Source: an uncultured archaeon
GTDB lineage: Archaea; Iainarchaeota; Iainarchaeia; Iainarchaeales; JAAZKV01
Direction of reading: 5' to 3'
Assembly: GCA_964544205.1 (NCBI GenBank)
Contig: CAZJAE010000001.1
Location: 1-27,460 of the forward strand
Length of the DNA stretch: 27,460 bases
Of the stretch, positions 1 through 27,460 are shown piece by piece. The notes beneath the pieces are model-generated. The model was given only the letters and a program-made list of their open reading frames with translations, had not been told where the DNA came from and made no database searches. Position numbers and translations under genes: made by a program. How positions within the stretch are numbered: position 1 is the stretch's first letter; the number at the start of each line of letters is the position of its first letter.

Positions 1-540
1 CTTGCGCTTGTTATTTGCAGTATTTTAGTGTATCTTGTGATTCGCTCTTCTTCCCCGACTCCTGAGGAGCTTAGGGGGAGGGTTGCTTCCGCAAGGGAGC
101 GGCTTTCAATCGCCGAGCGTAAGTTCATGCGCGGCAAGATAAAGAAGAGCGTTTTTTCTTCGATTGTTGATGAGATTGAGGAGGAGCTTTTGGATGCCGA
201 GCTTTCAATGTTTCGCCTAAAAAAAGCGCCTTCTATCGAGGTGGGGCACAAGGTTGACAAAATCTCCGCTGTGCTTTCCAATCCTACAAAGTTTAGGAGG
301 GCTAAGATTGCCATGATTTTGAGGGAAACTGAGCTTTTGCGCTCCGAAATAGGTCTTCTTGAGGCGAAGTTTCTTAGAAGGGAGATTACTCAAAGTGTGT
401 TTGAAAAGCTTTTAATGAAAAAAGAATCTGCTTTGATTTCAAAGGAGAAGGAGCTTACCGATGTTGTGGTTAGCGCGACTGAGGGAAGGGAAAAGTTCGT
501 GCTTGAGTCAAAGGTTGATGACTCAAAAAAAGCTGATTGA
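1..540 (+). CDS. Membrane-anchored hypothetical protein, 5'-truncated, with two SHOCT-like helical repeats
   Basis: Frame is open from base 1 (LALVICSILVYLVI, end of a TM helix). Two similar segments follow: LSIAERKFMRGKIKKSVF and IGLLEAKFLRREITQSVF. Confidence 0.7.
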   Translation, partial: LALVICSILVYLVIRSSSPTPEELRGRVASARERLSIAERKFMRGKIKKSVFSSIVDEIEEELLDAELSMFRLKKAPSIEVGHKVDKISAVLSNPTKFRRAKIAMILRETELLRSEIGLLEAKFLRREITQSVFEKLLMKKESALISKEKELTDVVVSATEGREKFVLESKVDDSKKAD

Positions 541-562
541 TTTTACAGCGGGCGGTTTTTTT

Positions 563-1471
563 TTAGACAATTATTGTTTCGAATTGTTTTGGAACTATAG
601 TGTTTGTGAATGTTTTTTTAGCTTCTTCAAGTATTTCGTTTTCATCATTGTTTCTTGCGCTGAAGTGAAAGAGCGCAAGTTTTTTGCATTTTGCTTTTTT
701 CGCTATTTCGCAGGCTTCTGTCGCGGTTGTGTGCATTGCTTCTATTGCTTTGTCTTTTTGCGAGTCAAGGAAGGTGGCTTCGTGGATTAGTAGTTCCGCG
801 TCTTTAGCTTCTTTTATTGTCTCGGGAATCGGCCTCGTGTCGGATACAAAAACAATTTTTCTTCCTTCTCTTTTTTTAGTGTAATCCATAACGTCTTTTG
901 GCTTGTATGTTTTTCCATTGACTTTGACGCTTTCTCCTTTCGCAAGTTTTGCGTAGAGGGGTCCCACAGGTATTTTGAGCGCTTCCGCTTTTTTTCTGTT
1001 AAATTCCCCTTCTTTGTCCGCTTCTTTGAACACGAATCCAAAGCATAGTATTTCGTGTTTTAGCGGGAACGCTGTTATTGTAAAGAACTCGTTTTGGATG
1101 AGGGTTCCTTTTTTGGTTTCTTTGTATTCTATTTCAAAGCTTGGGTAAACTACTTCTTTGAGTATTTTTTTTATTTTTTCGCTTCCGCCTTTTGGGCTCC
1201 AGATTGTTAGCTTGTTTTTTCTCTGGTTGAGCGTCATTGTTGATATCCATCCGAATAATCCAAGGAAGTGGTCTGCGTGCATGTGGGATATGAATACGTT
1301 TTCTATTCCCATCAGGGAGTGTTCTGAGTTCATGAGTTGTCTTTGCGTTCCTTCAGGGCAGTCGAATAGAATGTTGTCTCCCCTGTATGCGAGGAGCGCG
1401 CTTGCGAAGTTTTTGTCTTTTTGAGGCACGCTTCCGCTTGTTCCAAGGAATGTTACTTTTATCGGCTCCAT
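563..1471 (-). CDS. rnz: Ribonuclease Z (tRNA 3' endonuclease)
   Basis: VTFLGTSGSVP N-terminus, SHMHADH (HxHxDH), GP-type exosite (IPVGPLYAKL), SDTRP, HEATF and HFSAR motifs. ATG at 1471 is preferred over TTG at 1480. Confidence 0.97.
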   Translation of the reverse strand: MEPIKVTFLGTSGSVPQKDKNFASALLAYRGDNILFDCPEGTQRQLMNSEHSLMGIENVFISHMHADHFLGLFGWISTMTLNQRKNKLTIWSPKGGSEKIKKILKEVVYPSFEIEYKETKKGTLIQNEFFTITAFPLKHEILCFGFVFKEADKEGEFNRKKAEALKIPVGPLYAKLAKGESVKVNGKTYKPKDVMDYTKKREGRKIVFVSDTRPIPETIKEAKDAELLIHEATFLDSQKDKAIEAMHTTATEACEIAKKAKCKKLALFHFSARNNDENEILEEAKKTFTNTIVPKQFETIIV

Positions 1472-1569
1472 ATGTACCAATTTTCCTCTGTCAAGTATAT
1501 AAATTGTATTTTGTGGGCAGGTTTTTAATCAGAAATTGGGTTAATTATTGGGTATTTAGGGGTTATTTT

Positions 1570-3042
1570 TTGGCTTCCTCGAAGCACTTTTTAGATAAAA
1601 AGGCGCAGTCCGCGCTTGAGTTTTTCTTAAATTACGGTTTTTTTATTGTTGTAGTAATTGTGGTTCTCGGCGTAATAATGCTTATTTTGGACCCTACTGG
1701 TTTTGGTATTCTTTCTTCGTCAGAAAAAACCCAGCGTCCTATTGGGGAGGCTGTGGTTCTTGAGGATGTTTTTGTTGATACTGACGGCGATGTTGGTTTT
1801 TCTGTTTTTAACAGGACGAGGGATGATGTTACGATTGTTGGTTTTAGCATTGGGAATGCTGATTATCCTATTGAATCCGGTTCGCCTTCTGTTGTGGCTA
1901 ATACGAGCAAGTCTTTTTACGTTCCGCGTGCGGTTAATTGTCCTACTGGGGCTTGTTCGCTTGGGCAGTTCTCGATTAAGTATGCTTCAAAGTACGGACT
2001 TGAGAGGAGTCTTGACCAGGGGGAAGTGATTATCAGGGAGCCTTCCTCATTGACGCGTTTAAACTTTGCAGGAGATTCTCTTGTGTGCGCGATTAATAAT
2101 GATGTTCGTGTGTGTTCGGAGGGCGGCGGTTCTGGGGTGGATACTAATTGGCAGACTTCTTGGAGCGAGCTTGATTCTAATCTTAAATCCACTTATCTTC
2201 AGACTCAAAACGGGGCTCTTTCTCTTCCGAGTATTTCCGGAAATAGTGGGAAGTATTTGTCCACTAATGGTTCTGCTTTGTCGTGGGAAGAAGTTTTGAG
2301 CGGGGGCGGTTCTGGTTCTGATACTAATTGGCAGACTTCTTGGAGTGATTTTGATTCTAATTTGAATTCTACTTATATTTCAAAAGAGTATAGAAGAGAA
2401 GTTAATTTTTTTGACGAGTTTGACGGAGCGACTACTGGGAATGACTGGACTGCAGTTAATTCAGGGACTGGGGCGGCAGAGTCTTTGCTTGACCCTGTGA
2501 CCAGTTCTGATTATTATGGAGTAATTAGATTTTCTACTGGAACTACTGCTACTGGGAGAGCTGCTCTTATTAGGGGGACGGGTAGTCTTCTTCTCGGCAC
2601 GGGGCAGTTTGTTATAGAGACAAGGGCGCAGTTTCCAACTCTTGCGGCGCTTGGGAATGATTATAGCGCTCAGTTTGGTTTGCATGACGCTGCTGCGAGG
2701 GACGCGGTTGACGGGGTGTATTTTCAATATGACAGGAACACTTATGGGTCTGATATTTTGCGGTGCGTCACTTCGAGCAACAGCACTAGGACTGTTGTTG
2801 TGAGTACTTTTACGGTTAATACTTCTTGGCATACATACAAGATTGTTGTTAATTCGTCAGGAACGCAGGCGGATTTTTACGTTGACGGCTCGATTGTGTG
2901 CGTTAATACTACAAATATTCCTACCGCTGCTTCAAGAGCCACTTCGCCAAGGATTCAGATTGTGAAAAACAGCGGGACTACTGCAAGGGAGCTTAGGGCG
3001 GATTATTGGTATCATGAGTTAGTATTCAATACTGCAAGGTGA
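1570..3042 (+). CDS. Class III signal peptide (type IV pilin-like) protein with repeated stalk and C-terminal beta-sandwich/lectin-like domain
   Basis: KKAQSALEF followed by a long hydrophobic helix. Probable TTG start at 1570 after an AGGGGT SD-like motif. The ORF-track extension to 1387 overlaps rnz and is unlikely to be real. Confidence 0.8.
2122..2376 (+). repeat. Intragenic direct repeat of about 75 bp, two copies 180 bp apart (2122-2196 and 2302-2376)
   Basis: Identical 26-bp core gatactaattggcagacttcttggag at 2140-2165 and 2320-2345. Encodes [25 protein letters not shown] twice. Confidence 0.95.
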
Positions 3043-3118
3043 TTTTTGGGGTAGTGATTTTTTCATTGCTTTTGTCCCATTAATTACCTTTTTTAATCCT
3101 TCATTGGAAGTTATTGTT

Positions 3119-5158
3119 ATGGCTAAAAAACTAAAAAGAGTTTCCGCGGTAAAGAAATCCGGCGCAAAAGTGTCAAAAGCGACTTTGTTAGCTAAGGCTA
3201 ATTCTCTTTTGGGTTTTTTTGACCCGAAAAAATTTGATTTTGCGAATTTTAACAACACTTCTCAGATTAGCGTGCCTCAGGGTTTGATTGGGCAGGTTAT
3301 TGGTCAGGAGAAGAGTATTGAGATTATTAGAAAAGCCGCTGCTCAGAAGAGGAATGTTCTTCTAATAGGACTTCCGGGAACTGGAAAGTCTTTGATTGCC
3401 CAGGCAATGAGCGAGATTCTCCCCGTGGGTGTTCTTCAGGATGTTTTGATTTATCCTAACGCTGATGACCCGAATAATCCAAAGGTTAGGGTGATTAAGG
3501 CGGGCGAGGGCAAGAAGGTTCTTGACGCGGCGCACATGGATGCCCGCCAGGTTGAGGATTCGGGGAGGTTTGTTTCGCTTTTGCTTCCTCTCGGTTGGAT
3601 GCTTTTTTCAAGCGTGATTTGGCAGTTGAAGTGGATTAGCGATATTATTTTTGCGGCGCTTCTCTTGATGGGGACTTTGTTCTTGGTTGGAATTGCGGTT
3701 AGCGGTCAGATGCGCTCAAAGGAAACTGTTCTTATTCCAAAGCTTCTTGTGAATAATTTGGGAAAGAAGATTGCTCCTTTTTTTGAAGCTACTGGCGCAA
3801 GAGCCGGCGCGCTTCTTGGCGATGTGAGGCATGATCCTCTTCAGTCCGGCGGTCTTGGAACTCCTCCTCATTTGAGGGTTGAGCCTGGAATGATTCACAG
3901 GGCGAGCGGCGGTGTTTTATTTATTGACGAGATTGCGACTTTGAGTCACAAGTCTCAGCAGGAGCTTCTTACTGCAATGCAGGAAAAAAAATATTCTATC
4001 ACAGGGCAGAGTGAGAATTCGAGCGGGGCAATGACTCGAACCGAGCCTGTTCCGTGCGATTTTGTTTTGGTTGCCGCGGGCAATTATGAGGATTTGAAGA
4101 GGGTTCACCCTGCGTTGAGGTCTAGAATCAGGGGTTATGGTTATGAAGTTTACATGAATGTTGACATGGATGATAATGAGGAGAACAGGGCTCGTCTTGC
4201 CCAGTTTGTCGCTCAGGAAGTTGTTAAGGACGGCAAGATTCCTCACTTTGCGAGGGACGCTGTTGAGGAGATTATTTTTGAGGCGCGAAGGCGCTCCGAG
4301 CATAAGGGCAAGCTTACTCTTAAGCTTCGTGACCTTGGCGGTCTTGTAAGGGCTGCTGGCGATATTGCGAAGGAGAAGGGGCATGACTTGGTTTTGAGGC
4401 AGGATGTGTTTGAGGCTAAGCTTTCAGCAAGGACTCTTGAGAACCAGATTGTTGACAAAATGATTGAAACTAAGAAGGATTATGAAGTTTATTTGACTAA
4501 TGGAAAGATTGTCGGAAGGGTGAATGGTCTTGCTGTGTTTGGTGACGGCAGCGCGGGGAGTATTATTCCTATTGAAGCGGCTGTTACTCCGCCGAGTTCA
4601 AAGAATGAGAGCAAGGTTATTGCGACTGGAAAGCTTGGCGAGATTGCAAAGGAAGCTGTTCAGAATGTGAGTGTTATTTTTAAGAAAATGTCCGGCGAAG
4701 AGTTCCTAAAAGATATTCATATTCAGTTCCTCCAGACTTATGAGGGTGTTGAGGGGGACAGCGCGAGTGTTTCAATAGCTACTGCTGTTATTAGCGCTAC
4801 TCAGAATCTTGCGGTTAAGCAGAGCGTTGCAATGACCGGCTCGCTTAGTGTTCGCGGGGAAGTTCTTCCCGTGGGGGGAGTTTCTTCTAAAGTCGCTGCT
4901 GCGATTAAGGCTGGTTTTAAGGAGATTATTGTTCCTAAGAGCAACTTGAATGATATTGTTGTCCAGAAAGAAGAGCTTGATAAGGTAAAAATAATTCCTG
5001 TTTCAAATCTTGTTCAGGTTCTTGAAGCCGCGCTTGACGAGTCAAAGGAGAAGAAGGCTTTTCTTAAGGGTTTGTTAAAAGCGGTTTACACGAAAGACGA
5101 TTTGGTTATTGACGTAAAGAAGTCCCTCGCCAAGCCTGTTCTTTTAGACAAAGCTTGA
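3119..5158 (+). CDS. lonB: Archaeal membrane-bound ATP-dependent protease LonB
   Basis: Walker A GLPGTGKS, two TM helices inserted in the AAA+ domain, Walker B LFIDE, catalytic Ser in GDSAS and Lys in GGVSSK. ATG at 3119 is preferred over TTG at 3104. Confidence 0.97.
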
Positions 5159-5204
5159 TTTAGTGTCTGCTTTTTTTTAGCTTTTTCTAATGCTTGATTT
5201 CTCC

Positions 5205-5909
5205 TTATCTCCCCTGCGTGTGCAGGTGCGTTTTGGTTCTAAAATTTCCTTTTCTTTGTGTTGCTGGGATTGTGGCTTCTTTTATAAGTTCAAACTTAGC
5301 GTTTCTTTTTGAGCCGCTTTTTAGGAGGTTTGTCATTGTTTGCGGGTATCTTGTAGCGCATTGTTCTCTCCATGCGCCCATTCCCCTGACTGCCACGCTT
5401 GGCGCGATTTGTATTTTGTTGCGGTAAATCCATTTTTGGACTTCCATAGCGATTGATTCTTTGGTGTATCCGAGATTTTTTCCGCTCGTTGCAAAAAATC
5501 TCCCTGTGTGTATTTCTTTTATCCTCGCTTCAATGTATTTTTCCACGCCTTGTGCTTTTCGCTCTCTTGATGCGCTTTCTTTGTGCATCCGCCGCACTGT
5601 TGAGACCATTCTTTTGACTCCTGCAGTCATTTTTACTGGCGCGCCTTTTTTTGCTTCTTGGTTCATTGCTTTTCTTGTGATAATGTTTTGAGCTTCTCCC
5701 GCGTCGGGAGGGTTTTTCACAAGAACTATTAGCGTTCCTTTTCCGAATTTTCTTATTCTTGGGGCGATTTCGTTTTCAAAGTGGTCTTTTATCTGTGCGG
5801 GTGTTCTTCTGTAGAATTTGTCCGTGTGCGCTATTGATTTTACTGTCGCGGGCCATGCAGGGTGGGTGATGAAGACTATTTCGCTTATTGGCGCTGTGTT
5901 TTGCTGCAT
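5205..5909 (-). CDS. Basic hypothetical protein, possibly a degenerate cysteine-hydrolase-like fold
   Basis: 234-aa ORF with ATG start fills the gap between lonB and DUF373. The fold guess rests only on IVFITHP and GMGAWREQCA. Confidence 0.7.
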   Translation of the reverse strand: MQQNTAPISEIVFITHPAWPATVKSIAHTDKFYRRTPAQIKDHFENEIAPRIRKFGKGTLIVLVKNPPDAGEAQNIITRKAMNQEAKKGAPVKMTAGVKRMVSTVRRMHKESASRERKAQGVEKYIEARIKEIHTGRFFATSGKNLGYTKESIAMEVQKWIYRNKIQIAPSVAVRGMGAWREQCATRYPQTMTNLLKSGSKRNAKFELIKEATIPATQRKGNFRTKTHLHTQGR

Positions 5910-5943
5910 AAATAGAACTTTTTTGCTTTGGCAGTTGATTTTT

Positions 5944-7167
5944 TTATGACATTACTAGTATTCTTCCGTTGCTGATTGTGAATTCGTCTCTTTTCTTTTC
6001 CAATTTTTTCATTGTTTTCGGCTCTTGTATGATTATTACTTGTTTTGTTTTGTTCGCTTCTATTACTTTTCCAAGGTAGTTGCCTTGTTCGTCTATTGCG
6101 TTGAGTCCGACGAATAGTTTTGTCACTCTTTCCCTGATGTCGAATGTTTTTCCTATTCTCATAGCAATTATTAGTATTACAAAGCTCACCATTATGTTTG
6201 CTGGGAGCCATGAGAGTTCTGCTTGTCTTAGGAATACTAAAGTTCCAGCGTCTATTATCGCCCATGCGCATATTATTGCGAGGATTTGCACTATGTGGTC
6301 TCCGAGTTTGTATGCTCTTTTCGCGTATACTGAGTCTGTCGCTCTTCCTGTGATGAGGACTACTGCGCTGAATACCATGAATGGGTATAGTGTTCTTAGC
6401 GCGCTTGCAACGTCAATGCTTACGTCTATGAACTCTGATGACATTAATTGTATGTAAGCTATCCATATTCCGACAAGCGGGAGCAGTACTGCTGCTATGT
6501 ACATCACAAAGCTCATGTATCTTTGTTCTGTTAGGCTGCTTGTAACCATTCTTATGAATGCGAATATTCTGTCTTCTATTCCGAATCCTTTCAATAGCAG
6601 GTATGCTCCTGCTATGAGGGCTATTACTTGTATTGACTGCGAGCCGAGGAAGAAGAATGTTAGTAGGAGTATTCCTGGTACTCCAAGGGCGAGTCTTGCT
6701 ATTCCTGGGTCTTTTAGCGCTTCTTTTATTGTGTAGAATGTTGATTCAACTGCTTGCGCTTGTTTGATTATTACTTGTTCTGTTGAGATTATTTTTGCTC
6801 TTGACTGGAGTATTGGGGTTACTTGCGAGTCTTCCGCCCCGTCTGTTATCATTATCCACCCGTCTATTAGGTATTCTTTTTCGAGTATGTCAAGCTGTCT
6901 GTTTATTTCTTTGTCCGCCGCGAGTCCTATTTTTCCCTCGCCTGTAATTGTGACTATTTCCACGTTTTTGTAGTGTTTTTTTGCTTCTTCGAGTTTTGAG
7001 AGCGCGGCAAACATTGTGTTTGCGTCGCTTTCGCTTGGGTCTGCGAGGATTAGTTTTTGCGCGGCTTCGAGGTTTCTTTCTTTTCCTATTACTGGTCCTC
7101 TAACGTTTGCCTTTCTTCCAAGGTCGTTGTCGCGGTCTACGCATACTACGAATACTTTCTTTTTCAT
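5944..7167 (-). CDS. DUF373-family archaeal membrane protein with C-terminal PRC-barrel-like extension
   Basis: Signature VVCVDRDNDLGRK...GPVIG...ADPSESDAN and DGAED, followed by multiple TM helices. ATG at 7167. Confidence 0.88.
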   Translation of the reverse strand: MKKKVFVVCVDRDNDLGRKANVRGPVIGKERNLEAAQKLILADPSESDANTMFAALSKLEEAKKHYKNVEIVTITGEGKIGLAADKEINRQLDILEKEYLIDGWIMITDGAEDSQVTPILQSRAKIISTEQVIIKQAQAVESTFYTIKEALKDPGIARLALGVPGILLLTFFFLGSQSIQVIALIAGAYLLLKGFGIEDRIFAFIRMVTSSLTEQRYMSFVMYIAAVLLPLVGIWIAYIQLMSSEFIDVSIDVASALRTLYPFMVFSAVVLITGRATDSVYAKRAYKLGDHIVQILAIICAWAIIDAGTLVFLRQAELSWLPANIMVSFVILIIAMRIGKTFDIRERVTKLFVGLNAIDEQGNYLGKVIEANKTKQVIIIQEPKTMKKLEKKRDEFTISNGRILVMS

Positions 7168-7200
7168 CAAAATCAACGCTTTTTTGGGCTATCTATAATA

Positions 7201-7226
7201 ATATATAAGGGCGAAACCTTATATAT
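7201..7226. promoter_or_regulatory. Back-to-back TATA boxes forming a divergent promoter for DUF373 and SPFH
   Basis: Perfect 10-bp inverted repeat ATATATAAGG-gcgaaa-CCTTATATAT between divergent start codons. Confidence 0.65.
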
Positions 7227-7286
7227 AAAAGTGAGTTAAAGTATTTAGCAGATGTGATTTTTTTCGGGTTATAGTAGGTTTTTTTG

Positions 7287-8282
7287 ATGGCTGCTCAGAA
7301 CTTTAGGTTTGTAGTTTTTGGGGTTCTTGTTCTTGCGATTATTGCCGCGATTTATTTCTTGTTCATTGTGCAGGATTTTGTGATTAATAACATTGTCTGG
7401 ATTGCAATTTTGGTGTTTTTCGCCATTGTTGTTTATAAGTATGATTTTATCCTTCAGCTTCTTGATTATCAGCGCGCTGTGATTTATCGTTTTGGTAAGG
7501 TTCACAGGGTTGGTGGTCCTGGATGGACATGGATTTGGCCTATTATTGAGCGTTTTGACCCTGTTGATTTGCGTGTTAAGACTATTGATGTCCCTAAGCA
7601 GAAGGTCATTACTAAGGACAGCGTTGAGGTTACTGTTGATGCGGTTTTGTATCTTAAAGTCAAGAAGGATAATCAGAGTGTTGTGAATTCTGTAATCGAG
7701 GTTGAGGATTATGTGAGCGCTGCTCAGCAGTTCATTACCGCTTCGCTTCGTGATGTTTTGGGTTCCATGGAGCTTAGCGAGGTTGTTTCTAATATTGAAG
7801 TTATTAATGCGAAGATTAGGGAGAATTTGGAGCAGATTTCCAAGAACTGGGGAGTTACTATTGAGTCTATTGAGATTCAGAGCGTTGAGATTCCGCAGAC
7901 TGTGCTTGACGCGATGCATGAGCAGAAGGCCGCTGTTCAGCAGAAGCTTGCGAGGATGGAGAAGGCGCTTGCTCAGAAGGCGGAGATTGATGCGGTTAAG
8001 GAAGCGGCAGCTAATTTGGATGACAAGGCGCTTTCGTATTATTACATTAAGGCTATTGAGAATATGGCTAACAGCAAGGGGAGCAAAGTGTTTTTCCCAA
8101 GCGAGTTTTCAAAGCTTGCCGAGTCTTTTACTCATGTAACTGAGGGTATGAGGAGCGGGAGCGCAAAGGATTCGAAGGCTGAGTATTACAAGACTCTTTT
8201 GAAGGATTATGTGAATAAGTCTGTCAAGAAGTCAAGGGGCGACAGGGAGCCTGTTAGAAAGTTTAAGAAGAAAAAGAAGTAG
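7287..8282 (+). CDS. SPFH/band 7 (stomatin-like) membrane protein
   Basis: N-terminal TM helices, YQRAVIYRFGK, VDLRVKTIDVPKQKVITKDSVEVTVDAV, WGVTIESIEIQ and a coiled-coil C-terminal region. Confidence 0.95.
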   Translation: MAAQNFRFVVFGVLVLAIIAAIYFLFIVQDFVINNIVWIAILVFFAIVVYKYDFILQLLDYQRAVIYRFGKVHRVGGPGWTWIWPIIERFDPVDLRVKTIDVPKQKVITKDSVEVTVDAVLYLKVKKDNQSVVNSVIEVEDYVSAAQQFITASLRDVLGSMELSEVVSNIEVINAKIRENLEQISKNWGVTIESIEIQSVEIPQTVLDAMHEQKAAVQQKLARMEKALAQKAEIDAVKEAAANLDDKALSYYYIKAIENMANSKGSKVFFPSEFSKLAESFTHVTEGMRSGSAKDSKAEYYKTLLKDYVNKSVKKSRGDREPVRKFKKKKK

Positions 8283-8376
8283 TTATTTTACTCCTCTTTT
8301 TTTGAGAGTTTGTCTCTGATTTTTAAAAAAGTGTTTTGTTAAAAAGCCCGAAAAGAACTAAGTGTTTTTTTCGTTT

Positions 8377-8649
8377 TTACTTTAGCTTTTCAACTTCTTT
8401 TTTCAGTTCGCCGAGTTCTTCTTTGAGTGTTTTGATTGCTTCTTCAAGAACTTTTTTCGGGTTTTTTGCTGTTGTTTTGATTACAAATCTTGCTTTTGTG
8501 TCAAGCGGGTGGTCTAGTCTGTATGCGCAGAATTCAACTGCTGTGTCTGCCGAGATTTTTTCTTTCAGCAGGTTTGGTAGTGTGTGTCTTTCTCCTTCTA
8601 TGTAGAATTCTAAATGGTTTTTTTCGTTTGTTATAACTGTTACCTTCAT
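8377..8649 (-). CDS. rpoL: DNA-directed RNA polymerase subunit L (Rpo11)
   Basis: GERHTLPNLL and AYRLDHPL motifs, 90 aa, AGGTGG SD upstream, adjacent to csl4 as in many archaea. Confidence 0.96.
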   Translation of the reverse strand: MKVTVITNEKNHLEFYIEGERHTLPNLLKEKISADTAVEFCAYRLDHPLDTKARFVIKTTAKNPKKVLEEAIKTLKEELGELKKEVEKLK

Positions 8650-8655
8650 TTTTGC

Positions 8656-8693
8656 CCACCTGTAATTATTTCCTTTTAGCTAATTATTATAAA
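8656..8693 (-). promoter_or_regulatory. Putative rpoL promoter and ribosome-binding site
   Basis: On the minus strand, TTTATAAT at 8693-8686 and AGGTGG at 8661-8656 lie upstream of the ATG at 8649. Confidence 0.55.
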
Positions 8694-8732
8694 CTTTCCA
8701 TTTGGCGTTTTAAACGCATTTTAACGGGTTTT

Positions 8733-9503
8733 TTAGCGTCTATCTCTTCCGCCAAAGCTTCTTTGCCCGTCTCTTCTTCCGCCAAATCCTCGGTTTCTGT
8801 TGTCTCGTCCCCCGAATCCTCCGCCAAATCCGCCTTCTCTTCTGGGTCCGCTTCTTCCTCTAAATCCTCCGCCGCCAAATCCCCTGTCTCTTCCGCCTTC
8901 TCTTCTTTCAAATCCTCTGCCGTATCCGCCTTCTCTTGGGGCTCTTGGCTGGTATTCGTCTTCTTTTTCAAACCATTTCCTGTCTTCTACGTTTCCGCAT
9001 GATATGCACATTAGTTTTCCTGCAGAGAATTGCATTTCGCTTCGGCAGTTTGAGCAGTATGCTTTGATTATTCCTAGTCCTTTGCCTTTTGTGCTTAAAT
9101 CCACTCCGAGTTCGCTGTAGCCTACTATCTGGGCTCTTATTATGTCGCCTATTTTTACTGTTTTTTTGAGTTCGTGTATGTATTCGTTTGCCACGTTTCT
9201 TACTGCGAGTTGCGCTATTGTCTGTCCTGTGATTCTTTTTCCATTCTCGGCTTTTAGTAGTGTTATCACAGCGGTTGATTCTTTTACAAGCATTACTTTC
9301 CCGATTACTATGTCCCCGGCTCTTATTTCGTCCACTTTTTTTCCAATTATTCTTGCTTCTTTGTTAGCGTCATCATATTCCGCAACTCCTACTGCTGTTG
9401 CGAGTATTTTTCCTTCTTTTGCGTAAGTGTTTTCTCCGCTCACGTATTCTTCTTCTGTTGCTATGAATTCTCCGGGAATAATTATCCTGTTTTTTTCAGT
9501 CAT
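8733..9503 (-). CDS. csl4: Exosome RNA-binding cap protein Csl4 with RGG/FGG-rich C-terminal tail
   Basis: IIPGEFIATEEEY N-terminal domain, S1 domain (GDIVIGKV...GDIIRA) and Zn ribbon CSNC...CISC. GGTGA SD precedes the ATG at 9503. Confidence 0.95.
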   Translation of the reverse strand: MTEKNRIIIPGEFIATEEEYVSGENTYAKEGKILATAVGVAEYDDANKEARIIGKKVDEIRAGDIVIGKVMLVKESTAVITLLKAENGKRITGQTIAQLAVRNVANEYIHELKKTVKIGDIIRAQIVGYSELGVDLSTKGKGLGIIKAYCSNCRSEMQFSAGKLMCISCGNVEDRKWFEKEDEYQPRAPREGGYGRGFERREGGRDRGFGGGGFRGRSGPRREGGFGGGFGGRDNRNRGFGGRRDGQRSFGGRDRR

Positions 9504-9597
9504 TTTCTTCACCAATAGCTAATGTTTTTATACACAAAAAACAAGTGTATTTGTGTAAGGAATTGTTTTAAAGAAGACTTTTAAAGTAAGTGGTTGA

Positions 9598-10569
9598 ATG
9601 GTTTTGGAATCCATAATCGGGGAGAAGAATATTAGAAAGCGCCCTGTTTTCATCTTTTTTATTACTCTTCTTATATGCGCGGGGAGTATTTTCTTTGCGG
9701 ATAAGATGTTTCCGACGCATTCGTCTATTCTTTCGGTTGCGTTCATTACTATAGGGCTTGTTCCGCTTGTTTTCAACATTCTTTCGGACGAGGAGGCTGA
9801 CGAGGAGGTTAATCATAAGCATTTCTCCACTTTTTTTGCCCGCCATTTTAATATTATTCTTCTTTATGTCTGGATTTTTATCGGGATAATAGTTGCTTTC
9901 TCGATTTATTATGCTCTAGTGTCTCCTGCCGACAGGCCTGTATTGTTTTCGGAGCAGATTAAGTCTTTTTGCGCGATTTCGGGGACTGATTCTTGTGTGG
10001 GCGGCGTTCCTCTCTCGGTTTCGGGCATGGCTGCTTCTTTTGGCTTTGAGGCTTGCATGTCAAACAACAGCAATGTGGCTTCCTGCACGTGGTTTATTTT
10101 CACGAATAATTTTGAGGTTCTTGTCCTGACTGTTCTTCTTTCTCTTCTTTACGGCGTGGGCGCGATTTTCATGATTGCGTGGAATGCTTCTATTCTTGGA
10201 GTGTTCTTTGGCGAGATGCTTGCTGTAGGGAATCTTTCAAAGGGTTTGGGTTTGTTTCACGGGCTTTTAATCGGGCACGGTCCTCCTGAGCTTTTGGGGT
10301 ATGTTTTCGGGGCTCTTGCTGGGGCGATTCTTTCCGCGATGGTTGCAAGGGGCGATTACTCGAGTCATCATTCAGGAATAATAATTAAGGATGTAGTTTT
10401 CCTTTCCGGCCTTGCGATTTTTTCCGTCGCTTACGGCGCGGTTACTGAAGCGCTTGGGATTTTGAGAATGGGCGAGCTTTACTTTTTGATGGGTTTCTTG
10501 TACTTGGTTGTTATTATTCTCGCTGTTTTCTTTTACGGGCAGAAGAGGTTCTTAGCTCTCGGGCTCTAA
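9598..10569 (+). CDS. SpoIIM/DUF95-like polytopic membrane protein
   Basis: Multiple TM helices with IFTNN, AWNASILG and HGPPEL motifs typical of the family. Confidence 0.8.
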   Translation: MVLESIIGEKNIRKRPVFIFFITLLICAGSIFFADKMFPTHSSILSVAFITIGLVPLVFNILSDEEADEEVNHKHFSTFFARHFNIILLYVWIFIGIIVAFSIYYALVSPADRPVLFSEQIKSFCAISGTDSCVGGVPLSVSGMAASFGFEACMSNNSNVASCTWFIFTNNFEVLVLTVLLSLLYGVGAIFMIAWNASILGVFFGEMLAVGNLSKGLGLFHGLLIGHGPPELLGYVFGALAGAILSAMVARGDYSSHHSGIIIKDVVFLSGLAIFSVAYGAVTEALGILRMGELYFLMGFLYLVVIILAVFFYGQKRFLALGL

Positions 10570-10636
10570 TTGCCTTTGCCGCATTTTTTGTTTTTGCAAA
10601 ATTTGTTTTTTAAATTGTTCTTTAGGGTTTTAGTTG

Positions 10637-11455
10637 ATGGCTAAGTTTGTTAATCCGAATAAGAAGAAGGAGAAGAAGCCTTCAAAGATTGGCGGAGCAT
10701 ATGCTGCATTTAAGGAAAGGTTTTCTTTTCTCAAATGGCTTGATCCTTTCACTTATGTTGATATTTTTGTTATTCCTCATGTTAAGAAGGTTACAAAGAG
10801 CGAGACTGTGGAGTTTTTAGTCAACGCTGTTTTTGCGTTTGTCTTTGCGTGGATTATTTACACCGCTCTTGGATTGATTTTTGGTTCTTCAAGTCCTCTT
10901 GTGATTGTTTATTCTGCTTCCATGGAGCCTTCGTTTTTCAGGGGGGATGTGATGGCGCTTTCTCGGGCGAATCCTTCTGATTTTTTCGGGCCTGAAGTTT
11001 CTCTGCCTTTTCCTGTTAAGGGGAGGGGCGTGTATGAGTATCTCCAGCCGTCTTATGAGTCCGGAGTGCTTTCATCAATTTATTTTTCAGACGCGAATGT
11101 TTCAATAACTCCTGGAATTAGCGGTAATGTTGTAGTGTATACTTCTTATCCGCATGGTCTTCCAATAATTCACCGCTCGATTGCCTTGATTCATGCTTCT
11201 GACGGGGATTTTCTTTTGACTAAGGGGGATAATTCTGTGACTAATTATACTTTTGACCAGGACTGCGGTTCGCTCGTGAACGGCTCAGCTTCGCGTCCTT
11301 GCGTTACTCTTTATGCTGTTCCTTTAAGCGAGGTTGTCGGAAAGACTTTTTTTAGTATTCCAAAAATCGGGTGCGTGAAGCTCTGGCTTCTTGATGATTT
11401 TACTTCAGTTCTCGCCACTGGTTCTCTTCCGAGGGACTTTAAGGGAATCTGTTAG
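10637..11455 (+). CDS. sec11: Signal peptidase I (archaeal Sec11/S26 type)
   Basis: TM helix then SASMEPSFFRGD (catalytic Ser), PIIHR (His) and LTKGDN. Confidence 0.92.
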   Translation: MAKFVNPNKKKEKKPSKIGGAYAAFKERFSFLKWLDPFTYVDIFVIPHVKKVTKSETVEFLVNAVFAFVFAWIIYTALGLIFGSSSPLVIVYSASMEPSFFRGDVMALSRANPSDFFGPEVSLPFPVKGRGVYEYLQPSYESGVLSSIYFSDANVSITPGISGNVVVYTSYPHGLPIIHRSIALIHASDGDFLLTKGDNSVTNYTFDQDCGSLVNGSASRPCVTLYAVPLSEVVGKTFFSIPKIGCVKLWLLDDFTSVLATGSLPRDFKGIC

Positions 11456-11466
11456 AGCATTGCTTA

Positions 11467-12111
11467 TTAAGTTCGTGTTTTTATTGCAAGTCTTGTCTTT
11501 TGTTTTTTGAGAGGCGTTTTATTCAGCATCGCTTTTCGCCATTCTTTTATTGCGGCTTCGTGGTATTCTAATTTTACTCTATGGTTTGTTCTGTATTGTC
11601 TTGCAGCGTGCGTGGTTGCTTCAACCAGTTTGCTTGCTCTAATTCCTTCTTCGTATCTTCCTAAAGGGATTGCTCTTTTTTTTAGGGATTGTTCGTAGTG
11701 TTCTGATACTGTCTTCCATGGGACTATTACAAAGTCTTCTCCAAGGAGTCTGATGGTTTCTTTTAGCGCTATTTTTTGGAGTTCTCTTCCTATTCCTGTT
11801 CCGCTGAATAGTTTGAATTTGTTTTGCGCGGCGGTTCCAAAAGGTGTCAAGTATTCTTCGTATGTTTTTAGACCTGTTTTGCTCTTTCTTTGAATTGGCA
11901 TATATTCGATTATTCCAATATTTATCGCGTCTTGAACTTTTTTTCTGTTTTTAGAAATTATTTCTCTTAGTTTGGGGTTTGTGAAGAACATTCTGTCTGC
12001 GTGGCTGGCGGTTGCCAGTTCGAATACGTATTGTATTGAGCGTCCTCTGCCTTTCCGGGCGGGAACGATTATTTGTTTTACTCTTATTCCATCAAGTTGT
12101 GTTTTCGGCAT
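11467..12111 (-). CDS. Basic hypothetical protein with a GNAT motif-A-like segment
   Basis: 214-aa ORF with ATG start. FSGTGIGRELQKIAL resembles the acetyl-CoA-binding R/QxxGxG/A loop and following helix. Confidence 0.65.
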   Translation of the reverse strand: MPKTQLDGIRVKQIIVPARKGRGRSIQYVFELATASHADRMFFTNPKLREIISKNRKKVQDAINIGIIEYMPIQRKSKTGLKTYEEYLTPFGTAAQNKFKLFSGTGIGRELQKIALKETIRLLGEDFVIVPWKTVSEHYEQSLKKRAIPLGRYEEGIRASKLVEATTHAARQYRTNHRVKLEYHEAAIKEWRKAMLNKTPLKKQKTRLAIKTRT

Positions 12112-12199
12112 GATAATTTATCGCCGCAGTTTGAATATAATTATTTGTCTTTTTGTTTTATCACGCAATGTTTTTATTCTCCCTTGTCCTCTCTTGTGC

Positions 12200-12700
12200 A
12201 TGCTTGAAGGTATTGTTCCTGATTTGTCTTTTTTGACAGGCGCTTTGCTTGTCGAGTATTCTGTTCTTGCGATTGAGGTTTCTGTTGTTGTGATAATTCT
12301 CGGGTTAATTGTGATTGTTCTTGCGAGGAGGCGCTCTCTTGAGGAGAGGCATGCAGTCAAGGTTTTGTCCTCTGTTGAGAAGCTCAGGCAGGGCAAGTTT
12401 GTTTCTAAATCCTCCGAGAAGGCTTCGGTTTCTAAGTCATCAAACGGCAGGGCTCATAAGGATTCTTCTGACAAGAAGCTTGTAATTTCAAAGGCGGAGA
12501 CTTCGCTTAAAGATATGCTTGTAAAGAAGTTTAAGCCAAAGATTGAATCCCAGCTTAATACTAAAGTGGTTATTATTGATTTTAATGCGCAGAATGAGAA
12601 TTTTCTAGCGCTTGTTGAGATTAGCGGCGTTAAGCTTCTTTTGACGCTTGATTCTTCTGGCAAGATTATTGATTATAAGAAGGTTAAGCAAAACCAGTAG
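12200..12700 (+). CDS. Single-pass membrane hypothetical protein
   Basis: ATG at 12200, then a TM helix, a Ser/Lys-rich linker and a small alpha/beta C-terminal domain. The upstream ORF-track extension overlaps the opposite-strand gene. Confidence 0.7.
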   Translation: MLEGIVPDLSFLTGALLVEYSVLAIEVSVVVIILGLIVIVLARRRSLEERHAVKVLSSVEKLRQGKFVSKSSEKASVSKSSNGRAHKDSSDKKLVISKAETSLKDMLVKKFKPKIESQLNTKVVIIDFNAQNENFLALVEISGVKLLLTLDSSGKIIDYKKVKQNQ

Positions 12701-12780
12701 TTTTCGGGGCGTTTTTTGGCTTGTTTTGAGTGCTTTTTTTAAACCTAATGAGGGTTGTGTTTGTAAGAGAGTGTGGTTGA

Positions 12781-13524
12781 ATGGAGCTTGTTTTGAAGAA
12801 CGCGGATGTTTTTAAGAAGAGCATGGAAGCTATTGCTGTTTTGATTGACGAGGCTGAGCTTGTTGTGTCTTCTAACGGGCTTGAGCTTAAAGCGACTGAC
12901 CCGAGTCAGATTTCAATGGTTGATTTTGCAATGCCTAAGTCCGCTTTTTCAAAGTTTGATGCCAGCGATATGAGGCTTGGGCTTGACCTTGATTATTTGA
13001 ATCAGGTTCTTTCAAGAGCCGCGAGCGGGGATGAGCTTGTATTGTCTGTTGACGATAAGAAGGCTTTTTTGACTGTTGCTTTTAATGGGCACGCTAAGAG
13101 GGCTTTTCAGGTTCCTTTGATTGATATTTCTACTTCGGAGGTTCCTAATCCGAGGATTGAGTTTGACGCAGAGATGGTTGTAGCCGCAAATTTTTTGCAG
13201 AGCGCGTTTAAGGACGCTGCGCTTATCAGCTCGCATGTTGTTCTTGGTTGTTCTGAGGACAAGTTTTACGTGAAAGCGAATTCTTCTAAGGGTAATCTTA
13301 ACGAGGATGTTAAAACCAACAAGACTTCTCTTCCCGAGTTGAGGGTTAAGAGGGAGTGCAAGAGCATGTTTCCGCTTGATTATTTGCAGGATATGCTTAA
13401 GGCTGCGGGCGGGGATGTTAAGGTTAATTTGTACTTGAAGTCAAACGCGCCTGTGAGGGTTTCTTACTCTATCGGTGAAGCGGGTATTAATTATTTCCTT
13501 GCTCCAAGGATCGAATCCCAGTAA
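12781..13524 (+). CDS. pcn: DNA polymerase sliding clamp PCNA, canonical-looking copy
   Basis: LKATDPSQISMVD, LGLDLDYL, FQVPLID interdomain loop and C-terminal YFLAPRIE. Confidence 0.96.
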   Translation: MELVLKNADVFKKSMEAIAVLIDEAELVVSSNGLELKATDPSQISMVDFAMPKSAFSKFDASDMRLGLDLDYLNQVLSRAASGDELVLSVDDKKAFLTVAFNGHAKRAFQVPLIDISTSEVPNPRIEFDAEMVVAANFLQSAFKDAALISSHVVLGCSEDKFYVKANSSKGNLNEDVKTNKTSLPELRVKRECKSMFPLDYLQDMLKAAGGDVKVNLYLKSNAPVRVSYSIGEAGINYFLAPRIESQ

Positions 13525-13576
13525 TTGTTTTTCCCAAAAAGCGTTTTTTGCGGAGTGTAAAAAGCGCTTTGACTAA

Positions 13577-13586
13577 TTATTAAATA
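13577..13586 (+). promoter_or_regulatory. Putative TATA box for the second PCNA gene
   Basis: TTATTAAATA ends about 30 nt upstream of the ATG at 13617. Confidence 0.5.
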
Positions 13587-13616
13587 CTTCTGAGTGTATA
13601 GTTTGTTAGTGGTTTG

Positions 13617-14333
13617 ATGCTTGAGTTGAAGAACAGCTTTTTTTTGAAATCCGCTGTGGAGTCTATTTCTTCTTTTATTCCTGAAGGGAATTTTCGTTTT
13701 TCGGATAAGGGGGTTTCTTTGAGGGCGATTGACCCAAGCCAAGTAGTGCTTGTTGATTATTTTGTCGATAAGAAGAATTTTGACAAGTACGTGATTGAGC
13801 CTAGTTTTGTCGGGCTTGATGTCGTAGAGCTTAACAGTATTTTGCAGCGCGCAATGCCTAATGACAAGCTTTTGATTGATGTTTCTGACGCCGAGCTTAA
13901 GGTTCGTTTCGAGTCCGAGCTTAAGAGGTATTTTAGGCTTCCTCTTATCGATGTTTCCGAGGGCGAGATTAAAGTTCCAGCGATTGAGTATGAGGCGAAG
14001 GTGGATATTCTTGCGCTGTCTTTTAAGGAGATTTTAAAGGATGCTTCTCTTTTCGGTTCGAGCGTGGTGCTCAAAGTTTCTGACGGAAAGTTTTTCATTG
14101 AGGCGAAGGGGGCTTCGGGTGTTATGGAGTCCGAAGCTACGCGTGTTTCAACAATCTCGACTAAGAAGGAGATTACTGCGAAGTTTTCGCTTAATTTTTT
14201 GCAGAATATAGCGCGTCAGGCGGATAATGAGAAGCATATTTCTATTGAGCTAAAGAATGACGCCGCCATGAAGGTGTCTTATTCCATTGGTCCGGGAAAG
14301 ATTGTTTTCTACCTTGCTCACATGATTTTGTAG
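13617..14333 (+). CDS. pcn: Second, divergent PCNA paralogue
   Basis: LRAIDPSQVVLVD, VGLDV, FRLPLID, KFSLNFL and FYLAHMIL. Collinear with the upstream copy over its full length. Confidence 0.93.
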   Translation: MLELKNSFFLKSAVESISSFIPEGNFRFSDKGVSLRAIDPSQVVLVDYFVDKKNFDKYVIEPSFVGLDVVELNSILQRAMPNDKLLIDVSDAELKVRFESELKRYFRLPLIDVSEGEIKVPAIEYEAKVDILALSFKEILKDASLFGSSVVLKVSDGKFFIEAKGASGVMESEATRVSTISTKKEITAKFSLNFLQNIARQADNEKHISIELKNDAAMKVSYSIGPGKIVFYLAHMIL

Positions 14334-14433
14334 AGCGGTTTTTGTTGTTGTCCTTTTTTTGGCGGTTTGCGTTTGCGCTGCTCGGCGGTTTGCTTTGCTT
14401 ATTTATTTAATGCTTTCCTAACAGGTTTGGGTT

Positions 14434-15495
14434 ATGGACGGGGTTTTTTTCGCTCAGAATTTTCCTTTCTCCGCCTCTGCGCGTAATCACTTAAAGAAGC
14501 TTGATATTCAGACTAACAGTATTTCTTCTTCTGCGATTAAGCGCGCTGAGTTGTTCATCGAGAAGGCTTTTTTTTCCGATAAGGATTATGCTTATCTTAA
14601 AAGTCCTTATCCTGAGGATCAGGAGAATAACATAGTGGCGTTTCCTGTGGCGAAAATGATTGTTTCCGCGATGAATACTCCTAATATTATTCATAAGTTT
14701 GCGAATTATTTTAGAATAAGGACTTTTAGCGTGCTTCAGAATTCTCTTGAGCGGAGGAATGATGATGCCATGGCGCTTGCCTCTGATTTTGGAATTCATT
14801 TTTCTCTTTCTTCTGACGGGAATTTTTTTGAAGTGCCTCTTGTTGAGTATTTGTCCATTCATTTTATGGATGATTCTTCCCGTTTAATTAATCGTCCTCT
14901 TGAGGGCGGGGTTGTCTCGCTGAATGCCGATGCTTTTTCGCGTTTTGTTGCCGAGCTTTCTTATTCCCGAATTTTTGATTCGCTCCCTATTTCGCGGGAA
15001 TCAATTCCTAAGCCTTTGTTGCTTTCAGCAAAATCTCTTGATTCGCGTCTTGTGGTTATTGAGAAGAGGGAGTTTGACGTGAAGCTTTCCGGAAAGATTG
15101 ACCCTGAACTTTTCCCCCCTTGTCTTGCGAATGCTTATACGAATCAGCTTGCCGGCAAGAAGCTCTCGTACATGGAGCGTTTGACGCTGGGCGGTTTTTT
15201 GCACAAGCTTGGAATGTCTAAATCCGATTTGCTTGTAGTGTTTTCAAAGAGTCCTGATTATGATCGTAAGATTGCAGAGTATCATATTGACAGGATTATT
15301 GAGAAGGATCTTGACGCGCCGGGTTTTAAGAAGATTCATGACGAGTACGGGATGAAGACTAAGGATTGCGATAAGGTTGAGGGCAAGTATCGTCACCCTA
15401 TTCAGTTTTACCTTGCTCGGCTTGCAGTGAAGAACAGGATGAAGAACATGCCAAAAAATAAGCCGGTTTTTAGCGGGGGCGGTGCGAATGTTTGA
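14434..15495 (+). CDS. priL: DNA primase large subunit PriL
   Basis: N-terminal FPF, INRPLEGGVV, FPPC, FSKSPDYD and HPIQFY motifs. Lies directly upstream of priS. Confidence 0.9.
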   Translation: MDGVFFAQNFPFSASARNHLKKLDIQTNSISSSAIKRAELFIEKAFFSDKDYAYLKSPYPEDQENNIVAFPVAKMIVSAMNTPNIIHKFANYFRIRTFSVLQNSLERRNDDAMALASDFGIHFSLSSDGNFFEVPLVEYLSIHFMDDSSRLINRPLEGGVVSLNADAFSRFVAELSYSRIFDSLPISRESIPKPLLLSAKSLDSRLVVIEKREFDVKLSGKIDPELFPPCLANAYTNQLAGKKLSYMERLTLGGFLHKLGMSKSDLLVVFSKSPDYDRKIAEYHIDRIIEKDLDAPGFKKIHDEYGMKTKDCDKVEGKYRHPIQFYLARLAVKNRMKNMPKNKPVFSGGGANV

Positions 15496-16630
15496 TTTGC
15501 AGAACTCGCAGGAAGCTGTTTTTTTAAGAGAGCATTTCGCAAAGTATTATTCCTTGAATGCTGTTGAGGCAATGCCTGATCTTGCGTTGAGGGAGTTTGG
15601 CTACGGGGTTTTTAGGCGCAAGATTGCGAATAGGAATATGGCTTTTTCTTCCGCCGCCGAGATGAACTTGTTTTTGCGGGAGAGCGTTCCGATGTTTTTT
15701 TCTTATTCTAATTCTTGTTATAATTTTCCGTCCAAGACTCCTACTTTTGCAAAGGGGTGGGTGAAGTCGGATTTGATTTATGAGTTTGACGCGGACGAGC
15801 TCGGGCTTGAAGTGGAGACTATTAACGGTATTCAGTGGTTTGAGGGGAGGCATCTTGAGGAAGCTAAGCGGCAGGTGTTTCGTCTTGTTGAATTTTTGGA
15901 GAATGATTTTAGTTTTCCTCTTGACTCGCTTGCGGTTAATTTTTCAGGCAAGGCTGGTTACCATGTTCATCTTCGCTGGGATAAGATTCAGCAGTTGAAT
16001 AAGCGGGCAAGAATCGAGCTTGTGGATTATTTGACCGGGCACAACATTGATTTTGTCCATTTGGGCTTTAATTTTGACTCGCTTCAGTGTCCTCCGTATA
16101 AGGGGCTTTGGGTTAAGCGTCTTGCCGCGGGCGTGAAGGATTTTTTCGCGGGCGATTCCAAGGTTATTGCGAAAGTAATGGGCACTACTCCAAAGAAAGC
16201 CGCTTCTTTTGCTTTGCTTGGCGGAAAGATTTTTGAGATGATGCAAAAAGGGCGTCTTTTTTCTTTTGATGCGAAAAGGGATGCTGAGTTTTGGGAGAAT
16301 ATTCTTTCTCACGTGGCAAAACTTGTTTCTGTTCCGATTGACCGCCAGACGAGCACTGATTTGAATAAGATTGTGAGGGTGCCAATGACTCTTCACGGCG
16401 ATACTGGGCTTTTGGCGAAGAAGGTTTCGCTTGATTCTTTGAAGACTTTTGACCCTTACTTGGAGTCAGTTGTTTTCGGCAAGGACTTGGTGAAGGTTCG
16501 TGTGATTAAAGCGCCTAAGTTTTCGCTTGGGGGCTCTGTTTTTGGTCCTTTTGAGGATGAAGTTGTTTCGCTTCCTTTGTTTTGCGCGGTTTATCTTGTC
16601 GGAAAAGGCGCCGCGCTTCTTAAGGAATAG
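15488..16630 (+). CDS. priS: DNA primase small (catalytic) subunit PriS
   Basis: REFGY, KGWVKSDLIYEFDAD, FSGKAGYH and IDRQTSTD...RVPMTLHGDTG motifs. 8-bp overlap with the priL 3' end (ATGTTTGA). Confidence 0.94.
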   Translation: MFDLQNSQEAVFLREHFAKYYSLNAVEAMPDLALREFGYGVFRRKIANRNMAFSSAAEMNLFLRESVPMFFSYSNSCYNFPSKTPTFAKGWVKSDLIYEFDADELGLEVETINGIQWFEGRHLEEAKRQVFRLVEFLENDFSFPLDSLAVNFSGKAGYHVHLRWDKIQQLNKRARIELVDYLTGHNIDFVHLGFNFDSLQCPPYKGLWVKRLAAGVKDFFAGDSKVIAKVMGTTPKKAASFALLGGKIFEMMQKGRLFSFDAKRDAEFWENILSHVAKLVSVPIDRQTSTDLNKIVRVPMTLHGDTGLLAKKVSLDSLKTFDPYLESVVFGKDLVKVRVIKAPKFSLGGSVFGPFEDEVVSLPLFCAVYLVGKGAALLKE

Positions 16631-16727
16631 TTTCTCGGATTGCTTTTTTGTTCTTGTTTTTCAACTTTGTCTCTTTGGATTGCTTTTTAATTAGTTTTGT
16701 TGTGCTTATTTTGGGGAACGGGGTTAG

Positions 16728-17264
16728 ATGCGAATTGATTATGACGAGCTTCGCAGGATTCATAGGCTTGAGAAGAATACGTCTAAGTTAGTCGAGGTTG
16801 AGGATGATTTTATCGACTCCGTCTCTGCTTTTGTTGATGAAGAGAAGAAGAAGTATCTCGCTTCTCTTAAGAATTTTTCAGCTTCCGACGCGAGGGAGTT
16901 TACTAACTTAAAGCGCGTGATTGAAGAGATTTTCATGATGCGCGAGAAGAAGATTTTAAACAAGGCGCTTATTACTGTGCACACTAAGGAAGTAAGCGAT
17001 GATAAAATGGCGAAGCAGGAGAAGGATGTTTTTAGAAAGCTTTTGAGGACTCTTGAGGAGCATCATGACATGCATCAGGCTTTTTTCGGGGATAAGGAGA
17101 AGAAGGATGCCCAGCTTGTTTCGGTTAAGATTTTGAAGGATATTCCGACTTTTGTGGGCACGGATATGAAGGAGTACGGTCCTTTTGCGGAAGGAGCGTC
17201 TGTTGAGCTTCCTGCAAAGGTTGCGCGTTTGTTTGTTACAAGAAAAATTGCCGAAGAGAAGTAG
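16728..17264 (+). CDS. GINS complex subunit (Gins15/Gins51 type)
   Basis: Helical A domain (EIFMMREKKIL) and C-terminal B domain VKILKDIPTFVGTDMKEYGPF. Syntenic with priS. Confidence 0.9.
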   Translation: MRIDYDELRRIHRLEKNTSKLVEVEDDFIDSVSAFVDEEKKKYLASLKNFSASDAREFTNLKRVIEEIFMMREKKILNKALITVHTKEVSDDKMAKQEKDVFRKLLRTLEEHHDMHQAFFGDKEKKDAQLVSVKILKDIPTFVGTDMKEYGPFAEGASVELPAKVARLFVTRKIAEEK

Positions 17265-17334
17265 TTTTTTGATTTTTTTCCCTTGCTGGCAAGTTTTTAA
17301 GCTGATTCTTTTAGTGTTATTTTTGTTGGTTTGA

Positions 17335-18096
17335 ATGGATTTTCCTAACCGTGATGATTTTGTTGTCGTTAAAGTTAACCAGATTCTGGATTACGGCGTT
17401 TTTGTAGAGCTTTTGGAGTATAAGCACGTCAGGGGTTTTGTTCACATCAGCAATGTTTCTAGTTCTTGGGTTAAGAATATTAGAAATTTTGTGAAGATGA
17501 ATCAGGTTAGAGCCGCTAAGGTTCTTAATGTTGACAAGGAAAAGAAGCAGGTTGACCTGGCTTTTGCCGGAATTAATCCGATGAGGGAGAGGCAGGTTCT
17601 TACGCAATTTAAGCAGATTAATAGGGAAGAGAAGCTTATTGAGATTTTGTCAAAGTCTACCGGCAAGCCGTTTAATGATGTCTGGGCAGAGGTTGCGGAG
17701 CCTTTGAATCAGGAGCACGGCTCTCTTTATGAGGCTTTTGAAAAGATTGCGCTTGGTTATGATCCTTCAGCAGTGCTTGCTAAGCAGTGGGTTGGTCCTG
17801 TTAAGGATTTGGTTGAGAAGAATATTGTTGTTTCTAAAAAGGAGATTACAGGCAAGCTTAAGCTTTCCTGCGCCAAGTCAAGCGGTCTTAGCGCTGTTAA
17901 GGACGTGTTGTCCGATGCCGAGGGCGTTAAGGGGTGCGAGGTTAGTTATGCCGGCGGGGGTTTGTTTAATATTGCCTGCTCGGGTTTGACTTTTAAGGAT
18001 GCTGACAAGGTTTTGTCGTCAGTGATTGAGGGCGCTGAGAAGAAGGCTAAGAAGCTTGGCGTTTCTTTTGAGTTCACAAGGGATGAAAAGAAGTAG
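17335..18096 (+). CDS. eif2a: Translation initiation factor aIF2 alpha subunit
   Basis: S1 domain YGVFVELLEY...GFVHISNVSSSWVKNIRNFVK, followed by helical and C-terminal alpha/beta domains. Confidence 0.96.
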   Translation: MDFPNRDDFVVVKVNQILDYGVFVELLEYKHVRGFVHISNVSSSWVKNIRNFVKMNQVRAAKVLNVDKEKKQVDLAFAGINPMRERQVLTQFKQINREEKLIEILSKSTGKPFNDVWAEVAEPLNQEHGSLYEAFEKIALGYDPSAVLAKQWVGPVKDLVEKNIVVSKKEITGKLKLSCAKSSGLSAVKDVLSDAEGVKGCEVSYAGGGLFNIACSGLTFKDADKVLSSVIEGAEKKAKKLGVSFEFTRDEKK

Positions 18097-18229
18097 CCCT
18101 TTTTTTCTTTTAAAGAAAGTCTTTTTTTGTTTTGTGTTTTTAGTTTTGTGCCGCGCTTTTTTTGGCTTTTCTGTTTTATAGTTGAGCTTTTTTGTTTTGT
18201 AGTTTTTGTTTCTTAGTTTTTTTAGCGGC

Positions 18230-18997
18230 TTAGTTTTTTTGTATTAGGTATATTGCGAACAGGTTTGGGCAGTTTAGTTCGCCGGTCTTGTCTTTTTTTA
18301 TCAGTTCTGAGTGGATTTTGAGGTTGTATTTTGAAAAATCGTTTATTGAGTATTTTGTGTACTCGATTCCGGCGTTTGTCAGTATTTGCTCCATTTCTTT
18401 TTTTGTCAGGGACGCGTTTAGGGAGCGGAGGAATCTTTCTTTTTCGTGTTTGTCGTTTATTGTTGAGAGTCTTTTTTTGATTTCTTCTTCTGGCGCGTCT
18501 CTTGTCAGGTCGAATATGTATATCATTCCTCCTTTTTTTGCGAGCATTAGTATGTCGTGCATTCCATTTTCAACTTCTTTTAGGTGGTGGAATGAGTCTT
18601 TTATTATGACGACGTCGTTTTCGCCCCGCGTCGGGTGGTAGTGTATGTCTTCTACCGCGAATTTTACAGGGTATTTTTTGTATTTTTCTTTTGCGGTTTT
18701 TATGAGTTCTTCGCTCGCGTCTGTTGCGCGGATGTTTTGGTTTTTTGTCAGTTCGAAGAGCGCGGCGGCGAGTTGTCCTGCTCCGCAGGCTATTTCGAGG
18801 ATGTTATCGCTGTGCGAGGGGTTTGTTTTTTCTATTATGTCCTGGGCGACGAGCCGGTAGGTAAGTGTTCTGTCGTCTTTTCGGTTCGCGTATTTTTTTC
18901 CCTCTTCTCCTGTTATTGCTTCTTCTTTTTCAGGAAACCTTATTTTTGGGTTGAATGTGAATTTTCCGGATTTTATAGGCATTATTGTCACTGACAT
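18230..18997 (-). CDS. Class I SAM-dependent methyltransferase
   Basis: Motif I ILEIACGAGQL, ATDAS, VEDI and SFHH...KKGGMIYIFD. Confidence 0.9.
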   Translation of the reverse strand: MSVTIMPIKSGKFTFNPKIRFPEKEEAITGEEGKKYANRKDDRTLTYRLVAQDIIEKTNPSHSDNILEIACGAGQLAAALFELTKNQNIRATDASEELIKTAKEKYKKYPVKFAVEDIHYHPTRGENDVVIIKDSFHHLKEVENGMHDILMLAKKGGMIYIFDLTRDAPEEEIKKRLSTINDKHEKERFLRSLNASLTKKEMEQILTNAGIEYTKYSINDFSKYNLKIHSELIKKDKTGELNCPNLFAIYLIQKN

Positions 18998-19123
18998 ATC
19001 TGTTTCATGCTTGTGTTTTAATTACTGTCTGTGTGGTTTTTCAGGGTTTTTGGCTTTATTAATGCGTCTTCTTTTCTTTGTTTGCAAGGCACGTTTTTAT
19101 TCCTTTTCTTTCAGATATTGGTC

Positions 19124-19903
19124 ATGCCTACTAGAATTCTTGTTACTAAAAAGACTAATCTTAAGGAAGCTGTGCTTATAGTTGGTTTGCCTGGTATTGG
19201 GCTTGTTGGCAAGATTGCTGTTGATTATTTGCTCAAGCAGTTTAAGACTGAAAAGATTGCGGAGATTCTTTCGGATTCTTTTCCTCCGAGCGTGCACACC
19301 AAGGATTCCAAGGTTTTTTTGATTAAGGATGATTTGTTTCACTTTAACTATAAAGGCAAGGATTTTTTGTTCCTGGCTGGTCCTGTTCAGCCCACTCTTG
19401 ATTTTAAAGTTGGTTCTTCTCACGAGCATTACGAGTTTTCGGAGACGCTTGTTAATTATTTTAAGGGCATTGGCGTTGTTGAAATAATAACTCTCGCGGG
19501 GATTAATGTCGGGGATAATAGGTTGAATAAGAAGCCTGAAGTGATTGTTGCCGGGACTGAAGAGAGTGTTGTTGAGCTTTGGAAGAAGTTTGGTGCAAAA
19601 GAGGATAAAAAAGAGGGTTTGATTTCTGGAGCCGCTGGTCTTTTGGTCGGCATTGGAAGGCTTCATAGCATTAAGGGCGCTTGTTTGATGGGCGAGACTA
19701 ATCCTCAGCTTGTTTACGGGGATCATGGGAGCGCGAAGCAGGTAGTGGAGCTTATTTCTAAGAGGTTTAATTTTACTGTTAAGATGAAGAGCATTGAAAA
19801 GGAAGCTAAGCAGATTGAGAAGACCTTTAAGGAACTTACAAGCGGTTTAGAGCATCCGGTTGAGGATGAGCCTAAAGCGGATAATTTGAGCTATGTAAGG
19901 TAA
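19124..19903 (+). CDS. PAC2-family proteasome assembly chaperone
   Basis: VGLPGIGLVGK, IITLAG, ISGAAGLL and CLMGET motifs. ATG at 19124. Usual position downstream of aIF2-alpha. Confidence 0.92.
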   Translation: MPTRILVTKKTNLKEAVLIVGLPGIGLVGKIAVDYLLKQFKTEKIAEILSDSFPPSVHTKDSKVFLIKDDLFHFNYKGKDFLFLAGPVQPTLDFKVGSSHEHYEFSETLVNYFKGIGVVEIITLAGINVGDNRLNKKPEVIVAGTEESVVELWKKFGAKEDKKEGLISGAAGLLVGIGRLHSIKGACLMGETNPQLVYGDHGSAKQVVELISKRFNFTVKMKSIEKEAKQIEKTFKELTSGLEHPVEDEPKADNLSYVR

Positions 19904-19971
19904 GCTTTATTGCTCCGATTTTTTTTAATTTTTTTGCTTTTCTAATTTTTTCTTTTGCGAGGGTTATTTGT

Positions 19972-20580
19972 TTAGAATCCAGTAAGGCTTGTCTGGTTTA
20001 TTTTTTGAGTGTCGCCGTTTAGAAGTGTTTTTAGGTTTGTGAGGTCTTCTATTCCTTTTCTCCCGTTTCGCAGATAGTATGCCGGGTGGTAGATAAAGAA
20101 TATTTTTTTCCCCATGTGTTCTATTGTTTGCCCGACTTTCATGTTTTCTTTTCCAAATCCCCTTGCTGCGCTTTTTCCAAGGAGCACGATTACTTTTGGG
20201 TTTATTGCGTTTATCATTTTCATTGTTACGGGCAAAAAGTAGTTTATTTCGTCGGGAGTGGGCGGGCGTATTTTTTTTTCTTCGCTTAGTGGGATTATGG
20301 GCACGACGTTTATTATCGCATAATCGTCGGTTTTGAGTCCGAGTTCTTTCATCCATTCTTCAAGGAGTTTGCCGCTTCTTCCGACGAATGGTTTCCCGTT
20401 TTCGTTTTCGCTGAATCCCGGCGCTTCTCCGATGAATAGTATTTTTGCGTTTTCGTTTCCTCTTCCAAAAACTATGTGTCCGTTAGTGTCTGTAACGTTT
20501 TTGTACAGCGCGTGTTTTTTTGCGTGTTCTATTAGTTCGTTTCTGACTTGCGCGAGTCTTTGGCTTTCGTTTACTTCCAT
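19972..20580 (-). CDS. udg: Family-4-type uracil-DNA glycosylase lacking cysteines, with C-terminal PIP-like motif
   Basis: Motif A GEAPG, GKPFVGRSG, IRPPTPDE, IVLLG and motif B YHPAY. Confidence 0.92.
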   Translation of the reverse strand: MEVNESQRLAQVRNELIEHAKKHALYKNVTDTNGHIVFGRGNENAKILFIGEAPGFSENENGKPFVGRSGKLLEEWMKELGLKTDDYAIINVVPIIPLSEEKKIRPPTPDEINYFLPVTMKMINAINPKVIVLLGKSAARGFGKENMKVGQTIEHMGKKIFFIYHPAYYLRNGRKGIEDLTNLKTLLNGDTQKINQTSLTGF

Positions 20581-20641
20581 GTATTGTTTTTGATTCCAAA
20601 GGGTTTTATTATGTTTTGGCTTTTGTTTTTCAGGGATTGTT

Positions 20642-21874
20642 GTGGTGTTTAAGCATAAGCGGTCTAAGCGTTTTTTGCATAAATCAGGGAATAAAATTTC
20701 CGCAAGTCATGCTGGCGCTTTTGGTGTTTTGGGTGCTGAAAAGCCTAAGATTCCTTGGTTTTATCCTCTTGCTTTTGCTTTGCTTTTAGTGTTTGTGCTG
20801 GTCCTTATTTTTTTAGTATTTGTTCAGTTTTCAAGGATTGATTATTTGAGCAGCGAGCTTTCTGTTTTGCGGGCGGAGCATCTTGATTTTGTTTCAAAGT
20901 CTGAGATTAAGATAGGGGAGCTGAATTCAAGTATTTCTGATTTGTCTTTTGAGAAGCAACAGCTTGAATTAAGGTACTTGAGTTTGTCCAAAATGTATTC
21001 CGAGCTTGAGTCAAAGAATGCGGTTATTTCTTCCTCGTATGCGGATCTTAAGTCCGAAGCTTTGGCAACTATTGCCAAGATTGATTCTTACAAGCGCGAG
21101 ATTCAGAGTTCAATGGATTGGTTCAGCGCAAATTCTGTCTTGTCAAAGAATGAGGGTTCTGTATTGACTTATCTTAATTCGAGTTGTATTAAGAATACTA
21201 ATGGTACTTGCGAGGTTAACTTAGGGTGTTTTTATTTTGTAAACAGCGAGCTTTTGAAGTTTAAGTATGCGTCTGATTTTGTGACTTCAAATACTGTTGA
21301 TAAGCTCCAGTCTGTTTCTTCTTTTTACTCCAACAGGAGGGGGGATTGCGAGGATTTTTCGCTTTTTTACAAGGCGGAGTATAATTCTCTTCTAACAAAG
21401 TGCGCTGATAAGCCTGTTTCTCTTTTCGCGTGGGTGGATAAGAATGGAAAGAATTTTGACGTGACAAGCGCGGGCACTTGGTATATTGGCGATGCTGACA
21501 AGAAGTACTTGGCTAAAGAGAATTTGCGTCCGGCGATTGTGTGCGGTTCTATGTTTGATTTGCAGTCAGGGCAGGTTAACGGGCACTGCGTTATTGCTTT
21601 TGGTTCTAAAAGAATTGTTTCTGTTTCGGATATTGATTCGCTTTTGACTGCCGAGCTTGTCGAGCCCCAGAATGGAAAGTATTTGGGGATTGTCGGGCAG
21701 GATTCCGGAATTTATTTAGTGGATTCTCTTGGCTCGGGTGTTTCTTACATTGATACTATTATTACCGATAATGATTTTTTTATTTTCAGGGACAGGGCTT
21801 GGAATAGTTATTCTTCTTTTTATTCTGATTTGTCAGAATCAGGCGCTTCTCTTCAGAAGCTTGCCGGCGAGTAG
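20642..21874 (+). CDS. Membrane-anchored coiled-coil protein with transglutaminase-like (papain-fold) domain
   Basis: Basic N-terminus, TM helix, coiled-coil stalk, then GDCEDF (Cys), GHCVIA (His) and VEPQNG (acidic residue). The GTG start is uncertain. Confidence 0.75.
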   Translation: MVFKHKRSKRFLHKSGNKISASHAGAFGVLGAEKPKIPWFYPLAFALLLVFVLVLIFLVFVQFSRIDYLSSELSVLRAEHLDFVSKSEIKIGELNSSISDLSFEKQQLELRYLSLSKMYSELESKNAVISSSYADLKSEALATIAKIDSYKREIQSSMDWFSANSVLSKNEGSVLTYLNSSCIKNTNGTCEVNLGCFYFVNSELLKFKYASDFVTSNTVDKLQSVSSFYSNRRGDCEDFSLFYKAEYNSLLTKCADKPVSLFAWVDKNGKNFDVTSAGTWYIGDADKKYLAKENLRPAIVCGSMFDLQSGQVNGHCVIAFGSKRIVSVSDIDSLLTAELVEPQNGKYLGIVGQDSGIYLVDSLGSGVSYIDTIITDNDFFIFRDRAWNSYSSFYSDLSESGASLQKLAGE

Positions 21875-21954
21875 TTGTTTTGAAAGCAGTTTGACTTTTT
21901 TCTTGCAGTTTTTTTTGATTAGTTTTGTTTTATCAAAAGGTTTTTTGTTTGTTT

Positions 21955-22281
21955 TTAGATTACGCCCATGAATTTTAAAAGTAGCATTGCTCCAAGTCCC
22001 GCGGGGCCCATTACTATTGATATTACTAGGCTTGGTATGAATGGCAGCTGGATGTTGAATACAAATATTGCTATTGCCCAGCTTATTGCACCAAGTATTG
22101 CGTGTTCTATTAGTTTTTTTAATATGAAGAATATTATTATTGATACTGCGATTAGCACTATTCCTGCGATTAGGACGCTTGGATTCATTGTCATAGCCAT
22201 GCTTGCTGCTTGTTCTGCGGGCATTGCAAAGCTCATTCCGCTTGCAAAGTCGCTGAATGCGTCGAGAATAATTGCGTTCAT
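21955..22281 (-). CDS. Small membrane protein, BofA-like
   Basis: KKLIEHAILG...LPFIPSLVISIVMGPAGLGAMLLL matches the BofA-like TM pattern. Confidence 0.6.
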   Translation of the reverse strand: MNAIILDAFSDFASGMSFAMPAEQAASMAMTMNPSVLIAGIVLIAVSIIIFFILKKLIEHAILGAISWAIAIFVFNIQLPFIPSLVISIVMGPAGLGAMLLLKFMGVI

Positions 22282-22427
22282 ATGTATCTTTATGGTTTAG
22301 TTGTTATTAAACCTTATTCGTTTGCTTGTTTTATTTCTTTGTTTGTGCGTTTTATTGGTTTTTCTTGTTTAGTGATTATTTTTTAAAGACAAAAGTAAGG
22401 TGTTATTTATTCAGGGACGGGTTTTTA

Positions 22428-23063
22428 GTGCCAAAGTTTTCAGACGACCAGAAGAAGATTGCTTTATTGCTGCTTTCAGAGCCTAAGACTGAAGAAGAGC
22501 TTCAAAAACAGCTTAACTTGTCTTACGACAAGCTTATTGTTGAGCTTAAGGGAATGATTAAGCTTGGGCTTCTTACAAAAGAGGGTTATCCTACGAAGTA
22601 TCGTTTGAGGCAGGATATTATTAATGAGCTTCAGAAGCGAAAGAAGATTGCTGAGGATGACTCGTTTAAGATTAAAGTCAGGGCGATTATTGAGCTTAAG
22701 GCTGTTGAGGAGAATTTGTTAAAGAAGCATATTGAGAAGATTAAGGAGGCTCTTGGCGCTGAAAAGATTCTCACTGTTTATGGCATTAGCGTAGCGGATA
22801 TTGTTCAGGATGAGGATATGTTTTCTTCTTTTATAGAAGTCACAGTCACGGTTAGGGACTTTTCGGCTTTGATTGCGTTTATTTTCTATTACGCTCCGAC
22901 TTCTATTGAGATTATGAAGCCTTCAAAGATTGAGTTTTCTCATGCTGAGTTCAGCGACGGGCTTGTTTTGCTTACTGAATTGTTCCAAAAATATGCTCAA
23001 TTTGCCATGAAGCACCTTGATAAGGAGTCCATGGACAAGTTTTACAAGGATATTTACGAGTAG
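22428..23063 (+). CDS. Winged-HTH protein fused to a ferredoxin-like C-terminal domain, putative regulator
   Basis: Probable GTG start at 22428. IALLLLSEPKTEEELQKQLNLSYDKLIVELKGMIKLGLL is wHTH-like. C-terminal domain includes FSSFIEV...YAPTSIEIMKP. Confidence 0.7.
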   Translation: MPKFSDDQKKIALLLLSEPKTEEELQKQLNLSYDKLIVELKGMIKLGLLTKEGYPTKYRLRQDIINELQKRKKIAEDDSFKIKVRAIIELKAVEENLLKKHIEKIKEALGAEKILTVYGISVADIVQDEDMFSSFIEVTVTVRDFSALIAFIFYYAPTSIEIMKPSKIEFSHAEFSDGLVLLTELFQKYAQFAMKHLDKESMDKFYKDIYE

Positions 23064-23362
23064 TTTCTATCTTTTCAGCCTTGTTTGTGGGGTATTTGTT
23101 AAGTCAAAGTAGCTGCTTTTTTTGAGAATATTTTTTTCGTCTCCGACAAACAACGAATTATTTTCCCTAAGGGGGTCATATTTTAAAAACAGCTTATATT
23201 GTGAAAATAATTGATTTATTTGCATTTTTGGCGGCTTTTCGTCAATTTTTGGGCTTGGTTGAAAAAACCCCTCCTTATGGCAATTGACGTAACCTTCTTC
23301 CTTTTATGGCGTAATTTCCCCCTTAAACCCCCGTCCTGTCGTAAGGTACTACGCTTAGAAAG

Positions 23363-23482
23363 TAAGAACCTTTAAAAAGGCAAAGAAGCACTAAGTCCTA
23401 ATGCCTTTGTAGCGGTACTATGCCTATATTGTCCTTAGGACGAGTAGCGCAATGAGGGATTGTTTTTAGTCATATGAGGTGA
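23363..23482 (+). promoter_or_regulatory. S-layer gene promoter (BRE and TATA), long leader and strong SD
   Basis: TAAGAACC followed by TTTAAAAA at 23363-23378. GAGGTGA at 23476-23482 lies 6 nt before the ATG. Confidence 0.7.
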
Positions 23483-23488
23483 AAGGAA

Positions 23489-26074
23489 ATGAAAGGACTA
23501 AATGTTAAGAGAATAGCTGCTATCGGATTAGGAGCAGCTCTTGTTGGATCAGCTTTAGCACCAGGTGTTATGGCTGCAAATTTTTCCAACTTGGACACAT
23601 TGCAGAAATCTAACGTAATAGACGCTTCAGGATCTCCTGTTGTGGATATTGTTGTTGGAACAATCGGAATGCCAGAAGATGTAGTTTGGGCAGGTAACAT
23701 AGCTGCTAAAGTTGCACAGATGGCTGTAGTTCCGGCTGGCGGATCAGGATCAGTAGGCGAAAAAACTGTTACTTTAACGCTAGGTGGAAATGTAACAACA
23801 GCAGGTTCTGGAGAGACTGCGGAAGCAAAAGCTGCTTTCTTTGACAGCGAACCAGCATTTGTTGGTATTACAACTACAAGTACACAAATGCCGTCTTTGG
23901 TGAATAACCCTTCAGCAAAATATAGGTGGGGTAGCACTACTGACTCAACAACTACAGTTAGTGAAGATTTGACAGCTACAATTAATGCTAGCTTCCAGAG
24001 TACGCAGGGATCATCATATCACTCAGTAGGATCATTAATTGGTTCTATTGCAAGAGATGGGATCGCGTATAATGTAAACCTAGGCGCTGGAATTCCACTA
24101 ACATCAAACATGACTAACCTTGATGGAAACTCATCATACAGAATGCAGATTCCTTGGTTAGGAAAAGTATACACATTAGATCAGATTAATGCAACTAACA
24201 AGAGTTTGGTTTTCTATGCACAGACAACACCAATAACTCTTGATAAGGGTGAAAAACTATCTGTTAAGGCTGCAGATTCAAACAAGATGTATGATCTTGT
24301 ATTGACTGATATAACAAAAACTGCAGATAATGCAGAATATAAGGCATCATTTTCTCTAATGGATGGATCAACAACTGTTGATACACAAGACTCAATTACG
24401 TCAAATACTGACCTGAAGGACGAGTTCAGCGTAAAGCTAGACAGCGTTTACGTAACTTTCGTTGGTGCTAGTGCAACAACTTCCGGTAAGGCATATGTTT
24501 CACTAAGAACAGGAACTGACAGACTTGAGTTGAGAAACGGATACGGCTACCCATACACAGGAGACAACACGGTTGACTCAAAAGCTCAGTGGGAAGTTGT
24601 TTTCGACAGTACAACTAATGTTACAAAAATCAGTTTGAAGAATCAGTGGAGATACGATAAGTATGTTGGTGATGAAACTGACACTACTAAGTATGCTTTG
24701 ACTCCTGGCCAGGAAATTGTTTTGCCAAATAACTTCGCAAAACTAGCTTTCAATGGATTCCAGACTAAGGCTAACACTGAAGTTCAAATTGGTGCTGTTT
24801 CAGGAATATCAAACGGCGGAATTGAATATGTTGACATGAAAGGTGGAAACATAAAGGTTCCATTCTACGTTGAGACTAGTCTTGACTTCAATAAGGCAAG
24901 AACAGTTGATATCCAGGGAACAACATACACTCTATGGTTGGATCAGAACACTGCAACTAACGCTGCATTGTACTATAGAAAAGGAGATTATAGCTCAGTA
25001 ACAACTACTCCTACAGGAGCAGTTGCTGGACCATCGGTTAACGATTGGGTTGTAATCCAGAACATAAATGAGAATGCAATATCAAGAGCTGTTTCAGTTG
25101 ATCTTGGAGCAAGAGACTCGACAAACGGAATTGACTATATAGATTACAATTTCGGTTTCGATATAACTTCAGGAAATGTTGCGTTGGTATTGACTGGAAA
25201 CCAAACTTTCAGCCTATACAACAAAGCAAAGGCAGCAACTCCAAAGTTAGTGTTCCTTGATACAAACACAAACAACACAACAGGACAGCCATTGTATGTT
25301 CCTAATACACAGGACATAGCAACTATCTTCGAGGGAAATGTGCCAGCATATAACAGCAACAGATACAGCGCTGTTCATTTCCAGTACACAGACAACAATT
25401 CTGGGGTAGCAAACTTGTACACAAGAGCTACTGACGGAAGCGGAGTTTGGAACTACGAATCATTGAAGAATCCTTCATCAGGGACTTTAGTATACGGACC
25501 TACGATGGATGCAAACTACAATGTTGGTACTGGTTGGACTTCAGCTATTAGAGACGGTACAGATTACTTCAAAGAAGCATACACGCAAGATGGTACTAAA
25601 GTTGTTTCAGACAACTCAGTATTCAAATTGACTGTTCCAGACGAGCAGGCACTTCTTGAAGCATACTTGGGCGCTACTGCTGAATCAACAGTTGCTGTTG
25701 GTGGAAAAGAATTTACAGGAGTAAAAGAGGGAGACACAGTGTCAAACTCAGGCACAACTGTAACTGTTACTGGTATAACAGGCTCAGCTGCTGCAGGCTC
25801 AGGAGTAACTGTAACTAAGGTTGCAAACCTAGTAAAGTCAGACAAGATGTCAGCATACGGTAAATCAATCCTTGTTGGCGGATGGATGGCTAACACTAAA
25901 GTATCAAAGTCAATGATGGTTGGCGGAGAGACTCTAGAAAGCAGACTAACTGCTGCTGGAGACTACGTTTCAGCTGTTCTTGAGGACGGAAGCATCGTTG
26001 TTGCAGGATGGACTGCGGACGACACAGCTACTGCTGCTCAGGCATTGATCTCAGCTTTAGACGGTCTACAGTAA
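23489..26074 (+). CDS. S-layer (surface layer) glycoprotein
   Basis: Sec signal MKGLNVKRIAAIGLGAALVGSALAPGVMA, DVVWAGNIAA near the N-terminus, C-terminal ILVGGWMAN and IVVAGWTADDT motifs of Methanococcales-like S-layer termini. Thr/Asn-rich with many N-x-S/T sequons. Confidence 0.9.
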   Translation: MKGLNVKRIAAIGLGAALVGSALAPGVMAANFSNLDTLQKSNVIDASGSPVVDIVVGTIGMPEDVVWAGNIAAKVAQMAVVPAGGSGSVGEKTVTLTLGGNVTTAGSGETAEAKAAFFDSEPAFVGITTTSTQMPSLVNNPSAKYRWGSTTDSTTTVSEDLTATINASFQSTQGSSYHSVGSLIGSIARDGIAYNVNLGAGIPLTSNMTNLDGNSSYRMQIPWLGKVYTLDQINATNKSLVFYAQTTPITLDKGEKLSVKAADSNKMYDLVLTDITKTADNAEYKASFSLMDGSTTVDTQDSITSNTDLKDEFSVKLDSVYVTFVGASATTSGKAYVSLRTGTDRLELRNGYGYPYTGDNTVDSKAQWEVVFDSTTNVTKISLKNQWRYDKYVGDETDTTKYALTPGQEIVLPNNFAKLAFNGFQTKANTEVQIGAVSGISNGGIEYVDMKGGNIKVPFYVETSLDFNKARTVDIQGTTYTLWLDQNTATNAALYYRKGDYSSVTTTPTGAVAGPSVNDWVVIQNINENAISRAVSVDLGARDSTNGIDYIDYNFGFDITSGNVALVLTGNQTFSLYNKAKAATPKLVFLDTNTNNTTGQPLYVPNTQDIATIFEGNVPAYNSNRYSAVHFQYTDNNSGVANLYTRATDGSGVWNYESLKNPSSGTLVYGPTMDANYNVGTGWTSAIRDGTDYFKEAYTQDGTKVVSDNSVFKLTVPDEQALLEAYLGATAESTVAVGGKEFTGVKEGDTVSNSGTTVTVTGITGSAAAGSGVTVTKVANLVKSDKMSAYGKSILVGGWMANTKVSKSMMVGGETLESRLTAAGDYVSAVLEDGSIVVAGWTADDTATAAQALISALDGLQ

Positions 26075-26091
26075 ATACATTAAGTAAAGAG

Positions 26092-26122
26092 AAAGGGGCT
26101 TTTTAGTCCCTTTTTCTTTTTC
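26092..26122 (+). terminator. Hairpin plus oligo-T terminator after the S-layer gene
   Basis: AAAGGGGCT-tttt-AGTCCCTTT forms a 9-bp stem with one G-U pair, followed by T-rich tracts. Confidence 0.75.
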
Positions 26123-26281
26123 TATTTTTTTTAACAGGAAACGAAATTATTCATTTATTTGGTTTGGGGTTGCTGGCGTTAAGTTTTTTGGTTTGGTTTT
26201 TGGTTTTTAAAAATCGGGTTTATTAGTCATTTGGCTAAGTTATTCACTTTGTTTATATTACTTTTGCAGCGGTGTATTTGT

Positions 26282-27004
26282 ATGGTTGAGAAAAAATCGG
26301 CTAAAAGCGAAGTTAAGCTTTCTTCTAAGGAAAGCATTGCTGCTATTGCTCCTGTTTTGGAAGTTAAATCCGGCGAGGAATATTCAAAAGAGAAAAAAAA
26401 GTCCGCAAAAAAGCCTGACTGGAGGGTTTTCGCCGTCGCCGCTGTTGTTTTAGTGATAGTAGTTGCTCTCGCATTCATGTTTTTAGTGCCTAAGTATAAG
26501 TATTCTTACAATATAAGCGGGGTGTCTTATCTTTCAAACGAGTACACGCCTAGCGAGTTCTTTAACGGGCTTAGGGAGACTAAGGATGTTTATGTTTCTA
26601 TTGATATTGGCGAGCAGACAAGAGACCAAATGGTTGTTAATTCGCTTAACTTGTGGCTTGTGGCGCTTAACGCGGGGCAGAAGAACGCCGTTTCGCTTGT
26701 AAGGGTTATTGACTCAAACAACAATTTTGCTTATTGTTTGACAAATGACGGAAATGTGCTTGTCACTAAGAGGATTGAGTCTGACGAGTGCGGAGCTATT
26801 CTTTCCGACGCTTCAAAGATGAGGATTATTATTAGCATTGGGAAAGAGAACGCAGCGTATCTTTCAAATAACGAGCTTAAGGTTTTCGCCACCGGGAGCG
26901 ACACTATCAGCACTGTTAATTATCACGTGATTAAACAGCTTTACACTAACTTTGACGATTTGTTGCTCCTAGTTAAGGACAAGATTGGCGGCGTGAGCAA
27001 GTAA
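26282..27004 (+). CDS. Single-pass membrane hypothetical protein
   Basis: ATG at 26282, Lys/Ser-rich N-terminus, one TM helix (VFAVAAVVLVIVVALAFMFLV) and an extracytoplasmic domain. Confidence 0.75.
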   Translation: MVEKKSAKSEVKLSSKESIAAIAPVLEVKSGEEYSKEKKKSAKKPDWRVFAVAAVVLVIVVALAFMFLVPKYKYSYNISGVSYLSNEYTPSEFFNGLRETKDVYVSIDIGEQTRDQMVVNSLNLWLVALNAGQKNAVSLVRVIDSNNNFAYCLTNDGNVLVTKRIESDECGAILSDASKMRIIISIGKENAAYLSNNELKVFATGSDTISTVNYHVIKQLYTNFDDLLLLVKDKIGGVSK

Positions 27005-27079
27005 AGCAGTTAGTTTTGACTCAAAAGTATTTAATACTGTTAAAATTGTTCTTATTTACTGGGTTAAGAAAGTGAGTGT

Positions 27080-27460
27080 ATGTCGGAAGTAAAGCAGCTT
27101 GGTTTGTTTGACAGGTATTTTCTTTTCGGCGCTCTTCTTGCTCTAATGATTGTTGTCTTGATTCTCAGTTTTATTCTTCCGACTGTTTTTGTCTGGATTG
27201 TATTTAATTCTGTAGTGCTTTTTGGAATTTTGATTTACATTTTTCTTTACATTGCGTATCCAAAGAGCGGAAAATCAATGCCTCCAAAAAGGTTTCCGAC
27301 AATTTCAGTCATTATTCCTGTGTTTAATTCAAAGAACACTATTGAGCAGTGCATCAGCACGGTGAAGCAGATAAGGTATCCTAAAAAGATTGATATTATT
27401 GTGGTTGATGACTGCTGCACTGACGGGACGAGCGAGATTTTGAAAAAAATAAATGGGATT
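27080..27460 (+). CDS. GT2-family glycosyltransferase, 3'-truncated (absent from the ORF track)
   Basis: Manual translation from ATG 27080 gives two TM helices then ISVIIPVFNSKNTIEQCI...IIVVDDCCTDGT. Frame is open to the window end. Confidence 0.92.
   Translation, partial: MSEVKQLGLFDRYFLFGALLALMIVVLILSFILPTVFVWIVFNSVVLFGILIYIFLYIAYPKSGKSMPPKRFPTISVIIPVFNSKNTIEQCISTVKQIRYPKKIDIIVVDDCCTDGTSEILKKINGI

Follow-up and report, generated by a model that had tools for sequence, protein, structure and literature searches.

A class III leader, a pilin-like module, a tail-fibre-like stalk and a lectin-like head in a candidate surface adhesin of an uncultured archaeon of the class Iainarchaeia

The gene analysed here lies near one end of a stretch of archaeal DNA of 27,460 nucleotides (hereafter the window, which means the whole stretch at its full length) and probably encodes a modular type IV pilin-like adhesin, that is, a minor pilin or an adhesin. 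The reading that we consider most likely is a surface adhesin assembled from parts that are common to cells and phages: a class III leader and a pilin module, a stalk with two repeats and a motif shared with phage tail fibres, and a lectin-like head. We infer that the protein may be displayed on a pilus and may act in the recognition of, and attachment to, a host by a possibly symbiotic cell, and that its head may be of viral origin. The first-pass annotation had described an open reading frame, a leader, repeats, a motif and a terminal domain for this gene, and all of them were recovered where it had placed them, with the two repeats flanking the LPS...SW motif at exactly the position given in Table 1. 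Its interpretation is supported in part, as regards the architecture and the relationship to phages.

Table 1. Position of the adhesin gene, its promoter-like element and the segments of the encoded protein in the window
Feature	Position (nt)	Strand	Basis or remark
Promoter-like TTTTTAATC element (putative archaeal TATA box)	1522..1530	+	~40 nt upstream of TTG
Adhesin coding sequence	1570..3042	+	490 aa plus stop; start TTG; stop 3040-3042
Class III leader peptide, aa 1-12	1570..1605	+	predicted prepilin-peptidase cut after Ala12
Mature N-terminus QSALEF (Gln+1, Glu+5) and hydrophobic alpha-1 helix, aa 13-40	1606..1689	+	hydropathy, AlphaFold2
Pilin-type beta-sandwich with four conserved Cys, aa 55-184	1732..2121	+	profile homology, AlphaFold2, Foldseek
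Stalk repeat 1, DTNWQTSW type, 26 aa	2122..2199	+	repeat search
LPS...SW motif, 21 aa, shared with phage tail-fibre proteins	2224..2286	+	tblastn
Stalk repeat 2, DTNWQTSW type, 26 aa	2302..2379	+	repeat search
C-terminal head, SO2946-like jelly-roll with a ConA-like lectin/glucanase fold, aa 280-490	2407..3039	+	PF22237, AlphaFold2, Foldseek

RESULTS

Coding sequence and start codon

One open reading frame of the plus strand ends at the stop codon listed in Table 1, and its in-frame start candidates are TTG at 1570 and GTG at 1513, the latter being the start of the public gene call (P0001, 509 aa). The TTG is likely the start to be preferred, since the resulting leader is basic and 12 residues long, like those of the homologues, and since this start agrees with the position of the TTTTTAATC element. 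This element may act as a TATA box. An element of the same type also precedes LonB, at 3090-3098, and this LonB copy is conserved in the tRNase Z-LonB spacers of relatives. Given the position of the upstream copy, the transcript would start downstream of 1513. The GTG was rejected as the probable start because it would lie upstream of the promoter-like element and would give a 31-aa, aromatic-rich leader.

The adhesin gene and the other plus-strand genes of the window match in GC content and codon usage. A recent horizontal acquisition, judged by composition, was rejected, since both measures were unremarkable. The homologues P0002-P0006 are 47-49% identical to the adhesin and have retained both repeats and the head; therefore, the architecture is not a product of chance.

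Class III leader and pilin module

A class III protein was expected to have a short basic leader ending in [KR]-[GA], a Gln at +1 and an acidic residue at +5, a hydrophobic alpha-helix of ~20-30 residues immediately after the cleavage site, and a globular domain that is homologous to pilin subunits and has a pilin-like fold. The adhesin has each of these, the fold matches being marginal. KAQSALEF spans aa 11-18 (nt 1600-1623), and the junction KKA/QSALEF places Q at +1 and E at +5. The hydrophobic stretch (aa 13-40) comprises 28 residues with a mean Kyte-Doolittle hydropathy of up to 2.8, and a helix was predicted by AlphaFold2 for aa 11-40. The pattern [KR][GA]/Q...E[YF] is common to P0002-P0006, P0025, P0108, L106 and approximately 100 proteins that carry PF04021; in the two relatives of the front half, the leader reads KG/QGAAEF (P0025) and NA/QGTIEY (P0108). 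The PF04021 profile (27 positions) gave no match at E up to 10, whether the N-terminal 54 aa or the entire adhesin was searched. P0108 scores on this profile at E 0.0014, and most homologues of the N-module have precomputed PF04021 matches. Since PF04021 scores nothing on the adhesin, the leader call rests on the motif pattern and on the homologues that do score.

An exhaustive search returned P0025 and P0108, whose similarity to the adhesin lies in its front half and not in its head, with 34% identity over aa 59-239 for P0025, a range that spans repeat 1 and the LPS motif, and 34% identity over aa 54-211 for P0108. A profile made from the N-modules of these three sequences retrieved 135 proteins, mostly of ~150 aa and many with PF04021, several of which are named 'class III signal peptide-containing protein', including some from Iainarchaeum. 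When the GTDB representative genomes were scanned with the N-module profile, no relatives were confirmed. In a close relative, the gene for one of the retrieved proteins, P0173, directly follows a T2SSE ATPase gene and a pair of T2SSF platform genes; a layout with two platform genes corresponds to System 1 among the archaeal type IV filament systems and has been reported in DPANN (preprint 10.64898/2026.04.22.720090). The small stand-alone pilins (PF04021/UPF0333: P0173, P0200 and L106) have the same leader pattern, a helix and a homologous beta-sandwich, and the leader of L106 is KAQSALE[YF], as in the adhesin. However, these small pilins of Iainarchaeia and allied archaea are only ~150 aa in length, have neither stalk nor head, and in some cases belong to an ATPase-platform operon.

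The AlphaFold2 model of the N-module consists of a long N-terminal helix and a beta-sandwich, with a pLDDT of 79-95 over aa 61-150. Its best Foldseek matches in the PDB were the type IV pili of Pyrobaculum and Sulfolobus, the Aap filament and FlaF/FlaG, all of them marginal (E 1e-3 to 1e-2, with high rmsd). We take the N-module to be a genuine pilin module because of its profile homology to the small class III pilins; this homology is the main basis, and the fold match is supporting. The class III leader and pilin-like beta domain of the first-pass annotation thus find their homologues in genuine small archaeal pilins, and the Foldseek comparison that it had suggested led to archaeal pilins, marginally, for the N-module and to Caudovirales proteins and lectins for the head. 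Points that run against the pilin reading include the silence of PF04021, the marginal Foldseek matches, the low-confidence stalk model and the lack of nearby pilus genes.

Stalk repeats and the LPS...SW motif

The two stalk repeats, which a repeat search recovered independently, are identical at 21 of 26 amino acids (81%) and at 65 of 78 nucleotides (83%). The DTNWQTSW repeat is retained in all archaeal relatives, among them P0002-P0006, P0021, P0025 and P0108, and 11-15 copies of it, interleaved with DANGFY/DVNIW repeats, occur in giant secreted fibre-like proteins. It had no match in Pfam, PHROG or the PDB. AlphaFold2 modelled both repeats as helices with low confidence.

When the 90-aa stalk was searched against 50,697 phage genomes by tblastn, it matched solely through the LPS...SW motif. 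The matches were found in Synechococcus and Prochlorococcus myoviruses, with 62% identity over 29 aa (E 2e-4), in proteins annotated as 'tail fiber' or 'tail fiber assembly', and this bears out the earlier remark that motifs of this type occur in phage tail fibres. Weaker tblastn matches were seen in tail proteins of Caulobacter phages. A version of 22 aa is present in phage S-WAM1, and the version of P0025 reads LPSLTGQDGKCLTTNGADINW. The idea that the LPS motif and the head were inherited from a phage fibre as a single unit was dropped, since such a motif stands just ahead of the head in no more than 4 of the 164 best homologues of the head (the adhesin itself, P0009, P0012 and P0059).

C-terminal head

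PF22237 (SO2946-like_C) matched aa 314-477 over profile positions 1-162 of 163, with an E value of 5.9e-11 and 43.1 bits against a curated cut-off of 27 bits. In the AlphaFold2 model, which was built with a 20-sequence alignment, aa ~277-490 form a beta jelly-roll with a pLDDT above 90. A Foldseek search of the PDB with the head gave ConA-like lectins and glucanases at E ~1e-7, including 2a5z (SO2946 of Shewanella oneidensis; E 2.5e-7, TM 0.62-0.64 normalised to the target); a legume lectin, Emp46/47, calreticulin, the HC domains of botulinum toxin and phage carbohydrate-binding modules also appear among the matches. The lectin-like, beta-rich terminal domain of ~210 aa in the first-pass annotation is therefore upheld by the PF22237 match and the ConA-like fold. 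This modelled fold suggests that the head may bind carbohydrate. The catalytic motif of GH16, E-x-D-x-x-E, is absent from the head. Sequence searches of the PDB with the whole adhesin, the stalk segment and a profile returned nothing, so that Pfam and Foldseek are the basis of the link to SO2946. No significant family was found in PHROGs for the adhesin or its segments, and NCBIfam gave nothing on the adhesin. SO2946 shares the PF22237 head fold but lacks a pilin module; it presumably belongs to the LambdaSo prophage region, and its structure is regarded as a jelly-roll that includes a carbohydrate-binding module.

The matches to predicted viral structures were far stronger than those in the PDB. 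The nearest structural matches of the head, found in BFVD, are C-terminal domains of uncultured Caudovirales proteins (E 3e-21 to 2e-15); those at ranks 2-4 superimpose with an rmsd of 1.6-2.6 A over ~220 columns at 26% identity, and one Caudovirales match carries an N-terminal domain of the 'major tropism determinant' type. The Caudovirales fibres P0008, P0012 and P0016 and the BFVD entries A0A6J5N4L8 and A0A6J5KVE3 share the C-terminal head of the adhesin. In such fibres the head is 34-42% identical to that of the adhesin (BLASTP) and always forms the very last part of the protein, with ...TT.R as its ending, and some of them have an LP.G..GQ.L..DG...W motif just upstream of it. The Caudovirales fibres differ from the adhesin in their collagen-like or GLSNVDNTSD-type shafts, which occur in the N-terminal parts of homologues such as P0008, P0012 and P0016, in the lack of a class III leader, and in their location beside tail, portal or lysis genes. 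The P0008 gene follows a minor tail protein gene on a contig that also encodes DNA polymerase A and ThyX, P0012 sits between a holin and an M15 peptidase, and P0016 comes after a head protease and a portal protein. Tail-fibre homologues were thus found for the head as well as for the linker, and the kinship of the terminal domain with phage tail-fibre ends, as first proposed, is seen both in the structural matches and in the homologues on phage contigs.

The head is not exclusively viral. In a phmmer search with the whole adhesin, 4711 matches were obtained at E up to 0.001, and almost all of the 150 listed cover aa ~270-490; among these listed matches, the core motif of the head, where it could be located, is found 159-180 residues before the C-terminus, in proteins whose lengths range from 180 to 2300 aa. 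Approximately 14 of the 164 best head matches begin with an ordinary signal peptide. That the adhesin carries a module of viral derivation, as the first-pass annotation had supposed, was consequently not established, since the head also ends many Sec-secreted cellular proteins and the composition of the gene is native to the window.

Exchange of heads within the family

Judging from the sequences of its relatives, the adhesin belongs to a family that exchanges its heads for other binding modules on one scaffold. On the scaffold of the adhesin, P0025 has a long fibre and then a terminal Peptidase_S74 domain (E 6.6e-11). Peptidase_S74 is the intramolecular chaperone that occurs in the tail spikes and fibres of phages; a Pfam search detected no S74 domain in the adhesin itself. 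P0108 has the same scaffold with a terminal discoidin-like or DUF5000 domain, and its gene adjoins those of two further large class III proteins (1195 and 648 aa). In L009, the closest genomic relative, the N-module is followed by a different fibre sequence. In a second scaffold, the leader reads KAQAGTEYLMIAAFL and the N-domain is another one, with the two DTNWQTSW repeats again present, here on either side of a Cys-containing insert. This scaffold bears the SO2946-like head in P0002-P0006 and L095, and a head that is unannotated, without a Pfam match, and ends in ...AGSWCLYTQG in L094, L096 and L097. Relatives that share an N-terminus but differ in their heads, which the first-pass annotation had proposed to look for, therefore exist on both scaffolds (P0025, P0108 and L009; L094, L096 and L097 versus L095). 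The heads of other family members are Lcl_C or Laminin_G_3 domains, and in P0021 the stalk and the head stand behind an apparently ordinary signal peptide.

Genomic setting

The window is a piece of core archaeal chromosome, with genes for tRNase Z, LonB, DUF373, an SPFH protein, Csl4, two PCNAs, PriL, PriS, GINS, eIF2-alpha, UDG and an S-layer-like protein. The LonB proteins of uncultured archaea, among them Candidatus Iainarchaeum and Candidatus Forterrea, share 82-88% identity with that of the window (83% for L012); this identity assigns the organism to the DPANN class Iainarchaeia, so the DPANN cell of the first-pass annotation holds. The gene order orf28, tRNase Z, LonB, ..., DUF373, SPFH, Csl4 is conserved. 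In seven relatives, tRNase Z and LonB are separated by a spacer of 160-330 bp; in two others the spacer contains unrelated genes, and among the relatives compared the adhesin gene was seen between these two genes solely in the present window. Since the contents of the spacer differ among relatives, the adhesin gene is accessory and specific to its lineage, and the slot that it occupies is variable. A phage fibre would be encoded in the tail module of a viral genome, whereas the adhesin is encoded on a cellular chromosome with a synteny that is conserved in Iainarchaeia. No integrase, capsid or other viral gene was found within the 27-kb window. Likewise, genes for an ATPase, a platform protein or a prepilin peptidase are absent from the window, as is a further class III leader, and the adhesin gene lies outside any pilus operon both here and at the P0006 locus. 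The search for a pilus ATPase that had been recommended was therefore successful in part, with ATPase and platform genes in the close relative and none in the window.

DISCUSSION

The following sequence of events appears the most probable for the adhesin. A prepilin peptidase would cut between Ala12 and Gln13, and the N-terminal helix would then hold the protein within a type IV filament, or at its tip, the filament being built by the ATPase and platform machinery of the cell. The stalk would keep the head at a distance from the cell, and the head, to judge by its fold, would bind a surface glycan of another cell or of a substrate. An exchange of heads would alter the binding specificity.

Not every archaeal class III protein is the subunit of a filament, as the substrate-binding proteins of the bindosome type illustrate, and class III proteins that bind substrates occur widely among archaea (preprint 10.64898/2026.04.22.720090). 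The adhesin could accordingly be processed as a class III protein without being a pilus subunit, in the form of a membrane-anchored or bindosome-like protein that acts as a stand-alone surface adhesin or captures polysaccharides. The distance of the gene from pilus genes, here and at the P0006 and P0108 loci, and a bulky ectodomain of 450 aa, which is hard to accommodate inside a filament, speak for this explanation. We nevertheless regard it as rather unlikely, for the N-domain is homologous to small pilins encoded in operons, the Glu+5 typical of assembling pilins is conserved, and equally bulky modules of bacterial modular pilins have been predicted at pilus tips (PMC9934059). An unlikely arrangement is also that of homotrimeric, tail-fibre-like receptor-binding fibres, in which three class III helices would seed or cap a pilus and the heads (SO2946-like, S74-bearing, discoidin-like and unannotated) would form a virus-shared cassette that sets the partner cells. 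The tip of the pilus in these DPANN archaea would in that case amount to a receptor-binding protein of the phage type.

The fold of the head raises the question of an enzyme. GH16 beta-glucanases such as 1byh and 3dgt are among its top PDB fold matches (E ~1e-7), and the protein might be a surface-tethered hydrolase with a glucanase or another polysaccharide-degrading activity. This is quite improbable, since lectins, receptor-binding domains of toxins and phage carbohydrate-binding modules score as well and the closest relatives of the head are fibre tips; a GH16-type enzyme was considered and rejected because its catalytic motif is missing. It is highly improbable that the gene is viral, i.e. 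that it encodes the receptor-binding fibre of an integrated or defective archaeal virus, recently captured and of no service to the cell. Although the head and the LPS motif are common to phage tail fibres and the insertion between tRNase Z and LonB is lineage-specific, only a single gene has been inserted there, the rest of the window is core chromosome free of viral genes, and GC content and codon usage agree with those of the neighbouring plus-strand genes. Moreover, the N-terminal half is a cellular pilin module, and the scaffold families occur on cellular contigs of up to 509 kb.

If the adhesin is taken as a modular pilin-like protein, PilC of Streptococcus sanguinis appears to be its closest functional precedent, and the MAT family of Bdellovibrio its closest architectural one. 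PilC and PilB are modular type IV pilins at the pilus tip (PMC9934059, PMC8179133), and a ConA-like lectin module of PilC has been modelled there (PMC9934059). Like the adhesin, PilC has a class III leader, a short pilin moiety and a grafted C-terminal module, and its proposed role is adhesion at the tip. Unlike the adhesin, it is bacterial, is encoded inside the pil locus, has a bacterial-type pilin moiety, and contains neither tail-fibre-like stalk repeats nor an LPS...SW motif; no sequence homology was detected between the two proteins. [quoted passage not shown] The archaeal family resembles them, in architecture only, by its conserved N-domain, its swapped heads and its one S74 relative (P0025). 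The MAT fibres, which are proven trimers, differ in their ordinary signal peptide, where the archaeal leader is class III, and in their beta-helix or beta-prism shafts.

On the reading that we prefer, the adhesin would be the archaeal counterpart of S. sanguinis PilC and of the Bdellovibrio MAT fibres. The class III and tail-fibre literature, for which coverage was incomplete, yielded just work on Sulfolobus pilin deletions and virus resistance and a review of archaeal virus entry and egress; because of this incomplete coverage, the gap in the literature is weak evidence of novelty. The adhesin joins two fields, that of modular pilins, known mainly from one Gram-positive bacterium, and that of the chimeric tail-fibre-like adhesins of the predator Bdellovibrio. 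The means by which DPANN archaea recognise and hold other cells or surfaces are largely unknown, and the family offers a concrete and testable architecture. If the heads set the partner specificity, a comparison of heads across genomes could predict the associations of uncultured archaea, and the overlap with phages would indicate an exchange of binding modules between cells and viruses that compete for surface ligands.

As to the occurrence of the gene and its organism in public data, the transcript signal consists of a few exact 151-nt contigs from two 'metagenomic RNA-Seq' runs that possibly contain DNA, and is too thin to use; the source organism is present in sludge and mud metagenomes.

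The slot between tRNase Z and LonB

The spacer between tRNase Z and LonB was found to be a variable slot. In the window it holds the gene of the pilin-like adhesin, and in two relatives, L009 (the closest genomic relative) and L010, it is occupied by unrelated minus-strand ORFs (252 aa and 273 aa). In seven relatives, the spacer was 160-330 bp long. The window carries two copies of an 18-nt promoter-like element (TTTTTAATC...TTGG), which are 78% identical, and the LonB-side copy is kept in relatives. LonB itself was interrupted by approximately 3.8 kb in two relatives (L053 and L057); an intein or some different mobile insert may account for this interruption.

Stalk motif and alternative heads in other proteins

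The DTNWQTSW motif of the adhesin stalk also occurs, up to 15 times, in giant fibre-like proteins of at least 1772 aa (the protein P0140 and the loci L102, L103, and L105; 11-15 motifs were counted in the three loci), where it alternates with DANGFY/DVNIW repeats of approximately 27 aa. P0140 is 2362 aa long and starts with an ordinary signal peptide. These giant proteins are an unannotated repeat family with the stalk motif of the adhesin. Furthermore, an exact match to a 31-nt stretch coding for DTNWQTSW was present in a contig of X1, a public sequencing run of the same sludge sample. The flanks of this stretch in the X1 contig differed from those in the window and the depth there was four-fold higher; other DTNWQTSW-motif genes thus coexist in the sludge community.

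On the P0002-type scaffold, which has a class III leader, another N-terminal domain, and two DTNWQTSW repeats, the SO2946-like head is replaced by a different, unannotated C-terminal head ending in ...AGSWC.YTQG in L094, L096, and L097 (also L093 and L111). A Pfam search with this head gave no match. Very large surface proteins are encoded near the pilin genes of relatives; one of 2092 aa contains several Laminin_G_3 domains, and those of 1195 aa and 648 aa carry a class III leader, the latter being rich in GLUG-like repeats.

Strand asymmetry and other genes of the window

Strong strand asymmetry was observed across nearly the whole window (1-27460; GC skew of about +0.2, AT skew of about -0.3), and the codon usage of minus- and plus-strand genes was markedly unlike (Jensen-Shannon 0.2-0.3 vs. 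approximately 0.1). The tandem PCNA pair is followed by the large and small primase subunits and GINS, and together these form a compact replication gene cluster. The secreted 861-aa protein is probably the S-layer protein; its S_layer_C match (E 3e-4) was under the cut-off.

Coordinates of the features in the window and in loci of relatives
Feature	Sequence	Positions	Remark
tRNase Z-LonB slot	window	1481-3118	
tRNase Z-LonB slot	L009	4178-5263	
tRNase Z-LonB slot	L010	4821-6000	
Promoter-like element, 18 nt	window	1522-1539; 3090-3107	upstream of adhesin gene; upstream of LonB
31-nt match to X1	window	2313-2343	
PCNA paralogues, tandem pair	window	12781-13524; 13614-14333	
Replication gene cluster	window	12781-17264	
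Secreted protein, 861 aa	window	23489-26074	Thr/Ser-rich; weak S_layer_C match
Very large surface-protein genes	L089	13045-19323	
Very large surface-protein genes	L007	874-4461; 8177-9304	
Very large surface-protein genes	L008	3666-5612	
Split LonB	L053	1553-2170; 6001-7305	N- and C-terminal parts
Split LonB	L057	1255-1875; 6001-7302	N- and C-terminal parts

Follow-up and report, generated by a model that had tools for sequence, protein, structure and literature searches.

Nearly all sampled Iainarchaeota carry two sliding-clamp genes, PCNA-A and PCNA-B, which are in all probability (we put it at about 0.9) old paralogues: a tandem duplication of the single PCNA gene heading the PCNA-primase-GINS array would have preceded the split of the orders that carry both, and nearly all descendants have retained the two copies. 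Archaeal PCNA outside Crenarchaeota is treated as a single-copy homotrimer. A 2025 survey counts PCNA as one of the replisome genes that mostly occur in single copy (PMC12680538), and extra archaeal copies are usually attributed to mobile elements (PMC3914693). Searching the literature, we found no published description of an A/B PCNA pair, or of a two-clamp or mixed-clamp system, in Iainarchaeota.

The pair was found in the window, by which we mean the whole 27,460-nt stretch of DNA analysed here. Its relevant features, all on the forward (+) strand, are:

12734-12751, +: promoter-like box 5' of PCNA-A, TTTTTTTAAACCTAATGA, with a TTTAAA core 43 nt before the ATG
12781-13524, +: PCNA-A, canonical sliding-clamp paralogue; complete ORF of 247 aa, C-terminal end YFLAPRIESQ-stop
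13525-13616, +: A-B spacer of 92 nt, with T-rich tracts directly after the PCNA-A stop (TTGTTTTTCCCAAAAAGCGTTTTTTGCGG)
13574-13588, +: promoter-like box 5' of PCNA-B, TAATTATTAAATACT, with a TTAAATA core 37 nt before the ATG
13617-14333, +: PCNA-B, divergent sliding-clamp paralogue; complete ORF of 238 aa, C-terminal end FYLAHMIL-stop
14307-14333, +: B-family C-terminal signature FYLAHMIL-stop, in place of the canonical LAPR[IV]E
14434-15495, +: PriL, primase large subunit (Pfam DNA_primase_lrg)
15482-16630, +: PriS, primase small subunit (Pfam DNA_primase_S); array position conserved
16728-17264, +: Gins51 (Pfam Gins51_C and Sld5); array position conserved
17335-18096, +: aIF2 alpha (Pfam EIF_2_alpha and S1), the end of the conserved replication-translation array; array position conserved

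A first-pass annotation of this DNA had described both copies as full length and intact, about one third identical by eye, free of any obvious DNA-level repeat and distinguished by the tails YFLAPRIE and FYLAHMIL, and all of this holds. BLASTP aligned PCNA-A and PCNA-B with 86 of 242 residues identical (36%; 142 bits, E 2e-48), and at the DNA level no repeat above 34 nt links the two genes, whose short matches lie at homologous codons. The ORF list starts PCNA-B at a TTG at 13614; its orthologues begin M[LI]EL, matching the ATG at 13617, and the gene was therefore placed at 13617-14333. Both proteins match Pfam PCNA_N and PCNA_C (PF00705 and PF02747) above the curated cut-offs, and both match NCBIfam sliding-clamp models; the two-domain PCNA architecture with its interdomain connecting loop was recovered from Pfam for A and B and from an AF2 model for B. 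Against TIGR00590, whose equivalog cut-off is 99.1 bits, PCNA-A scores above (113.5 bits) and PCNA-B just below (94.0 bits), while NF002219 (cut-off 293 bits) gives 212.9 bits for PCNA-A and 164.6 for PCNA-B, both below the cut-off, as are all 61 relatives scored.

The same annotation had placed the pair at the head of a primase-GINS cluster, and Pfam indeed identifies PriL, PriS, Gins51 and aIF2alpha downstream, in the colinear order PCNA-A, PCNA-B, PriL, PriS, Gins51, aIF2alpha. This array and its order are like those of the conserved archaeal PCNA-PriS-Gins51-aIF2alpha replication/translation cluster, except that the PCNA slot holds two tandem genes and PriL is included. We surveyed the neighbourhoods of 34 loci, 27 of which have a gene match downstream of PCNA-B: the next match is PriL in 23 of these 27 and PriS in four loci of family f34. 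Insertions into the array, across the 34 loci, separate either A from B or PriL from PriS. At locus L107 the array additionally retains S27e, Nop10 and PAC2.

Two PCNA genes are present in the genome from which the window comes, and the phylum follows suit: among 151 sampled Iainarchaeota genomes, 145 have at least two PCNA matches and 140 exactly two; a single match is the rule in Nanoarchaeota (76 of 81 genomes). Each recovered PCNA scores clearly higher against one of the window's two proteins than against the other, and we therefore divided them into two orthogroups, A and B. Both orthogroups span the window's own order, with 32 family codes, as well as two other Iainarchaeota orders. At all 47 loci where both copies were recovered, A precedes B on one strand; families f34 and f32, which branch deeply, and locus L107 have gaps of 1–17 nt, and in family f3 some 630 kb separates the two genes. 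Two lineages, G063 (94% complete) and G070, which represent families f35 and f36, carry an A-type gene alone, which suggests that A can work without B.

Phylogenetic analysis separated the two orthogroups cleanly. In a careful tree A is monophyletic (bootstrap 97%, SH-aLRT 84%) and contains the window's PCNA-A, and B is monophyletic (bootstrap 100%, SH-aLRT 100%) and contains its PCNA-B. The two orthogroups, with or without one extra sequence, group together in 74% of bootstraps, a moderate support, and the stem of B is long; the AU test did not reject the A+B clade (p 0.90), and the tree constrained to contain it was 47 log-likelihood units better than a free quick search. The position of B, left unsettled in FastTree and quick IQ-TREE topologies, required the careful tree together with AU testing. 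Among 1.84 billion representatives, the closest non-B matches of PCNA-B are Iainarchaeota A types. PCNA-B scores 142 bits against A, but no Sulfolobus subunit gives it more than 75 bits, and T. kodakarensis PCNA2 gives 72 bits; the top solved-structure relative of PCNA-A is Pyrococcus/Thermococcus PCNA (142 bits); A and B are nearer each other and Thermococcales PCNA than any Sulfolobus subunit. These scores, with A and B as nearest clades, bear out the earlier proposal that the pair arose independently of crenarchaeal PCNA1/2/3. Nor does the pair belong to a three-paralogue set of the crenarchaeal kind, given the two genes in its own genome and the predominance of exactly two across the phylum.

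Both copies are also maintained by selection. NG86 estimates on same-genus pairs gave dN/dS of 0.02–0.14 for A and 0.02–0.15 for B, similar in matched genome pairs, with a mean pairwise identity of 0.52 in family A and 0.48 in family B. These ratios indicate that A and B are both functional and under strong purifying selection and, together with the spread of both orthogroups over three orders, they uphold the ancient divergence that the first-pass annotation had proposed. That annotation had weighed its proposal against the chance that copy 2 is under relaxed selection or groups with viral PCNAs, and neither is so.

It is very improbable that copy 2 was recently acquired from a virus or mobile element, in the manner of T. 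kodakarensis PCNA2, or that it is a decaying duplicate. Extra PCNA genes in archaea do often come from integrated elements (PMC3914693), but B has a phylum-wide distribution and a fixed chromosomal position, and its score to T. kodakarensis PCNA2 is about half that to A. A tblastn search of 50,697 phage and archaeal-virus records returned only distant haloviral and methanogen-virus PCNAs, 20–22% identical to B (best E 6e-7), and a scan of IMG/VR for the B signature found no relative. An extra clamp of the mobile-element type (TK0582, haloviral) was rejected on these grounds, and pseudogenisation or relaxed selection of B on its dN/dS; a recent duplication is likewise at odds with the lack of a DNA-level repeat.

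In this lineage each gene is preceded by a box of its own. Copy 2 had been credited with its own TATA box, and phylogenetic footprinting supports a promoter-like element there: most of 15 loci from the same genus or family carry the PCNA-B box or a near variant at a comparable spacing from the start codon, the remaining spacer having diverged. Upstream of PCNA-A, the box TTTTTAAA(C/T)CTAATGA or a near variant recurs at a similar distance in most of 14 such loci amid a flanking spacer that varies, and we infer that it is a TATA/BRE element. The conserved boxes of the two genes differ from each other. T-tracts are the usual archaeal termination signal, and those directly after the PCNA-A stop therefore suggest that transcription may terminate there. 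Across the phylum the A-B spacer can be as short as 1 nt or as long as 16.9 kb. Scanning the window for Rfam families and tRNAs returned no match.

The departure of B from the canonical clamp concerns its binding site, not its fold. The AF2 model of PCNA-B (pLDDT 92.3, pTM 0.88) has the canonical strand and helix order and superposes on T. kodakarensis PCNA1 (PDB 3LX1) with a TM of 0.92. The canonical PIP-box docking tail, L-A-P-[KR]-[IV]-E, is present in A as LAPRIE and absent from B. Pro-Arg occupies the two tail positions in 61 of 61 A copies; in the 48 B orthologues, His replaces Pro in 42 and Met replaces Arg in 47, and 40 end in LAHM, two hydrophobic residues and a stop (LAHM[IL][LI]). 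An APR tail is found in 25 of 27 Nanoarchaeota and is the commonest reading in the other PCNAs sampled as well. As judged from these alignments, the FYLAHMIL tail is a signature of the whole B family and no quirk of one genome. Moreover, the equivalent of human M40 is a hydrophobic residue in B and Thr in A, and the interdomain connecting loop is conserved in A and variable in B. With its LAPRIE tail and conserved connecting loop, A is predicted to be the canonical replicative clamp.

Features that bear on ring formation and DNA encirclement were compared between the two families. In the head-to-tail interface, which we take to be formed by Pfu R82, K84 and R109 facing E139, D143 and D147, residues corresponding to R82, R109 and D147 are kept by no fewer than 58 of the 61 A and 46 of the 48 B sequences, and those corresponding to K84, E139 and D143 differ by family. 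Sequence comparison finds both halves of the ancestral self-interface in each. Several charges beside it are reversed: the hairpin before the interface strand is K-G-K in A and E-G-E/D in B, and the position of Pho R167 is K/R in A and E in B; the loop after strand D2 is shorter and more basic in B. With the interface geometry taken from general PCNA topology, rather than from coordinates, these differences look self-complementary within each family. The four inner helices carry on average 3.3 K/R in A and 5.0 in B (5 in P. horikoshii), with fewer acidic residues in B than in A, consistent with a basic DNA-facing surface. B is therefore predicted, from its modelled two-domain fold, its R82/R109/D147 equivalents and its basic inner helices, to be a ring-competent, DNA-encircling clamp subunit.

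Three further comparisons bear on how the clamps are used. Firstly, one Rep_fac_C (RFC small subunit) gene was found per genome in 14 Iainarchaeota and in 6 Nanoarchaeota control genomes, so that a second, dedicated clamp loader is unsupported in these 14 Iainarchaeota; secondly, the C-terminal PIP ends of Fen1 and NreA in the window's own genome are WF, PolD DP2 ends QKSL[SF]EF[AV] across Iainarchaeota (Nanoarchaeota DP2 retains WF), and PolB has a variable end ([WF][GMFN]), ends that are suggestive and do not fall into two clean PIP-box classes matching two clamps; thirdly, a mirror-tree analysis of 17 genomes, a sample of low power, gave an A-B distance correlation of 0.64 (partial 0.10) and an A-PriS correlation of 0.77. 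These 17 genomes thus provide weak evidence that A-B co-evolution is not in excess of that with PriS, Gins51 and aIF2alpha.

The partner-docking face of B has been rebuilt, with Pro-Arg changed to His-Met, the acidic end replaced by a short hydrophobic one and the connecting loop left free to vary. We tentatively favour, at somewhat less than even odds, a scheme in which two clamps, and not the subunits of one, share out the work. A would close one homotrimeric ring and B another, a single RFC would load both, and the altered pocket of the B ring would suit it to some of the clients or to a step of its own. The indirect evidence leans slightly towards separate rings over a mixed one. Both families keep both halves of the self-interface, with family-specific charge reversals beside it; no excess A-B co-evolution emerged from the mirror-tree analysis; in this lineage a separate conserved promoter-like box precedes each gene, the two lie far apart in family f3, and A-only lineages exist. 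To make a three-fold ring out of two gene products would also take three kinds of interface, and T. kodakarensis offers a precedent in two PCNAs that each form a separate trimer (PMC3504372). Against separate rings, the generic interface residues common to both families may permit cross-assembly, and the short A-B gap in the compact array of deep lineages suits co-translated subunits of one complex. The near-perfect co-occurrence of A and B and the single RFC small subunit fit a heteromer equally well.

Such a heteromer, an A2B or AB2 ring that would be an independent analogue of the crenarchaeal heterotrimer and in which B provides one non-canonical docking site, is a serious but less probable reading. 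The fixed A-then-B order, the equal purifying selection on both genes and the retained interface residues, which make A-B contacts plausible, speak for it, as do the varied PIP boxes of the clients and the precedent of subunit-specific partner binding in Sulfolobus (PMC3504372, PMC1636371). But A-A (or B-B), A-B and B-A interfaces would have to work simultaneously, the charge reversals look repulsive at an A N-side/B C-side junction (on the same assumed geometry), and adjacency is not specific to physical partners, since the compact array also holds PriL, PriS and GINS; the separate boxes, the wide spacing in f3, the lineages with A alone and the mirror-tree result count against it as well. 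A more pointed version, in which the His-Met-hydrophobic tail of B in an asymmetric ring of this kind would be a private docking site for one polymerase, we consider doubtful; PolD is the candidate client because its C-terminal PIP has lost the W-F pair in Iainarchaeota and keeps it in Nanoarchaeota. We think it unlikelier still that B is no longer a processivity ring but a monomeric or dimeric adaptor or regulator (e.g., with primase or GINS), or a decoy that titrates PIP proteins. B does stay next to the primase genes when A drifts off, its partner-binding tail and connecting loop have changed, and it falls below the TIGR00590 cut-off; yet it retains the ring-interface residues and the basic inner helices that a DNA-encircling surface needs, and its whole fold is confidently modelled as a canonical clamp protomer.

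The A/B pair can be set beside several known clamp systems. Like Sulfolobus PCNA1/2/3 (PDB 2HII, 2IX2, 2NTI), A and B are lineage-wide, ancient clamp paralogues kept by duplication and not by mobile elements, and they differ at the partner-binding site, allowing partner specialisation. Unlike them, they are two rather than three, have an independent origin, carry generic self-interface residues in both copies, belong to a DPANN lineage with genomes of ~1 Mb, and are only candidate partners in a heteromer. T. kodakarensis likewise has two PCNA genes per genome, PCNA1 (TK0535) and PCNA2 (TK0582) (PDB 3LX1, 3LX2). TK0582, however, is lineage-restricted, assigned to an integrated virus-like element and dispensable (PMC3914693), whereas Iainarchaeota B, to which it is unrelated, is phylum-wide, chromosomal, fixed in position and strongly constrained. 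As an idea, a second, specialised clamp beside the replicative one also recalls eukaryotic PCNA and the 9-1-1 checkpoint clamp. The latter, a heterotrimer, combines three distinct proteins and has a loader of its own; Iainarchaeota have one extra clamp gene and one RFC small subunit.

These findings call for caution with phylogenomic marker sets in which every archaeal genome is taken to have one PCNA, and the LAHMIL versus LAPRIE tail provides a simple, testable handle on clamp specialisation. Should an asymmetric A/B ring with a private polymerase docking site prove true, a 1-Mb DPANN genome would have hard-wired polymerase choice into its clamp. More broadly, the A/B pair represents another natural experiment, independent of the first, on how the work of a homotrimeric clamp is divided once its gene has been duplicated, with insulation into two rings or a fixed heteromer as possible outcomes. 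Ever since the split of its major orders, a genome-reduced DPANN phylum has retained the additional clamp gene, under selection as strong as that on the first.

Two PCNA genes lie in tandem in the window, followed on the same strand by PriL, PriS, Gins51 and aIF2alpha:

12781–13524, same strand as PCNA-B: PCNA-A, complete ORF, 247 aa
13617–14333, same strand as PCNA-A: PCNA-B, complete ORF, 238 aa

The start of PCNA-B was set at the ATG, as its orthologues begin M[LI]EL; the ORF list has TTG at 13614. Both proteins contain PCNA_N and PCNA_C domains and match NCBIfam sliding-clamp models (NF002219: 213 bits for PCNA-A, 165 bits for PCNA-B). The first-pass annotation had described two full-length, intact copies, about one third identical and without an obvious DNA-level repeat, and this description holds: identity is 36% over 242 residues (E 2e-48), and comparison of the two genes at the DNA level found no repeat longer than 34 nt. 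No third PCNA gene was found in the organism's own assembly (870 kb, 62% complete). Directly upstream of PCNA-A is a 170-aa ORF without a Pfam match (12188–12700, +); L033 and L036, both same-genus loci, have a counterpart of it in that place.

Among 151 genomes sampled across the class, which is the entire phylum Iainarchaeota in the genome collection used, 145 have at least two PCNA matches and 140 exactly two; samples of relatives and of the phylum give the same picture. As a control, we examined 81 Nanoarchaeota genomes: 76 have exactly one PCNA, and in the sole genome with two matches the second is a contig-end fragment. Every recovered copy clearly falls in orthogroup A or B by phmmer and family HMMs. 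The pair is thus common to the phylum rather than peculiar to this genome, and the ancient divergence proposed from the window sequence is borne out lineage-wide. Two single-genome lineages, G063 (family f35, 94% complete) and G070 (f36), have an A-type gene only; either B was lost in them or they split off earlier than the duplication.

A lies upstream of B on one strand in all 47 non-redundant loci having both, with a gap below 200 nt in 26 and of 0.2–2 kb in 12; the other 9 have gaps of more than 2 kb, the longest being 16.9 kb. In family f3 the genes are ~630 kb apart. Only 1–17 nt separate A and B in families f34 and f32, both deep-branching, and on the contig of L107, where the deepest B representative is found. 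Stops and starts overlap there between genes of the array, which on the L107 contig comprises:

GCA_054474525.1, JBPLLH010000004.1, 5262–11009: PCNA-A, PCNA-B, PriX/PriL-like, PriS, Gins51, S27e, aIF2alpha, Nop10, PAC2

Later insertions separate A from B or PriL from PriS. Of the 27 loci that have a gene match downstream of B, 23 have PriL as the first such match; in the four f34 loci it is PriS. The PCNA-primase-GINS cluster is a known archaeal gene cluster, and this order and spacing fit what would be expected of a tandem duplication in its PCNA slot. Compared with the L107 array, S27e and Nop10 are missing from that of the window, where a reverse-strand methyltransferase (18230–18997) separates aIF2alpha from PAC2; the window arrangement is therefore derived.

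In a tree of 97 sequences (IQ-TREE, LG+C20 PMSF) with Pyrococcus, Methanococcales, Altiarchaeota, Thermoplasmata and Nanoarchaeota as named anchors, A and B are each monophyletic (97% and 100% bootstrap), and 74% of bootstrap trees unite the two clades, either by themselves or together with a single unnamed long-branch sequence. An AU test on a 138-row quick tree did not reject the A+B clade (p 0.90), and the tree constrained to it beats the free quick search by 47 log-likelihood units. When 1.84 billion cluster representatives were searched, the best non-B matches of B were Iainarchaeota A types; the bit scores of B are 142 against A, 112 against Thermococcus PCNA1, no more than 75 against the Sulfolobus subunits and 72 against T. 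kodakarensis PCNA2. Viral affinity and relaxed selection of B, both set out beforehand as contrary outcomes, are contradicted by the results: viral PCNAs (PhiCh1, phiH, methanogen virus) are just 20–22% identical, and no relative emerged from an IMG/VR scan based on the B signature; dN/dS (NG86, same-genus pairs) is 0.02–0.14 for A and 0.02–0.15 for B, similar in matched genome pairs (A/B 0.021/0.020, 0.062/0.081 and 0.065/0.042), and across 39 genomes the A copies share a mean pairwise identity of 0.52 and the B copies one of 0.48. Strong constraint acts on both genes.

Some database proteins met in these searches deserve mention. In Methanofastidiosum, a PCNA-like protein on a very long branch (P0148 and cluster members), labelled 'hypothetical protein' in several MAGs, ends ..MYLAPMEI and could represent a further divergent clamp, or a second one, in that lineage. 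Four matches to B (P0131, P0086, P0118 and P0142) are unusually long proteins containing PCNA-like segments. The longest, of 2395 aa, matches in 13 stretches, and the other three, of 340–415 aa, combine a PCNA domain with additional sequence.

PCNA-B differs from A most plainly at its tail, where LAHM, two hydrophobic residues and the stop follow one another in 40 of 48 B sequences. At the positions of H-M, all 61 A copies have P-R; APR is the reading in 25 of 27 Nanoarchaeota PCNAs and the commonest in other sampled PCNAs, and LAPR[IV]E with a few further residues completes those tails. From PCNA-peptide complexes, we take this segment to line the pocket for the conserved PIP-box Gln and to pair with the peptide backbone. 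B also shows much greater variability than A in the interdomain connecting loop (mean column entropy 2.11 versus 1.23 bits). The hydrophobic pocket of B is not simply lost, since a hydrophobic residue is retained at the human M40 equivalent (Thr in A). K/R are more frequent and D/E less frequent in the four inner helices of B than of A (discriminating sites K74, K137, N193 and N197), and B looks still built for encircling DNA. Its AF2 model is confident (pLDDT 92.3, pTM 0.88) and superposes on T. kodakarensis PCNA1 with a TM of 0.92. B thus has the fold of a clamp, but its docking face has been rebuilt.

Upstream of each gene in the window is an A/T box:

12734–12751: A/T box of PCNA-A, TTTTTTTAAACCTAATGA
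13574–13588: A/T box of PCNA-B, TAATTATTAAATACT

The box cores lie ~37–43 nt ahead of the start codons, and in most of the same-genus or same-family loci compared (14 for A, 15 for B) the corresponding gene is preceded by the same box or a closely similar one, with a spacer that varies freely outside it. T-rich tracts follow the PCNA-A stop codon. This pattern fits separate putative promoters with short leaders, in agreement with the TATA box that the first-pass annotation had tentatively assigned to the second copy.

How the two proteins assemble can be approached from their interfaces (Pyrococcus PCNA numbering, Pfu or Pho). The equivalents of Pfu R82, R109 and D147 are retained in both families, and family-specific charge reversals lie near interface residues. 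The hairpin preceding the interface strand reads K-G-K in A and E-G-E/D in B; Pho R167 is K/R in A and E in B, Pho K84 is K/Q in A and L/M in B, and Pho E139 is G/S/D in A and R/K in B; the loop following strand D2 is shorter and more basic in B. We favour the reading that A and B would each form a separate homotrimer (probability roughly 0.45), because each family retains both halves of the ancestral self-interface, and because the charge changes look self-complementary within a family and, of the two cross junctions, repulsive at one. A single mixed ring of A and B is a serious alternative, though somewhat less probable: their near-perfect co-occurrence, operon-like ancestral spacing and shared generic interface residues speak for it. 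Separate homotrimers are favoured further by A-B co-evolution no greater than that of A with PriS or Gins51, by genes that can be distant and, probably, separately promoted, by the sufficiency of A alone in two lineages, and by the precedent of the T. kodakarensis PCNAs (PMC3504372). That B is instead a non-ring adaptor is improbable given its conserved interface and basic inner helices.

Iainarchaeota have both PolB and PolD, and 14 Iainarchaeota and 6 Nanoarchaeota genomes each have one RFC small-subunit gene. In two relatives the RFC small-subunit match (G095:C6:143807-144073 and G037:C1:89296-89562) lies within unusually long open frames, of 961 and 776 aa respectively, compared with ~330 aa elsewhere; intein insertions or fusions may account for this. 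C-terminal PIP boxes of client proteins are as follows:

Own genome (G000), C69:1456-2286, +: Fen1, ..QKSLSQWF
Own genome (G000), C14:473-1702, +: NreA homologue (Nre_N + Nre_C), ..QTRLSQWF
Iainarchaeota (L122-L128): PolD DP2, QKSL[SF]EF[AV]
Nanoarchaeota (L129-L136): PolD DP2, KQxGLGxWF(G) in 7 of 8
Iainarchaeota: PolB, Q..L..[WF][GMFN]

The Fen1 and NreA boxes are textbook PIP boxes; the second aromatic position is kept in them and relaxed in the polymerases, and the W-F pair of PolD DP2 seen in Nanoarchaeota is lost in the two-PCNA phylum. These differences offer a lead for a possible partitioning of partners between A and B. A DUF7504/KaiC-like protein of the own genome (G000, C108:379-1077, minus strand), with QKLSQFF near its C-terminus, may be another PCNA client. 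In one genome of family f34, a further ORF of ~1075 aa (G062:C6:41667-43433, L146-L148) resembles a B-family polymerase, the second there and a divergent one; it is matched in three pieces and ends in the PIP-like ..RRQITIEDYF.

In the broad surveys examined, PCNA outside Crenarchaeota counts as essentially a single-copy gene, and a full-text literature search found no published description of two PCNAs in Diapherotrites or Iainarchaeota. The A/B pair is not orthologous to crenarchaeal PCNA1/2/3, and PCNA-B is not an element-borne extra copy of the kind represented by TK0582 (T. kodakarensis PCNA2). The Iainarchaeota pair would work like known multi-PCNA systems, yet belongs to neither the crenarchaeal nor the TK0582 type.

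Follow-up and report, generated by a model that had tools for sequence, protein, structure and literature searches.

The large (regulatory) DNA primase subunit PriL, the catalytic primase subunit PriS and a family-4-type uracil-DNA glycosylase (UDG) of an Iainarchaeota (DPANN) genome were all found to lack their canonical Cys metal sites, and the three losses are nested events at three phylogenetic depths, not one event. The pattern probably reflects a stepwise swap of dispensable structural metal sites for protein packing, with the enzymes still functional.

The analysis was performed on a 27,460-nt stretch of this genome (the window), and the comparison set consisted of 39 species-level Iainarchaeota loci and about 340 homologues. 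The host is a small symbiotic-type archaeon of the phylum Iainarchaeota. Gene identities were assigned by Pfam and NCBIfam (PF04104 for PriL, PF01896 for PriS, PF03167 and TIGR00758 for UDG, and NF034126 for Csl4). The nesting of the losses was determined from a per-locus table and from a concatenated PriL, PriS and GINS tree with the metal regions masked. dN/dS was calculated by the NG86 method for the window versus locus L001, and the values are qualitative only because dS was saturated (>1).

Metal-ligand positions in UDG, PriS and PriL

Cys accounted for 0.77% of the residues across the window, and the probabilities of finding 0 Cys in 202 aa (about 0.21) and at most 2 Cys in 353 aa (about 0.49) make the raw counts statistically ordinary for the window. 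What stands out is where Cys are missing, namely at the ligand columns, and not how few there are. Csl4 (positions 8733-9515, minus strand) was used as an internal control. Its 4 Cys (C154, C157, C170 and C173) all lie in an intact CxxC-x12-CxxC Zn ribbon (8997-9056, minus strand), the columns of which are Cys in 24 of 24 loci.

UDG (202 aa; 19972-20580, minus strand) was matched to PF03167 with E = 1e-31 and, by phmmer, to the family-4 UDGs of T. maritima (TM0511, 1l9g), T. thermophilus (UDGA, 1ui0) and S. tokodaii (4zbx) with E = 1e-19 to 1e-24. The identity to these enzymes is 40-42% over the aligned core, and the AF2 model (pLDDT 92.7) was superposed on them by Foldseek with TM 0.72-0.78. 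Both motifs by which the family is defined, GE(A/G)PG and HP(A/S)xxL (PMC5449639), are present, as GEAPG (residues 51-55; 20416-20430, minus strand) and HPAYYLR (residues 165-171; 20068-20088, minus strand), and the Phe of PFVG and the Asn before ligand 3 are also shared with the family. An alignment of 35 sequences shows no variation at GEAPG, F65, N91, H165, P166 or R171. Unlike the canonical enzymes, the protein contains no Cys at all, and A, H, I and F stand in place of the four cluster ligands. Its NCBIfam scores are under the curated cut-offs for TIGR00758 (113.6 versus 125.3 bits) and NF040953 (101.8 versus 250). The N-terminal CxxC is replaced by A20...H23 (20512-20523, minus strand), where H23 aligns with a Cys of S. 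tokodaii UDG and A20 is the probable ligand 1 position, judged from the CxxC spacing. Ligands 3 and 4, both Cys in the T. thermophilus, T. maritima and S. tokodaii enzymes, are replaced by I95 (20296-20298, minus strand; canonical KCRPP changed to PIIPL) and F115 (20236-20238, minus strand), respectively. Among 120 homologues, the H23 column is H in 93 and S in 25, the I95 column is I in 106 and M in 10, and the F115 column is F in all 120.

PriS (382 aa; 15482-16630, plus strand) was identified by PF01896 and NCBIfam PriS and matched 1zt2_A and 1v33_A. Its AEP core is present, with EFDAD, FSGKAGYHVHL and IVRVPMTLHG aligned to the DxD, SGxGYH and h-D/R-P-x-S/T-x-H motifs of these two structures. 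The Cys/His zinc module that follows the DxD motif is absent. The deletion site lies in residues 103-124 (15788-15853, plus strand), with DADELGLEVETING before the junction and IQWFEGRH after it; about 28 residues that basal relatives have are gone and the junction follows G116. The 3 Cys of the protein (79, 203 and 368) are scattered and none is in the Zn region, whereas basal relatives carry 6-7 Cys there in the arrangement C..H..W.C...CPxC...CxxC. The segment 'rrCeHepgtvCpiC' of P. horikoshii PriS aligns with 'vetingiqwfegrh' of the window. In the relative L042, the PriS gene was called as two pieces.

PriL (353 aa; 14434-15495, plus strand) was matched to Pfam DNA_primase_lrg (PF04104, E = 4.7e-15) and to NCBIfam PriL, and the family profile matches 5of3_B and 1zt2_B. 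The AF2 model (pLDDT 86.3 overall and 82-94 in the C-terminal domain) had S. solfataricus PriL (5of3_B) as the top Foldseek match, and 1zt2 was also matched. The gene overlaps the co-oriented priS by 14 nt, an arrangement kept in 39 loci. The ligand columns of 73 PriL homologues correspond to residues 230, 298, 312 and 317 of the window protein, which read C, F, C and G, so that 2 of the 4 canonical [4Fe-4S] ligands are retained and no further Cys is present. C230 (15121-15123, plus strand), in the FPPC motif, aligns with C287 of human p58 and is Cys in 64/73 homologues. F298 occupies the ligand 2 column (Cys in 53/73, F in the window clade) and is followed by KKIH (15325-15339, plus strand). 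The segment from C312 to G317 (15367-15384, plus strand) holds the retained ligand 3 and the replaced ligand 4, the columns of which are Cys in 63/73 and 56/73, respectively. With C-F-C-G at these columns, the primase C-terminal domain has very probably lost its [4Fe-4S] cluster.

An alternative is that the PriL site has been remodelled, with C230 and C312 joined by H302 and/or an acidic residue (D313 or E316) in a mononuclear Zn/Fe site or a [2Fe-2S]/[4Fe-4S] cluster of mixed ligation. Within KKIH, one inserted residue specific to the clade brings in H302 (FKKIH[D/E]EYG), and C230, C312 and H302 are invariant in 8/8 C-F-C-G/E sequences over a tree length of 1.3 substitutions per site; a related clade with His at ligand 2 (C-H-C-C) offers a plausible intermediate. 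However, 51% of the columns of the C-terminal domain are invariant in this clade anyway, which makes the retention statistically unremarkable, the Phe and Gly at two ligand positions are unable to coordinate metal, and the other clusterless clade is equally conserved without any Cys. Remodelling of the site is thus regarded as doubtful.

The first-pass annotation had described two Cys in PriL, none in UDG, a PriS without its Cys-rich Zn segment and an intact Csl4 ribbon, and these descriptions agree with the alignments; its premise that the PriL C-terminal domain and family-4 UDGs normally bind [4Fe-4S] through four Cys is correct as well (PMC5449639, PMC3914693).

Probable retention of function in the three enzymes

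PriL, PriS and UDG still look functional, as judged from their catalytic motifs, low amino-acid change and confident predicted folds. dN/dS for the window versus L001 was 0.066, 0.13 and 0.095 for PriL, PriS and UDG, respectively (qualitative values, as above). The dN of the PriL C-terminal domain (0.065) was lower than that of the N-terminal domain (0.133). These observations bear on a further explanation, by which UDG, PriS or the PriL C-terminal domain would no longer work and their genes would be in decay, with other proteins, such as a PriX-like factor or a different glycosylase, in their place. In its favour are the UDG score for TIGR00758, which falls short of the curated value, the NCBIfam PriL and PriS scores, also under the curated cut-offs, and the split PriS call of L042. 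Such decay is nevertheless highly improbable. Intact ORFs in conserved synteny were found across 39 species, few amino-acid changes have accumulated although dS is saturated, and within PriL the C-terminal domain has diverged less than the N-terminal one. The catalytic motifs are invariant and the folds confidently predicted, and the 73 PriL matches include no second PriL from the 946-kb contig.

Phylogenetic depth of the losses

UDG is Cys-free in 31/31 Iainarchaeota loci carrying the gene, and the same H/I/F pattern is found in P0342-P0355, one of which is labelled Woesearchaeota. About two thirds of the loci have no PriS zinc module. It was deleted in a large Iainarchaeota subclade, and in another it has decayed by substitution. 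PriL ligand loss is rare and limited to small subclades, and Iainarchaeota are a clear hotspot: all four Cys are kept in 145 of about 148 full-length representatives at 50% identity, and no multi-ligand loss was found among about 145 other representatives. C-C-C-C was recorded in 52/73 PriL homologues and 26/40 loci, alongside Cys-free UDG and Zn-less PriS. C-F-C-G is found in the window, L003 and L005, C-H-C-C in the clade of L010, L017 and P0143, and S-Y/F-E-gap in a monophyletic group of 7 loci in which all four ligands are gone, PriL has no Cys and PriS has also lost four of six Cys. PriL ligands were therefore lost at least twice in Iainarchaeota, by different substitutions (C-F-C-G here and S-Y-E-gap elsewhere). 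An NJ tree of PriL alone has little resolution (bootstrap of 3/100 for C-F-C-G monophyly, with one C-C-C-C and one S-Y-E-G sequence nearby), which leaves the exact number and order of the PriL events uncertain.

The nesting is seen in genomes with intermediate combinations. In the basal loci L031-L033 and L023, UDG is already Cys-free although PriL is C-C-C-C and PriS has 6 Cys; in the large clade the PriS deletion is found together with PriL C-C-C-C; and L043, a sister genome from the same sample, combines PriL C-C-C-C with a Zn-less PriS and a 0-Cys UDG.

The first-pass annotation had proposed an Fe-S-independent DNA metabolism that followed the loss of cluster biogenesis (SufBC/SMS, Isc or Nif), with the DNA enzymes shedding their ligands in coordination. 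The part of the proposal that stands is the absence of canonical Cys metal sites from all three enzymes, which, together with at least two PriL losses in Iainarchaeota versus none of the multi-ligand kind elsewhere, is in line with it. No SufC signature, ferredoxin or radical-SAM motif was found in the window of about 27 kb or in 20-kb pieces of relatives, except for a ferredoxin in the distant L039; the window and the flanks of its closest relative hold no Fe-S protein or SufC-like gene, a sample far too small to inform. When the losses were mapped on the tree, as the annotation had itself advised, the single coordinated event was not supported, since the UDG, PriS and PriL losses fall at three depths. 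They took place at different times and so are no demonstration of wholesale Fe-S abandonment. Genomes with clusterless UDG and Zn-less PriS keep the conserved PriL Cys quartet, which indicates that clusters are still made there, and genes for active [FeFe] hydrogenases, which carry [4Fe-4S] clusters and the H-cluster, have been published for Iainarchaeota that include Ca. Iainarchaeum and Ca. Forterrea, the genus to which L010 belongs (PMC11216029). Moreover, what PriS lost was a zinc site and not an Fe-S one, Csl4 keeps its Zn ribbon, two ligand Cys remain in PriL of the window clade, and a Woesearchaeota-labelled genome also has the clusterless UDG. Loss of Fe-S biogenesis consequently looks unlikely, given the quartet of the sister genomes and the published hydrogenases, and the pattern is explicable without it; a lineage-specific loss may have triggered the last (PriL) step.

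Under the stepwise replacement of metal sites that we favour, family-4 UDG would have lost all four [4Fe-4S] Cys early, with bulky residues taking the ligand positions (A/H, I95 and F115), to give a clusterless subfamily common to all Iainarchaeota found and to at least one other DPANN lineage. Later, PriS of a large Iainarchaeota subclade would have lost its Cys/His zinc module through a deletion of about 28 residues, and most recently the small subclade of the window would have exchanged two PriL ligands (C to F and C to G). In the separate S-Y-E-gap clade of Iainarchaeota, the loss of all four ligands from PriL and of four of the six Cys from PriS would have been independent. As to the driver, constraint may have relaxed, or selection in a reduced genome may have favoured saving on costly, O2-labile Fe-S/Zn sites.

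Comparison with known systems and implications

The closest parallel to the window UDG is provided by MutY and MutYX, a [4Fe-4S] repair glycosylase family in which clusterless lineages, minus all Cys ligands, arose repeatedly by independent losses, with bulky residues proposed as cavity fillers (PMC12631127). Activity was retained after loss in those lineages, whereas the window UDG is known here from its sequence and model. The MutY fold is HhH and that of UDG alpha/beta, and MutYX re-organised its cluster motif and gained a new domain, whereas the window UDG has the same length and architecture as its family. In family-4 UDGs, Cys-to-Ser mutants lost only about 40% of activity (PMC5295032). 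The family-4-like UDG fold is also found in BdiUng (5gn2) and in phage UDG-PolA fusions (9qhs) (PMC5449639, PMC10201439). BdiUng is documented without a cluster (PMC5449639), but it has family-1-type motifs and about 16% identity to the window UDG. For 9qhs, the likeness is a sequence and structure match to the N-terminal UDG domain alone, and the phage UDG domains are fused to polymerases and often catalytically dead, whereas the window UDG is a stand-alone protein with family-4 motifs.

The window PriL shares the two-domain helical architecture, FPPC, priS adjacency and conserved basic and aromatic residues of the C-terminal domain with the [4Fe-4S] PriL of S. solfataricus (5of3), human p58C and N. 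equitans NEQ395, and differs from them in the Phe and Gly at ligands 2 and 4. Published clusterless PriL proteins are engineered mutants or truncations, whereas the loss in the window is natural and fixed in the lineage. Primer initiation without Fe-S is supported by the helical domains PriX, PriCT-1 and PriCT-2, which are akin to part of the PriL C-terminal domain (PMC5700102, PMC5862659). These are separate proteins or domains, mostly of mobile elements and Sulfolobales, and correspond to the N-terminal sub-domain only, whereas the window encodes a full-length PriL orthologue. In a limited literature search, no description of a clusterless cellular PriL or a clusterless family-4 UDG was found.

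The role of the primase [4Fe-4S] cluster is disputed between a redox switch and a structural, dispensable element, and the latter view comes from engineered S. solfataricus and N. equitans primases, in which the PriL cluster was dispensable for priming in vitro (PMC5700102, PMC10250227). On balance, though with some reserve, at least two Iainarchaeota lineages appear to replicate their chromosome with a PriL minus [4Fe-4S] and a PriS minus its zinc module, next to a family-4 UDG that has no cluster and is common to several DPANN lineages. If this is true, evidence from nature would show the 'highly conserved' primase cluster to be dispensable in vivo. Within one phylum, PriL forms a graded natural series from four Cys through 3 Cys plus His and 2 Cys to none, each with PriS having or lacking zinc, which argues against a mechanistic need for the cluster in replication and would offer matched sister enzymes (C-C-C-C, C-H-C-C, C-F-C-G and S-Y-E-gap) for probing its purpose. 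Ligand losses that co-occur in one genome need not mean the loss of cofactor biogenesis. The Cys-free UDG subfamily suggests that the 'characteristic' cluster of family 4 is evolutionarily dispensable too, as in clusterless MutY.

Genomic setting of the PriL-UDG stretch

The closest homologues of the window proteins carried the names Iainarchaeota or Diapherotrites (DPANN), and sludge-metagenome runs contained the window sequence; an exact look-up of its terminal genes yielded no further contig. The stretch from 14434 to 20580 comprised the genes for PriL (14434-15495, plus strand), PriS (15482-16630, plus), Gins51 (16728-17264, plus), eIF2-alpha (17335-18096, plus), a SAM methyltransferase (18230-18997, minus), a PAC2 protein (19031-19903, plus) and a family-4-type UDG (19972-20580, minus). 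The genes for Csl4 (8733-9515, minus) and RpoL were located upstream of this stretch, and two tandem PCNA genes (12781-13524 and 13614-14333) directly upstream of priL. By using the PriL profile, 39 species-representative loci were collected, and PriL, PriS, UDG and Csl4 were taken from each. The gene order PCNA-PriL-PriS-Gins51-eIF2a-PAC2-UDG was kept in 39 species-level loci.

The tandem PCNA pair was also found in relatives, and in some loci (e.g. a 138-kb contig whose PriL belongs to the S-Y-E clade, named by its ligand-position residues) an ABC transporter pair sits between both PCNA genes. Between eIF2-alpha and PAC2, both the window and L042 (a C-F-C-G relative on a 47.7-kb contig of JGI 3300029286) had the SAM-methyltransferase gene; the closest relative L001 and also L043 lacked it at this position, with synteny otherwise conserved. 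At 10001-12371 of L042, PriL was called as an extended protein of 412 aa and PriS as two genes of 48 aa and 292 aa, a split that could represent a frameshift, an assembly error or a real disruption. A PriS-like ORF of 912 aa, a possible fusion, was found at 11024-13781 of the distant locus L039.

The plus strand of the window (1-27460) was composed of 35.9% T, 22.6% A, 24.2% G and 17.3% C, a very strong bias, with an AT skew of about -0.1 to -0.4 and a GC skew mostly from +0.13 to +0.28 across 1-24 kb (-0.03 at 8-10 kb). The skew held for genes in both orientations, with T exceeding A on the coding strand even of plus-strand genes, and was reversed (A>T) in the last windows, which contain the S-layer gene (23489-26074). 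Judged by base composition, the bias resembles a strong mutational asymmetry between replication strands (G+T-rich, deamination-type); asymmetry of this strength is unusual for an archaeon.

Metal-ligand columns of PriL, UDG and PriS

The first-pass annotation had described a loss of metal-ligand cysteines in PriL (with only two Cys), UDG and PriS next to an intact Csl4 Zn ribbon, and this was confirmed at the ligand columns. PriL (353 aa) contained two Cys (C230 and C312), PriS (382 aa) three scattered ones, all outside the Zn region, UDG (202 aa) none, and Csl4 (260 aa) four, which form the intact CxxC-x12-CxxC ribbon found in 24/24 loci. Raw Cys counts were rejected as evidence: with Cys at only 0.77% of window residues, a protein of 202 aa would lack it with a probability of about 0.21, which is not significant; evidence for the putative site loss comes from the ligand columns instead.

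The Cys columns of 73 PriL homologues corresponded to window positions 230, 298, 312 and 317, which are occupied by C, F, C and G, respectively. Searches with phmmer of window PriL and of one C-C-C-C relative against PDB gave no useful match, and a family profile rather than a single sequence was required, by which C230 was aligned with C287 of human p58. In alignments with the enzymes from S. tokodaii, T. thermophilus and T. maritima, cluster Cys fell on H23, I95 and F115 of window UDG, and A20 presumably occupies the position of the first ligand. The Zn knuckle of P. horikoshii PriS (C-x-H...C-x2-C) was aligned with 'vetingiqwfegrh' of the window protein.

Distribution of the ligand states among relatives

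All 31 loci having the UDG gene encoded I or M at ligand 3 and F at ligand 4, with 0-1 Cys overall. Each of the best 120 database homologues (at least 49% identity) had at most two Cys, with F at ligand 4 in 120/120, I or M at ligand 3 in 116, and H or S at ligand 2. When the most divergent member served as a new query, 14 further proteins with this pattern were recovered, one of them labelled Woesearchaeota. Since the pattern is shared by all these loci and by the 14 further proteins, the predicted clusterless family-4 UDGs appear to be an old DPANN subfamily spanning several lineages. Many stand-alone relatives of 190-205 aa are misleadingly annotated by JGI as 'DNA polymerase', a legacy of the old family name 'phage SPO1 DNA polymerase-related'.

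PriS was found in three states, namely a module of 6-7 Cys (C..H..W.C...CPxC...CxxC) in the outgroup and basal loci, a clean 28-residue deletion in a large clade including the window, and, in a separate clade, the insert kept but with only two Cys.

The four PriL ligands were C-C-C-C in 52/73 homologues (and in 26/40 loci), C-F-C-G/E in 8/73 (the window clade, including L001/L003 of the 946-kb relative), C-H-C-C in 3/73 (Ca. Forterrea), S-Y/F-E/Q/D-gap or G in 8/73, and other patterns in 2/73 (one fragment, S---, and one C-C-gap-C). The 946-kb relative (contig CAZKBG010000001.1 of the near-complete GCA_964551375.1) has a PriL 85% identical to that of the window; sisters with C-C-C-C include L043, L004, JBAZKP01 and JBAZYC01, and CAYODU01 and CAZHNO01 are MAGs of the S-Y-E clade. 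The His for Cys at ligand 2 was carried by L010 and L017 (Ca. Forterrea) and by P0143, P0145 and P0146, which were monophyletic (bootstrap 100/100); this pattern may represent a 3Cys-1His site for the cluster, and perhaps a halfway state on the way to loss. In a neighbour-joining tree of concatenated PriL, PriS and GINS, built with the metal regions masked, the metal-site states occupied nested or separate clades. Together with the distinct substitution patterns, such well-separated clades suggest that PriL ligands were lost independently in at least two events; this minimum rather than an exact number is claimed because the PriL-only bootstrap tree was poorly resolved within the large clade.

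Scanning 1.84 billion representative proteins with the PriL profile (HMMER) yielded 150 diverse PriLs, and about 148 were full-length, of which 145 had all four Cys and three differed at ligand 2 alone, where C was changed to S or R, so that Iainarchaeota appear to be an unusual hotspot of PriL ligand loss. The primase cluster has been called conserved or highly conserved, even for the minimal primase of N. equitans (PMC3914693, PMC12770985, PMC10250227), and no earlier account of a clusterless PriL or family-4 UDG was found in a limited literature search.

Predicted function and proposed origin of the putative clusterless state

All indications from sequence and modelling are that window PriL, PriS and UDG would still be functional. 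UDG relatives showed no variation in motif A (GEAPG), in the Phe of PFVG, at N91 or in motif B (H165-P166), PriL invariants included FPP, R249, Y283, K300 and H321-P322, and the AEP catalytic motifs were retained in PriS. Comparison with an 85%-identical relative gave dN/dS of about 0.07 (PriL), 0.13 (PriS) and 0.10 (UDG), with small dN and saturated dS, and PriL's C-terminal domain was slower (dN 0.065) than the N-terminal one (0.133). The AlphaFold2 model of PriL had a pLDDT of 86.3 (82-94 in the C-terminal domain) and S. solfataricus PriL (5of3_B) as its best structural match, and that of UDG had a pLDDT of 92.7 and best matched family-4 UDGs (TM 0.72-0.78).

Window-clade PriL might instead keep a remodelled metal site using C230, C312 and H302, all of which, including the clade-specific inserted His (FKKIHDEYG), were invariant in 8/8 sequences of the clade; since about half of the C-terminal-domain columns are invariant there, this conservation is not significant against background, and such a site is unlikely.

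The earlier suggestion of an Fe-S-free DNA metabolism held in that the enzymes are probably clusterless; the proposed cause, a lost cluster biogenesis, is probably wrong, the change being not one event and no evidence for that loss being found. A single biogenesis-driven switch was unsupported at the phylum level, as genomes with a predicted clusterless UDG and a Zn-less PriS keep a conserved PriL Cys quartet; L043, whose sample also contained a C-F-C-G relative, is one of them. The PriS change concerns zinc, not Fe-S, which also argues against it. Active [FeFe] hydrogenases that carry [4Fe-4S] clusters are encoded in Iainarchaeota, the genus Forterrea (locus L010) among them (PMC11216029).

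No Fe-S biogenesis or client gene was detected when every ORF of the window was scanned against Pfam, about 27 kb being too small for inference, and the same applies to the 20-kb neighbourhoods of P0123 and P0014 (no Fe-S genes) and to scans of 41 loci (about 20-kb pieces) for ferredoxin, radical-SAM and SufC motifs (one ferredoxin, in L039). The Cys-rich ORFs inspected were secreted Cys-rich proteins and, in outgroups, EndoQ-like ORFs. Near priL, outgroup lineages had ORFs some 400-420 aa long that carry a CxxC...CxxC pair (L038 3660-4953, L039 3247-4600 and L041 1857-3150), and such ORFs were absent there in the main Iainarchaeota clade; by eye we take them to resemble endonuclease Q.

The lost sites would be dispensable structural metal sites, replaced one step at a time by protein packing, either as constraint relaxed or as selection favoured saving labile cofactors in reduced genomes. 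Sso and Neq primases with PriL cluster mutations or lacking the C-terminal domain (chimeras) still prime in vitro (PMC5700102, PMC10250227), family-4 UDGs with Cys-to-Ser changes retain about 60% activity (PMC5295032), and PriX and PriCT, related to the PriL C-terminal domain and free of any cluster, support priming (PMC5700102, PMC5862659). Clusterless MutY arose several times, with cavity filling proposed, to which the replacement residues Phe, Ile and Tyr would fit (PMC12631127). The natural, probably clusterless PriL series is the most interesting element here, and is directly testable by biochemistry.
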